Assembly: GCA_963772365.1 (NCBI GenBank)
Contig: CAVYXA010000003.1
Span: forward strand, 576,001 to 640,000
DNA length: 64,000 nucleotides
Direction of reading: 5' to 3'
Source of the DNA: an uncultured Verrucomicrobiae bacterium
Lineage (GTDB): Bacteria > Verrucomicrobiota > Verrucomicrobiia > Chthoniobacterales > UBA10450
Position numbers and translations under genes: made by a program. Below the pieces are notes generated by a model. The model searched no databases, had not been told where the DNA came from, and was given only the letters and a program-made list of their open reading frames with translations. This document shows positions 1 to 64,000 of the stretch, one piece after another; position 1 is the stretch's first letter; each line of letters begins with the position of its first letter.

Positions 1-420
1 AAAGAATTCCGGGCCGTACTTCTCCTGGTTCAGCGCCACCGACGGCTTGCCTGTCCGAACAGTCTCGCTGAGATGCAGCCAATCCGGTATAAGGTGAGTG
101 CTGTTCATCGCAAAAAATCCGGCGAGCGAGCCAGGCTTATTACTAAGCAGGAATCCCTGGCTTTCCGGTGTGAGCGAATATTTGCCCTGCCGATCTTTTT
201 TCAGCAGCTCGAGACCAACCAGCGCGTTTGCGACGGCACGCAGTCCCCGCTTCGACGCCCCGGTCGAGTTGCTAAGCTCATTCACCGTTTTCGGGCCGCT
301 CTCCAACGCGTCAAACAATCTATTGCTGACTGCTGCGCCCACGATGATTGGCGGCGCATAGGCAAATCCCAACTGCATTAGACGTTCCGGCGTGACTTCT
401 TTTCTCTTTCGTTTCTTCAT
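1..420 (-). CDS. O-methyltransferase family 2 protein, N-terminal part; truncated by window edge, one frameshift near 255
   Basis: Manual translation from ATG at 420: MKKRKRKEVTPERLMQLGFAYAPPIIVGAAVSNRLFDALESGPKTVNELS..., then after a frame change RGLRAVANALVGLELLKKDRQGKYSLTPESQGFL..., resembling the winged-helix dimerisation domain of this family. Confidence 0.7.
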   Translation of the reverse strand, partial: MKKRKRKEVTPERLMQLGFAYAPPIIVGAAVSNRLFDALESGPKTVNELSNSTGASKRGLRAVANALVGLELLKKDRQGKYSLTPESQGFLLSNKPGSLAGFFAMNSTHLIPDWLHLSETVRTGKPSVALNQEKYGPEFF

Positions 421-508
421 TGCGATAATCAAGTAAGGCAAACTTCCCACGGGCGCGACCGGCAGATGTTCTTGCGCAAAATCTGCGACTCAGCGAGCAT
501 CCGTCATT

Positions 509-859
509 GTGGCAACCGAGGCGAAAGAAAAGTCTCTGCGGCGTGTCTCATTCATTATCCACGCTACACGGGGCATCATTCGCGACCAGAAGGCGCGCCG
601 CCGAACGATGCTCGGTTTGGTCGCAATCGCCCTCGTGCTGATCGTCGCAGGATCGACATTCTTGCAAAGTTCGCTCAATCCCCGCGAGCATCCGCTTGGG
701 TTTCTCGTGTTCTGGATTATTTGCGGTTGGGTGACGTTCTCGGCCCTGCTGCTGGCCATTTTTGATTTGGTGATGGTAAGACTCGAAGTGCATCGATCGC
801 AACGTGCCCTGCGGGAAGATTTGAAAAACAACTCGCCGGGATCGACGACCGACGAATAA
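509..859 (+). CDS. Small hypothetical membrane protein (2 TM)
   Basis: 116-aa ORF with two hydrophobic segments; ends 7 nt before dgt. Confidence 0.65.
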
Positions 860-866
860 TCGCCGC

Positions 867-2003
867 GTGAGCCAAAGTTGGAGAACACGCGAGCAAATGG
901 AAGCAGGGGAGCGCGCTGTGCTCGCGCCCTTTGCCCAGAAGTCGGGAGACTCGCGAGGAAGAAAATATCCGGAACCGAGCCACGCTTTCCGCACGGAATT
1001 TCAACGTGACCGGGCGCGCATCATTCATTCCCGCGCGTTCCGCCGTTTGGAATATAAGACGCAGGTGTTCTTGAATGGAACGGGCGATCACTTGCGCACG
1101 CGATTGACTCACTCGATCGAAGTCGCGTCGGTGAGCCGGACAATCGCGCGAGCGCTCTCATTGAACGAGGACCTGGCCGAGGCAATCGCGCTGGCCCACG
1201 ATCTCGGGCATTCGCCATTCGGACATTCGGGCGAAGAAATGCTGGCGGAATGCATGGTCGACCACGGCGGATTCGATCATAACAAGCAGAGCCTGCGAGT
1301 AGTCGAGCTACTCGAAAATCCGTATCCGATTTTCCGGGGCTGAATCTTACCTTCGAAGTGCGCGAAGGATTAAGGAAGACCGATCGGATTTATGAAACGA
1401 CTACAGGTGAGCGATATCATTCTCCCTCATTGGAAGCGCAGATCGCGGATCTCTCTGATGAGATCACCTATTACAGCCACGATCTGGATGATGCATTGAA
1501 TTTCGAGATTCTGAGTCCGGAGCAACTGGAGGAGACGCGGTTTGGCGGCGAAGCCATCGTAATGTCGTTGACCCGTATTCCCGGGTCCACGAACCTGAGC
1601 TGCACAAACTAATCATTCGCGACATCATCGACACGGAAGTGCGCGATTTGGTCGAGGCAAGCGCGAAATCGATCCGGATGCCGGTGTTCAAAGCGCCGAC
1701 GAAGTGCGCCATCAGTCGGTGCTGCTCATCCGCCACAGTGATGAAATGGCAGAGGCGAATCGCGCGCTCAGAAAATTTTTATACGCGAACGTTTATTATC
1801 ATCCTCGCGTGGCCGAGGTAAACCAGCGTGCCTGCGAAATGCTACGAGCCGTTTTTGAAAGATACATTGTCGATCCTGTGCGATTGGGCGACACTGCTGC
1901 GCGGCGGATCGAAAAGGAAGGATTGCATCGGACCGTATGCGATTACATCGCCGGGATGACCGACCGATACTTGATAGAAGAGTACGAGCGGCTCAAGGTC
2001 TGA
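867..2003 (+). CDS. dgt: Deoxyguanosinetriphosphate triphosphohydrolase (HD family), split by several frameshifts
   Basis: [70 protein letters not shown] and [10 protein letters not shown] spread over ORFs 867-1343, 1358-1612 and 1704-2003. Confidence 0.92.
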
Positions 2004-4885
2004 CTATCGCCGCTCCGAACTAGCCGGCGGACGAAAACCGAATTCGGCCTGTAGATCTCCCCAAAGCCAGTCCACGAACCGATCTTTGCGAATCGATACT
2101 GGGATCCTGGCCGCGGCGAGCCCTCGGCCTTGTCCACATCCCCATTCACACAATAAAGATAAATGAGGAGAAAAAGGTCGTTCAATTGGAAAAGCCGCGT
2201 CGATTGTTCCTGTTCCAGAAGTTGAATCGCGCCAGCAAGATTCGCGTCGGCTAGGGCTCCAGCGATCAGGTCGCGCGAGATGTCAGTGGGGCAAGAGATT
2301 CCGGCGATTTGCGGGCGGCTCGTTCGGCCAAAGCGAGGCGAAATCATCGGTATCTTCCGTAGCCAGGACTGGGGTGCGCAGGAGGGTATATCGAAGGTAA
2401 AGGTCGAGTTCGGCTAGCCAATTGCTTCCCGTCATCTCCGATTGGTATCGCGTTTCCCGGACTCCAAAAAAGAGGTCGAGCGATTTTTTCCAGTCGTCAG
2501 GCCAAATCTGATGAATTAGGGCAGAAGTAGAAAATCGATTGAGTGCGGCGTGTCGTTGCATGTAATGAAACCAAATTTGAACGCGGCATCGAAATCGGGG
2601 GGCGCGTCGCTGAGCCGTTTGGGTGAAAATCGTCAGAGGATCGACGCTTTCGTAAGATGACCGATTTCGTCGCCATCCATGAGGAATAAAGCTGACATTT
2701 GATCCGGGACTTCCACGCCAATACGACGCAAATCGGCGGCCGTTTCCGGATCGCTCCAGAGTCTCCGCGCGAGAGCATCGTTAGGTTTTGGCAGCGGCGG
2801 TTTAATCCCGACCATAATCCACTCCAAATCGTTGGTGGCCCAAACCGAAGCGTTTGGAAAAACGTTGTGGAATGCGCGGAGGATCGCTTTGACGTCATGG
2901 ATTTGGAATCTGGTAAAGCGGCAACCAATAGCTCACGATGCCGCCTTCTTTCAGCCGCCCTTTCACGAGCGAAAAAATTCTTCCGTGTAAAGATTGACCG
3001 TGCCGAGCGATTTCAGCGGAGGCGGTTCGCCTGTGATAATGTCGTATTGCTTCGGACAGGATTGAAGGAAAAAACGCCCATCTTGCACAAATGTCGTCAC
3101 GCGTGGGTCTCGCAGGGGATTGTCGAACCCCGCGCCGGTGTATGAATCGGCAAGCCCGAATACTTCGCGCGAAATATCCACAACATCGAGATGCCGGAGA
3201 TTGCGGTCGCGCGTCAATGCATCAGCCGTGACACCGACTCCGTAACAAATAAGCAATGCCTCCTTGCTTTGTGGGCGAATAGCCAGCGGCAAATATGCAA
3301 ATAAACGCATGTAGCGCTGGCTGCGCGGTTGCGTGGCCGACATGGAATAGGAATTCGTGACCAGCCGATAGTAGTAGGGCCCGGCGGGCAGATCGCGGCG
3401 CAGCAATTGAAACGTGTCTGCCGTTCCTTCGATCGTTCGGACCAACTTCGATCCATCACGTTCGTAAGTTTTGCGCGCATTCGCAAAGTGCAATTCGTCA
3501 CGGTGATATGGGAAGATCGACAGGACCAGAACGACAATGGCGGCGAGCCCGATAGTGAGCACTTGCAGACGCTTACGAACGGCGATGCCCGCCAGCGCAG
3601 CGTAGAGACTCGCAAATATTATCAGGCTTGTTTGAAATCCAAAGTGCGGCACAAAAACAAAGCCGGCCAGCAGCGGACCGCAGGCCGCGCCGATCGTGTT
3701 CCAAAGTATCGTTAGGCCAGCGCTGTTCATGCGACCGATCCCCTCCGATTGCACTGATGCCACGATCGTGGGCAGCAAAATCCCAGAGAGACAGGCGACC
3801 GGGAACATTAACGCCACAGAAACCAGCCCAATCTGTTGCCACGCGCGGATGTCGAAGGATGTTTTATCCCAAGGCGTGGCCGGAATTGGAAAAAATATGT
3901 AGGATAGAAGAGTCGGGATGGCTGCGAGCAACAGCAGCGCCGGAAGCAATTGTCGATTTCGCTGGAATCGGATGGACAGCACGCTCGAAAGAATCCCGCC
4001 AAGGCCGATTCCTCCCAGAACAACGGCGAGCATGACGGCGAACGCGATTGATGAAGATGCGACGTACAGCCGCAGGAACCGGAACCAAACGACTTCCAGC
4101 GCGAGAAATGCCAACCCTGTTCCCGCGCTAACAAATAGCAATTTCCACGGAATCGTCTTCGCTTCCAACAACTCAGGACCGGCGACTGTCGATCTTGTTT
4201 TTTGGATGGAAGCGATCAGCGCCAGGCTAGCGGCGAGACAGCAGATTGCGCCAGCAGCGAGGCCGGTGCCGAATAGTCCCCACAATCGAATCAGGATTGT
4301 CTCGCCGAGCAGGGAACCGGCGACTGCTCCGAGCGTATTGAATCCATAAAAGAGGCCAATAGTCCGACCGAATTCGAATTGGCGGACCAGCGGATCCTCG
4401 ACGAGCACCGGCAATGTCAGTCCCATTGCAGTTGTCGGGACTAGTAGAATCAAAAAGGCGAAGCAAAACCGGAGGCTGTTAAGAAATTCCTGATGGGTCC
4501 AGAGCGCCTGAAAAAGCGGGCGAAGCCATAGTCCAATGGCGGGAATGACAAAGACGAGCGTGCAGCCAAAGGTCGCGACGATTAATTCCAATCCAGCATA
4601 GATCCGGAGAGGCCTGGCAATTCGCAATTTCCAGCGCGCGGCGATCGCGCTGCCCACCGCCAGACCTGCCATGAAGCTCGACAAAACGAGCGCAGCCGAC
4701 CAAACGGAATTGCCGAAGGCAAGTCCGCTCAGGCGCAGCCACAGAGTTTCAAAAAGGAGTGCGCTGCATCCCGAGAGAAAGAGAATGAGCGAGATAAGGA
4801 GGACACGCAGGGATGGGCGATGGAGAGTCCGGTGCCCGACGCTCAATTCAGGTTCAACAGACGTGGGATGTTGGGCCTTGAGCAT
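2004..4885 (-). CDS. Fused multi-TM / spermidine-synthase-like SAM-binding protein; C-terminal third frameshifted
   Basis: Many TM helices, then ICYGVGVT..DVVDIS..QDGRFFL..YDIITGEPPP..NLYTEEFF; reading continues through frames 2633-2827, 2283-2561 and 1943-2347 to a stop near 2004. Confidence 0.8.
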
Positions 4886-4901
4886 GGGCGCGTTGAGATT
4901 T

Positions 4902-5513
4902 TTATTCGCTACGGTTTTCGTCTCGCAGGTACCGAATCACGAGACGAAGCCGATCGTTGACTGAAAGTTCTTCCAGCACTCGTTGCCGGCGAAGAGGATC
5001 GTTGACGAATGTTGATGCAATCAAATCGGCCAGCATTTCGGGATCGTTCAGATCGGAGAGATACTGATCCACTTTCGGCGGCAGTTTGCGGTCGCTTCCT
5101 TTAAACTGCGCATAAAGCTCAAGCACTTTTGTTCCGAGCGCATCGGTTTCAACCGTTGATTTCGCCTCGGTTTTCAGTCGATCGATCGTTGCAATCGGGA
5201 ACGGCGCTTCCTGTTCGAATCCGGTAAAACGGACGCGATCGAGTCCCTGAAGAATAAGGTTCGACGTACCATCGCCGCGCTCGACACAGGCCCGAATCAA
5301 TCCAACGCTTGCAACGTGAAAGAAATCTTCCGCCGCGAGCCATTCCGGGCAGCTCGGTTTGATCAAAGTCACACAGAACATCCGGTGATGCCGAAGCGCA
5401 TGCTCGAGCATGTCGCGATAGCGCGACTCGAAAATGTAAAGCGGCAGCAGTGCGCGAGGGAAAAGCACCGCGCCCGGCAACGGCATTACTGGCACCTGCT
5501 CGGGAAGTGTCAT
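4902..5513 (-). CDS. LON peptidase substrate-binding domain protein
   Basis: PVMPLPGAVLFP..LPLYIFESRYRDM; start ATG overlaps the aroD stop (ATGA). Confidence 0.88.
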   Translation of the reverse strand: MTLPEQVPVMPLPGAVLFPRALLPLYIFESRYRDMLEHALRHHRMFCVTLIKPSCPEWLAAEDFFHVASVGLIRACVERGDGTSNLILQGLDRVRFTGFEQEAPFPIATIDRLKTEAKSTVETDALGTKVLELYAQFKGSDRKLPPKVDQYLSDLNDPEMLADLIASTFVNDPLRRQRVLEELSVNDRLRLVIRYLRDENRSE

Positions 5514-6259
5514 ACGTAAAAAGTTGAATGCCGGACGCGGCTCGTCCACCGCCGAATTTCACAAAGTATGGGTTGCCCTGCCATCGTCGTCCGATCCATG
5601 CCGGCATAATTCAGAACCGATCCTTTTCCCATCAACTGGCGGCGCGCTTTCACCCCGAGCTTCCCGATCCCGAGCAAGCTTAGCGGTAGATCGACACTTT
5701 TATCTTCGATGAAATCAAGAAGTCGGTTCACTTGTTCCAGCGTGTCGGTGCGGCTGGCGACTTTGAAGATATCGGCGCCAAGAGCTTTTGCGCGGCGGGC
5801 CATGGCACACAAGCTGCGCAGGTCAGGCGTGGAGTGAAAATCATGAACCGAGATGATGATTCGGATATTTCTGTCACGCGCCTGATCGACGACTGTTTGG
5901 AGGTGTTCGATCGAACGCAGCTCCACATCGACATACGTTGCTCGCGGCAAGAACCGCAGAAGCAATTCGCCGCGCTTTTCGATCGAAAGCTGGCTTGCGC
6001 CACCTTCACGCGGATCTCGCGCGGTGATAATAAGGGGAGCGCCCAGGATCGACAATTTCGATTCGATCACATCGAGAATCTTCACGAGACAATCCAGGCG
6101 AAGCTCAAAAAGATCGGGCGGTCTTCGCAGTCGGATAGCATGATTGAGATCGGCCATCGAGGCGATCACTCCGACGATGCACCCGTGCCCCTGCAGGCCC
6201 TCATCCATTACAAAGGAATGCCCAGATCGCTGCGCTTTGACCGATCTGCGGGGTGCCAT
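5510..6259 (-). CDS. aroD: Type I 3-dehydroquinate dehydratase
   Basis: ELRLD, TARDPREGG, YVDVEL, SVHDF and DIFKVA motifs; exact start uncertain. Confidence 0.85.
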   Translation of the reverse strand: MAPRRSVKAQRSGHSFVMDEGLQGHGCIVGVIASMADLNHAIRLRRPPDLFELRLDCLVKILDVIESKLSILGAPLIITARDPREGGASQLSIEKRGELLLRFLPRATYVDVELRSIEHLQTVVDQARDRNIRIIISVHDFHSTPDLRSLCAMARRAKALGADIFKVASRTDTLEQVNRLLDFIEDKSVDLPLSLLGIGKLGVKARRQLMGKGSVLNYAGMDRTTMAGQPILCEIRRWTSRVRHSTFYV

Positions 6260-6302
6260 ATACTTGAGCCTTCCGGGAATTAGAGACCTGCTTTTCTAGC
6301 AC

Positions 6303-7694
6303 ATGCTCGCACGCAGTCAGGAATTTAACATACAACGTCAGCAAGTAATTGATGCTGTGGTGCTGGCCATCTCGCTGTGGATTGCGTACGTCCTGCGCAG
6401 CTTCAGCACGTATTGGTTTCACCTCGTCAATACGGTTGATGATTTCAAAAACTATCAATGGCTGCTGATCGTGATCATGCCGTTTGGCCCGATCTTCCTG
6501 GAGTTGCAGGGCTTCTATCAATCGCCGCTTGAGAAAACAAAGTGGAAATCGTTAGGCCAGATTATGCGGGCGATGGTCGGACTCGGAATCATGGTAGCGG
6601 CCGGCGCGTTTTTCCTGCGGCTCCCGCTCGTGAACCGATCGGTCCCGCTGCTCGCAATTTTCATTGCGACGCTCGCGCTATTAATAAAGGAAGAGATCAT
6701 CGTGGGCCGGATTCGACGCAAAGCGATGCGGGGCGAATTGCGCGAAGCGGTGCTGTTGGCCGGCGCTCCGGACGATATGGCTGCGCTGGAGAACTCGTTT
6801 ACGCAGGAGCAACAAATGTTGATGCACGTGGTCGGCAGGATCGACATCGATAACCAACCGCTTTCGGATTTGATCGAAGCGATGCATCGACATGCTGTAG
6901 CGCGGGTAATTTTTGCGGCCGGTCAGAGCCAGCTGAATCGTGTGGAGGCTGCCATCGGTGCCTGCGAAGTCGAAGGTGTATCCGCGTGGCTGGTGGCAGA
7001 CTTTATTCGGACTTCAATTGCAAAACCCGATTTCGACGCATTCGCTGGTCGGCCCATGCTCGTGTTTCGGTCAGCACCGGAAATTTCCTGGACGCTGTTG
7101 ATCAAAAATGTAATCGACAGAGTCGCTGCTTTTATCGCGTTGGTGATCCTGGCAATTCCAATTTCGATCGTTGCCATGATCATTCGCATTTCATCACCGG
7201 GGCCGGTGATTTTCCGGCAATGGCGCGCAGGCAAACACGGAAAACCGTTTGTGATGTACAAATTCCGATCGATGTACAGCGACGCGGAGATGAGACGTGC
7301 TGAGTTGGAGCCGTTTAATCAAATGCAGGGGCCGGTCTTTAAAGTTGAGGATGATCCCAGAGTGACACCGGTTGGCCGCTGGCTCCGGCGCACAAGCTTT
7401 GATGAGGTACCACAGTTGGTCAACGTGCTGATGGGGAACATGAGCCTAGTGGGTCCCCGCCCACTGCCCGTTTATGAAGTAGAGAAGTTCGAGAACACCG
7501 CTCAGCGGCGAAGACTCAGCGTCAAACCGGGATTGACTTGTCTATGGCAGATTAGCGGGCGTAATCAGGTGCGCGATTTTCGTGACTGGGTGAAACTCGA
7601 CCTCGATTACATTGATCACTGGTCACTCGGATTGGATTTTAAGATTCTGCTTCGAACGGTGCCGGCGGTGATCTTTGGTGCGGGCGCGAAATGA
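6303..7694 (+). CDS. Priming polyprenyl-phosphate glycosylphosphotransferase (sugar transferase, WcaJ/WbaP family)
   Basis: N-terminal TMs; KFRSM, DDPRVTPVGRWLRRTSFDEVPQLVNVLMGNMSLVGPRP, KPGLTCLWQISGRN. Confidence 0.92.
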   Translation: MLARSQEFNIQRQQVIDAVVLAISLWIAYVLRSFSTYWFHLVNTVDDFKNYQWLLIVIMPFGPIFLELQGFYQSPLEKTKWKSLGQIMRAMVGLGIMVAAGAFFLRLPLVNRSVPLLAIFIATLALLIKEEIIVGRIRRKAMRGELREAVLLAGAPDDMAALENSFTQEQQMLMHVVGRIDIDNQPLSDLIEAMHRHAVARVIFAAGQSQLNRVEAAIGACEVEGVSAWLVADFIRTSIAKPDFDAFAGRPMLVFRSAPEISWTLLIKNVIDRVAAFIALVILAIPISIVAMIIRISSPGPVIFRQWRAGKHGKPFVMYKFRSMYSDAEMRRAELEPFNQMQGPVFKVEDDPRVTPVGRWLRRTSFDEVPQLVNVLMGNMSLVGPRPLPVYEVEKFENTAQRRRLSVKPGLTCLWQISGRNQVRDFRDWVKLDLDYIDHWSLGLDFKILLRTVPAVIFGAGAK

Positions 7695-7750
7695 GTTTGT
7701 TGAATGGTTGAATGGTTAAGAAGCGCGGTGATCCGGTCCTTTTTAACTTT

Positions 7751-8353
7751 TCAACCATTTAACTCTTTAACCGCCACCATCCGTTCGACATACTTCGCCA
7801 GAACATCGAACTCCAGATTGAGCGGGTCGCCCGAACGCGCATGATCGAGATTCGTGTGGCGTTTGGTGTGCGGAATAATCCAAACGACAAAGCTTTCTCG
7901 GGAAACTTCCGCGACCGTGAGGCTAATGCCGTTGACTGCGATAGAGCCTTTGGGAACGACATAACGAGCAAACTGAGACGGCAATTCGATTTCGAGGCGA
8001 AAATCGCTTCCACTTCGCTCGAAACTGACGATGCGAGAAACGCAATCAATGTGGCCTTGAACGAAATGGCCGCCGATGCGGCCGTTTGCAGAAAGCGAGC
8101 GCTCGAGATTTACCAGGCTTTTTGATCGCAACGACTTCAGATTCGTGCGATCGAGCGTTTCCTGAAGAAGATCAAACGTGAGCTGATTGCCCCGACGCGC
8201 GTTCACCGTTAGGCAACAGCCATTCACGGCGACGCTTTCGCCGCGACGAATTCCTTTCGCAATCTTCGCCGCTGCAATCTGCAATTGAACGCCTGCCGGA
8301 GGCAAACTGATTCGGAGCACTTGGCCCACCTCTTCAACCAAACCGGTAAACAT
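7751..8353 (-). CDS. ribE: Riboflavin synthase (alpha chain)
   Basis: MFTGLVEE N-terminus, SVAVNGCCLTV, GGHFVQGHID, KGSIAVNGISLTV. Confidence 0.95.
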   Translation of the reverse strand: MFTGLVEEVGQVLRISLPPAGVQLQIAAAKIAKGIRRGESVAVNGCCLTVNARRGNQLTFDLLQETLDRTNLKSLRSKSLVNLERSLSANGRIGGHFVQGHIDCVSRIVSFERSGSDFRLEIELPSQFARYVVPKGSIAVNGISLTVAEVSRESFVVWIIPHTKRHTNLDHARSGDPLNLEFDVLAKYVERMVAVKELNG

Positions 8354-8466
8354 CGTTTTAAGGTTTTGTCAGGATCAGTTCGACGGGCAACTCAAATCTT
8401 GGTCGGGACACGCATCTCTCTGTTTCGCGCTGGCCGGGATCGGCGATCACGTTTACAACAACAAAG

Positions 8467-9771
8467 GTGGCCATGATTCTCGCTTTATTTGCCGCGGTTT
8501 CTCGAGATCCGGCGGTCTTTGGTGTTTCCATCGATTTCATTCTGTTCGGCCTGACTTTGATCGGGGTAGCCATTTTTCATCATCATACGATGTATGTAGC
8601 CCTCGCGGGGCTGGTGACGATTTCGATTTACAAGATCCTGTTCACCGGATTCAAAACGGGCGCTGGGATTGCGGGCCTCGTTTCTCACGTCGAGCATGAG
8701 TGGGTAATCCTGGCAAACTTGCTTTGCTTGCTACTGGGCTTTGCACTGTTATCGCGCCATTTCGAAAAAAGCCATATTCCGGTGGTCCTACCAAAATTTC
8801 TTCCGCACGATTGGAAGGGCGGATTCCTCTTGCTGGTAATAGTGTGGATTCTATCAAGTTTTCTCGACAACATTGCTGCAGCGCTAATTGGCGGCGCCAT
8901 GGCGCACCAACTTTTCCGCGCGAAGGTGCATATTGGTTATCTGGCGGCAATTGTCGCCGCGTCAAATGCCGGCGGAGCGTGGAGCGTTCTGGGCGATACG
9001 ACTACTACCATGATGTGGATCGCGGGAGTTGCTCCATTGCAGGTTTTTGAGGCGATTATCGCGGCAACAACGGCCTTGTTTATTTTCGGGATCCCAGCTG
9101 CGATGAAGCAGCACAGGTATTCTCCGATTTTAGGCCACGCCCACGAGCATACCCAAATTGATTGGATGCGAATTGGGATTGTCGGCCTGATTTTGGTTCT
9201 CGCGTTGACAACGAATGTCGTGGTCAACACGAAGTTTCCGACATACTCGAGTCATTTTCCATTCATCGGCCTGGCTGTGTGGATAGCGATTCTCATCTCG
9301 GCGGGAATGCGCCGGCCTGATTGGGAAATCCTTCCGCGCGCTGTACGAAGCTCCGTTTTTCTGCTCTGTCTCGTTTTGATTGCCTCTATGATGCCGGTAG
9401 AGCGTTTGCCGCAGGCATCGGCGAAAACCGCGCTCGGCCTCGGTTTTTTGTCATCCGTGTTTGATAACATACCGCTGACGGCTCTCGCATTGAAACAAGG
9501 CGGTTACGATTGGGGCCCACTGGCGTACGCAGTTGGCTTTGGCGGATCGATGATTTGGTTCGGGTCTTCAGCCGGCGTCGCGCTCTCGAGCATTTTTCCC
9601 GAAGCGAAATCGGTAGTCGCATGGATCAGGGGTGGTTGGTTTGTCGCAGTGGCTTACGTGACCGGATTTGCAGTGATGCTGATGTTGATAGGCTGGCATC
9701 CGGAACCAAAAAGGCGGCAGGCGCATACAGCGGCCAAGCCTGCAGTGATCCATGTCGATCTTAATAAATAG
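8467..9771 (+). CDS. NhaD/ArsB/citrate-transporter (IT superfamily) membrane protein
   Basis: About 12 TMs; SSFLDNIAAA, SNAGGAWSVLGDTTTTMMW, SSVFDNIPL, GGSMIWFGSSAGVA. Confidence 0.85.
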   Translation: MAMILALFAAVSRDPAVFGVSIDFILFGLTLIGVAIFHHHTMYVALAGLVTISIYKILFTGFKTGAGIAGLVSHVEHEWVILANLLCLLLGFALLSRHFEKSHIPVVLPKFLPHDWKGGFLLLVIVWILSSFLDNIAAALIGGAMAHQLFRAKVHIGYLAAIVAASNAGGAWSVLGDTTTTMMWIAGVAPLQVFEAIIAATTALFIFGIPAAMKQHRYSPILGHAHEHTQIDWMRIGIVGLILVLALTTNVVVNTKFPTYSSHFPFIGLAVWIAILISAGMRRPDWEILPRAVRSSVFLLCLVLIASMMPVERLPQASAKTALGLGFLSSVFDNIPLTALALKQGGYDWGPLAYAVGFGGSMIWFGSSAGVALSSIFPEAKSVVAWIRGGWFVAVAYVTGFAVMLMLIGWHPEPKRRQAHTAAKPAVIHVDLNK

Positions 9772-9792
9772 AAATAATAACGGCGCTCGGGT

Positions 9793-11100
9793 ATGGCGGC
9801 TTCCTTGAAGAAAATTGAGCAAACGATTTTTCAGCGCTTTTTCCGGACGGAGACCCGCGGCGGATCGATTCTCCTCTTATTTGGAATGGCTGCCCTCGCT
9901 ATCGCCAACTCGCCCTTGGCAGGGGGATATAATGAACTTTGGAAGCAATTCGTAACGATTACCGTGGGCGGCCACTCGCTTTCGCTCACCCTGCATGGCT
10001 GGATCAATGACGGTCTGATGGCGGTGTTTTTTCTGCTGGTCGGGCTTGAGATCAAACGTGAACTCCTGGCCGGCGAGTTATCATCACCTAAGCAAGCCGC
10101 CCTTCCGATCGCCTGTGCCATCGGCGGAATGATTCTGCCAGCCGCGGTCTATTTAATATTCAACGCGAGCGGAATTGGTTCGCGAGGGTGGGGCATTCCG
10201 ACGGCGACCGACATTGCTTTCGCGCTGGGCGCATTAAACATTATCGCTCCGCGCGCTCCCATCGGCGCGAAAGTTTTCCTGACTGCGCTCGCGATTGTCG
10301 ATGATATGGGAGCGATTCTGATTATCGCTGTGTTCTACTCGAATCACGTGGCGTTTGGCGCGCTTGGAATCGCTGCGCTGATCTTTCTTATACTGATTGC
10401 GCTGAATGTTGCCGGCATCCGCTCTCTCTGGCCGTATTTATTATTGGGACTTCTGCTCTGGTACTTTGTCCACGAGTCGGGGATTCATCCTACTGTCGCG
10501 GGTGTGTTGACAGCATTTACGATTCCGGCACACACCAAAATAAATGCTGCCGAATTTTCCAGCGAAGCGCGGTCGCTATTGGACCGATTTGATCGAACTG
10601 AAACGGGAGATCTCCTGGTTTTGACGAGTAAGGGCCAGCAGGAGACGCTTTTCGCGCTCGAGCATGCCAGCGAAGGAGTCACGGCGCCAATTCTCAAACT
10701 CGAGCACGCGCTGCATAATTTTTCGGCATTTGTCGTTATGCCGCTGTTCGCCTTTGCCAATGCTGGCGTTAAGATTGGTGGTTCAATCGAGCACGCGGAA
10801 ATTGTGTTTGGAATCATGGCGGGCCTGATCGTTGGTAAACCGCTTGGAATTGCTGCGGCCGCTTTTTTCGCAGTGAAGACTGGCCTGGCCACGCTGCCAA
10901 CTGGTGTTCGTTGGCCCTCGCTGATCAGTTACGCTTGGCTGGCGGGCATCGGTTTCACCGTTTCGCTTTTTATCTCGATGCTCGCATTTGTGGATTCGTT
11001 AGTAATTGAGGCGGCCAAAGTCGGGATTCTGGCTGGCTCCTTACTTGCTGGCATTATGGCTGCGCTGCTGCTCGCAATAACGGAGCGCCGAGAACGGTAG
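9793..11100 (+). CDS. nhaA: Na+/H+ antiporter NhaA
   Basis: WINDGLMAVFFLLVGLEIKRE, GWGIPTATDIAFA, LAIVDD, GIGFTVSLFI. Confidence 0.96.
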   Translation: MAASLKKIEQTIFQRFFRTETRGGSILLLFGMAALAIANSPLAGGYNELWKQFVTITVGGHSLSLTLHGWINDGLMAVFFLLVGLEIKRELLAGELSSPKQAALPIACAIGGMILPAAVYLIFNASGIGSRGWGIPTATDIAFALGALNIIAPRAPIGAKVFLTALAIVDDMGAILIIAVFYSNHVAFGALGIAALIFLILIALNVAGIRSLWPYLLLGLLLWYFVHESGIHPTVAGVLTAFTIPAHTKINAAEFSSEARSLLDRFDRTETGDLLVLTSKGQQETLFALEHASEGVTAPILKLEHALHNFSAFVVMPLFAFANAGVKIGGSIEHAEIVFGIMAGLIVGKPLGIAAAAFFAVKTGLATLPTGVRWPSLISYAWLAGIGFTVSLFISMLAFVDSLVIEAAKVGILAGSLLAGIMAALLLAITERRER

Positions 11101-11335
11101 AAATCTTTGATAAAATCGTGAATTTCAGAACTCAAGAAAAGAACATTGGAAGCCCAGAAAATGCTTTATTTTCTTCTAGGCAGCTTCCCTAAAATCCGGT
11201 AAAACGGCGGAAAACAGGAGATCGGGAGGACAAAACCGCCTGTTTGCCCGTTCAAAAAAAATTTGAAAAAAATGAAAAAAAGCCTTGTCAGACCCCAAAT
11301 TCTTCATTAATCCCTACGCAAACCTAACCCAACCC

Positions 11336-14300
11336 ATGGAGAAACTAATGACCAAACATGTACTAAAAACGGTGGGATTCGTACGAGCCGCTCTAGTAGC
11401 TGCCGCAGGAATTCCTTTACTCATCGCAATGAGCGCTTCGGCGCAGGCACCGGCGCCCGGTCCGGGTGCAGCGGGCACCGAGGCAGGAGCCCAAGGAGCT
11501 TCAGCCGAGGTCGAGCGCGTCATCGTAACCGGTTCGAATATTCCGACAGCGGAAGAAGTCGGACCGAATCCGGTGTTCAGCCTGAACCGCGATTTGATCA
11601 ACAAGTCGGGTGAGCGCAACACCGAATCACTCCTAAAAGACCAGCCAGTGGCTAATGGCAGCAGCGTGCCTGTGCAAAACAACGGCACCAGCCAGGGCGG
11701 ACCAGCAGGAACAGCGTCAGTTTCTCTGCGCGGTTTTGATAACAGCGCCACACTAGTTCTAATCAATGGACGCCGGGTGGCTGCTTATCCTGGTTCGGGT
11801 TTCATTGATTTGAACACGATTCCGCTTGCCGCCGTTGAGAGCATCGAAGTTCTCAAAGATGGCGCTTCGGCTACTTACGGCGCGGATGCAGTGGCGGGCG
11901 TTGTCAACATCAAGCTCTGGAAAGATTTCCGCGGGGCCCAGCTGAGGTTACAGTACGGCAACACGCTAGATAAAGACGCGGGTCTTTATAGCGGCGACAT
12001 TCTCTTCGGTACGGGTGACGACAAGATGAGCATCACGGGTGATATCTTTTACTATCACCACAACTCTACGTTCAACATCGACCGGGGCAACTCGCTCAAA
12101 CCACCGTTCTTGAGCTCGAACACTGTCCCATGGAATTTTAATTTGAACTATGATGTGTTGGTCGCGTCCGGAGTTAGCCCCGCGGTTCTCCCGGACCCAG
12201 CGACTCTGCCAGATAGCCACAATTTGTACGGCACGCCGCCCAACGGCAGTAATGGAACAACCCCGTCCAATAACTGGATTTACTCCAGAGGGCGTCCTCG
12301 TGGTGCGTTCAGCCTTTTGCCCGGATTCAACTTCAATGCTTTGTCGAGTTCATGGCCAGACCAGGAGCGTTGGGGCGGGTACGCGTCCTTTAACGACAAG
12401 ATTTGTGACGATCAATTTCAAATCTATGGCGATTTCTATTACGCCGATGTGAAGACGCACGACGAACTCGCGCCCGGCGCAACAAACAATTTTGAAACCA
12501 AAGGTCAGGGCACGATTTACGTCCCACCGGGCACAGACTTGAACGGGGTCGCTCCTCCCAACACTCCAACATTTTCTGAGGTTGGTTTGGTTGACCCGCA
12601 TGCTTTTAACCCATTCAATCCATTCAATCAGATCATATCGGGAGGGACGCGGGCGCGGTTGTACGATTTCGGCAATCGTCTCTTTGATAATGAAAACTTT
12701 GCCTGGTTGAGCACCGTGGGCGCCCACGGCGATAAGCTCTTTGATGGCAGTTGGGGCTACGACAGTGCATTTCGATACAGTCAGATCGAGAATGTTTCTC
12801 GGACCAAAGACACGAACGTCCTTCGCTTTAATCAGGTGATGAATGGGAACGACCCGATCTTTGATCCGAATTCAGCTGTTTATATTGGAACGACGGTTCC
12901 GTACAATCCGTTCGGCGATGCTCGTTCGGGTGTAATCGCGAGCAACATTCCGACCTTGGATTATGCAACTCTATACAGACACGATCTTGCCACATCCAAG
13001 ATCGCGCAGTTGGATTCGAGTATCTACACTACCAGTTTATTTGACCTGCCCGGTGGTTCCGTGGGCCTCGCGTTCGGCGGTGGCTGGAGCCGGGAAGCCC
13101 TCTCGATTTTCCCGGACGATCAGGGCCGATTGAAAGAAGAGGCTGGTGTAGGCCAATCGCGCCGTTCTCAATCTGGACGTAAGAAATGGAACCTCTACAG
13201 TGAAGTCCTGGTTCCAATCATCAGCCCGGAGATGGGAATACCGCTCTTCCACACGTTGGAACTTACCGGAGCAGATCGACTCGATGTCTTCGAGAACAAT
13301 GACACCAATGCGATCGTGCCGAAGGTTGGTGTTCGCTGGCAGCCATTTGATGAACAATTGACCATTCGCAGCACGTGGGGTGAAGGGTTCCTCGAGCCAT
13401 CATTGTTCCAACTGTACTACGGCGCGGCGTTTACTCTAGCCTCGACGGCCCTGCCCGGAGGCCAGCCGCAACCGGAAACGACAGAAGAAGTCGATTCCAA
13501 TCCGAACCTGCAACCGGAAGATTCCCGCACATGGAGCGCTGGCATTGTTTATACGCCTTCATGGGTCCAGAACTTCATTCCAAACGCCAACTTGACCGTC
13601 TCGATCGACCTATGGGACATCGAGCGTAATGGCGTTATCGTCGTGCCGGGTGCACAAGAAGTTGTTCAGCGTTTCCTAAGCGGCACGCTTCTGCCCGGGG
13701 AAGAAGTGATCGTTGATACGTCATCAGATACCGTGACGTTCCTTAAAACCACCTACGCGAACGCCGGACGGGAAAACGCCCGTGGAGTTGACCTTGGGTT
13801 GCTGTTCCAAATCCAAACCGGGTTCGGGACATTTAGCTCAACTACTCAAGCAAGCTATCTTGACTCGTTTATCTTCCAGCCTACGGCTCAGTCCAGAGCG
13901 CGTGAGGTGAGTGGACGCACTAACAGCGATCCGTTTGAAGGCTCGTTCTTCGGTCAGACCACGGGTGGAGATGGCTGGGTCAAATGGAAAGGGATTTCGC
14001 GTCTGGATTGGGCGTGGAACAATTGGGACTTGAACTGGACCGTCCATTATTGGAGTGGATTCCACGAGAAACTCGAGCCTCAGCTGTTTGTCGATCTATT
14101 CGGCACATTCCAGGAACACTGGGTGCACGGTATTTGGATGCATGATGCTCAGCTCTCTTATGACCTGATCTTCACGCCTCCAGTAGAACAGCAGCCAGTG
14201 GCGGGCTACTCAAAGGGTGGCAAGGAAGTGGTGCAGAGCAAAGAGGGTAAGGCAGTTGAATCTGCGGCGGCCTACTCAATGCCTTGCTGGCAGACCATTC

Positions 14301-14458
14301 TCAACAACAGCAAATTCACCCTCGGTGTGAGCAACATCTTTGGCCAGGATCCGCCCAGCCAGCACGGGTTCCAGAACGGAAACTCGACCGGATATCCAGG
14401 TTTCTATTTCGACAATCTGGGACGGTTCGTCTACGCCGAGCTGACCAAGAAGTTCTAA
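11336..14458 (+). CDS. TonB-dependent outer membrane receptor
   Basis: Signal peptide, TonB-box-like ERVIVTGSNIP, plug motifs SLRG..TLVLINGRR and IEVLKDGASATYGADAVAGVVNI, C-terminal GRFVYAELTKKF. Confidence 0.95.
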   Translation: MEKLMTKHVLKTVGFVRAALVAAAGIPLLIAMSASAQAPAPGPGAAGTEAGAQGASAEVERVIVTGSNIPTAEEVGPNPVFSLNRDLINKSGERNTESLLKDQPVANGSSVPVQNNGTSQGGPAGTASVSLRGFDNSATLVLINGRRVAAYPGSGFIDLNTIPLAAVESIEVLKDGASATYGADAVAGVVNIKLWKDFRGAQLRLQYGNTLDKDAGLYSGDILFGTGDDKMSITGDIFYYHHNSTFNIDRGNSLKPPFLSSNTVPWNFNLNYDVLVASGVSPAVLPDPATLPDSHNLYGTPPNGSNGTTPSNNWIYSRGRPRGAFSLLPGFNFNALSSSWPDQERWGGYASFNDKICDDQFQIYGDFYYADVKTHDELAPGATNNFETKGQGTIYVPPGTDLNGVAPPNTPTFSEVGLVDPHAFNPFNPFNQIISGGTRARLYDFGNRLFDNENFAWLSTVGAHGDKLFDGSWGYDSAFRYSQIENVSRTKDTNVLRFNQVMNGNDPIFDPNSAVYIGTTVPYNPFGDARSGVIASNIPTLDYATLYRHDLATSKIAQLDSSIYTTSLFDLPGGSVGLAFGGGWSREALSIFPDDQGRLKEEAGVGQSRRSQSGRKKWNLYSEVLVPIISPEMGIPLFHTLELTGADRLDVFENNDTNAIVPKVGVRWQPFDEQLTIRSTWGEGFLEPSLFQLYYGAAFTLASTALPGGQPQPETTEEVDSNPNLQPEDSRTWSAGIVYTPSWVQNFIPNANLTVSIDLWDIERNGVIVVPGAQEVVQRFLSGTLLPGEEVIVDTSSDTVTFLKTTYANAGRENARGVDLGLLFQIQTGFGTFSSTTQASYLDSFIFQPTAQSRAREVSGRTNSDPFEGSFFGQTTGGDGWVKWKGISRLDWAWNNWDLNWTVHYWSGFHEKLEPQLFVDLFGTFQEHWVHGIWMHDAQLSYDLIFTPPVEQQPVAGYSKGGKEVVQSKEGKAVESAAAYSMPCWQTILNNSKFTLGVSNIFGQDPPSQHGFQNGNSTGYPGFYFDNLGRFVYAELTKKF

Positions 14459-14482
14459 GTCGAGCGCAAATTTTGATCATCG

Positions 14483-14513
14483 AGAGGCAGCCCGGAAATG
14501 GGCTGCCTCTTTG
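14483..14513 (+). terminator. Intrinsic terminator-like hairpin after the TonB-dependent receptor
   Basis: AGAGGCAGCCC-ggaaat-GGGCTGCCTCT perfect 11-bp stem followed by a short T run. Confidence 0.75.
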
Positions 14514-14620
14514 CTGTACATGAGTTGGAGGTTTGGCCGGCGATTGTTCGCCTTGCGCAACTTCTGCCTCGGCAAAGGGTTTAACCATTGACGCCAGTTT
14601 GGAAAGGAAGATGTTAAAGT

Positions 14621-14905
14621 ATGAAAACGTCAGGTTTGGCAAAGAGAGCAGTGGCACTGGTACTGATTTGGGCAGTGGCAGTAAGTGTCGGAGTCGCTTC
14701 GGCGAATGACCAGTCGACTGGGAAATGCCAGTACGTATTAGTGACAGGATCGAGAATACCTCAAAAGGTGAAGGTCAAGGCGATTGGCACAAAGACATCA
14801 TCGCCGGTGCGCATCTACAAACGCCGCGAAATCGATCAGACCGGCCGGTTCACGGTAAGAGATGTTCTTGCACAGGATCCGTCGCTACAGGTGACTGGGC
14901 ACTAA
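14621..14905 (+). CDS. Small secreted protein made of a TonB-box/plug N-terminal segment only
   Basis: Signal peptide, then YVLVTGSRIP...SSPVRIYKRREIDQTGRFTVRDVLAQDPS; aligns by eye with the start of the upstream receptor plug. Confidence 0.75.
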   Translation: MKTSGLAKRAVALVLIWAVAVSVGVASANDQSTGKCQYVLVTGSRIPQKVKVKAIGTKTSSPVRIYKRREIDQTGRFTVRDVLAQDPSLQVTGH

Positions 14906-15050
14906 CAAGCAAGATCACGCGCTCTATGAGCTCGTCCGATGTGTTCGGTGCGGAGAAGTAAAGCAGCAAGTCCCTCCGCTGCGGCAGCGCTGCAGTTATC
15001 ACTTTCGAGACGATGTGCGAACCTTGTTCCTGAAAGGCGTTCCGCAGGTT

Positions 15051-17012
15051 TTACTGCGAAGATACGCGATCCCTTTGATTCCGTTCCTCAGTAGCGATAG
15101 CGACGCGAAGATTCTCTGCGGCGGTTGTGTCATCTGGTCGAAGACGTAAGGCTTTCTTGAATTCGACAATTGCTTCTGACGTTTGCCCCAGTCGCATGCA
15201 AACTACCCCAAGGCTGTTATGGACCGGCGCTTTGGGATCCAGTCGGGCAGTCTCCAGGTAATGTGTTTTCGCTCCCTCCAAATGTCCCTTGAGAAAAAGA
15301 ACCCGACCCAGATGGTAGTGCGCCTCCGAATGATCCGGTTTGTATCTGAGTGCCGTTTGAAATTCAGTCGCCGCAGAATCGATCTTTCCGGCGTAGAACA
15401 AAAACATCGCATAATCGTAGTGTATTCGGGCCGACTGAGGCGATAAAGTTACGGCCTTTTCGAACTCAGTTGCAGCTTCCTCCCGTTCACCCAGGAGATC
15501 TAAAACATGACCTCGCTTGGAGTGTAATTCACCGTTGTTTGGCTGGCCATGTAGCGCGTTTTTTATATCCGTCAGCACCCACCGCAACTCTGTTTGGCCT
15601 TCATCGAACTTTGATTGAGCAACCAGAACCTCCGCGAGAGCGACGTGTAATTCTCTTTCCTTTGGATAGCTGCGCAGGGCCAGCCGATATTGTTGCGCTG
15701 CCAATTCCAATTGGTGTGCATCCTGCAAAGCAGTGCCGTACTTCCAATGGGCGCGGTTACTGTTGGGCAGGTCGGCGACAATCCAAGCGGCTCTATCGAG
15801 TTCCAAAGTCGTGCTCCGGGTCTGTCCAATCCACAGAGCCCCTAGTGGAATCACAAAAGCTACTCCCCATTTCAACCCGTGCCCGAGCCAGCTTGGTAAA
15901 AGCTTGGCCGCGGAAGTCGAACTAAGCCCGCCCGCTAATCCGAGCGACTCGCGTGTAGACCGTTCCCGTACCTTCCAAATGAAGCCGTCATAATAAAAGT
16001 GGAGAAGGCCCGACGCCGCCACAATCCCAGTTAACACGCGCTTAACCGTTTCGATTTCCAGATGCGAATTGATATAGCCAAGTGAACCGTAGGCGAATAC
16101 AAGCCCTATGTACAAACCGATCAAGGAACCACTTCGTCGAAACATAAACCGCATAAAGCCGGTGATTGATTTATCTTTATCTACGCGGTTACGATTGTAG
16201 ATCCACACGAGCGAAAGGTACTGCACATCGTGAAAAACCTCGAAGAGGGCAATTCCGGCAAGGATGTTTGTGACGCCGTTATTGCAATACCACCAAAAGC
16301 CAATGCTCGTAATCAATAACACGAGCTTGACCGGGTTGGGACGTCGGCCTTCGGCCCACATGCGAGAAAAGTTGAAAAGGAACAAGAGGGTCACGAGGAC
16401 CGCTGCGGTGGTGACGATGGTCTGTGCACCCCGCAGAAGCCATGGCGCAACAAATGGGCCTCCACATGCGTAGTACGTTTCGAGTGTGTCGGTCATGCGT
16501 TGAGGGGAAAGCAACACACCAGCCGCGAACCAAACTGCACACGCAGCGAAATCGAGCCGACGCGTAAGCGGCGCGAATGAACCCATTTTGGCGTCGTAGA
16601 TACGACAAAAACCATAGGTCTGCATCATTCCGTGCCAGACTCCCCAAACAAACACGACAAGGACGACTCCTTTAAGGTCCCATGACGAAAATGCTACGCA
16701 GACAGCTAGCAGAAAAATCGGGGCAATAATGAAGCGCCAGCGAAATCTTTCGAACAAAGCCCGATCGCCGTAAGCGCGAATCATGCCGGGCAGATGGTGG
16801 CCCATGGCGCCAAATGCTGCCACGAACAGGTAAATATCCTGCGCGCGCCAGCGTACCTGAGCCAAAGCAAAGATTGGCAGGAGCAATAGGGGCGTACCGA
16901 CGTACAAGATCAGGTCGCGCCAACTGTTCAAAATCCACAACGTCTTCTTTGGCGCTTCCGCCGGAACAGCTGGAACAGTCTGCGGGCGGGAAAAGGCGGT
17001 GACGTGCTGCAT
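15051..17012 (-). CDS. Polytopic membrane protein with His motifs and C-terminal TPR repeats
   Basis: About 9-10 TMs, then TPRs (e.g. AHYHLGRVL..GHLEGAKTHY, VHNSLGVV..GQTSEAIVEFKKALRLRPD). Confidence 0.8.
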   Translation of the reverse strand: MQHVTAFSRPQTVPAVPAEAPKKTLWILNSWRDLILYVGTPLLLLPIFALAQVRWRAQDIYLFVAAFGAMGHHLPGMIRAYGDRALFERFRWRFIIAPIFLLAVCVAFSSWDLKGVVLVVFVWGVWHGMMQTYGFCRIYDAKMGSFAPLTRRLDFAACAVWFAAGVLLSPQRMTDTLETYYACGGPFVAPWLLRGAQTIVTTAAVLVTLLFLFNFSRMWAEGRRPNPVKLVLLITSIGFWWYCNNGVTNILAGIALFEVFHDVQYLSLVWIYNRNRVDKDKSITGFMRFMFRRSGSLIGLYIGLVFAYGSLGYINSHLEIETVKRVLTGIVAASGLLHFYYDGFIWKVRERSTRESLGLAGGLSSTSAAKLLPSWLGHGLKWGVAFVIPLGALWIGQTRSTTLELDRAAWIVADLPNSNRAHWKYGTALQDAHQLELAAQQYRLALRSYPKERELHVALAEVLVAQSKFDEGQTELRWVLTDIKNALHGQPNNGELHSKRGHVLDLLGEREEAATEFEKAVTLSPQSARIHYDYAMFLFYAGKIDSAATEFQTALRYKPDHSEAHYHLGRVLFLKGHLEGAKTHYLETARLDPKAPVHNSLGVVCMRLGQTSEAIVEFKKALRLRPDDTTAAENLRVAIATEERNQRDRVSSQ

Positions 17013-17154
17013 AAGCTCGGCGGGCCAAGTATTCTTCAGTGTTCGCAGAAAATCAAGGCAGCAGGCCTATCGCTTCGAAAAATCGCGTGTTCGATGCGGG
17101 AGAAGCGGCGGAATTCGCATGGCACGGCTGTTGCTTTTGTAAATCATAGTAATT

Positions 17155-17733
17155 ATGATTTTAATAGGCATCCATCCCTATTCACGGAAAAAGCTTCTGG
17201 TAGTTGCTCTGGGTCTTCTTATTTGCCTCCGCTCGATCACCTGCTTCGGAGCACCGCTATATCTTGCCGTGAAGGCAACCCCGTACGATAAACAGATGAC
17301 CCGGATTCGTTCGGTTTTTTCCACGAAGGTGGCTACGAGCACGAACTTAACGCTCGCAATCGTAAACCGCTGGATTGAAGATCTTCGCGAAATTCCTTAC
17401 GGCTTTAGCCCAGAATGGAAGACTCCATCCGAAGTCGAATCGGGACCTGTAGCTGATTGCAAGGGCAAAGCAGTCGCGCTGTACGGGCGAATGCAAGCAC
17501 ATGGCGCAGACAATCTTCGATTGGTAATCGGCAAACGCACATCGATGAGCCGCCGGACCCACGCCTGGCTGGAATGGACTACGGACTCTGGAACCTACGT
17601 TCTCGATCCAACGATCAACTGGTCGGCTTGCCGGGCAGACGGGCTCGGCAGTCGAACGTACATTCCATTCTACGCCTACTCAGGCGATCGAAAATATCGC
17701 GCCGGCACCGCCGCGCTCTACGCAAAGAATTGA
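17155..17733 (+). CDS. Transglutaminase-like cysteine proteinase (BTLCP/C93-like), exported
   Basis: W-x-TP-x-E...ADCKGKA, THAWL and YVLD give a Cys-His-Asp triad; N-terminal hydrophobic segment. Confidence 0.75.
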   Translation: MILIGIHPYSRKKLLVVALGLLICLRSITCFGAPLYLAVKATPYDKQMTRIRSVFSTKVATSTNLTLAIVNRWIEDLREIPYGFSPEWKTPSEVESGPVADCKGKAVALYGRMQAHGADNLRLVIGKRTSMSRRTHAWLEWTTDSGTYVLDPTINWSACRADGLGSRTYIPFYAYSGDRKYRAGTAALYAKN

Positions 17734-17992
17734 CGGTTGCTCCCAGTAGTTATTTTAATTCGAAGAGACCGAGCCTCCACCTCACGTGACAAGGATGGGA
17801 AAGTTGCGTCGCAAGTGAGTTGCCAAAATTGGGGGCCTTCGCTTGGCCGAAGCGATTGACAGCTCGGTGCTGAAGGTGTTCCCTTGCATGCAGCGACAGT
17901 GGAATTGTAAACTGGTGTAAAATTTTTCCGGCGGGTGGAACATTTTTGTATTGCCAAACGCTGGCCGGAATCATATCATCTTTTTTGAAACT

Positions 17993-19333
17993 ATGGAAAT
18001 TATGAGACCGTCCTCGCTCCTCTTCGGCAAAGTTAGCTGCCTCTTTGGCTTCCTGTTCCTCGCCAGCATTACGGGTGGAATGGCAGCAGATTTGGTATTG
18101 CAAAAAGTGACGCCAGTTACGACCAAGCAAGCTGCTGTGTATCCGGAAAACGTGGCTCGCTATTATCTCGGTGCGCAACTTGAGGTCATGCCTCAGCGTA
18201 CTTCGATAGCTAGTCTGCAACTCAGCTCAAAATCGGAGGACACGAATACAGCGGAGGTCGCGCTTCTGTGTGACGATCCAACGGTTGGATATCCGTTATC
18301 GACCGGCACTACTACTTTGGTAGTGTCGTTGCCCGCAATCGAAAATATCGACACGATTTCATTAGTAAATCGCGGCACAAAAGGAACCCTGGACATCGCC
18401 GTTGCGAGTGCTGAGCTTTCCGCAGACAGCTCTCAATGGCATGACATTTCACAACAAGATGTGGATGGCGAAACGGTGAAAGCGAGAATTGGGCCAAGCG
18501 ATGCCAAGTATGTGCGGCTCACGTTTAAAGTAAAGAATGCCGGCCGGATTGCGGACCTCGGTATCTATTCCACGACCTCTGTGTCGGATTTCATGGCACC
18601 TCGGCTGCACAACGTAAATCTTCAAGAATCAAGCAGCCGCACGATCATAAACTATAACGTCACTAATCTGCATTCGACTTGCCGCGTGCTCTACGTCAGC
18701 TCAGGCGATGCTTTGAGCGAGGCAAATGAGATGATGGACGATCAGCCCACCACGGCATTTACATTTGCCAGCTCCGACAAATCGCCAACTGTTATTGTCG
18801 ATCTTGGAAAGGTTGTTCCTTTGCGCCGAATTTCTGCGCTCTATTCCCGCCGGCAAGGGAAGTTGGACGTGTACTTTTTGCCCTCTCTACCCGGTTCACA
18901 GATTGGTCAACAGAGTCTCAAACTAGATGCTAAGACTCTGACAGAGCTTCAACCAGTAGGCTCAGTGATGGACGAGGGCCGCGGCTACGCCTCCGTCGAT
19001 TTTCCGGCAACCGCGGGCCGTTACATGATGTTGAAATGGACGCCTGCGGGCCAGGGCGACCACGTGTTTTCCGTGGCGGAATTGGCAGCTTTTAGTGGCA
19101 GCGAACCGCCGAATTTGATTGCTGCAAATGTAAGTAGCACACGTCGCGAGGACATTTCCTCCAATGATTTTGACGGGAAGGATTTTGGCGACCCGAAGGA
19201 TTTCGCCGAGGGAAAGGACTTCAAAGAAGCCAAGGAAGCTCCTGCGGAAGCGCCTGCGGAAGGACCAGTCTCGCCGTTGCCGGCACCTCCTCCCTTTACT
19301 TTCATTCCAGTAGTGACTCCGGTTAGTCCTTGA
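17993..19333 (+). CDS. Secreted protein with two discoidin/galactose-binding-like domains and a charged, Pro-rich tail
   Basis: Signal peptide; DDPTVGY..AKYVRLTF and MDDQPTTAF..IVDLG..GRYMML..VAEL resemble F5/8-type folds; tail DGKDFGDPKDFAEGKDFKEAKEAPAEAPAEGP. Confidence 0.65.
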   Translation: MEIMRPSSLLFGKVSCLFGFLFLASITGGMAADLVLQKVTPVTTKQAAVYPENVARYYLGAQLEVMPQRTSIASLQLSSKSEDTNTAEVALLCDDPTVGYPLSTGTTTLVVSLPAIENIDTISLVNRGTKGTLDIAVASAELSADSSQWHDISQQDVDGETVKARIGPSDAKYVRLTFKVKNAGRIADLGIYSTTSVSDFMAPRLHNVNLQESSSRTIINYNVTNLHSTCRVLYVSSGDALSEANEMMDDQPTTAFTFASSDKSPTVIVDLGKVVPLRRISALYSRRQGKLDVYFLPSLPGSQIGQQSLKLDAKTLTELQPVGSVMDEGRGYASVDFPATAGRYMMLKWTPAGQGDHVFSVAELAAFSGSEPPNLIAANVSSTRREDISSNDFDGKDFGDPKDFAEGKDFKEAKEAPAEAPAEGPVSPLPAPPPFTFIPVVTPVSP

Positions 19334-19392
19334 TTGCCATATTCAGCGCTAATTCGCAGAGCACAACGCACAACCGCTACATCTCTGTAGGA

Positions 19393-20659
19393 TCAAAGTT
19401 GGTCAGCCAAGAGCTGGAAAATCATGGTGTTTTCGAGTGATCCTTGCAGTGCCTCGGTTCCGGGACCGCTGCCAAACGCTATCACATCATCGACTGTGGG
19501 TAATGCTGGGCTTGTGTGAAACGCGCTTGGCTCAAGCTGCTCCATTTTCGATTGCTCGACCGATGGCTCACTTGGAAGCTTTGCGGCACCATAGGAGAGT
19601 TCGCCATTCGGACCGGTTGCCCATGTAATCCATGGTTGTCCGGCGGAGTTGAGGCCGATTATGGCAATACCACTATCCCGGCGAAAAGGGAAGCCACTCA
19701 GATTCATGCCGCCGACGCCGGCATCCCCGCAGACCACAATCGTCGATCCTTTACCTGAATAATTTCTTGCTACCGCGACTGCCCGATCTAGTTCGGCGGT
19801 TTCAATGAGTGTCCGCTCGGCCTTATCATTCTGCGCCGCAGTTCGCATCAAAGCTCCGTCAACAATCAAGAGATATCCGTGGGCATTATATTGAAGGAGC
19901 TCTATGGCGCGACGTGCCATATCGGCAAGGCTCGGTTGTTCGTCGCGCTCCTGGATCTGGTTTGCAAAGGCCAGCTCTGCCTTGCTAAATGCTCCAAAGA
20001 GTTTTGGACGCCGCCATGCCGGGACCGCTTCCAGTTCAGCTCGTGTCCGGACGATATCGAAACCATGGGGACGTAATTCATCCAGCAGGTCTCGCCGATC
20101 CTGGCGTTGACCGCCCTTTGATTGGGGAAGGAAATGGTCCAAGCCGCCACCTAAGGCGACATCGATGAAATCGCTCTGAATCAAGTCCAGCGCTATTTTG
20201 TCAGCATCGGTGGGATCGGCGGCGTGTGTGTAAAAGGCAGCACACGTTGGATCGGTGAGGCTGCCGTCCGTGACAAGGCCAATGGCCCGTCCTTTTTCCG
20301 TCGCTAACTCCACAATGCTAGTGAGCTTTCTTCCGTCGCGGTCAACGGCCACCAAGCGATTGTTTACTTTCACACCTGTCGCTAGTGCAGTCGCCGCCGC
20401 AGCTTCGTCGGGAGTCGCAAAATCATTTGAATAGTTACGTAGCAAGGCGAGATGGCTCATTGAATCGAGGGAGAGACGGGCGTCCGCGCCGCCGACGTAA
20501 ATTCTGCGTGGCAGCGAGCCTCCCGGGAGTAAGGCCCTCTCCGATAAAAAGAATGATCCCAAAAGGTTTTTGGACGACCCAATGTTGAAAGTAAACAACC
20601 CCGATGCCGGCAAAGGCGAGAAGGCAAAGCAGGGCGAGCAATTGATTGCGCCACTTCAC
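19393..20659 (-). CDS. Membrane-anchored alkaline phosphatase homolog with degenerate active site; frameshift near 20505
   Basis: IILFIGEGL, TPDEAAAATALATGVKVNN, GLVTDG, DVALGGG, PSLADMARRAIELL, GYLLIVDG, DVIAFGSGPG: AP scaffold without canonical catalytic residues. Confidence 0.85.
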
Positions 20660-20753
20660 GAGGGCGATCTGAATGCGCTCTGCTCTGCTTGTCAATCCCG
20701 CACGTGGTAAACCGCTTGTCGATTGCTATTATTCGCCGCCAAACTGCGCGAGT

Positions 20754-22287
20754 ATGGCAGCGCCGGTCATGCTGATTATTCGCGACGGGTGGGGAATAAA
20801 CCCGGGCGGCCTGGAAAAACGAGAAACAAACGGAGATGCAACCCTTCTGGCCCGCACCCGTTTTCACGACAAGATGTATCGCGACTATCCGGGCTCCAGA
20901 CTAAGTGCCAGCGGAGCGGATGTGGGCCTGCCGGATGGGCAGATGGGTAATTCCGAAGTGGGCCATCTCAACCTCGGCGCTGGCCGCATTGTTTATCAAG
21001 ATCTTACGCGGATCAACAAGGCGATCATCGCCGGCGAATTGAAACGCAACCAAGTTCTCCAAGGTACGTTTGCCGCTACGCGCGGTCACCGCCTTCATCT
21101 GCTCGGTCTGGTATCTGACGGAGGTGTCCACAGCCATTACTCGCATCTCATTGCTTTGGCCAACGCAGCTCGCGAAGCGGGGATAGCTGAAATCTTCGTC
21201 CATGCCTTTACCGATGGACGTGACAGTTCGCCTACGGGTGGAGCAGGATTTCTGAGAACGTGTGAAGAGCAGTTAGCCGAGAGCGGCGCAAAGATCGTGA
21301 CAGTCGTGGGCCGCTATTTTGCTATGGATCGGGACCGTCGCTGGGATCGAACGAAAAAAGCATGGGACGCGGTCGTTCTCGGGCGGGGCGAGATTTCGAA
21401 ACCTCCGCCCTCGGCAGCGGTGGATCGACAATACAAAAAGGGCAATACGGATGAGTTCATGCCGGCAATGATTTTTTCACACCCGAACGAGCAGCGGATC
21501 CGGGACGGAGATACGGTGCTATTTTTCAACTTTCGCGCCGATCGCGCCCGGCAACTTTCGCAGGCGTTCTTGCTCAAAGAGTTTAATGGCTTCAACCGCG
21601 AGGTGTGGCCGCAAGTGCGCTACTTAACGCTCACGCAGTACGATGTGACGTATCCATCACCGTACATTTTTGCTCCCGAGAAGTTGGTTCACATTTTGGG
21701 CGAAGTCGTGAGCAATTCGGGTAAGAGGCAGTTACGCATTGCGGAGACGGAAAAATATCCGCATGTCACCTATTTCTTTAACGGCGGAATCGAAGCGGCC
21801 GTTTCCGGGAGAAGATCGTAAAATTGTGCCTTCGCCCAAGGTGGCGACATACGATCTTCAGCCGGAAATGAGCGCGCCAGAAGTCACTGAAGAAGTCTTG
21901 GCGCGCATGGACAATTATGACTTGATCATTCTCAATTTCGCCAATCCTGACATGGTTGGCCACACGGGTATTGTCGAAGCTGGAATCAAAGCCGTCGAAA
22001 CCGTCGATGCATGCGTCGGTCGAATTATTGAACGGCTGCTCGCCCTTGGCGGAAAATGTCTGGTTACTGCGGATCATGGAAACTGCGAACAAATGCGGAA
22101 CCCGGATGGTTCCCCCAATACGGCGCACACTACGAACTTAGTACACTGCATCCATGTTGGATCAGATGCTGCGAGATTTCGCTGTCGGGATGGGATTCTA
22201 GCCGATGTCGCACCAACCTTGTTGTTTCTTCTGGGCCTTCCTCAACCAGCGGAAATGACAGGCCGTAACCTGCTCGTTTCGATTTGA
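20754..22287 (+). CDS. gpmI: 2,3-bisphosphoglycerate-independent phosphoglycerate mutase; frameshift near 21798
   Basis: [50 protein letters not shown]. Confidence 0.95.
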
Positions 22288-22318
22288 GTCAATCGTCAGG
22301 CGCGTAATTTTTTCTGCA

Positions 22319-23144
22319 TTACGGTACGTCCTCAGTCACTTCGCCATTTGTTTCTTCGCCGATTTCTTCTTCGATTTCGCGGCGCCATTCCCGTTTGATC
22401 CAGGGACGGGCAAACCCGTACAGCAAATAGGCCAAAAATAAGACTGCAGGCATCCATTCGTAGTCCAGCACGGTGAGAACAAGGACCAGACTGATTGCCA
22501 AGAATCGCGGGATCGACTTCGCCGTTTTCCAGTTGATTCCCTTGAAACTGGGATAGCGGAAGCGGCTGAACATCATGAAGGAGAGAAAAAGCATCAGGGG
22601 TGGCAAAAGAAATTTCCAGTTACCGAGCCGTCGCTCGCTTTCTGCCATCCACAGCATGAAAAGAGTAATTGAAGCGATGAGACCCGCCGCAGCGGGAATC
22701 GGAAATCCTCGGAATTCCTTTTCCGCCGGAGTTGTGATTGGCCGACATGCAGTTGAATCGGGCGAGGCGAAGACCCCCGCAAGCCAGATAGACGAAAGCC
22801 ACAATCCAGCCGGCTCGGGGAAATTCCTGAAGCACGATTCGGTAAACCAGGAGTGCCGGCGCGACGCCGAATGAAACAATGTCGGCCAATGAATCGAACT
22901 CGCGGCCAAACGCGCTATCATGGCCGCCGAGCCGAGCCAGACGTCCGTCGAGAAAATCAAACACGAAAGCTCCCAAAATGAACCAGATTGCGGCGTGAAA
23001 AAGATCCGCTGCCGCGTCAGGATCGGAAGCTTGCAGGAGTGCGCCTTGAAGAATCTTGAGCGTAGCGGCAAAACCACAGAACAGGTTTGCCGCAGTCATT
23101 AGGTTCGGCAGCAGATAGATTTTAGGCGGGCTCTGTTCGTTCAT
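22319..23144 (-). CDS. pssA: CDP-diacylglycerol--serine O-phosphatidyltransferase; frameshift near 22725
   Basis: LPNLMTAAN, DFLDGRLAR..S.FGREFDSLADIVSFGVAPA, LRLARFN, FRGFPIPAAA; next to psd. Confidence 0.92.
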
Positions 23145-23146
23145 GA

Positions 23147-23777
23147 TCAAGGCAGGCGCGCGATGATTGTCGATCCTCCAAGAACGTGATCGCCCACTTT
23201 CACCAGAATTTCAGCGTTGAGCGGCAAGTATACTTCCGTTCGCGAACCGAAGCGAATCATTCCAAAGCGTTCTCCCTTTCTTAATTCGTCTCCGATCTGT
23301 GACCAGGCGACGATGCGGCGGGCGATTGCGCCTGTAATCTGGCGCACGATGATGGTTGCCTGTGAATTTTTAAACGCCCAAGTCATCGCCTCGTTTTTCT
23401 CGGAACAGTCGGGACGACGCGCATCGAGGCAGAGACCCTTACGATGTTGCCGATAAATCACCCGACCACTGATCGGTGCCCGATTAGTATGAACGTCGAA
23501 GATCGACAGGAAAATGCCGATACGGCGCATCTTGGTTTTCAAGACCTCGCTTTCATCAATATCTATGATCTCGGTGATTGTTCCGTCTGCCGCAGCCACA
23601 ACATGACTTGGATCGACCGGCGCGCCACGACCCGGATCCCGAAAGAACGCGAGTGTAACAGAGAATCAGGATCCAAAAAATGATTGCTAACCAGATCGAG
23701 ACAAACCAACTGGCAACAGCCAATAGGCCTAGAATCGCCAGAATCCAGGCCGCTTCGGCAAGAGTTTGTGAGCGCAT
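23147..23777 (-). CDS. psd: Phosphatidylserine decarboxylase proenzyme; frameshifts near the 5' end
   Basis: AAADG, IFLSIFDVHTNRAP, QITGAIARRIV, GMIRFGSRTEV cleavage motif. Confidence 0.92.
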
Positions 23778-23943
23778 GAAAAGGCCTAATTTTCGGTCGT
23801 AAAACTGGTCGGTCAAGAGCGCCTCGGGATCAATGAAACGAAGGGACGCCCGTGGAAATCTCCGCCACAAAATATTGTAGTTTTGGACCCCAGACTCCCA
23901 AGATGTAGCGCAAAATTCCTTTTGTAAAACCACGACTTATTAG

Positions 23944-26589
<2,646 letters not shown>

Positions 26590-26638
26590 CGTGAAGCTAA
26601 TAATGGCGCGGCCTACTCAACAAGATTGATTAAGAAAG

Positions 26639-29233
26639 ATGCTGACTCCAAACGAAAAAATTGAACCGGTAAACGTGGCCGAAGAAGTCTCGAGATCGTT
26701 CCTCGATTACTCGATGTCGGTCATCATTTCGCGCGCGTTGCCGGATGCGCGCGATGGACTGAAGCCATCGCAGCGGAGAATTTTGTATGCGATGCACGAT
26801 TTGTCGCTGTTCCCGAATCGGCAGCATCGTAAATGTGCGAAAATTTGCGGCGATACGAGCGGTAATTATCACCCTCACGGCGAAGCAGTGATCTACCCCA
26901 CCCTGGTTCACATGGCGCAGCCGTGGGCCATGCGGGAGCGGTTAGTCGATGGTCAGGGCAATTTCGGGTCGGTTGAAGGCGATCCGCCCGCGGCGATGCG
27001 GTACACCGAGGCGCGCATGACGCATCTGGGCGCAGCGCTCATGACCGACATGGAGAAGGACACGGTCGATTTCGTTCCGAACTACGACGAAACCCGGACC
27101 GAGCCGACTGTTTTTCCATCTGCGTTCCCGAACCTGCTCGTTAACGGTGGGACTGGCATCGCAGTCGGCATGGCGACAAACATGCCCCCACACAACCTCG
27201 TTGAAGTGATCGATGGCATTTGCGCTCAGATCGACAGTCCGGAGATCACAGCCGAAGAGCTAATGAAGTTTGTCAAAGGTCCGGATTTCCCGACCGGTTG
27301 CGCCATTTGCGGTACCAGCGGCGTAAAACAATATCTCGAAACCGGACGCGGCAGCATGAAGGTGCGCGGCAAAGTCGGCGTCGAGGAAATCAAGGGCGGC
27401 AAGGAACAGATCGTCATTACCGAGATTCCCTTCAACGTAAATCGGGCGACCCTGGTCGAGCGCATTGCGGATTTGGTGAACGAGAAAATTCTTGGTGAGA
27501 TTACGGCAGTGCGGGACGAATCGGATGAGAACACGCGCGTGGTTATCGAGTTGAAGCGGGACGCGAATCCGAAGATCGTCATCAACAATCTTTACAAACA
27601 CACCGCGATGGAAAGCTCGTTCGCGGTGAACATGCTGGCGATCGATCACGGCCGGCCAAAGCTCCTGACGCTCAAAGACGCCAACCAGGCGTATATCGAT
27701 CATCGCCGCGAGGTAATTCTGCGGCGGACACGCTTCGAGCTTCGCAAAGCGGAGGAGCGCGCCGAAACGCTCGAAGGTTATCTCATCGCGCTTAAGAATC
27801 TGGATGAATTCATCCGCATCATTCGCGGATCGGCCAATCGCGACGAAGCCCGGATCAAGTTACTGGCCTTCGACTTTAACAAAAAGCAGGTCGAGCAAAT
27901 CGGAATCGTGATACGCAACCCGGCCCGGTTGACCGATGGGCGTTACGCATTCAGCGAGCATCAAGCGAATCAGATTCTCGATCTTCGCCTTTACCAGCTC
28001 ACCGGCATGGAGCGGGAGAAGATCGAAAGCGAATACACGGCACTTATCGAATCGATCAAAGATCTTCGGGATATTCTGGCCAAGGAACAGCGCGTCTTCA
28101 CGATTATCAAAAAGGAGCTGCGTGAGATTCGTGACAAACACGGTTCACCGCGCCTGACGGAATTCATACAGGACGAGGGCGAGATCAACATGGAAGATCT
28201 CATCGCCAACGAGGGCTGCATCATCAGCATCACTCATGGCGGTTTCATCAAGCGCACTGCAGTCAGCGCATTTCGGGCGCAGCGTCGCGGCGGTAAGGGC
28301 GTGATTGGCATGTCCACGCGCGAAGGCGCGACCGAGGAAGAAGAGGGCGATTTTGTCGAGCATCTCTTCACAGCCACGACCCACGACTATCTGATGTTCT
28401 TCACTCAGTCCGGACGCGCTTACGTTGAAAAGGTTTATGAGATTCCCGAGATGGGACGCGCGGCCAAGGGTCGTTCCATCGCCAATATTCTGGAACTGCG
28501 GCCGGATGAAAAAATCGCCGCCACCATTCGCGTTCAATCCAAAAAATCCGGCACCGGCGCCGCGGCGGTGGATGAGACCTGGGACGAGGACTTCCACATC
28601 GTATTCGCGACCCGCACCGGGATCGTCAAGAAATCGAACCTTTCCGATTACGCCAATGTGCGAAAAGGCGGAATCATCGCGATTCAAATCGAGGAGGGTG
28701 ACTGCCTGATCGACGCCAAACTAACCAACGGCAATAACGAGATCGTCCTCATCACAAAGGAAGGAATGAGTCTGCGTTTTCACGAGGAGCAATTGCGCGA
28801 TCAGGGACGCAACACTGTCGGTGTCTGGGGAATTCGCCCTGCCAAGAAGGACCTCGTCGTCGCGATCGCCATTGTCGATCCTGATTCCATGTTGCTGGTG
28901 GCGGGCGAAAACGGGATCGGCAAACGCACGGCATTTGATGACTACCGGAAACAAAACCGCGGCGGCAAAGGAATCATCACCATGAAAACCGGTACCAAAA
29001 CGGGCGATGTTGTCGGCGCGCTGACTGTACGTGAAGCGGACGAGATCATGTTGATCACGACTAAAGGCCAAATGGTCCGGACCCGCGTGAAAGAAATCCG
29101 TGAGACTGGCCGCAACACGATGGGCGTGAAACTGATGGATCTCCGCGGAGCCGAGAAATTGCAGGCGATCGCCCCGGTGGTCAGTCAGACCGAAGAAGAA
29201 GCGCAAAGCTCGGAAGCAACGCCTGCCGCCTAA
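26639..29233 (+). CDS. gyrA: DNA gyrase subunit A
   Basis: [19 protein letters not shown], GyrA-box QRRGGKG, C-terminal pinwheel repeats. Confidence 0.98.
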
Positions 29234-29356
29234 CGCTTTGCCGATGGTCAGCCGCCCGAGATCAGAACTACTTGCCTGGGGCAGTCGCAATCCGTTGAGG
29301 ATCGATCAGAGAGTCTTGATCGTTGTTCCCAACAGCGATCTTCGGCTCACAAGAGA

Positions 29357-29530
29357 TCAATAACGCCCCGTGCGCTGTACAGTCGTCTCGTGAGTCGTCG
29401 CAGGCTGCGTTACGGCCGTTTCTTCCGTAGTAGTTGTAGTAGTGGTGGTCTCAGCATCATGCGCGCATGACGCCAAAAACATCGTTCCTGCGACCAAAAG
29501 CAACGGCATGAGTATAATCAGTTTTTTCAT
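29357..29530 (-). CDS. Small Thr-rich lipoprotein (57 aa)
   Basis: MKKLII...FLASC lipobox followed by ETTTTTTTTEETAVTQPATT. Confidence 0.7.
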   Translation of the reverse strand: MKKLIILMPLLLVAGTMFLASCAHDAETTTTTTTTEETAVTQPATTHETTVQRTGRY

Positions 29531-29613
29531 AAGTTGATGTTGTCGATTCAAGAAGAGATTCGATGCAAACCCCTTCCGCAGATGTATTAGGAACGCAAAA
29601 AAACAGGAATTCG

Positions 29614-30669
29614 CTACGCGGCTGCGATGGGAACTTCCCGTCCAGTGGCACTCGAAGCATAAATCGCATCAATCATTTCCATCAGAGCCACCGCCTGATT
29701 GGCGTCATTTTCCGGAGTCGCACGGCCCGCGATACTCTCAACAAAATTTCGCAATTGTAGTTCGAAACTGTTGGGCGCAGCCTCATCAATCGCTAGAGGC
29801 GCGGAAACGAGTTCGCCTTGTCGATCTTCAAACAAACGCAGCGGATTTAATTGCACCGTGCCTTTCGTGCCGTAAACGATGGAGTTGATCAGTTCGCGTC
29901 CAAAATATTTCCTTGGCGGAATATCGTCGGTCAGGTTGCCGGCCCATGACGTTTCCAAGTGTACGACTGCGCCAGTCTCAAATCGAATGAATGCATACAC
30001 TGCATCCTCGACATCAAAAACTGGCGTCTTCACAAGATGCTCGAAATTTCGGAAAACCTGCGCGCTCACGGAAACAGGACGCGGCGTTCCCATCAAATAC
30101 CACACCGAATCCAGCGCGTGCACGCCGATGTCGATCAAAGCGCCGCCCCCGGACCGTTTCTTCTCCGTAAACCAATCGCCAATTCCCACCGGAATTCCCC
30201 GGGAGCGCACAAATGTCGTTTTCGCGTGATAAATTCGACCGAGTCGCCCCTGGTCCACGACAGCTTTCGCCGCGCGCATACCGGGAGTGAAACGGTATTG
30301 CCGGCTGAAAAAATAGATCAGTCCGCGTTTGCTGGCTTCTTCTCGTAGCACTTTCATCTCCGCCGCATTCATGGTGGGCGGCTTCTCGCACAGAACATGT
30401 TTGCCCGATTCCAGAGCTGCAAGTGACGCCGGGAAATGCAGAAAATTTGGCAAACAAATGATGACGGCATCGATTTCTCGATCTTGCAGAACGTCGTGAT
30501 AATCGCTGTAAGCTTTCGCCGGCGCGTGTTTTTTCTGAAACGCGCTGCGCCGGTTTTCATCGAGATCTGCGAATGCATGCAGGGTCGCATCCTGAATCTC
30601 GCGGATCGCGAGCGCATGCATCTCGCCGGGCCAACCCGCGCCTATAATCCCTATCTTGAGGTTGTTCAT
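29614..30669 (-). CDS. Gfo/Idh/MocA family oxidoreductase
   Basis: IGIIGAG, GKHVLCEKP, GGGALIDIGVHALD. Confidence 0.92.
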   Translation of the reverse strand: MNNLKIGIIGAGWPGEMHALAIREIQDATLHAFADLDENRRSAFQKKHAPAKAYSDYHDVLQDREIDAVIICLPNFLHFPASLAALESGKHVLCEKPPTMNAAEMKVLREEASKRGLIYFFSRQYRFTPGMRAAKAVVDQGRLGRIYHAKTTFVRSRGIPVGIGDWFTEKKRSGGGALIDIGVHALDSVWYLMGTPRPVSVSAQVFRNFEHLVKTPVFDVEDAVYAFIRFETGAVVHLETSWAGNLTDDIPPRKYFGRELINSIVYGTKGTVQLNPLRLFEDRQGELVSAPLAIDEAAPNSFELQLRNFVESIAGRATPENDANQAVALMEMIDAIYASSATGREVPIAAA

Positions 30670-30678
30670 AGTCGCCTC

Positions 30679-31068
30679 TTAGAGGTCGATCCTGGCCCGG
30701 CGGCGCTTGATTTCGCTGCGTTTACGCTTCGATTCGAGAATTTTTCGCTTCAGTGCGGGAGGCCGCGGCGATTTTCTCCGGCGCTCTTTTTCACGCCGAG
30801 CGATTTCATTCGCGTTGCGTGTCTCCAGAGTTTTCTCGATGTTGGCAATCAACCGTTCCCGAGCCAGCTTCCGATTTCGGGCTTGCGACCGGGAATCCTG
30901 CACTGTCACGCTGATTCCGCTCGGCCGATGGCGCAACGTAACAGCAGTCGAAACCTTGTTTACGTTTTGGCCGCCCGGACCACCTGAGCGCGCGAATGTT
31001 TCGTCAAGATCGCTCTCGCGAATGCCAAGTTGTTGCATCCGTTGCTGGAGCGAATCCTCCGCGTTCAT
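30679..31068 (-). CDS. Peptide chain release factor-like ribosome rescue protein (ArfB/YaeJ-like)
   Basis: [24 protein letters not shown], basic C-terminal tail. Confidence 0.88.
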
Positions 31069-31086
31069 CGTTGGCAAAAACAGAAT

Positions 31087-31173
31087 TGCCGATGGCCGGA
31101 CTCGAACCGGCACGGGCCTGTTACGGCCCAACGGATTTTAAGTCCGTTGCGTCTGCCATTTCGCCACATCGGC
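31087..31173 (-). tRNA. tRNA-Leu(TAA), long variable arm, CCA not encoded
   Basis: GCCGATG-TGGCGAAATGGCAGACGC-AACGGA-CT TAA AA-TCCGTT-GGGCCGTAACAGGCCC-GTGCCGGTTCGAGTCCGGC-CATCGGC-A. Confidence 0.96.
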
Positions 31174-31338
31174 TTAGTCGCCGCGAACTTTAGCCGCATT
31201 TGGCCGGCCGACCAAAATGAATTCGTCTGCGGGACGCACTTCTCTCTGAAGACGCTTCTGCTTTGGGCTTGACCAAAAAGCGCAGTCCTGTCACAAGCAG
31301 GAACCATCGAGATCTCGCCGATCATACCAAGCGCACTC

Positions 31339-32835
31339 ATGAGTGTACGTCTCGTCCTCGTTCTGTTTGCGCTCGCCTTTGTCGATCTTCGGCAAACAAA
31401 CGCGGCAGAACAGTCGGCTGAGGAAAAACTGAAACAGGCCCAGGCCGAATTGGAACTCGAGCAGACGGAACTTCAGCTTGAGCAAACAAAAGCATCCATT
31501 GCCGCGAGCCACGCCGCTCAGTTCAACGCTGCTTTCCCTACTGACAAGGTCACGCCTTTAGAAGGGAAAACAACGGTCGATCAGCAATACACATTTCCTC
31601 CTCTCCTTCTGGCTTATACAGCGTCGGAACGGATGACCTCCAAAATCGCCTCGCAGATTACGGCCATCATTGAGGCACGTCCAACCAACTCGCGGGCGAG
31701 GCCGCGCATTGTCATCTATCAGGCCGGCGATTCCATTCTGGGAGAGCGAGCCATTTATGCCCAATTAAATAACCGGATGGACGCGATTCTCGCGAGAATT
31801 GAACAGTGCGAAAAGGATTTCGAGGCGGCCAAGTCAGAAATGGCGCCCCTTTCGGATCCAAGGAAGGCAGCCGCGGATTATCTGGAGCGAGCAAGATCGT
31901 ATCTTGCTGCCGACGCTGCGGCTGAAGCTCAAGGTTTGGGTCCGCCTATGATGGTCGGAGCGGGATTTGATGAAGGCATTACCGCCGCCAACAGCACCCT
32001 CCAATCGATCATTCAATTAATCTCGCTATTTCGAACCGATACAACGATCGGAGGCGTTGCCATTAGCATCGACGTGGACGCGATCGCCGCCCAGTTAGGG
32101 CATAACCTGCAAACCTCGAGCCTGGCTCCAGTGATCAACTACCCATCGCTGATGATGAATGTCGATTCGCCGATCCTGAAAAAGTTTGGCGAGATGAACG
32201 ATCGACAAGGATTACTGGCTACGCACACGATCGAGATCGACACATTCAGCCGAGACCTCGTTCTTGCTGAGGGAGTAATTGAGGAGCAAATCAAGAAGCA
32301 ACCGCCGCGACCGGCGCCGGAAGATACGGCAAAAATCACGGCGTTGGCCATTAGCCGGGCTCAAGAGGATAACCAGCGGCGAACCGCCACGTTAAACGAT
32401 CTGAAACAACGAAGCACTTCTCTGGAGCAATTGGTTAGCGGAATCGACAAGGGCCTGGAGACTGTTGATGAAAAGACCGGGATGACGCCTCTCGCTACGA
32501 TTATGAAAACTGAAGCGTTGATGATGGCCCTGGATCAGCCAAACACTTTTAGTGTCCTCCTGAAAGCGGTGGCGGGCGGCGGGGCAACCCAAATCGATCG
32601 CAATCTCTTTACTGGATCAAAGCTTCGCCAACTTGGCGGGGCCGTTTTTATCACCACTCTCACGGACAACAAAGGAACAGTGTTATTCACGGACGTATCC
32701 ACGGGTTTTCTTGGTTATTCCAAGCTGAGAAGCATTGGCGGAGCCATTCGCAACGATGTGACAATCGACAACATTGAAGTTCCAAGGTCCGCGACGACCA
32801 AGGCTAGGATGTCCTTCACCAACGGCGGAAATTGA
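31339..32835 (+). CDS. Hypothetical secreted protein with coiled-coil segments
   Basis: 498-aa ORF, signal peptide ending TNA-AE, heptad-rich stretches; no family recognised. Confidence 0.75.
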   Translation: MSVRLVLVLFALAFVDLRQTNAAEQSAEEKLKQAQAELELEQTELQLEQTKASIAASHAAQFNAAFPTDKVTPLEGKTTVDQQYTFPPLLLAYTASERMTSKIASQITAIIEARPTNSRARPRIVIYQAGDSILGERAIYAQLNNRMDAILARIEQCEKDFEAAKSEMAPLSDPRKAAADYLERARSYLAADAAAEAQGLGPPMMVGAGFDEGITAANSTLQSIIQLISLFRTDTTIGGVAISIDVDAIAAQLGHNLQTSSLAPVINYPSLMMNVDSPILKKFGEMNDRQGLLATHTIEIDTFSRDLVLAEGVIEEQIKKQPPRPAPEDTAKITALAISRAQEDNQRRTATLNDLKQRSTSLEQLVSGIDKGLETVDEKTGMTPLATIMKTEALMMALDQPNTFSVLLKAVAGGGATQIDRNLFTGSKLRQLGGAVFITTLTDNKGTVLFTDVSTGFLGYSKLRSIGGAIRNDVTIDNIEVPRSATTKARMSFTNGGN

Positions 32836-32995
32836 AACGGCCCGTTGAGAACTCATAGCGTTCTCGCCATATCGGGTCATTACTCTCCGAGATGACCAGA
32901 TGCATCCGCGCACCTTTCGAGCAACGTAACTATTGTGACGGGCTCTTCTCGATTCGAGAAGGCGATTCAGCAAAAACTTCAACCAGGGAAATTTT

Positions 32996-33562
32996 ATGGC
33001 ACGGAAACTAGAAGGAAAAAAGGTGGCCATCCTTGTGGCCAATGGCTTTGAGCAAGTGGAAATGACCAAACCACGCGAGGCGTTGGTAGAGGCGGGGGCG
33101 GACACGAAGATTGTGTCGCTCAAATCGGAAAAAATTCAGGGAATGAATCACGCCGAAAAGGGCGACAAGTTCGATGTCGATCTTACTGTAAAGGACGCGC
33201 GACCGGAAGATTTCGATGCGCTGATGATTCCGGGCGGTCTCTTGAATCCGGACGAGATGCGTCGGGACAACAACGCATTGGAGTTCGCGCGTCATTTCTT
33301 TCGCGAACGCAAACCCGTGGCAGTGATCTGTCATGGGCCGCAAGTACTGATTAGCGCGGATCTTGTTCGCGGGCGCAAGATGACTTCGTGGCCGGCGATT
33401 CAGGCTGATATGCGTAATGCCGGGGCTCGCTGGGTAGATGAAGAAGTTGTCGTGGACAATGGCTTAGTCTCCAGTCGGAAGCCCGACGACATCCCGGCGT
33501 TCAATCAAAAGATGATCGAGGAATTCGCCGAAGGCCGACACAAGGAAGCGGCTGCTGCGTAG
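32996..33562 (+). CDS. PfpI/DJ-1 family (type 1 glutamine amidotransferase-like) protein
   Basis: GFEQVE, LMIPGG, VICHGP, SRKPDD. Confidence 0.93.
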   Translation: MARKLEGKKVAILVANGFEQVEMTKPREALVEAGADTKIVSLKSEKIQGMNHAEKGDKFDVDLTVKDARPEDFDALMIPGGLLNPDEMRRDNNALEFARHFFRERKPVAVICHGPQVLISADLVRGRKMTSWPAIQADMRNAGARWVDEEVVVDNGLVSSRKPDDIPAFNQKMIEEFAEGRHKEAAAA

Positions 33563-33665
33563 AAATCAGTCAACGGATTATAGGCAGGATTGGCCTTTCA
33601 GCCGATTTCGCTGCGTTATGGCGTGGCAAACAGAAACGCCTTAGAATCATGGTGTATCCCACGCC

Positions 33666-34268
33666 ATGACTACGGCTAACAAAATCACCGTTGCCCGGAT
33701 TCTCCTGATTCCGGTTTTCGTGACCCTGGCCATTTACTATGGCCAAAGTATCCAGCGCGGGGAGCCGCTGGAGTGGCAGCGTTTTACCGCGATTGCGGTG
33801 TTTCTGCTCGCGGCAGTGAGTGATGGATTGGACGGCTACGTGGCGCGGCATTACAATCAGCGTAGCTCGTTAGGTGTAATTCTCGATCCGATCGCGGACA
33901 AGGGCCTGCTTCTCAGCGGCATCATTACCTTGAGCATCAGCAACTGGAGCGATGTCAATCCTAATTACGGAAAATTTCCAATCTGGTTTCCAGTGCTCGT
34001 TATTACACGCGATGTCGTCATTTTGGTGGGCGCAGCCGTTTTACATCTTCTCAGCGGGAAAGTGAATGTCAGGCCCAGATGGATGGGTAAAGTGGCCACG
34101 GTGATGCAAATGATCGCGATCGGCTGGGTCATGTTGCAGCTTCGGTTTGTTCCGCTCAGTTTTATAGTGATTGGAGCAGGAATATTTACTTTCGGCTCGG
34201 GCGTGATGTACGTAATGGACGGCGTCCGCCAATTGCAGGTGGCGGGACACGCTCACGCAACGCGGTGA
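33666..34268 (+). CDS. CDP-alcohol phosphatidyltransferase (PgsA-like)
   Basis: ANKITVARI, SDGLDGYVAR..Q.S.LG.ILDPIADK. Confidence 0.9.
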   Translation: MTTANKITVARILLIPVFVTLAIYYGQSIQRGEPLEWQRFTAIAVFLLAAVSDGLDGYVARHYNQRSSLGVILDPIADKGLLLSGIITLSISNWSDVNPNYGKFPIWFPVLVITRDVVILVGAAVLHLLSGKVNVRPRWMGKVATVMQMIAIGWVMLQLRFVPLSFIVIGAGIFTFGSGVMYVMDGVRQLQVAGHAHATR

Positions 34269-34324
34269 CGCACTGTGAATCGTTAAATCGCCTGGCGATT
34301 CACAATTCACGGCTATTTTGCTCC

Positions 34325-35680
34325 ATGAACGTCGCCATCGTTGGCCGGCCGAACGTGGGTAAATCGGCGTTATTCAATCGCTTGATTGGGCGGAAAATCG
34401 CGATTGTGCACGACCAGCCGGGAATTACGCGCGATCGAATTTCCGCATCGTGCACACGCGGACCACGCCCGTTTGTCCTTTGGGATACAGGCGGCGTTCT
34501 GGGTGCCGGCCAATCTGAATTGACCGGACACGTTCGACGTGGTGTGGAGCAGGCAATCGTTGAAAGCGATTTGCTCCTCTTCGTCGTCGATGCAAAAAGC
34601 GGACTGTCACCGATTGATGAGGAGTTCGCCAGATTGCTTCGGCGTTCTGGCAAACCGATCGTGCTTGTTATCAATAAAATCGACATCGACAAACAGGAAA
34701 CGCTGGCGGCGGATTTCTCGTCCCTGGGCTTTGAACGCAGTATCGTGATCAGCGCGGAACATAATCGCGGCATCGATCGGCTAGTCGAAGTAATCGATCC
34801 ACTTTTGCCAGAGCAGGCTGGGACCGAAGATCGACAGTCGAGAATCAAAGACCAGCTGAACATTGCAATTATCGGTCGTCCGAACGTAGGGAAATCTTCC
34901 CTGGTTAACGCCATTGTAAGAAATGAGCGCGCGATCGTGAGCGAATTACCCGGGACAACGCGCGACGCCGTCGACATCATCTATGAACGCGACGGTGAGC
35001 ATTACACTTTCATCGACACCGCCGGAATTCGGAAACGTGGAAGACATTCCAGTTCGGTGGAGGTCTTCAGCGTGATGCGCGCGGAGCGAACGATCCGGAG
35101 AGCGAACCTGTGCGTTTTGATTGTCGATGTTACGACTGGCGTGACCGCGCAAGACAAGAAGATCGCCGGGCTCGTGCAGAAGTCCGGCAAGGCTGCGATT
35201 GTTGTCGTAAACAAAATTGATCTTCTCGATCAAGGACGCGGCACCAGGAAATTCGTTGACCAAATTATGACCGTTACACAAGAACGGCTTTTCTTTCTCG
35301 ACCATGCTCCGGTTCTATGGACGTCCGCATTGACCGGTGAGCATGTTCAAAAGCTTTTTCGATTGATCAAACAGGTTCAGCGTGCGGCAAAAGCGCGCAT
35401 CGGAACCGGTGTTCTCAATCGATTGCTCAGAGCAGCCGTCGATGCCAATCCTCCGCCGATGCGAAAAGGAAAACGTCTCAAGCTTTTTTATGCCGCGCAG
35501 GCGCACGGTAAAGAAGATCGACAACTGCAACCGCCCGAGTTCGTTTTGTTCGTAAACGACCCGGGATTGTTGACGCAACCTTACGAACGTTATTTGCAGG
35601 CACAGATTCGCGAAGCTGAGCCATATCCAGGCCTGCCGGTTTTTTTGACGCTACGCCCGCGTAGCGAGAAAGGAAAATAG
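34325..35680 (+). CDS. der: Ribosome biogenesis GTPase Der (EngA)
   Basis: Two GRPNVGKS G-domains with DTGG/DTAG and NKID, C-terminal PPEFVLF. Confidence 0.97.
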   Translation: MNVAIVGRPNVGKSALFNRLIGRKIAIVHDQPGITRDRISASCTRGPRPFVLWDTGGVLGAGQSELTGHVRRGVEQAIVESDLLLFVVDAKSGLSPIDEEFARLLRRSGKPIVLVINKIDIDKQETLAADFSSLGFERSIVISAEHNRGIDRLVEVIDPLLPEQAGTEDRQSRIKDQLNIAIIGRPNVGKSSLVNAIVRNERAIVSELPGTTRDAVDIIYERDGEHYTFIDTAGIRKRGRHSSSVEVFSVMRAERTIRRANLCVLIVDVTTGVTAQDKKIAGLVQKSGKAAIVVVNKIDLLDQGRGTRKFVDQIMTVTQERLFFLDHAPVLWTSALTGEHVQKLFRLIKQVQRAAKARIGTGVLNRLLRAAVDANPPPMRKGKRLKLFYAAQAHGKEDRQLQPPEFVLFVNDPGLLTQPYERYLQAQIREAEPYPGLPVFLTLRPRSEKGK

Positions 35681-35748
35681 CTTCGCCGTCGCTGGAACTG
35701 CGGTTGCGAATCGAACATTCGGCGAGAAAATCTGTCTCAAAAACACAC

Positions 35749-36735
35749 ATGAAATCGACTCAGGAAATCACGCATGAAGTGCAAGAGCTTGGGCAATGGA
35801 TTCCCGCGGTTCGTCAACAGGTTGGCCACGTCGTCATCGGGCAGAAATATCTGATCGATCGCCTTTTGCTCGGGCTCCTCGCCAACGGGCATATCTTGCT
35901 GGAAGGCGTTCCCGGCCTGGCAAAGACCTTGGCTGTGAAGACGATGGCCGCCTGTATTCAGACCGGTTTTCAGCGCCTGCAATTTACGCCCGATCTGTTG
36001 CCAGCGGACTTAATTGGCACCCTGATTTACAATCCGCGCACCGGAGAATTTTCGACAAAGCTCGGCCCGATTTTCTCCAATCTGATTTTGGCCGACGAAA
36101 TCAATCGCGCGCCGGCGAAGGTGCAGAGCGCGTTGCTCGAAGCGATGCAGGAACGTCAGGTTACGATTGGGGAAAAAACCTATCCGCTGTCTGATCCGTT
36201 TCTGGTACTGGCGACGCAGAATCCGATTGAGCAGGAAGGCACGTATCAATTGCCGGAGGCGCAGCTCGATCGATTCATGCTGAAACTGAATATCGGCTAT
36301 CCGCAAAAAATCGAGGAACGCAAGATTCTCGATTTAATGGCCACTTCCGCGCCCGACCTGCGTGTCAATCCGGTTATTGAGCCGAAGCAAATTATCGCGT
36401 CCCGGGATGTCGTGAATCACATCTACATCGACGATCGGGTGAAGGATTACATTGTCGATGTTGTCTGGGCGACGCGAGAGCCTTCGACTTACAATTTGAA
36501 TCTCGAGGGGTTGATTCGCTACGGCGCATCGCCGCGGGCCACGATCTATCTGGCGCTGGGTGCGCGAGCCCATGCGTTTCTGAATGGCCGCGGCTACGTG
36601 ACACCGCAGGACGTGAAAAGCATCGGTCCGGATGTGTTGCGCCATCGAATCATCGTGAGCTACGAAGCCGAAGCCGAGGCGGTAACGAGCGAGACAATCA
36701 TCGAAAGGATTTTCGCCGGATTGCCGGTGCCGTGA
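35749..36735 (+). CDS. MoxR family AAA+ ATPase
   Basis: HILLEGVPGLAKT, QFTPDLLPAD, ADEINRAPAKVQSALLEAMQE, LPEAQLDRF. Confidence 0.96.
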   Translation: MKSTQEITHEVQELGQWIPAVRQQVGHVVIGQKYLIDRLLLGLLANGHILLEGVPGLAKTLAVKTMAACIQTGFQRLQFTPDLLPADLIGTLIYNPRTGEFSTKLGPIFSNLILADEINRAPAKVQSALLEAMQERQVTIGEKTYPLSDPFLVLATQNPIEQEGTYQLPEAQLDRFMLKLNIGYPQKIEERKILDLMATSAPDLRVNPVIEPKQIIASRDVVNHIYIDDRVKDYIVDVVWATREPSTYNLNLEGLIRYGASPRATIYLALGARAHAFLNGRGYVTPQDVKSIGPDVLRHRIIVSYEAEAEAVTSETIIERIFAGLPVP

Positions 36736-36748
36736 GTGCATGCGAGCA

Positions 36749-36842
36749 CGTCATTCCGAGCGAAGTCGAGGAATCCCGTGGCGCTGCCTGAAACGTAACT
36801 TCATGGAGTCCTTGGGCTCGGCTTTACTGCGCTCGGGGTGAC
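36749..36842. repeat. Left REP-like palindromic unit (GTCATTCCGAGCG...CGCTCGGGGTGAC)
   Basis: Imperfect long inverted repeat; same family as 37178-37230 and 55868-55959. Confidence 0.8.
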
Positions 36843-36852
36843 AGTCTGGAGT

Positions 36853-37176
36853 ATGCAACATCAAAATTACTTCGTTTACATTTTGACGAATGCAGATCGT
36901 CACACGGTTCTTTACATCGGTGTCACAAACAGCCTCGAACGCCGCGGTAGCGAACACTCACTCGGTCGTGGGAGCGTTTTTGCAAAGCAGTACAATGCGC
37001 ACAAGCTGATTTATTACGAAGCCTATCCCGATCCGACGACGGCAATCGCTCGAGAAAAGCAGCTGAAACGATGGCGCCGGGCCAAGAAAGAAGCCCTTAT
37101 CGCACGGACCAACCCGGAATGGAAGGATCTGGTTGAAGAAATGTACGCTGTTCGAACTAGCGGAGGTTCTCGGTAG
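36853..37176 (+). CDS. GIY-YIG nuclease superfamily protein (small stand-alone type, 107 aa)
   Basis: YFVYIL..VLYIGVTNSLERR..EH..F...Y....LIYYE.Y.....AIAREKQLKRWRRAKKEALI...NPEWKDL. Confidence 0.93.
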   Translation: MQHQNYFVYILTNADRHTVLYIGVTNSLERRGSEHSLGRGSVFAKQYNAHKLIYYEAYPDPTTAIAREKQLKRWRRAKKEALIARTNPEWKDLVEEMYAVRTSGGSR

Positions 37177-38123
37177 TGCCGCGGGATCCCTCGACTCCGG
37201 TCGCTGCGGCGACCTCCGTTCGGGATGACGGCCATGCGACCGCCACGGCTGAAATCCTCAAGAAAATTCGCGCTCTGGAAATCAAGACTCGCGGTCTGGT
37301 GGAAGCTGCTTTCGCGGGCGATTATCACAGTGTCTTCAAGGGACGGGGAATGAACTTCTCCGACGTCCGCGAATACCAGCCGGGCGACGATATTCGGGCG
37401 ATCGATTGGAATGTCACGGCGCGGCTCGGAAATGCGTTTGTAAAGCAGTTCACCGAAGAGCGCGAGTTGACGGTCATGTTGATTGTCGATGTTAGCGCAT
37501 CGGGGAATTTCGGGAGCACGACACAATCAAAGCGCGAGCTGGCGGCTGAAGTTGCCTGTCTGCTCGCGTTCAGCGCGATCCGGAACAATGACAAAGTAGG
37601 ATTGCTCCTCTTCACGGATCACGTGGAATTGTTCATTCCGCCCAAAAAAGGGAGCTCCCACACGCTGCGGCTTATTCGCGAGATTTTGTTTTTCAAACCG
37701 CAGGGCCGCGGGACGGAGCCGGGATTGGCCCTCGATTATCTTAACAAAATTGTGACGCGTCGATCGGTCGTTTTTCTTATTTCGGATTTTCAAGCGCCGG
37801 ATTTCTCGCAAGCGCTTGCCGTAACCGGCCGCCGTCACGATTTGATTGCTGTTCATATTCATGATGAGCGCGAGAAAGTGTTGCCCAATATAGGGATCAT
37901 TACGCTGGAGGACGCAGAGACCGGCGAGCAAATCGAGCTGAACACAACTGATCGCGGCACGAGGAGTCGTTTTGCCGAGGAAGCGGAGCAGCAGGATGCG
38001 GAACTGTCGAAGTTGCTTCGACGAAACAATATCGACTCCATCGCGTTACAAACCGGCCAGGATTATCTACCTGCCTTGCGATCGTTTTTTAAACAGCGCG
38101 AACGTCGTTTAGCCATTCGATAA
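37176..38123 (+). CDS. DUF58 domain-containing protein
   Basis: HSVFKGRGMNFSDVREYQPGDDIRAIDWNVTAR, EERELTV.LIVDVSAS, FLISDF. Confidence 0.93.
   Translation: MPRDPSTPVAAATSVRDDGHATATAEILKKIRALEIKTRGLVEAAFAGDYHSVFKGRGMNFSDVREYQPGDDIRAIDWNVTARLGNAFVKQFTEERELTVMLIVDVSASGNFGSTTQSKRELAAEVACLLAFSAIRNNDKVGLLLFTDHVELFIPPKKGSSHTLRLIREILFFKPQGRGTEPGLALDYLNKIVTRRSVVFLISDFQAPDFSQALAVTGRRHDLIAVHIHDEREKVLPNIGIITLEDAETGEQIELNTTDRGTRSRFAEEAEQQDAELSKLLRRNNIDSIALQTGQDYLPALRSFFKQRERRLAIR
37178..37230. repeat. Right half-repeat with an inserted GGTCGCTGCGGCGACC hairpin
   Basis: GCCGCGGGATCCCTCGACTC-CGGTCGCTGCGGCGACCTC-CGTTCGGGATGACG, inverted relative to 36749. Confidence 0.8.
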
Positions 38124-38126
38124 GAA

Positions 38127-38642
38127 ATGAAAATTGGAATTTTAATTGCGGAAAAATTCAACGATATCGCTCCGCCGATTGATTATTCATTGGTTCCGCC
38201 GTGGTTGGTGTTCGTCGCGGTGTTCGTCGGTTTGACAGTATTGGGATTGATTGTGTGGCTGATCACACGGTCACGTAAGCAGGTCGTGCCGACCAAGTCA
38301 GCTCGTGCACATGCACTGGAACAGCTCGAGCGGATGCAGGGCGAAGTGGAACGAACGCAGCCGTATCGATTCAGCATCCATGTGTCCGACGTTCTCCGGC
38401 GTTACGTGACCGAGCAGTTTAACCTGCCCGTTACGCGTCAGACTTCCGTGGAATTTCTCTCGTCACTGGCGAATTTCTCGACATTTTCCGAAGAGGAAAA
38501 GCAGTTGCTCGAGGATTTTTTGAATCGCTGCGATCTGATCAAGTTCGCGCGTTACGAAGCCACGGCGTCGGATAGTCGGTTACTCCTGGATGAAGCGATC
38601 CGGTTTGTGAAAGGAGGCGAACTTGCAGCTGCATCTGTTTGA
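38127..38642 (+). CDS. Single-TM bat-operon protein (DUF4381-like)
   Basis: DIAPP, TM, LRRYV..F....TRQTSVEFL, CDLIKFA; sits between DUF58 and batA. Confidence 0.75.
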   Translation: MKIGILIAEKFNDIAPPIDYSLVPPWLVFVAVFVGLTVLGLIVWLITRSRKQVVPTKSARAHALEQLERMQGEVERTQPYRFSIHVSDVLRRYVTEQFNLPVTRQTSVEFLSSLANFSTFSEEEKQLLEDFLNRCDLIKFARYEATASDSRLLLDEAIRFVKGGELAAASV

Positions 38643-39681
38643 TGGATGGCCTGGGCACAGCGCACTGACTTTTGCGCGTCCATGGCTGCTCTTGCTTCTG
38701 CTGTTGATTCCATTGCTCGCCTGGTTGCGAGGCAAACGCGGGCCGTCGGCTGCATTGACATTTTCATCGACGACAACGCTACGAGCGATTGGAAAACATA
38801 GCCAAGCTCGGGTCGGCAAAATCCTGCGAACATCGTTGTTGGCAAGCCTTGCGATTTTTGTTGTTGCCCTGGCGCGCCCGCAATTGGGCAAGAGTCTTAC
38901 TCAGGTGGAGGCGAGCGGGATCGACATCATGGTCGTGCTGGACGTTTCCGGATCAATGCTGACGAAGGATTTCACGATCGGCGGAGATCTGGCTACGCGA
39001 GTGGACGCCATCCGCGATGTGACTCAAAAGTTTATCGAGCGCCGACCTAACGACCGAATCGGGATCATCGCCTTCGCCGGCCGTCCCTATGTAGTCAGTC
39101 CGATGACGCTCGATCATGGTTGGCTGATTCAAAATTTGGACCGGGTTCGTATCGGATTGGTCGAGGACGGCACTGCCATCGGCTCGGCAATCGCGGCCGC
39201 CGGAAATCGTTTGAACGACAAGCATTCAAAGAGTCGAGTGATTGTCCTGCTGACTGATGGGGAAAATAACGCAGGCAAAATCCCGCCGAACACTGCCGCC
39301 GAAGCGATAAAGGCTTTGAAGATTCATTTATACGCAATTGGTGCTGGCACGAATGGCCTCGCCTTGGCTCCGGTCTTTACTCCGCGCGGGCCCCTTACGG
39401 ACGCATTTGGGAATGTTATCTATGAGAGACAACCAGTGCAGTTCAACGAGACCGGCTTAAAGGAAGTGGCACGCATCGCAGATGGACGTTTTTTTCGCGC
39501 GACCGACACGAAGTCACTGGAGCAAATTTATGACGACATCGACAAGATGGAGAAAACCACGGTGAACGTGAAGAAGTATCAGGAGTATCGCGATTTGTTT
39601 CCGATTTGCGTGATGAGCGGTCTGGGATTGGTCGTTGCTCAGCTTCTGTTGTCGCAAACGATTTGGAAAAAGCTGCCATGA
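38623..39681 (+). CDS. batA: VWA domain protein BatA
   Basis: FARPWLLL, ALARPQ, DVSGSM MIDAS, DRIGIIAFA, GTAIG, LLTDGENN. Confidence 0.88.
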   Translation: MQLHLFDGWPGHSALTFARPWLLLLLLLIPLLAWLRGKRGPSAALTFSSTTTLRAIGKHSQARVGKILRTSLLASLAIFVVALARPQLGKSLTQVEASGIDIMVVLDVSGSMLTKDFTIGGDLATRVDAIRDVTQKFIERRPNDRIGIIAFAGRPYVVSPMTLDHGWLIQNLDRVRIGLVEDGTAIGSAIAAAGNRLNDKHSKSRVIVLLTDGENNAGKIPPNTAAEAIKALKIHLYAIGAGTNGLALAPVFTPRGPLTDAFGNVIYERQPVQFNETGLKEVARIADGRFFRATDTKSLEQIYDDIDKMEKTTVNVKKYQEYRDLFPICVMSGLGLVVAQLLLSQTIWKKLP

Positions 39682-41729
39682 CCTTTGGTGCGCCAGAATG
39701 GTTTTGGGGATTGCTGCTGATTCCCGTTTTGATCGCGATCTTTGTTCGCGGGGAACAGCGGGGAGCGGAACGGCTGCGCGAATTCGTTTCGGCTAAATTG
39801 CTGCCGCAACTTGCTGGAACGGTGAATCGCCGCCGGCGTCTATTTCGATTCGGTTTGCAACTGCTCGGCGTTGCGCTGGCGGTGATCTGTCTGGCGCAGC
39901 CGCGATGGGGCTACACGTTTCAAAACGTCAAGCGTAAGGGGCTGGATCTGCTGATTGCTGTGGATACATCACGCAGCATGCTCTCCAACGATGTTCAGCC
40001 CAATCGGCTCGAACGCGTCAAGCTTGCCGCCCATGATTTGATCGCAGAGCTCCAAGGGGATCGCGTGGGTTTGATTGCATTTGCCGGGCGCGCTTTTCTC
40101 CAGGCGCCGCTCACCATTGATTATTCTGCTGCGCTGGAATCAATCATTGATCTCGATACCGAAACCATCCCGGAGGGCGGGACCAATATTTCGGAGGCGA
40201 TCTCGCTCGCAGCCGAAACTTTTGGAAAGAGCGCAATGGGCAATCGCGCGCTCATTATTTTTACGGATGGCGAAGAGTTGAGCGGCGACGCCGTGAAAGC
40301 TGCGAAAGCAGCGGCTGATAAAGGTTTACGGATTTTCACGGTTGGCGTCGGGACGCCGCAGGGGTCGCTCATTCCGGTTACAAGCGAAGATGGAGCCACG
40401 GCATTCGTGAAGAATCCGGAAGGGCAGGTCGTGAAATCGAAACTGGATGAAAAACGGCTAAGCGAAATTGCGCAGGCCGCGGGTGGTTTCTATCTGCATT
40501 TAGAAAACGGACCTCGGACAATGAAACAACTTTATTCCGAAGGTCTGGCGAAAATGCAGGCGGGCGAGATCGACGCCCGTTTGTCGCGGCGTCCGATCGA
40601 GCGATACGAATGGCCGTTAGGCGCGGCATTAATAGCTCTGGCGTTGTCGATGTTAATTAGCGACCGAGATCGTAAGCGGACCCGGGAGCGAAGCCTGGTC
40701 TCGGCGCCCGCAAAGATAACCGCGGCAACAGCTGCGTTGATCCTTTGTGTGTCTCCGTTTGTTTTTGGGGCTGCGCCCGGACTCGATGCCTATCGAGACG
40801 GAAAATTTAACGATGCATATGATGCATTTCAGGACACGCTAAAGGCGCACCCGCAGTCGCGAGTTGAAGACAAACTTCAATTCGATTCCGGAGCGGCCGC
40901 TTACAAGATGAAGGAGTATGCGAAAGCGCTTCAATCATTTAGCCAAGCATTGCTTTCCCCTGATACCGGTTTGCAAGCCAAGAGCCATTACAATCTTGGC
41001 AACACGCTTTACCAGCAGGGTGAAGAGCAAAAGAGCAAACAGAACAAGCTCAATGATTGGCGGAACGCGCTCGAGCATTACCAGCAGACGCTCAAAATCG
41101 ACCCTCACAATCAGCCGGCAAAGGAAAACTACGAATACGTCAAAAAGAAGATCGACGACCTCAAAAAAGAGCAACCGCCGCCATCGCCGACTCCCTCGCC
41201 ATCACCTCAGGAAAACAACCAAAAAAAACAACAGCAACAACAAAGCGGTGGCCGAGGGCAGCAGCAGCAACAAAACCAGCAGAACCAATCCCAAAATCAG
41301 CAATCACAGAACAAGAAAGAGCAAAACAAGAATCAGCAGTCGCAGAACAAGAACGAGCAACAACAATCCAAACAATCTTCGCCAGGAGAATCGCCATCAC
41401 CATCGCCCGGTCAGGGACAGCAGAAGCAGGAGCAAACAGGAATTTCTCCGACACCGAGTCCGACGGAAGGATCGGGGCATGGGACAACTCCGTCACCTGC
41501 CCCGTCGGGATCACCGCAACAAAAATTGGCCGGCGAGCTGAAAGAGGCGGGCGAAAAACCGGAAACGAAACAAGAGAAGAACGGCGAAGTAGCCGAGGCT
41601 GAAAAGGAGAAGGAAGGCGAGATGAGTGAGAGGCAAGCGCTGGCTCTGCTGAAATCGATGAAGGATGAGGAAGCCAAGGTGCAGCTTGATGAACACCGGG
41701 CCTCACGTCATGTCTATAAGGATTGGTAA
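39678..41729 (+). CDS. VWA + TPR fusion (BatB/BatC-like) with Gln/Asn-rich tail
   Basis: DTSRSM MIDAS, FTDGEE, TPR HYNLGNTLY, Q-rich linker, C-terminal KDW; ATGA overlap with batA. Confidence 0.88.
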   Translation: MTFGAPEWFWGLLLIPVLIAIFVRGEQRGAERLREFVSAKLLPQLAGTVNRRRRLFRFGLQLLGVALAVICLAQPRWGYTFQNVKRKGLDLLIAVDTSRSMLSNDVQPNRLERVKLAAHDLIAELQGDRVGLIAFAGRAFLQAPLTIDYSAALESIIDLDTETIPEGGTNISEAISLAAETFGKSAMGNRALIIFTDGEELSGDAVKAAKAAADKGLRIFTVGVGTPQGSLIPVTSEDGATAFVKNPEGQVVKSKLDEKRLSEIAQAAGGFYLHLENGPRTMKQLYSEGLAKMQAGEIDARLSRRPIERYEWPLGAALIALALSMLISDRDRKRTRERSLVSAPAKITAATAALILCVSPFVFGAAPGLDAYRDGKFNDAYDAFQDTLKAHPQSRVEDKLQFDSGAAAYKMKEYAKALQSFSQALLSPDTGLQAKSHYNLGNTLYQQGEEQKSKQNKLNDWRNALEHYQQTLKIDPHNQPAKENYEYVKKKIDDLKKEQPPPSPTPSPSPQENNQKKQQQQQSGGRGQQQQQNQQNQSQNQQSQNKKEQNKNQQSQNKNEQQQSKQSSPGESPSPSPGQGQQKQEQTGISPTPSPTEGSGHGTTPSPAPSGSPQQKLAGELKEAGEKPETKQEKNGEVAEAEKEKEGEMSERQALALLKSMKDEEAKVQLDEHRASRHVYKDW

Positions 41730-41737
41730 GGGGAATC

Positions 41738-41764
41738 TTTGATGTTTGATGTTTGATGTTTGAT
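41738..41764. repeat. Heptamer tandem repeat (TTTGATG), just under 4 copies
   Basis: tttgatgtttgatgtttgatgtttgat between batBC and batD. Confidence 0.9.
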
Positions 41765-41769
41765 CTAAG

Positions 41770-43617
41770 ATGTGCGGGCGTAACCAACGTAGTTGTCTTT
41801 CAGTTTGCATTCTGCTGTTGCTGTCGATTTTTCTTTCGCGGCAAGCGTGGGCGGATTCACCGAGCGTCACGGCTGTATTGGGCAATTCGGAGGTGGAAGT
41901 TGGGCAAACCGTTCGGCTGCAGATTCGGGTGACGGGCGGGCACAACGTGGATGCGCCGGACCAGATCGCCGTGGATGGACTCGAAATAAGCCGTACCGGC
42001 ACATCGCAAAATTTTGAAATGAACAATTTTACCGTCACTTCGAGCGTGACCTACGAGTACACGGTTCTTCCACTTAGAGAGGGCACATTTAAGATTCCGC
42101 CGCAAACAATTCGGGTCGCCGGGAAATCGCTTCAGACTCCCGAACTCACGCTGCACGTCATCAATTCGGCCAATTCAAATGCTCGCTCGGGACAGGCGAG
42201 AAAGGCAGAGCCGCAGCGAGCGGCCGCTGGAAAACTTGCCTTTGCAGAATTGATAGTGCCTAAGCAAAGCTCCTTTGTCGGAGAGATGGTGCCCGTTCAG
42301 ATTCGGCTCGGATTCGAGGCCCGATCTCAGCCGCGTTTGATCGATGGTCCGGAAATAACCGGCCAGGGATTCACTGCGCAGAAACTTCAACAATCCGGAG
42401 AGCGACTCGAAACCATTGACGGCAGGACGTACTCGGTGGTGACATTTAAATCCGCGATTGCCGCCGCTCGAGCCGGCAAACTTGAAATTGGTCCGGTGAA
42501 AGCGAGAGCGCAGATTTTTGTGCCGCGACGATCGCGGCCGCAACAGCGGGGACGTTCGCCTTTCGACATTTTTGATTTGAACGATCCCTTTTCCGATCCG
42601 TTCTTCAGCGATCCGTTCGGTCAAATGAGGGAGCGACGGGAAGTACAAGTGCAAAGTGAGCCGGTCAGCTTTGAAGTAAAGCCGCTGCCGCCAAACGCGC
42701 CGCCGCAATTCTCCGGAGCAATTGGTAATTTCACGATGAACACAGAAGCCAAACCGACGAATCTACAGGTTGGGGACCCGATTACCGTAACATCGACAAT
42801 TACCGGTCGCGGCAACTTCGATCGTGCGAATGCTCCAGTCCTGCAAGATCAGCAGGGTTGGCACGAGTATCCGCCATCGGCGAAATTCAACCAGGATGAC
42901 GACGTCGGAATCAGCGGGACGAAGAGTTTCGAAATGGTCATTTCGCCCAACGAAAAGAAAAAGGCGATTCCGCCTTTGGTCTTCGCCTATTTCGATCCAG
43001 CAAAGGGAGATTATGTGACGCTGCGAAGCGATCCGGTGCCGATCAATGTGGAGGGAGGCTCAGCCAGTGTTGCGGCGGTTCAACCTGCCTCGCCTGCAGC
43101 GCCCGTTCCGGAACAAAAGCCAGCCGATATTCTGTATCAACTGAACGACTTTGGTCGCGCGCGATCCTTCACTCCTCTTTATATGCAACCTGTTTTTTGG
43201 GCGGCTCAGATTGTTCCTTTGATCGGGTTGCTCGGGTTCGCCGGCTGGCGAATTCGACAAAATAAGATCGACAATCGCGAAGCGCGACGGATCGCGACGC
43301 TGGAGAACGAAGCGGCACAACTGATGAGGAGCTTGCGGCGAGGGGATTCGTCGCCGCAGGAATATTACGCCGACGCGTCTCGAATGGTGCGGATCAAGAC
43401 AGCGCTTGCCGCGCGCGACAAGGCGATTAATCCCAATGTCGTCGATTTTGAGATGGCGGCAGCGACGTTTCAGATCGATCCCGATTTACACGAGCGGCTT
43501 CGGCAATTGTTTGAGCGCAGCGACGAATTGCAATACAGCGGTGCCCCAAACGGTGCGGAAAACGTTTCGCGAGAAAACCGGAAAGAAATTTTGGAATTGA
43601 TCGAGCACTTGAAATGA
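41770..43617 (+). CDS. batD: BatD family protein
   Basis: Signal peptide, Ig-like repeats (VEVGQTV.L, EGTFKIPP, FSGAIGNF, QVGDPIT, GRGN), C-terminal TM; operon context. Confidence 0.85.
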   Translation: MCGRNQRSCLSVCILLLLSIFLSRQAWADSPSVTAVLGNSEVEVGQTVRLQIRVTGGHNVDAPDQIAVDGLEISRTGTSQNFEMNNFTVTSSVTYEYTVLPLREGTFKIPPQTIRVAGKSLQTPELTLHVINSANSNARSGQARKAEPQRAAAGKLAFAELIVPKQSSFVGEMVPVQIRLGFEARSQPRLIDGPEITGQGFTAQKLQQSGERLETIDGRTYSVVTFKSAIAAARAGKLEIGPVKARAQIFVPRRSRPQQRGRSPFDIFDLNDPFSDPFFSDPFGQMRERREVQVQSEPVSFEVKPLPPNAPPQFSGAIGNFTMNTEAKPTNLQVGDPITVTSTITGRGNFDRANAPVLQDQQGWHEYPPSAKFNQDDDVGISGTKSFEMVISPNEKKKAIPPLVFAYFDPAKGDYVTLRSDPVPINVEGGSASVAAVQPASPAAPVPEQKPADILYQLNDFGRARSFTPLYMQPVFWAAQIVPLIGLLGFAGWRIRQNKIDNREARRIATLENEAAQLMRSLRRGDSSPQEYYADASRMVRIKTALAARDKAINPNVVDFEMAAATFQIDPDLHERLRQLFERSDELQYSGAPNGAENVSRENRKEILELIEHLK

Positions 43618-44355
43618 AACGAAGGCTCATCCCTTTCTTCTGCGTCGTCCTTGGAGCTGCGGTGGTTTCGTCCGCGCGAGCACAACCCGAGACCCAATTT
43701 GCAAAAGCGAAGCAAGCGTATGCGCAGGGCCATTTCAAAGAGGCGATCGAAAGTTATGAAGAGATAGTCCGCTCGGGAAAATTCAGCGCAAACCTGTTCT
43801 ATGACCTTGGGAACGCTGTACTTTCGAACCGGAGGATTTGGCCGCGCCATCTTGAATTACGAGCGTGCGCTGGCTCTGGATCGACAACATCCGGAAAGCC
43901 GGGCGAATTTGCAGATCGTGCAGGATGAAGCGGGAGCTTTGGAAATGCAGCCCGACTGGATCGATCGCCAGCTTCATTTTGCCAGCGTCGAGCAACTGAG
44001 CATCACGGCGGCGGTTTCGATTTGGATAGGAATTTTTTGCATCGCGGTCAGGATGCTGGCGAGACGTCGGCGGGCCGGCATGATGGCGATGTCGATCTTG
44101 TCGTTGGTGATTTCCGTATTGGCGGCCTTTGCCATTTACAGGATCGAGAGCGGCAGGCGCGGAATGGCGATTGTCATCAGCCAAAAAGTCGAAGCGCGAC
44201 TGGCAACGGCCGACAACGCCGGCAGCGTCCTTGCTTTGCCGGCGGGAAGTGAAATCAAGATTCTGAGCCGGCGCGGTGATTGGATTTACACGGAACTTCC
44301 GAATAATCTGCGTGGCTGGATTCCCGCGAGCGATGCGGAGCAGATCCGCCTGTAA
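43614..44355 (+). CDS. batE: BatE-like TPR + SH3 protein; frameshift near 43815
   Basis: YDLGN / GRAILNYERAL TPR, two TMs, LPAGSEIKILSRRGDWIY..RGWIP SH3b-like end. Confidence 0.8.
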
Positions 44356-44420
44356 ATCGCAGCAGTCGATCTCAGTTGCACGCGTTTGCCACAGATGCGC
44401 GGTGCCGGTAGAGAAATTGT

Positions 44421-45839
44421 ATGAACGCCGAGATGCAGGCGGCCACCGATCGGAAGGCGATCCAGATTAACCTCGATCCGGCCAAGTACGGGACCTTCGC
44501 GGAGATTGGCGCGGGTCAGGAGGTGGCGCGACGTTTTTTCCACGTGGGCGGAGCAGCGGGAACCGTGGCCAAGACGATGTCGGCCTACGACATGACCTTC
44601 AGCGATGCAATTTATGGTCCAGCCGATCGATATGTGAGCCGCGTCCGGTTGAGGACGATGCTCGATCATGAGTACAAACTGTTGATTGAACGGCTAGGCG
44701 CAAAGTACGGCGATGAACGCACGTTTTTCGCTTTTGCCGATACAGTTGCTGCGCGCAGTTTCAAACATCTCAACGAATCGCATGGCTGGCTGGGTGTCCG
44801 GTTTCAATCCGAACCGCGTAGTGAACCGAGCGAGGTGATCGCTCATGTGCGAATGCTCGATCGAGAGAATGTCGATCAGCAGGAAGCGCTTGGCATCATC
44901 GGGGTGAATCTGGTTTACGGCGCGTTCTACCATCGACAACCCGAGCGCCTGATCTCATCCCTTCCGGAGAATCTCGCCCCGGGTCGCATTCAGGTAGACA
45001 TGATCAAGTTTTCCGGGCCAGCCTTCGAGGGTGTGGACAATCGATTGATGAGTTTGCAGCTGGTCAGTCAGGGATTGACCGACGCAGTGATGTTCACAGC
45101 CGATGGCGAAACCGTGCAACCGGCTGAAGTCTTTTACAAAAAAGCCATTCTGGTCGAGCGCGGCAGCTTTCCGGCCGGTGACCTACGCCACCAACGACAT
45201 GCTCGATGGAGCGCGCCGAATGTTTCTCAAGCAATCAAATTGTGCTGAGAAGGAGCTGGTGGTGCTCATGGAAATGACTCTGGAAAATTTGCTGGCCGAA
45301 GGCCAGCTCAATCATGCCGATTTTCTAGCGCGCGTGGATATTTTGGGCGCGCTGGGGCGGACCGTGCTGATATCGAAATTCGGCGAGTATTATCGGCTGG
45401 CGGGCTATCTCTCGCGTTACACGAACCGCATGATCGGCCTCGTCATGGGTGTTCCGAGTTTGATGGAGATTTTCGACGAGAAATATTATCTCAACCTGGA
45501 AGGCGGGATACTGGAAGCGCTGGGACGTATGTTTAAAGGCGGATTGAAACTCTTCGTATATCCGATGATCGACGATAAGACAGGCGACATCGTTACCGCT
45601 AAGCAGTTGAAAGTCGCGCCGAATCTGCGGGCTTTGTTTCATTACTTGATCGACAATCGCTACATCGAAGAAATCGTCGATTATCTCCCCAAAGTATCTG
45701 CGGATTCATCCGCCCGAGGCCCTGGCAAAACTACAGTCAGGCGACAGTTCGTGGGAGCAAATGGTCCCGCCAGAGGTCGCCCAAATTATCAGGAAGCGGC
45801 GATTTTTTTGGATATCGGTCGCCGGTACGGCCTCATTAG
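44421..45839 (+). CDS. Conserved protein with a nucleotidyltransferase-like C-terminal half; several frameshifts
   Basis: YGTFAEIGAGQEVAR.FF.VGGAAGTVAKTMSAYDM.FSDAIYG, ERGSFRPVT, WEQMVPPEVA; assembled from ORFs 44421, 45103 and 45761. Confidence 0.7.
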
Positions 45840-45930
45840 CAGTCCAAGTGCTTGTTTCGGCGGGAGCTACGACCTGTTCGCCACAAAAAGAGAGTGTCGG
45901 CACGATTTCCGCTACAGTGACTCCCGCACC

Positions 45931-47026
45931 ATGGCTAAACGCGCAGATTCTGTCATCGGCATCGACTTGGGCAAGCATGTATTCAAGGCTGTCACAATCC
46001 GGCGCAAGAGCGATTCGTGTCTGATTTTGACAAGTTTTGCCTCGCGGCAAGTGCCAGAGATATTTAGCCAGCGCCGAAGATTTGGGTCAGCGAATTGAAG
46101 CTCCTGCTTCGCGATGTCGGCAATGGCGCAAAAGCGTGTGCAATCGCGATTTCGGATCCGGGTGCGCTGATTCGCATTATCGAGCAGCCCGAAACGCCCA
46201 TTAACCTGCTTCGCAATGCTCTTCCGCTTTAATGGCCTGGCGGTGTTGAACCAGGAGTGCAAGGAGTTTGTTCTCGACGTGGCGCCTGTGCATGCGCGCC
46301 TGGCAAGACGAGCGATACTGGGAGAATGGTGGGAGCGGACGAAGGATCGACAGCATTCGCAGTGCAAACCCAAGTAGGGATCACAACCAAGTATCTCGTC
46401 GGAGGGGATCTGCGGGAGACCGTTAAGCAAGTCTCGGAAGCCGTGAGCAAGACGCGCGATCTCAGCCGGAAATTATCCAGCTCGCGCCTGTCTGCTCTTT
46501 CAATGCGTTTGAATTCGCTTACCCCGAAATTTTCAACCACGAGCCGTTTCTGCTTCTCGACATGGGGCATTTGCAGAGCACCGTGCTGGTGGGAAACAAA
46601 GGTGAGCTTGTGCTTGTGCGCAGCATTGATTACGGCGGGAAAGACTTGACCGAAGCGATGACAGCCGAGAAGGTCGGTCCAGTAAGATGCAGCCTGGGCG
46701 ATGATTCATCAGCAGGACGAAGACGATGATGGAGATTTGCCGAAATTCACTGGCGCGATCTGGCGGTGGAAGTGCGGAATTCCATTGGCTTTTTCGAGGG
46801 CCAACGAGAAGAAAGCATCAGCCGAATTTTTGTTTCCGGAGGTCTGGCCCGAGTAGGAAGCCATCTTGCAGACCTTGAGCGACGAGCTGGGTTTGCCATG
46901 CGAGATCTGGGATCCGTTGGAGACATGCGAGGTGGTGTTGCCGCGGAAAAACGACAGGCATTGCCGGACCAGTTTGTTTCTCTCAATGTCGCCTGCGGGG
47001 CGGCTTTCGAATATCTCAGAAATTAG
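45931..47026 (+). CDS. pilM: PilM-like actin-fold protein; heavily frameshifted
   Basis: VIGIDLGKHVFKAV, LLDMGHLQST, RSIDYGG, EVRNSIGFFEGQREESISRIFVSGGLA, LSDELGLPCEIWDPL in successive frames. Confidence 0.7.
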
Positions 47027-47032
47027 CGATCG

Positions 47033-47969
47033 ATGGCATTACAACTCAACCTCCTGCACGAGGAGATTCTGCAAGAACGACAGCGCCAGCGCGATCCATT
47101 AAAGATCGGAATTTTTGTGTTGATCTGCCGCGGCTGGGTTGCTCGTTCTCTACTACACATGGACCGCGTATCGCACACTGGAAACGAAGAGCCGGCTCGC
47201 CTCCTTCAATCGCGAGTGGGCCAAAGTTGAGCCCGAAGTTACCGCTGCGCAAAGGCGAACCCAAGAATCCGAACGATGTCATCAAAACTACCACATGTTT
47301 TGGATAAACTACATCGACAATCGGTTTTTTTGGGGGCCGTTTTTGGGGAAGTTTCGGCCGGATGCGTCGCTCCGAACACACAATTGATCAATGACGCGGC
47401 ACGGTTTGACGGAAAACAAAGTGGATTCAGATGACGATCGAGGGCTCGCTGCGGGTAAAGAACCCCGATCGGTGGCGGAGGATTTTCGTCAGATGCTGAT
47501 CGAACAGCTCACTCGCAATTCGCTGGGCATCGACGTGGCAGGGACAGCATCGGAGGGTAGCGAACTCTGAAAAAGAGCCCGTAGTGGTCGATGGAGTCGT
47601 CCTCGATCGCCCGGCAGCGGAAGCGGGACTAAAAAAAGGCGACGTGATTCGTAAGTTCGACGGACATGAGGTGAAAAATTTAGTCGATCTTCTCGGCCTG
47701 GTTCGGCAGAGTCGGAGCTGGACAAAAATCATTCCGCTCGAGATGTTACGGAATCGAAGTCCGTTGCGGGTAAGGGCGCAAATCAACGAATGGCAGCCTG
47801 ACTACTCTGACGTAACGGTCGAATTCAAATCGCTGGAGGACGTGGATCAGATCGTGATGGTCGCGGGGCACACACCTGGCCATGGCGCATTACACACTAA
47901 AGATCGAAACTAAAGCCAAACTTCGCCAGACCGACATGGCCCCGGCCACGGCGGGACCAGAAAAAATGA
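47033..47969 (+). CDS. PilN-like membrane-anchored protein containing a PDZ domain; frameshifted
   Basis: LQLNLL N-terminal motif, TM, coiled coil, then VVVDGVVLDRPAAEAGLKKGDVIRKFDGHEV. Confidence 0.55.
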
Positions 47970-48545
47970 ACAAGCATTTCAAAACTCTCAAAAGATGATA
48001 TCCAAAAGCTCGCGCTCAGCTTATCGGCCTGCTGTTTCTCCTTTACGTCTATTTCACTTTCTTTCTCGGCCCGTTAAACCGAAGTCGTCAAAGTGCGTTG
48101 GCCGAGATCAAGAATCACAATCGAAACTGATAATTCGGCGGGAGGAAATCAGCAAGGTGGCGGAGCTGGAACAAGCCGGCAAAAAACTCAGCGACACGCT
48201 TTGCCACGTTGAAGCGATTCAGCCCGAAGGAGCGCCTTCGCGTGGTTTCCTCCCCGAATAAAAACATTTTTTGCCAACCAGGGCATCGACAAAGCTGTCG
48301 ACTCGCCTCGAAACAGTGCCCAGTCCCTTGGCCGAGGCGGAGCTTTCCGGTTGGGCAAAATACAATTGGATCGATCGAACTTCCCCAAACCGACTATGCG
48401 GCGCTCGGGCGAGCCATGGCTGAACTGGAGAACACCGAGCCGCTGCTTACCGATCAGAAAGATCAATATCAGCATCAATCAGGAAAACCCGCAGTTTCAG
48501 AAAGTCGAGTTATCTGCAACGAACATCATCGCGGAGAAAAGATGA
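47966..48545 (+). CDS. PilO-like protein; heavily frameshifted
   Basis: ATGA overlaps at both ends, TM, TDYAALGRAMAELENTEPLL motif; position in cluster. Confidence 0.45.
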
Positions 48546-48944
48546 AAAGATACATATCTCTTATTATCACCATTTTCGTTCCGCTTGTTTGCGTGCTGGC
48601 CAATCAACCCGCCACTATTGAGCTTAAAAATAAGTCGAGCTTCAAAATGCCCGGCGATCGAAACCCATTTTGGCCGATCGGGTGGAAACCTGCCGGAACC
48701 GCCGAGCTCGGAGATCAAGCTGCCTCAGATATTCCATCCTACGCCTTGCGTGGTTAGCTCAATTACCATCGAAAACAAAGGTCGCTTTGCCATCATCAAC
48801 GGCAAGATCATTCAAGAAGGCCAGCAGTTTGGGTTGCAAATGGGAAGCTCGACTTATCAACTCACCTTGAAGTCAATCGAGGATGGTCGCGTTATTCTCC
48901 GCCGACACGATCACGATATCGTGGTTCCATTGCGCCGAAAGTAA
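48542..48944 (+). CDS. PilP/GspB-like periplasmic protein; frameshift near 48745
   Basis: Signal peptide, DRNPFWP, then VSSI...FAIINGKIIQEG...LKSIEDGRVIL. Confidence 0.6.
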
Positions 48945-51000
48945 TCCGGCGTCTAAGAGCTAACGGCGGCTCGGCAGTACCGACCGGCACAAAATCCGTC
49001 TCTCGTAACGTCAGCGGCTCGCTTCCACGAAGCAGTTGCCACCACTGCACGGCCGAACCGAGAACGATTAGAAATACAAGCACAAGGAAAAATCCGGCGA
49101 CTACTGCATCAAACCGCCACACACCGGCCTGTCGGACCATGGCAGCAGCCCGGTTTGGATCGACAATTCCTGCAGCCTGGTCCAAAAGCGATTGCGCGCC
49201 ACTCAGAAAGCCGAGCTTGGGATCGGCTGAGGAAATTTTGATATAGCCAGTGGAAAAGGTAACTGCGCACATGAAGATGAGCGGTAGAACCGTGATGAAT
49301 GCATAGCGGCTCTTTTGCATCTTGATCAGGATTGTGGTGCAGAGACAAAGAGCGACGACGGATAGCAGTTGATTCGCCAGACCGAACAGCGGCCAAAGCG
49401 TGTTGATACCGCCGAGTGGATCGACCACGCCTTGATACAGGAACCAACCCCAGGCCGCGACCAGAATCGCGCTGGTCAGTGAATTCGATGTCCAGGATTG
49501 CGTATTACCAAGGGGACGCCAAAGATTGCCTAGCAAGTCCTGAAGCAGAAACCGTCCGACACGGGTCCCCGCATCGAGTGTGGTCAAAATGAACAGCGCT
49601 TCAAACATGATGGCGAAGTGATACCACAACGCCAGTGCCGTCGGACTGGACGAGACGCGGGCAAACATATGCGCCATTCCAACCGCGAAAGTAGGGGCTC
49701 CGCCCGCGCGATTAAACATCGTGTCCTCGCCGAGCTGATGCGCCAGATCGGTCATTTGTTGTTCCGTGACCGGGAAACCATGCGCAGTGACACGAGCGAC
49801 CACTTCCGCGGGAGCGCCCTTTGAATTGATCGCAAAATACTCGCCTGGAACCAGCACACATGCGGCGATCATCGCCATCAGCGCAACCATCATCTCGGTA
49901 ACCATTGCTCCATATCCGATGTCTCGGATCCGCGATTCGCGCCCGAGCATTTTCGGTGTTGTGCCTGATGCGATGAGGGAATGGAATCCTGAGACTGCTC
50001 CACAGGCGATCGTGATGCAGACAAAAGGAAAAACCGGTCCGGCAAAAACCAGTCCCGTACCATCGACAAATTTTGTGATCGCGGGCATTTGCAAGGTGGG
50101 ATGGATCAGAATGACTGCAATAGCGAGCGCGGCGACAGTTCCCAGTTTCAGAAATGTGCTCAAATAATCGCGAGGCGTGAGCAGCATCCAAACCGGTAGG
50201 ATCGATGCCGCCAGGCCGTAACCCATCATGGCCCAGGCGAGCCAGATCGCATCACGACGAAACCAGCTTTCGATCATCGGAAAGTGTCCGAGAAATTGCC
50301 CACCCCAAACTCCAAAGGCCAACCCGAGCAAACCGAAAATCGTTATCGCTGTCACGCTCACTTTGCCACTTCGCAATCCGGCACCCATGATGAGCGCGAC
50401 CGGGATTGTCGTCGCGATTGTGAATACGCCCCATGGACTCTTGGCCAGCGCTTGCACGACAACGAGCGCGAGCACAGCCAAAAGAATAATCATGATCGCG
50501 AGCACGCTGATCAGCGCGAGAATGCCGACACTCGGTCCGATCTCTTCCTTCACCATTTGGCCAAGCGTTTTTCCGCCGCGTCGGACTGAAGCGAAAAGGA
50601 TAATCATATCGTGGACCGCGCCGCCGAGTGTTGCGCCGATCAATATCCAGAGGGTGCCTGGGAGAAATCCAAATTGTGCCGCCAGCACGGGGCCGACCAA
50701 TGGCCCCGGTCCGGCAATCGCGGCAAAATGATGTCCAAACACCATCCATCGATTCGTAGGCACGAAATCTTTGCCGTCGTTTCTCACAACCGCAGGCGTT
50801 GCGCGTTCGTCGTTGAGAACGAGCACCTTTGTCGCAAGCCACTTGCTGTAAAAGCGGTAGCTAATCGCCGCCGCGCATAATCCGGCCACAACAATCCACA
50901 ATGCGCTGATCTGTTCTCCGCGTGACAGCGCCAAAATAGCGACTGCCGCCAGGCCCAAAAGAGTAACGAGAATCCAAAGCAACTTCTTCCACGTGCTCAT
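48892..51000 (-). CDS. cstA: Carbon starvation protein A (peptide/pyruvate transporter)
   Basis: FGHHFAAIAGPGPLVGPVLAAQFG, PRDYLS, ITIACGAVSGFHSLIASGTT, TTLDAGTRVGRF. Confidence 0.96.
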   Translation of the reverse strand: MSTWKKLLWILVTLLGLAAVAILALSRGEQISALWIVVAGLCAAAISYRFYSKWLATKVLVLNDERATPAVVRNDGKDFVPTNRWMVFGHHFAAIAGPGPLVGPVLAAQFGFLPGTLWILIGATLGGAVHDMIILFASVRRGGKTLGQMVKEEIGPSVGILALISVLAIMIILLAVLALVVVQALAKSPWGVFTIATTIPVALIMGAGLRSGKVSVTAITIFGLLGLAFGVWGGQFLGHFPMIESWFRRDAIWLAWAMMGYGLAASILPVWMLLTPRDYLSTFLKLGTVAALAIAVILIHPTLQMPAITKFVDGTGLVFAGPVFPFVCITIACGAVSGFHSLIASGTTPKMLGRESRIRDIGYGAMVTEMMVALMAMIAACVLVPGEYFAINSKGAPAEVVARVTAHGFPVTEQQMTDLAHQLGEDTMFNRAGGAPTFAVGMAHMFARVSSSPTALALWYHFAIMFEALFILTTLDAGTRVGRFLLQDLLGNLWRPLGNTQSWTSNSLTSAILVAAWGWFLYQGVVDPLGGINTLWPLFGLANQLLSVVALCLCTTILIKMQKSRYAFITVLPLIFMCAVTFSTGYIKISSADPKLGFLSGAQSLLDQAAGIVDPNRAAAMVRQAGVWRFDAVVAGFFLVLVFLIVLGSAVQWWQLLRGSEPLTLRETDFVPVGTAEPPLALRRRITFGAMEPRYRDRVGGE

Positions 51001-51184
51001 TCGGGCCTCAGTTTAATTGAATTTGCGATCCAACGCCAGAACATGCGATGTATTCGAAGTGAGATTCAGCGACAAGCTCAGGAAAATTTTGAATGGACAG
51101 GGCTGGACCAGTGCCCGGCTTCATACCCGAAGACTCATTCATCAGTCACGTTTTCCACTCCGGACAAATCGCATTATAGAATCG

Positions 51185-51799
51185 ATGGATCGCGAACGGC
51201 TCGAACAGATCCGGCGCCGTTATGCTGTGGAGGGACGAACGCCGGGCTGGCCGAAATATCTTCATTTGAATCGTTGGATCGACATCAACGTCCGTCGTAT
51301 TCGGGAGCTCGAGATCGATCTTTCTCCCCCCATACGCATCCTCGATCTCGGGTGCGGCGCTGGATATTTTCTCTATATCTGTCGATTGCTTGGCCATGAT
51401 GTGCTCGGGCTGGATTTGGGAGACGTGCCGATGTTCTCTGAGATCACCAAGTTGCTCGGGGTTAAACGTGTCATCTCCCGGATCGACCGATTCGTTCCGC
51501 TTCCCGACATGGGAGAGAAGTTCGATTTGATCACAGGGTTTCTGATTTGTTTCAACGAGCACAAAAGAGCGGATCTCTGGGGAGTGACGGAATGGGACTT
51601 CTTTCTTGATGATCTGGCCAAACATCTCACTCCGACTGGCCAGGTCTGGCTGGAATTGAACCGTGAATATGACGGATCTTTTTACACGCCGGAACTCAGG
51701 GAGTTCTTTTTGAAACGTGGGGCAACGATCGCTGAGCGCAAAATCAGGTTTAGCTCAGGCCTTTGCGCGCTTGCTTCAGCTTTGCCAATTGCTCGGTAA
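51185..51799 (+). CDS. Class I SAM-dependent methyltransferase
   Basis: ILDLGCGAGYF, LGLD, FDLI, HLTPTG. Confidence 0.85.
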   Translation: MDRERLEQIRRRYAVEGRTPGWPKYLHLNRWIDINVRRIRELEIDLSPPIRILDLGCGAGYFLYICRLLGHDVLGLDLGDVPMFSEITKLLGVKRVISRIDRFVPLPDMGEKFDLITGFLICFNEHKRADLWGVTEWDFFLDDLAKHLTPTGQVWLELNREYDGSFYTPELREFFLKRGATIAERKIRFSSGLCALASALPIAR

Positions 51800-54372
51800 A
51801 ATTGCTCTGCCGTTGTCGATGTTCCTCAACAACGTTCGCGGGTGCGCGGTCCACGAACGATTTGTTAGCCAATTTCGTTTCCACAGCCTGAAGTTCCGCT
51901 TCAACTCGCGCGATCTCTTTATCGAGCCGATCGCGCTCGACTGCCCGATCCGAATCGCTGATGCAGAGGAAAAGATCGCCCAGCGTTGTCATGGCAACTG
52001 GCAGGCCGATTCCGGATTGAAATTGTCGATCTAATTTTACTTCCTCGGCGTTGAGCAATCGCGCAAGAGTTGGCAGTTCTGCCGAGATGTTCTCGTTTTC
52101 CGAGCGCAAAACGAATCGCGCCTTTTTGTTCGACGGAATTTTTGCTTCCGCCCGCAAGTTTCGGCCCGCCTGCACCGCGTCGTAGATGGCGCCGACGAGC
52201 TTTCGCTTTTCAGCAAGATCGACATCTTGCAATGCGATTTTTCCAGGCAGCGGCGCGAACTGAATCGACTCGGTCCCGAAGCCGAGCAACGACCAGAGCT
52301 CTTCGGTGATGTGCGGCATGAATGGATGCAGCAGGCGAACCACCGCTGACAAAACGTGATCCATCACCGCCAGAGTCGATTTCTTCCGCGTTTCCTCGTG
52401 GCCGAAAATGTCTGTCTTGGCGGATTCGACGAACCAATCGCAATAATCGCTCCAGACAAAATCGTATAATCGTTGCGCGACTGTATTGAATTGATATTCG
52501 CGGTACGCCGTCTCGATCGCCTCGATCGTTTCATTCAACCGCGCCAGCACCTCGACCGCGTAGATCGACAAGAGCTTTAATTCGATCTGAAGCACATTTT
52601 CGCTTGGCCCCTGCATTTGGCGGAACCGGGCGACATTCCACAATTTGGTGGCAAAATTGCGACCTTCCTCGATCTGTTTTTCATCGAATCGAATGTCCTG
52701 CCCGCTCGGTGCGATTCGCATCAAACCGAAACGCAAACCGTCCGCACCGTATTTGTCGATCAAGTCTAATGGGTCCGGCGAATTGCCCAGCGATTTCGAC
52801 ATCTTTCGCCCCTGTGTGTCGCGAATTAGTCCGGTAAAGAACACATTGTGGAACGGGATGTTATCCTCGACGCGATCCGATTTTCCCGGCTTGAACTCAA
52901 GCCCCGCAATAATCATCCGCGCGACCCAGAAGAAAATAATATCAGGGGCGGTGACGAGAACGCTGATCGGATAAAATTTTCTCCTGGTTTCTTCATTCAT
53001 CGTCTCATAAGCCCAGAGCCAGGACGAAAACCAGGTGTCGAGTGTATCTTCGTCTTGTGTCCAGTCCTCCGGATCCGATGGCGGTTCAACGCCAACGTAG
53101 ATTTCGGATTTTTTTGTACCACGCTGGTATGCGATGTCCCCACCACACCTGCCGGCTGATGCACCAATCACGAATATTTTCCAGCCATTGGGCGTAAACC
53201 TTTTCCCAGTGAGCGGGAAAGAAACGGATCAGATGATCGCGAACGACAGCGAGTGCTTCTTTCGTCTTTGGATAACGCAGAAACCATTGTTCGCTCAGGC
53301 GCGGCTCAATTGGGACATCGCTGCGATCGCTGAATCCCACGTTGTTCTCGTACGGCTCGGCTTTCGCGAGCAGATCGCGCTCGTTCAATAGGTCGCCAGC
53401 TTTTTTGCGCGCCTCAAAGCGATCGAGTCCGTGCAATTCGGGAACGCTCGGGCAATCGATTCGTCCATCGGGCGTCAGAACATCGACAATCGGCAAGTTG
53501 TGCCGCTGGCCGATTTCAAAATCCACAGTGTCATGCGCGGGCGTGACCTTTAAAACTCCAGTGCCGAATTCGGGATCGATCGCCTGGTCCGTGATGATCG
53601 GAATCTTTTCGCGAGCCAGTGGCCGCCAGGCGTGTTTGCCCGCAAGATCGACATAACGCTTGTCCCCAGGATGAAAGGCCATTGCCACGTCAGCCATGAT
53701 CGTCTCGGGCCGTGTCGTAGCGACTTCAAGAAAGCGTCCCGGTTTTTCGACAATTTCGTAGCGCACATAGTATAAATTTCCCTTCTGTGGCTTGGAAACG
53801 ACTTCTTCGTCAGAAACCGCCGTCTGCGCTGCGGGATCCCAGTTGATCATTCGCTTCCCGCGATAGATCAGCCCCTTGTTGTAAAGATCGACAAAAACCT
53901 TCTGGACGGCGCGAATGTAAGGCTCGTCAAACGTGTAACGCTGGCGCGACCAGTCGCACGAACAACCGAGTCGCTTGAGCTGTTCAATGATGATGCCGCC
54001 ATGTTTATCCTGCCATTCCAAAACCCGGCGCAGGAATTCTTCGCGACCAAGATCATGCCTCGTTTTCTTTTCCGTTCGTCGAAGAAATTTTTCTACCGCG
54101 GTCTGCGTCCCGATACCGGCGTGGTCCATTCCTGGCAGCCAGAGAACTTCGAATCCCTGCATCCGGGCGCGCCGCGCCAGGATGTCCTGGATTGTATTGT
54201 TGAGAACGTGACCGAGGGTGAGAACGCCCGTGATGTTCGGAGGCGGAATCACGATCGAAAACGCAGGCTTGCTCGAATTTGGATTGGCTACAAAGTCGCG
54301 ATTGTCGATCCAACGAGCGTACCATTTCGGTTCCACGCTTTTCGGATCGTAGGTTTTCGAAAGCTCAGCCAT
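51750..54372 (-). CDS. valS: Valine--tRNA ligase; one extra base in an A7 run near 53112
   Basis: PPPNITGVLTLGH, TTRPET, DWCISRQVWWGHRIP, LDTWFSS, KMSKS, C-terminal coiled coil. Confidence 0.96.
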
Positions 54373-54514
54373 CGCGCTTCAATCATCCAAAGGCTGTACC
54401 GGTTTGCAACCAAAGGTGAAACGCGATCTTCGAGCGCGTTGGCAAGCAGAGCGTCGAAGACGCCTAACTTTGGACAGGCAGATCAACAAATGGCGCCTTT
54501 GGCGATTCAATTGA

Positions 54515-54540
54515 GATCGTCTCGCCGCGGCGAGACGATC
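54515..54540. repeat. Perfect 26-bp palindrome between divergent valS and murI
   Basis: GATCGTCTCGCCGCGGCGAGACGATC equals its own reverse complement. Confidence 0.9.
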
Positions 54541-54585
54541 CACCCACTTGCGTTGCGCTCGCTTCACAATCAACTTGCCCGCTAC

Positions 54586-55407
54586 ATGAGCGATTCGCGG
54601 CCTATTGGAGTTTTTGACTCCGGCATTGGCGGTCTCACCGTGGCCAGAGCGCTGTGTAAGTTGTTGCCGAAGGAGACAATTTTTTACCTTGGCGATACGG
54701 CGCGAGTTCCCTACGGCAACAAGAGTGCCGAAACCGTTGAACGCTATAGCCTCGAACTGGCCGAGATGCTGATGCAGGAGAACGCGAAGATGATCGTCGT
54801 CGCCTGCAATACGGTCTCGTCGGTTGCGATCCCGAAATTACGCGCCAGCGTTTCCGTTCCGGTGATGGGCGTGATTGAGCCGGGAGCGCACGCAGCCATT
54901 GCTACTACGCGGAATCGCCATGTGGGGGTAATCGGAACACGCGCGACGATTCGCAGCGGCGCCTACGAGAACGCGTTGCGCGCGCTCAACATTCATGTGC
55001 GCGTCACGAGCCGGGCGTGTCCGTTACTCGTACCGTTGATTGAGGAAGGAATGCTGGATGATGAGCTGACCGATCAAACGATTGCGCGTTATCTCCAGCC
55101 GATGATTGACGAGGGGATCGACACCCTTGTGCTGGGCTGCACCCACTATCCATTGCTGGGCAAAGCGATCACCCGTTTCCTGGGCGATAAAGTTTCGCTG
55201 GTCGATTCGGCGCAAAATTGCGCGAATGCCGTACGCGATTTGTTGGATCGACAATCACTTCACGCCCCGGGACAAAGCGAAGGTGGTTTGCGTGTCGCCC
55301 TCACCGATGCGCCGGACACCTTTCTCGGCATTGCCCGTGATGCATTGCAACTCGACATCGGCAAGGTGCAATTGCGTGACGTCTTGCAGGATAGAGTCGC
55401 GCTGTAG
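54586..55407 (+). CDS. murI: Glutamate racemase
   Basis: IGVFDSGIGGLTV, DTARVPYG, VACNT, LGCTHYP. Confidence 0.97.
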   Translation: MSDSRPIGVFDSGIGGLTVARALCKLLPKETIFYLGDTARVPYGNKSAETVERYSLELAEMLMQENAKMIVVACNTVSSVAIPKLRASVSVPVMGVIEPGAHAAIATTRNRHVGVIGTRATIRSGAYENALRALNIHVRVTSRACPLLVPLIEEGMLDDELTDQTIARYLQPMIDEGIDTLVLGCTHYPLLGKAITRFLGDKVSLVDSAQNCANAVRDLLDRQSLHAPGQSEGGLRVALTDAPDTFLGIARDALQLDIGKVQLRDVLQDRVAL

Positions 55408-55472
55408 CGGCGCTCTATGAGCGTCGCAAGCTTTGCTCCAAGAACAGCGACGGTCATAGACCACCGCTACAG
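55402..55472. repeat. GTAG-type REP doublet (REPIN-like) between convergent genes
   Basis: CTGTAGCGGCGCTCTATGAGCGTCGC ... GCGACGGTCATAGACCACCGCTACAG, 26-bp arms with 3 mismatches. Confidence 0.8.
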
Positions 55473-55478
55473 AGGAAG

Positions 55479-55835
55479 CTATGGAACCGAACGCCTCGCC
55501 TTCGTTTTCGGCAGACTGTTGACTACCAGCTCGTAGGAGTGGTCGATCATTTTGCGCAATTCCGTGTCCGGAATTCCGCTGTCAATCTCGACCGTGTTCC
55601 AGTGCTTTTTGTTCATGTGATATCCGGGCTGGACTTGTTCGTACCGGTCGCGCAGCTCCAGCGCCAGGTCAGGATCGCATTTCAAATTCGCCGTTATTGG
55701 AAAGCGTTCCAGCGATGTAAGCGCAAACATCTTGCCAGCAACCTTGAAAACGAGAACCTCCGGGCCAAACGGCGTGTCTTCGGTCGCGCCAGGTTTGCTC
55801 AGGCAATATTCGCGGAATTGTTCTTGATCCATCAT
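55479..55835 (-). CDS. MmcQ/YjbR family DNA-binding protein
   Basis: PFGPEVLVFKVAGKMFAL, NLKCDP, PGYHMNKKHWNTV, IDHSYELV. Confidence 0.93.
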   Translation of the reverse strand: MMDQEQFREYCLSKPGATEDTPFGPEVLVFKVAGKMFALTSLERFPITANLKCDPDLALELRDRYEQVQPGYHMNKKHWNTVEIDSGIPDTELRKMIDHSYELVVNSLPKTKARRSVP

Positions 55836-55867
55836 CTCGTTATCCCGAGCGCGGCACATCTCCGCCT

Positions 55868-55959
55868 GTCATTCTGAGCGGAGCGGAGCGAAGTCGAAGA
55901 ATCCCGTGAAATTGCCTTCAGGTTTTGCAACGGGATCCCTCGACTCGGCTCGGGATGAC
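55868..55959. repeat. Empty CGTC/GTCA-type palindromic element of the family flanking the GIY-YIG gene
   Basis: GTCATTCTGAGCGGAGCGGAGCGAAGTCGAAGAATCCCGT ... ACGGGATCCCTCGACTCGGCTCGGGATGAC; extra half-site CGTTATCCCGAGCG at 55838-55851. Confidence 0.85.
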
Positions 55960-57521
55960 TACGTGACTGCGTTTCTTAATCGGTCAGGCAAATCCTTGAT
56001 CGCAACACGCTCCTGCTTCATTGAGTCGCGGTCGCGAAGGGTGACGGTATCGCGGAGATTGGCGTCGCGTTCGCCGAGCGTCTCGAAATCAACCGTGATG
56101 CAGAACGGCGTACCGATTTCGTCCTGCCTTCGATAACGCCGCCCGATGGCGCCGCTCTCATCGTAAAAAACAGTCATGCGCGGCCGGAGAAGACCGACAA
56201 TCTCCTTCGCCTTGGCGACCAGTTCAGGCTTGTTCTTAAGAAGGGGAAAGATAGCGCACTTGATGGGCGCCATCCGTGGATGAAACCGGAGGACAAGGCG
56301 CGTTTCCATTTTGCCTTTTTCATCCGGCGCTTCATCTTCGGCGTACGCTTCGCAAATCAAAGCCAGCACCGTTCGATCGACTCCGGCGCTCGGCTCGATC
56401 ACGTGCGGGATAAATTTCTGTTTCGTTTCTTCATCGAAGTATTCCAGCGATTTGCCGCTCGCCTTCTGGTGCTGAGTAAGATCGTAATCGGTTCGATAGG
56501 CCACGCCTTCCAATTCCTGTCGGCCAAACGGAAAATCGTACTCGATGTCGTAGGTGCCTTTGGAATAAAACGCCCGTTCTCCGTCCGGCACGGTGAGCAC
56601 GTGGAGTTTTTCTCGCGGAACCCCGATGTTCTCGTAAAACTTCAGCCGCTCTTCCTTCCAATATTCGAGCAGCCGCATTCCCTCTTCGGCACGGCAAAAA
56701 TATTCCAGCTCCATTTGTTCAAACTCGCGCGAGCGAAACGTGAAGTTTCGCGGATTGATCTCATTTCGAAACGCCTTTCCGATCTGGGCTATCCCGAAAG
56801 GCAGCTTCTTGCGCGAGGTATCCAGAACGTTCTTGAACTGAACAAAAATTGCCTGCGCAGTCTCGGGACGTAGATAAGTAATCGCTGATTCGTCCTCAGT
56901 CGCGCCGACATAAGTCTTGAACATTAAGTTGAATGGACGCGGAGCAGATAATGGTGCACCACAATTCGCACACGAAGACTCGTCAAGGTTTGTTCGCGTG
57001 AGATTTCGGAAAACGTCGTAACCAGTAAATTGCGCTCCTAGGAAACTCGGATCGCGTTGACGGTATGCGAGCTGGACATCAGCAAGTTTTTTGATTTCCT
57101 TCTCGTTAGCGCCTCCTACGGGAAAAGTTACTGATGGAAGCAACTCTTCGCCGCGTTTGAACAAAACATTGTAAAAGAGCTGCAAGGGGGTGGAGTTGGC
57201 GATTTGATCGCTCCTGTAGCGTCGCTTACAGATCATGCACTCCACCATTGGGTCGCTAAACGTATCTTCGTGACCGCTTGCTTTCCAGACGGCGCGGTTC
57301 ATCAGGATCGAGCCATCCATGCCCACGACGTCGTCACGCTCATGGACCATCACCCGCCACCAATAATTCTTGAGATTGCGTTTCAGTTCGGCGCCTAACG
57401 GGCCGTAATCCCAGCAACCGTTCAGGCCACCGTAAATCTCACTCGATTGGAAAATGAAGCCGCGCCGCTTGCATAAGCTGACGATCTTTTCCATGCGCTG
57501 AGAGTCACCTGGCGTGCTCAT
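55959..57521 (-). CDS. glyQS: Glycine--tRNA ligase (alpha2 type)
   Basis: KRRGFIF..SEIYGG, WKASGH, YLRPETAQ, FRNEINPRNFTFRSREFEQME, IEPSAGVDR, IGRRYRRQDEIGTP. Confidence 0.96.
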   Translation of the reverse strand: MSTPGDSQRMEKIVSLCKRRGFIFQSSEIYGGLNGCWDYGPLGAELKRNLKNYWWRVMVHERDDVVGMDGSILMNRAVWKASGHEDTFSDPMVECMICKRRYRSDQIANSTPLQLFYNVLFKRGEELLPSVTFPVGGANEKEIKKLADVQLAYRQRDPSFLGAQFTGYDVFRNLTRTNLDESSCANCGAPLSAPRPFNLMFKTYVGATEDESAITYLRPETAQAIFVQFKNVLDTSRKKLPFGIAQIGKAFRNEINPRNFTFRSREFEQMELEYFCRAEEGMRLLEYWKEERLKFYENIGVPREKLHVLTVPDGERAFYSKGTYDIEYDFPFGRQELEGVAYRTDYDLTQHQKASGKSLEYFDEETKQKFIPHVIEPSAGVDRTVLALICEAYAEDEAPDEKGKMETRLVLRFHPRMAPIKCAIFPLLKNKPELVAKAKEIVGLLRPRMTVFYDESGAIGRRYRRQDEIGTPFCITVDFETLGERDANLRDTVTLRDRDSMKQERVAIKDLPDRLRNAVT

Positions 57522-57599
57522 GATTTCCGCCACAGATGAACACAGATTGACGCAGATTCAATCCAAGAGAATGTGTGACGAGGCTTGTCCGTTCGTTCC

Positions 57600-57738
57600 A
57601 AAGCGGCGTCAAGCCGCCGCACTCCTAAAGCGCTTCGCGCAAAAAGAGACAATGCATTTCCCATTTCGCGAAGCTCGCCACGGGACGAGTCCGTCCGGAG
57701 GCGGACTTTCGGAGTGCGATGCGTCCTCGCATCGCTTT
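57600..57738. repeat. Pair of GGAGTGC-tagged short palindromes in inverted orientation
   Basis: AAAGCGGCGTCAAGCCGCCGCACTCC (57600-57625) and GGAGTGCGATGCGTCCTCGCATCGCTTT (57711-57738), with an internal CTTCGCG..CGCGAAG inverted repeat. Confidence 0.7.
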
Positions 57739-57765
57739 CGCACAGTCGCGGCGCAATAACTCAGA

Positions 57766-60006
57766 CTACTGCGGAGGTAGTCCGCTGCCGATATTCGCTT
57801 TTACGATCGCGGCATCACCCGCGTTGATGCTGCCGCTTGCATTCACATCAGATCGGAAATTCCCTGTGCCGACGGCCTGGCCGATCTGTGACTTCGCCAG
57901 CGCCACATCACCAGCATTGACGGCACCATTGTAATTCGTATCGCCGACAAGGACCCCCATTTGTATACTGATGTCATTGATGGCTGTTCCGTCGCTTACG
58001 CCGGAGAGTCTCAGAGTAATTGTCTGTGCGTTACTCACGCTGGCGAGATTCACAGTCAGAATTGTTGTTCCGTTTCCATCCGTTGAGGCCACGGAGCCGT
58101 TGCCCGAGGTGACTTGTGCGGTCTTGAAAGTGACCGGGCTGGCAAACGTAAACACCAGCTGATATTCTTGGTTTGCTCCGCCGCTACGACATTCGATGGC
58201 GGGTGTGCCGGTGAGCGGAAGATTGATGTCGAACGTTCCAGCGGCGCCGTGCACCTTTCGCGACACGACGCTTGTGGGCGCGATCGGCGGCACCACTTCG
58301 AACTGTGACATCATCCCATCATCTTCGTGTTCCAATATGTGGCAATGGAACATGTATTTGCCGAGATGATCGGTGAATTTCATTTTGAGCTCGAGCGTCT
58401 CGCCCGGACCCAACGCCCAGGTTTCTTTCATCGTTTCATACGGGTAGCACGGTCCACCATCACGACTGATGCACTGCTGATCCACATCGTGAATGTGCAC
58501 CATGTGCGTGACTTCCGTGGGATTTGTGAAAACCCACCTCTCGGTGGTGCCCAGCACCGGATGGGCATCGGTCCTATCGGGATCAAATTGCAAGCCGTTG
58601 ATCGTCCAATGCCCTCCTGTCTGATCGAAACTCCAGTTCCGCGTTACGGTTGGCTCCCCGATGTCGGGTAAGGGGCGAAGGGTCGAAGGAACTATGCTGT
58701 TGTCGGTGACATGCTGTGCGACGTGAAACTTTAGTAGCGGCGTCATCTTGTAGGCATCGATCAGGAACACGTCTTGTCCCAGCTTTCCGGCAAAATCGAC
58801 AACCACATCGAGCCGTTCCGCTGGCCCAACTTGCATCGCTGTGCGTGCCACTGGTGCTGGAAACAGGCCGCTCTCGGTCCCGATCTGTGTAAACGCGTCT
58901 CCCGTGCTCAGTGTTAAAATGTAAATTCGGGCGTTGGATCCATTAAAAATTCGGAACCGATACTTGCGGTCGGCGACTTCAAAGTACGGCTGATAAACGC
59001 CGTTGATCAGGATTTTGTCGCCAATAACGCCCGATGGATCGAAGTAATATTGGATCTGATTTTGTTCATCGAATTGGCGATCCGCTATCACCAGAGGCAG
59101 ATCATAACTGCCCGATGGAAGTGTCGCTGGTTCGGTCGGATCATCAATGATGTATAAACCGGTAAGGCCCATCCAGACAGTCATGCCAGTCTCGTCCAGG
59201 CGATGATCGTGGTAAAACTGGGTTTTGCCTTGGGTGTTCGCCCCAGCTTCGGTGCCCTCATACGTATAGGTGCGAGATCCGCCGGTCGGGATGAGGTAAT
59301 CCTCTCCTGTCACATAACCGTCATCGATCGCAGCCGAATGATTTCCATGATGGTGCACAGTCAGCGGACCTGCCACTAAAGGGAGATTATTCGTGAAAGT
59401 GACGTGAGTCACTTGCCCGGTCGGCCTTCGAATCGTGAGACCTGGGTAGGTGCCTCCGTAGGTCCACATATACGTGCAAGGCCCGTCCAGAATCGATACG
59501 TACGACTCCTGAATGCTGATCGGAACATCGGCAGCCGTTGCAACAGGAGGAAAAAGAAGAGGATGCGTCGTGAACGGTGTCGGCGTTGGAGTTGGCGTCG
59601 GTGTAGGTGTAGGAGTCGGCGTTGGCGTCGGAGTGGGAGTTGGCGTTGGCGTTGGCGTTGGCGTTGGGGCTACGACTGTAACGGTGCCCGTCATCATCGC
59701 TTCGTGAACCCTGCAGTAATAGGGATAGACTCCGATGGTCGGGAAGGTGAATGAGAAGGTGAATCCATTGTTGTGAATCCCAGAGTCAAAGATTCCGTTC
59801 GGATTGCCGGGCGTTCCGGAGGTCGCGCTGTGATTATTCCCGACCCAGTTCCACTGCACGGTATCGCCCGCCTGAATAATGACGGAGCTCGGATTGAACC
59901 GGTTGCCTCCTTGTCCAACTGAGACATTCGTCGTCGCGGCGTGAATGAGAACGGGCAACAGGACGAAAAATAAAGCGAGTGTGCGCAAGAAGTTTGGAAC
60001 GTGCAT
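57766..60006 (-). CDS. Secreted multicopper oxidase with N-terminal cupredoxin, (PT)n linker and C-terminal dockerin-like module
   Basis: HSAT..YYCRVHEAMM cupredoxin; HHHG, YHDH, HMVHIH, HCHILEHEDDGMM; GDTNYNGAVNAGD / SDVNASGSINAGD. Confidence 0.92.
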   Translation of the reverse strand: MHVPNFLRTLALFFVLLPVLIHAATTNVSVGQGGNRFNPSSVIIQAGDTVQWNWVGNNHSATSGTPGNPNGIFDSGIHNNGFTFSFTFPTIGVYPYYCRVHEAMMTGTVTVVAPTPTPTPTPTPTPTPTPTPTPTPTPTPTPTPFTTHPLLFPPVATAADVPISIQESYVSILDGPCTYMWTYGGTYPGLTIRRPTGQVTHVTFTNNLPLVAGPLTVHHHGNHSAAIDDGYVTGEDYLIPTGGSRTYTYEGTEAGANTQGKTQFYHDHRLDETGMTVWMGLTGLYIIDDPTEPATLPSGSYDLPLVIADRQFDEQNQIQYYFDPSGVIGDKILINGVYQPYFEVADRKYRFRIFNGSNARIYILTLSTGDAFTQIGTESGLFPAPVARTAMQVGPAERLDVVVDFAGKLGQDVFLIDAYKMTPLLKFHVAQHVTDNSIVPSTLRPLPDIGEPTVTRNWSFDQTGGHWTINGLQFDPDRTDAHPVLGTTERWVFTNPTEVTHMVHIHDVDQQCISRDGGPCYPYETMKETWALGPGETLELKMKFTDHLGKYMFHCHILEHEDDGMMSQFEVVPPIAPTSVVSRKVHGAAGTFDINLPLTGTPAIECRSGGANQEYQLVFTFASPVTFKTAQVTSGNGSVASTDGNGTTILTVNLASVSNAQTITLRLSGVSDGTAINDISIQMGVLVGDTNYNGAVNAGDVALAKSQIGQAVGTGNFRSDVNASGSINAGDAAIVKANIGSGLPPQ

Positions 60007-60178
60007 GGAAGGGAACGGGTTTGAAGCTGGTGATCGTATTGAGTCGAAGGGTCGCGTCTAGCGGTATTTCGTGACTTTTTTGCCGATAATTGGCGACACC
60101 AATTGTGCGATAATTACACGCCACCGGCTATTATTTTTCTCGCCGCCTTTAGGCCCTCTCTGGCCCTCTCTTTGAGAG

Positions 60179-60631
60179 CTAGCCCTGCGGTTCGACTTTG
60201 ACTTCAGTTTTGACTGAATTGGCAATGAAACATTGCTCGTGGGCCATATGATTCATCTCCTCGAGCTCGGCTGCGCTGGGTTGTTTGTCTCCGGAGAATT
60301 TCAGCCGCTGTTTCAATGTCACGCGTGTGATTGCCAGTTTTCCCTCAGCATTCTTTTCCATAACGCCAATCGCTTCATCGACATATTCATCGAGCGCGAA
60401 CTTCTTTTTGCAGGCGATGGCTAGGAACGTAAGCATGTGACAACTCGAAAGCGACGCGACAAACGCTTCCTCCGGATCAACCTGTTTCGGATCGCCGAGA
60501 TACGCCGGCGCTGCCGAGGCCGTCATTTCATGGCCGCCATCGAACTTCCAAGTGTGATTGCGCGGATACTTCTGATATTCGAACGGTGCATCCCCGCGTT
60601 TCCAAGTGAGATTAACTTTATGCTCCGACAT
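60179..60631 (-). CDS. OsmC/Ohr family protein
   Basis: DPEEAFVASLSSCHMLTF and AHEQCFIANSV, two conserved Cys. Confidence 0.92.
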   Translation of the reverse strand: MSEHKVNLTWKRGDAPFEYQKYPRNHTWKFDGGHEMTASAAPAYLGDPKQVDPEEAFVASLSSCHMLTFLAIACKKKFALDEYVDEAIGVMEKNAEGKLAITRVTLKQRLKFSGDKQPSAAELEEMNHMAHEQCFIANSVKTEVKVEPQG

Positions 60632-60750
60632 GCTTCTAAATAGAACGGCTGCGAGCCTGGGGCAAGGGGCCAGCTTCAGAGGCGGACGCTTCTCCCGTTT
60701 CCCTGCTGACCCTCAATCTCTGCAATTTGCGGCATTACTGGCACCGATGC

Positions 60751-60779
60751 TTGCACGATTGGGCGCGTCTCTCTATTTT
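60751..60779 (+). promoter_or_regulatory. Putative sigma70-type promoter of the upstream tRNA-like copy
   Basis: TTGCAC-N17-TATTTT, paralleling the element at 60849. Confidence 0.5.
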
Positions 60780-60797
60780 CTCGGCTTCTGAAAACTC

Positions 60798-60847
60798 GCG
60801 CGATTAGCTGAGTGGCGAAGCTGTCGCCGCCGGCGACAAGTCGCTGG
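60798..60847 (+). pseudogene. tRNA-Val-derived 5' fragment with replaced anticodon arm
   Basis: GCGCGATTAGCTGAGTGGCGAAGCT-GTCGCCGCCGGCGAC-AAGTCGCTGG versus the real tRNA GCGCGATTAGCTCAGTGGTAGAGCG-CTTGCTTCACACGCAAG-AAGTCGCAGG. Confidence 0.75.
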
Positions 60848-60848
60848 C

Positions 60849-60877
60849 TTGCGTGAGAAGCGCTGCTCTTCTAGTTT
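60849..60877 (+). promoter_or_regulatory. Putative sigma70-type promoter of tRNA-Val
   Basis: TTGCGT-N17-TAGTTT, about 18 nt upstream of the tRNA. Confidence 0.55.
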
Positions 60878-60895
60878 TCTCACTTCTGAAAACCC

Positions 60896-60967
60896 GCGCG
60901 ATTAGCTCAGTGGTAGAGCGCTTGCTTCACACGCAAGAAGTCGCAGGTTCGAACCCTGCATCGCGCA
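60896..60967 (+). tRNA. tRNA-Val(CAC), CCA not encoded
   Basis: GCGCGAT-TAGCTCAGTGGTAGAGCG-CTTGC TT CAC AC GCAAG-AAGTC-GCAGG TTCGAAC CCTGC-ATCGCGC-A. Confidence 0.97.
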
Positions 60968-60993
60968 GAGCTTTTTCACACGCTTGCCGGTTC

Positions 60994-63162
<2,169 letters not shown>

Positions 63163-63319
63163 CGCCCATCTTTACCTTACAGGGCGATGAATAGGCAACT
63201 GTGCGCCCTCGGGCCTGAATCGCATTCCGCTGTACTTGGTGATCGCGCCTAGCAAAGCCAGCGCACAGCCGCCCTGGTTGTGGCCCAGGGCGGCGAAAAG
63301 CTTTGCGAGAGGACGGCTA

Positions 63320-64000
63320 CTAATCTCCAAACAGCCGCATATTCGCAGTAATGAAACCGTCGGTACAGAGCTTGGCTGAACCGGTAACGTTCATTCGCAT
63401 CGTGATTGCACTCTTAAACAGGTGGTTCACCTGCGACTCGGTCAGCCCGAAGGTGCTGCGGAATTGTGACTTCGTGAGACCGGTGTTCCCCACCCGAGCA
63501 AGATCCTCACGCATTCTTTGGCGATCGTTCACGTCCATGCGGCGATCGTCCCTAAAGCTATAGGCGAACACGCTGGTTAGTGTGCCATTAGCCGGCATGC
63601 CCGTGTTTGGATCGATGATGCAGGGATCCAATAACACATCGCTTTGAATGTCGACGGTAGCGCTAAACTGAAACAATCCCTGCGGCTGATCCACTCCAGT
63701 TGTATTCTCCAATTGGTAACCAATGAACATATTTAGAACCGGAAAAATCACGTCGCGCGTCGCCTTTGCCGGCAAACGGATTCGAGCAACATCCGAGGCC
63801 GCGAACGTTGTCACGGCCGGGGCGGAGTTTAATTGGAAACAGAAGCTATCTCCATTTGGCACTGGCGATGGCGTGGGCGTGGGCGCCGGACACGGATCGG
63901 TGGACAGTGTGACGAGACCGCTCGCTGCTCCCATGTAAATTGCCGGCCGCCCAAAGGTATCTGCGTCACCCACGTCGCCCGGGCTGGGCCCGGCTGCCCA
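63320..64000 (-). CDS. Hypothetical protein with Pro-Thr linker; 5' end likely outside the window
   Basis: Open frame of at least 217 aa with CPAPTPTPSP and several Cys; frame stays open toward the window edge. Confidence 0.6.
   Translation of the reverse strand, partial: WAAGPSPGDVGDADTFGRPAIYMGAASGLVTLSTDPCPAPTPTPSPVPNGDSFCFQLNSAPAVTTFAASDVARIRLPAKATRDVIFPVLNMFIGYQLENTTGVDQPQGLFQFSATVDIQSDVLLDPCIIDPNTGMPANGTLTSVFAYSFRDDRRMDVNDRQRMREDLARVGNTGLTKSQFRSTFGLTESQVNHLFKSAITMRMNVTGSAKLCTDGFITANMRLFGD

Follow-up and report, generated by a model that had tools for sequence, protein, structure and literature searches.

A probable Ssn-type GIY-YIG nuclease gene and its probable cognate hairpin repeats inside the moxR-DUF58 operon of an uncultured Verrucomicrobiota bacterium

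Ssn GIY-YIG nucleases cut single-stranded DNA beside their own flanking hairpin repeats, designated NTS/SRM (Chenal et al. 2025, Nat Commun 16:2388, PMC11893778). The characterised enzyme acts on single-stranded DNA only and on one strand only, with neither dsDNA nor RNA as a substrate, and the GTC and a 3' C were found decisive for cutting and binding (PMC11893778). Chenal et al. already drew the analogy with RAYT/REP, discussed the likeness to insertion sequences and raised the idea of domestication; their SRM search pattern was hand-built from 29 genomes (PMC11893778). A search for Ssn nucleases in the literature collection consulted found no relevant paper besides this one. Short stem-loops with CGTC at one end, often arranged as inverted dimers, have been described as CGTC-tagged repeats (Di Nocera, De Gregorio and Rocco 2013, BMC Genomics 14:522, PMC3733652). 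Inverted dimers are also seen here, and heterodimers, in which the two arms carry different stems, predominate both here and in the available part of that account, which concludes that CGTC repeats apparently have no enzyme of their own and makes no GIY-YIG link (PMC3733652); most arms here are TGTC-tagged. REP/REPIN repeats and their RAYT enzymes resemble the present locus in that the enzyme gene is single-copy, is inherited vertically and lies between hairpin repeats of its own kind, in that inverted doublets are spread over the genome and, by inference in our case, in that hairpins are recognised in single-stranded DNA. They differ in the enzyme, which is an HUH-Y1 (IS200/IS605-type) transposase as opposed to a GIY-YIG hydrolytic nuclease, and in the tag, GTAG versus (C/T)GTC here, where the arms begin (C/T)GTCAT.

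The window analysed, a whole stretch of 64,000 nucleotides from an uncultured bacterium, holds a gene that we assign to the Ssn nuclease family, with the inverted arms around it as the cognate Ssn-related hairpin motifs, at a probability of roughly 0.85. The pairing is of the kind described by Chenal et al. (2025), so that the example is new and the kind of system is not. The first-pass annotation, made from the sequence, knew of no characterisation of the pairing, which had already been shown across phyla and biochemically for four homologs (PMC11893778). Its proposal of an Slx1-like action on cruciform or supercoiled duplex is at odds with the family, whose characterised enzyme binds and cuts only single-stranded DNA (PMC11893778).

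The nuclease gene lies at 36853..37176 on the plus strand and encodes a 107-aa single-domain protein. Upstream of it is its operon neighbour moxR (35704..36735, plus strand), which encodes an AAA_3 ATPase (Pfam AAA_3, E 3.6e-64; AAA_lid_2). Downstream of it is a DUF58/VWA gene (37176..38123, plus strand; Pfam DUF58, E 2.3e-82) with a GTG start at 37176 according to start-codon analysis, followed in turn by DUF4381 and two BatA/VWA genes (Pfam). The left hairpin arm, CGTCATTCCGAGCGAAGTCGAGGAATCCCGTGGC, is a class B arm at 36749..36782 on the plus strand, identified by direct reading, repeat search and covariation across genome copies. The right arm, also of class B, occupies 37178..37230 on the minus strand, was identified by direct reading and repeat search, and carries a 19-nt insert at 37198-37216. 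In the repeat search the inverted repeat appeared as two halves, 32 nt at 81% and 17 nt at 82%. A 107-aa GIY-YIG gene set between inverted ends and parting moxR from DUF58, as originally described, was thus borne out by sequence reading and Pfam, and a hand count reproduced the estimated match between the ends, 29 of 34 positions with the insert left aside. A third, degenerate arm on the minus strand (GTCACCCCGAGCG..., 36826..36842; 17 nt, 82% in the repeat search) turns the left flank into an arm pair, and a full arm pair is found upstream of the gene in the orthologous loci L004 and L013 as well. The 'empty copy' of the repeat noted at 55868 proved to be a gene-less inverted pair of class B arms, or doublet, of 92 nt (55868..55959), in which both ends of the cassette are joined via a short spacer. 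It is adjoined by a truncated extra arm head, GTTATCCCGAGCG, at 55839..55851 on the plus strand.

The GIY-YIG domain (PF01541, E 6.8e-16) spans residues 5-79 and is the sole domain found by Pfam. Residues Y9, Y21, G23, R30, R31, E34, H35, E68 and N87 are invariant across 13 homologs from several phyla, and Y9, Y21 and E68 share the spacing pattern of Y6, Y17 and E64, the residues mutated in Neisseria SsnA. The Neisseria Ssn enzyme, at 94 aa, is likewise a small single-domain protein. The best match among solved structures is PDB 1zg2 (BH0048, UPF0213; residues 4-87, E 4.3e-7). UPF0213/YhbQ-type proteins resemble the nuclease in size and in having one GIY-YIG domain, with weak sequence similarity, and we know of no repeat association in that group. 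A GIY-YIG homing endonuclease of the I-TevI type was considered and rejected; the extra DNA-binding domain is absent and the gene, unlike the intron-borne or free-standing phage genes of that type, sits in a chromosomal operon. The 107-aa protein retrieved no family from NCBIfam; in a large protein search the matches were named 'putative endonuclease' or 'predicted GIY-YIG superfamily endonuclease' and nothing more specific, which gave no family assignment. The genome has no second close copy of the gene. The nearest cultured homologs, at 51-61% identity, are from Hymenobacter, Maribellus and Mucilaginibacter. For their species, as for Chthoniobacter flavus, Supplementary Data 4 of Chenal et al. 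records both a homolog of SsnA and a hit to cd10448, a listing made at species level (PMC11893778), which lends indirect support to membership of the cd10448 clade.

In the left arm, the CGTC tag leads into the loop GAGCGAAGTCGA enclosed by a 5-bp stem (ATTCC/GGAAT), beyond which come C and CCGTGGC. The general form of the arm is a hairpin with the 5-bp stem ATYCY/RGRAT and the loop GAGCGAAG(T)CGA; in the right arm, a 19-nt GC hairpin (the insert at 37198-37216) replaces the usual (GAGCG)n loop expansion. GTCATYCCGARCG with no more than one mismatch occurs 6 times in the window versus 0.69 expected, a number reached in 0 of 100 shuffles, and the inner motif occurs 4 times versus 0.99 expected, reached in 1 of 100. 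Genome-wide there are about 170-280 arms, with 277 in the count that had a reversed-genome control and 13 in that control; exact matches to GTCATYCYGAGCG number 111, and the reversed pattern gives 0. A C directly follows the palindrome in 207 of the 277 arms. Among the genome copies the stem halves vary together: TCT/AGA in 54/59, GTT/AAC in 43/43, CCT/AGG in 19/20, TCC/GGA in 17/20, CCC/GGG in 9/10 and GTC/GAC in 8/9. Over these six stem variants complementarity is kept in 150 of the 161 arms for which a partner was found. This covariation supports the prediction that the arms form hairpins. With nearest-neighbour DNA energies, single arms folded no better than their shuffles (z -0.84 and -0.75), and the fold of the doublet at 55868-55959 was a long hairpin (z -2.5 and -2.7).

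The likeness to the published system extends to the motif itself. The arms share CGTCATTCC...GGAATC with the NTS consensus, among them the GTC and the C that follows the palindrome. Inverted, directional hairpin repeats stand on both sides of the gene, copies run to hundreds in the genome, and arm variants differ by nuclease paralog, suggesting paired specificities. The difference lies in the interior of the hairpin, which here is GAGCGAAG(T)CGA, a GCGAAGC-type mini-hairpin between G/A mismatches, as opposed to the published CGCG-MAV-GCG. The present cassette also differs in being fixed inside an operon, with one arm translated. Owing to the differing hairpin interior (GAGCGAAGCGA), the published degenerate SRM pattern misses these arms: it has no match in the window, and its 18 starts in the genome compare with 19.9 on average over 10 dinucleotide shuffles. 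Homologs from Chthoniobacter flavus and Hymenobacter are listed by Chenal et al., yet show no SRM enrichment in that paper's table (PMC11893778). A repeat variant found beside Ssn genes of Verrucomicrobiota, Bacteroidota and further phyla thus escapes the pattern, and the published counts of genomes bearing SRMs are likely too low.

The association was examined by comparison with other genomes. Around 80 homolog loci from many phyla, an arm lies within 250 nt of the gene in 72 and inverted arms lie on both sides in 48; close to the gene there are 4.85 arms per kb versus 0.38 per kb in the outer flanks, a difference of about 13-fold. Repeat copy number and gene presence were compared across 121 genomes of the order, of which 16 have at least 19 repeat hits. 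A homolog is present in 12 of these 16, and none was found with this protein as query in the other four (G029, G054, G109 and G087). The closest orthologs, down to 69% identity, carry a plus-strand arm upstream in 14 of 14 loci and a minus-strand arm downstream in 13 of the 13 that could be assessed, and none of the 14 keeps the gene at this locus without a flanking repeat. An empty moxR-DUF58 junction, which the first-pass annotation proposed to look for in relatives, exists in G029 and G109. With arms at 14/14 orthologs and 72/80 homologs, and 0/9 loci of the Y1_Tnp (HUH) type flanked by arms, the central idea of the first-pass annotation, a repeat-associated system with a GIY-YIG enzyme in place of a RAYT, is upheld. 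The hairpin repeat is most likely what the nuclease recognises.

The history of the operon can be followed through the relatives. Among the 14 closest loci, moxR adjoins the nuclease gene in all and DUF58 in 13, and none of 66 distant homolog loci lies next to moxR or DUF58. Nothing is inserted between moxR and DUF58 in G029 and G109; in G014 and G065, gene-less arm pairs occupy this junction. These comparisons show a single arrival of the arm-gene-arm cassette at the moxR-DUF58 junction, in an ancestor shared by some members of the Udaeobacter-like family; since then it has been vertically inherited and has become part of the operon. The gene may instead have landed in a doublet that already existed; the data do not order the two events, and we give this variant no separate weight. 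The GTG at 37176 is the only in-frame start of DUF58 before the conserved EILKKIR motif and overlaps the stop codon of the nuclease gene (TAGTG). The right arm is translated on the plus strand as the N-terminus of DUF58, and the DUF58 frame is open across it in the window and in 13 of 13 assessable orthologs. Because the right arm is DUF58 coding sequence and contributes to this overlapping start, excision of the cassette would take away the start of DUF58.

Gene-less pairs of these arms, and arms on their own, are dispersed over the genome and show fast turnover between relatives. The same-genus genome G129 and G029 both lack the doublet at 55868 in the orthologous spacer. In a 400-kb stretch of G129, which is about 80% identical in nucleotide sequence, both flanks were present for only 20 elements, of which 4 with rearranged flanks were dropped (G129 gaps of 1192, 10535, -96031 and -1556); no arm was present at 12 of the 16 assessable sites. 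Doublets of class A and of class B were both mostly absent in G129, so that the comparison has no power at this identity to resolve whether class B, whose cognate nuclease is present, turns over faster than class A, which has no cognate gene in the assembly. The nuclease, for its part, has long been fixed in the moxR-DUF58 operon while doublets come and go, as would fit a partnership of enzyme and repeats.

Class A is the commoner of the two in this genome, with 121 arms, and a T precedes GTCAT in 112 of them. Both arms have an identical stem in 1 of 38 class A doublets and in 0 of 15 class B doublets. In G129, whose moxR locus lay outside the 400-kb stretch, the only match retrieved by protein search was a 45%-identical paralog at another place. 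This paralog is flanked by arms of the TGTCAT...ATCTC type (class A-like), with the stems TCT and GTT, the very pair that makes up 29 of the 38 class A doublets here. In the sister genera, which have up to 7 matches to the nuclease protein, class A-like arms occur at 6 of 12 paralog loci. The arm classes follow the nuclease paralogs, class B at the moxR locus and class A-like at the 45%-identical paralog. A tblastn search of this genome, an assembly that is 90% complete, found no remnant of the class A paralog. The 121 class A arms, with their cognate paralog in a same-genus genome and not in this assembly, would also fit a partnership of this sort.

The mechanism can be sketched by homology to the enzymes of Neisseria, N. 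elongata, N. wadsworthii and Wolbachia. When the DNA becomes single-stranded, as in replication, repair or uptake of foreign DNA, each arm would fold into a short hairpin. Bound to the hairpin and to the C immediately on its 3' side, the protein would cut that strand alone, a few nucleotides 5' of the GTC tag. As to what follows from cutting, we tentatively consider that each Ssn paralog and its arm class form a REPIN/RAYT-like partnership, in which the doublets are miniature arm-gene-arm cassettes copied in trans by the cognate nuclease; this is a possible reading to which we give rather less than even odds. We know of no strand-transfer activity in Ssn nucleases. As an alternative to copying, the nuclease may only act on the repeats, for instance to trim single-stranded DNA that is incoming or exposed. 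If the partnership is real, class A would be either an orphaned repeat population or one that is cross-serviced by the remaining enzyme.

The arm-gene-arm arrangement could also be an active IS-like transposon still moving as a whole in the lineage, with the doublets as its MITEs. The architecture is like that of an insertion sequence with terminal inverted repeats, and the doublets equal its two ends joined; the empty junctions in G029 and G109 speak of a past insertion, and the several protein matches in sister genera, the fast turnover of doublets and the G129 paralog, flanked by exactly the arms of the predominant class A doublet, would all be expected of such an element. However, the gene is single-copy in the genome and all 14 closest orthologs occupy the same junction, its right end has become DUF58 coding sequence with a start that overlaps the nuclease stop, and no target-site duplication could be defined when the filled and empty doublet sites were compared. 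The enzymes moreover cut 5' of the motif, so that inverted arms would receive one cut per strand and no single-strand segment would be excised. We consider active transposition unlikely. The operon offers a different explanation, that the nuclease is a functional part of a MoxR-DUF58-Bat operon of the aerotolerance type and the repeats are incidental. The position kept in all of the closest loci and the overlap between the nuclease stop and the DUF58 start, which suggests translational coupling, would agree with it. Nevertheless, no distant homolog lies beside moxR or DUF58, moxR adjoins DUF58 directly in G029 and G109 without the nuclease gene, and it is the repeats, not the operon, that accompany the gene across phyla. 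This explanation is very improbable.

It may be asked, too, whether the repeats are independent of the nuclease, being mobilised by HUH/RAYT enzymes or serving as RNA or terminator hairpins, and merely gather around its gene. There are 9 Y1_Tnp hits in the genome, of which 7 exceed the Pfam cut-off, and a quarter of the repeat-rich genomes (4/16) lack a detectable nuclease homolog; in the available part of the study by Di Nocera et al. (2013), moreover, no dedicated transposase was found for CGTC-tagged repeats and many repeats were suggested to be RNA elements (PMC3733652). Against this stands the roughly 13-fold greater density of arms within 250 nt of the 80 nuclease homologs, which the Y1_Tnp loci do not parallel: none of the nine has arms on both sides, and one has a single arm about 1.4 kb off. 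Arm class and nuclease paralog go together, with class B at the moxR locus and class A-like arms at the paralog in G129 and at half of the sister loci. An Rfam search of 36500-37500 with E up to 1 gave no match, and the published enzymes bind and cut their motifs as ssDNA and not as RNA (PMC11893778). We regard repeats that are independent of the nuclease as very unlikely.

The preferred reading of an Ssn nuclease with its cognate arms opens no new category; it provides a clean, well-resolved example of the Ssn type in Verrucomicrobiota, in an abundant uncultured soil lineage. What is added to the findings of Chenal et al. is the correspondence between cassette and doublet, the matching of arm class with paralog and the capture by an operon. 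The tracking of paralogs by arm classes offers natural enzyme/site pairs for new single-strand DNA cutters. The locus also illustrates that a nuclease cassette can turn into a fixed member of an operon, with a repeat arm giving the next gene its start and its N-terminus.

In the window, moxR (35704-36735, plus strand) stops 13 nt short of a plus-strand hairpin repeat, here called an arm (CGTCATTCCGAGCGAAGTCGAGGAATCCCGTGGC, 36749-36782). It is followed by a degenerate inverted arm (36826-36842, minus strand), a 107-aa plus-strand ORF (36853-37176) with GIY-YIG as its sole Pfam domain (E 6.8e-16) and a minus-strand right arm (37178-37230). Pfam places DUF58, then DUF4381 and two BatA/VWA genes, downstream. 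An inverted arm pair without a gene, or doublet, occupies 55868-55959, and counts of the repeat motifs in the window are above chance. The first-pass annotation had described the GIY-YIG gene, the inverted arms, the moxR/DUF58 setting and the empty pair at 55868, and was right in all details. The 5-nt loop units of the arms vary (GAGCG, AAGCG or CAGCG in 1-4 copies, at 55880-55892 and in the right arms of homolog loci L003-L009), which looks like slippage. The right arm of the window has an unrelated 19-nt GC hairpin (37198-37216) in place of this stretch; orthologs carry additional GAGCG units at that point.

The annotation knew of no characterised pairing of this kind, but one had already been published. 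Chenal et al. 2025 (PMC11893778) defined the Neisseria repeat NTS (CGTCATTCCCGCGMAVGCGGGAATCYRG), which flanks ssnA, the gene for a 94-aa single-domain GIY-YIG protein of CDD family cd10448. SsnA binds the hairpin only when the DNA is single-stranded, and just one of its two strands, and it cuts a few nucleotides upstream. Cutting depends critically on the three bases ahead of the palindrome, and binding on the C that follows it. Three more Ssn homologs cut their own repeats, and a related motif lies near 71% of homolog loci, on both sides in 42% (PMC11893778). The window's arms match NTS in the CGTCATTCC head and GGAATC tail but not in the interior of the hairpin. Judged from sequence, the window's gene and hairpin repeats are very probably a genuine Ssn-type nuclease system, and by homology the mechanism of the nuclease would be that of its homologs. 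The degenerate search pattern of Chenal et al. fails on the window's arms (18 starts against 19.9 expected). In the table of that paper, Chthoniobacter flavus and several Hymenobacter, Maribellus and Mucilaginibacter species have an SsnA/cd10448 homolog with an enrichment of the repeat (SRM) of just 0.46-1.7 (PMC11893778), consistent with the pattern missing the window's variant; loci from some of these species do have flanking arms in our analysis. Both the phylum and the repeat variant are under-detected by the published survey. CGTC-tagged repeats had been described by Di Nocera et al. 2013 (PMC3733652), who observed mostly heterodimers and saw no apparent dedicated enzyme.

The expectation that arms surround homologs across taxa was borne out. 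Among the best 80 of 562 confirmed relatives from a species-representative genome collection, 72 loci have an arm within 250 nt of the gene, with a plus arm upstream in 63, a minus arm downstream in 54 and both in 48. Close to the gene, these 80 have 4.85 arms per kb, compared with 0.38 in the outer flanks. They span Bacteroidota, Verrucomicrobiota, Bacillota, Patescibacteria, Acidobacteriota, Chloroflexota and Pseudomonadota, and across them the GTCAT head and ATC tail are constant while the stems vary. In the closest 14 loci (69-90% identity over the best segment), a plus-strand arm is upstream in all 14 and a minus-strand arm downstream in 13/13 assessable loci, L015 reaching a contig edge. 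At least 19 matches to the 13-mer GTCATYCYGARCG were found in 16 of 121 sampled genomes of the order, comprising every one of the 12 genomes sampled from the window's family plus four of another. The protein homolog is present in 12 of these 16, and none was found with this query in G029, G054, G109 and G087. The protein also has matches at E 1e-5 or better in 16 of the 105 remaining genomes, only four of them at 1e-17 or better. This comparison describes the association rather than testing it, because related genomes are not independent.

The window's own genome (3.35 Mb in 6 contigs; closest public relatives labelled Candidatus Udaeobacter, Chthoniobacterales or Verrucomicrobiota) contains 118 exact copies of the 13-mer, and 215 copies when one mismatch is allowed; a separate run with GTCATYCYGAGCG gave 111 matches and none for the reversed pattern. 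Defining an arm as GTCAT, three bases and, within 6-45 nt, the reverse complement of AT plus those bases, we found 277 arms versus 13 in the reversed genome. The three stem bases covary with their partners. Complementarity is kept in 54/59 arms for TCT/AGA, 43/43 for GTT/AAC, 19/20 for CCT/AGG, 17/20 for TCC/GGA, 9/10 for CCC/GGG and 8/9 for GTC/GAC, and this compensatory change therefore supports the arm hairpin. The nearest-neighbour DNA folding energy of single arms was not better than that of shuffles (z -0.84 and -0.75). Class A arms (TGTCAT-xyz-GAGCGAAGCGA-x'y'z'AT-CTC) number 121, with 38 inverted doublets; class B arms ((C/T)GTCAT-xyz-GAGCGAAGTCGA-...AT-CCC), the class flanking the window's nuclease gene, number 52, with 15. 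Doublets nearly always join two different stems, same-stem pairs being 1/38 in class A and 0/15 in class B against 14.5 and 3.1 expected by re-pairing. Because doublets derive from each other by copying, the mixed stems may have been passed on rather than selected anew each time.

The doublet at 55868 is missing from the orthologous spacers of G129, a genome of the same genus, and of G029. Within a 400-kb stretch of G129, both flanks were present for 20 own-genome elements; with four left out for rearranged flanks, the remaining sites comprised 12 without an arm, three with class A-type arms and one doubtful match. The comparison shows gain or loss at element sites but neither rate nor direction, because flank identity is only about 70-84%.

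At the nuclease locus, moxR adjoins the gene in 14/14 closest loci and DUF58 in 13/14. The empty moxR-DUF58 junction sought in relatives was found within the window's family in G029 and G109, with gaps of 5 and 10 nt. The G054 junction is about 120 nt with no recognisable arm, and G014 and G065 have an arm pair without the gene. The cassette (arm-gene-arm) therefore entered this junction once and was inherited afterwards; in some lineages it was never there or has been cut down to its ends. In the window and in 13/13 assessable orthologs, the DUF58 frame runs open across the right arm, with a start codon that shares bases with the stop codon of the nuclease gene (TAATG, TGATG, TAGTG or ATGA). 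For the window's DUF58, GTG at 37176 is the sole in-frame start ahead of the conserved EILKKIR motif. The right arm would thus encode the N-terminal DUF58 peptide PRDPSTP...RDD, and translational coupling of the two genes is probable. At L010, L011 and L014, the ATGAC end of the right arm gives an in-frame ATG (peptide ...LGMT...), a second possible DUF58 start 42 nt past the nuclease stop codon.

This setting might suggest a role of the nuclease in the MoxR operon, which is not supported outside this lineage, as both moxR and DUF58 are absent from the 66 more distant homolog loci. Chenal et al. likened the arm-gene-arm layout to an insertion sequence and raised domestication, by analogy with RAYT and REP (PMC11893778). 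An active transposon is an improbable reading of the cassette in this lineage, where the gene has one close copy in the genome, the site is fixed and a cassette end is now coding sequence. HUH transposases could be the enzymes behind the arms, as the genome has nine Y1_Tnp matches, seven over the Pfam cut-off, but 0/9 are flanked by GTCAT arms. These matches include C1:1727950-1728279 and C1:531070-531348, and some lie within open frames of 310-904 aa.

Other small GIY-YIG genes occur outside the window. At C1:377014-379075 (partly covered by L002), one adjoins a tRNA-Asn gene and is 32% identical to the moxR-locus nuclease over 74 residues; tblastn detects six segments resembling GIY-YIG; from the second on they recur roughly every 321 nt, a pattern suggestive of a tandem array whose units are separated by tRNA-like sequence, and the region has no GTCAT arms. 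At a contig end (C6:170-469), the flanks of an ORF of about 82 aa resemble tRNA T-arm and acceptor ends, with no GTCAT arms in the first 1200 bases.

Sister genera hold additional nuclease paralogs (47-56% identity). TGTCAT...ATCTC-type arms flank both sides at six of 12 paralog loci examined and one side at two; no convincing arm was found at four. In G129, the single paralog (45% identical) lies between class A TCT-stem and GTT-stem arms, the combination of 29/38 class A doublets in the own genome. With that paralog, tblastn against the own genome found nothing closer than the moxR-locus gene; class A is apparently an orphan in this assembly, although loss of its paralog is not proven because the assembly is 90% complete. 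A third tail, ATCGGG, flanks another paralog in G136. At L133 (G136:C5, ~1250-2180 in the locus), eight CGTCAT...ATCGGG arms surround a paralogous gene on both sides in alternating orientation.

None of these claims relies on G122, G125 or G131, which are flagged unpublished. The window extends the Ssn system with a case of operon capture in which an arm is translated and a start codon overlaps the preceding stop, with cassettes and doublets that correspond, and with arm classes that match paralogs, one class apparently being orphaned in this assembly.
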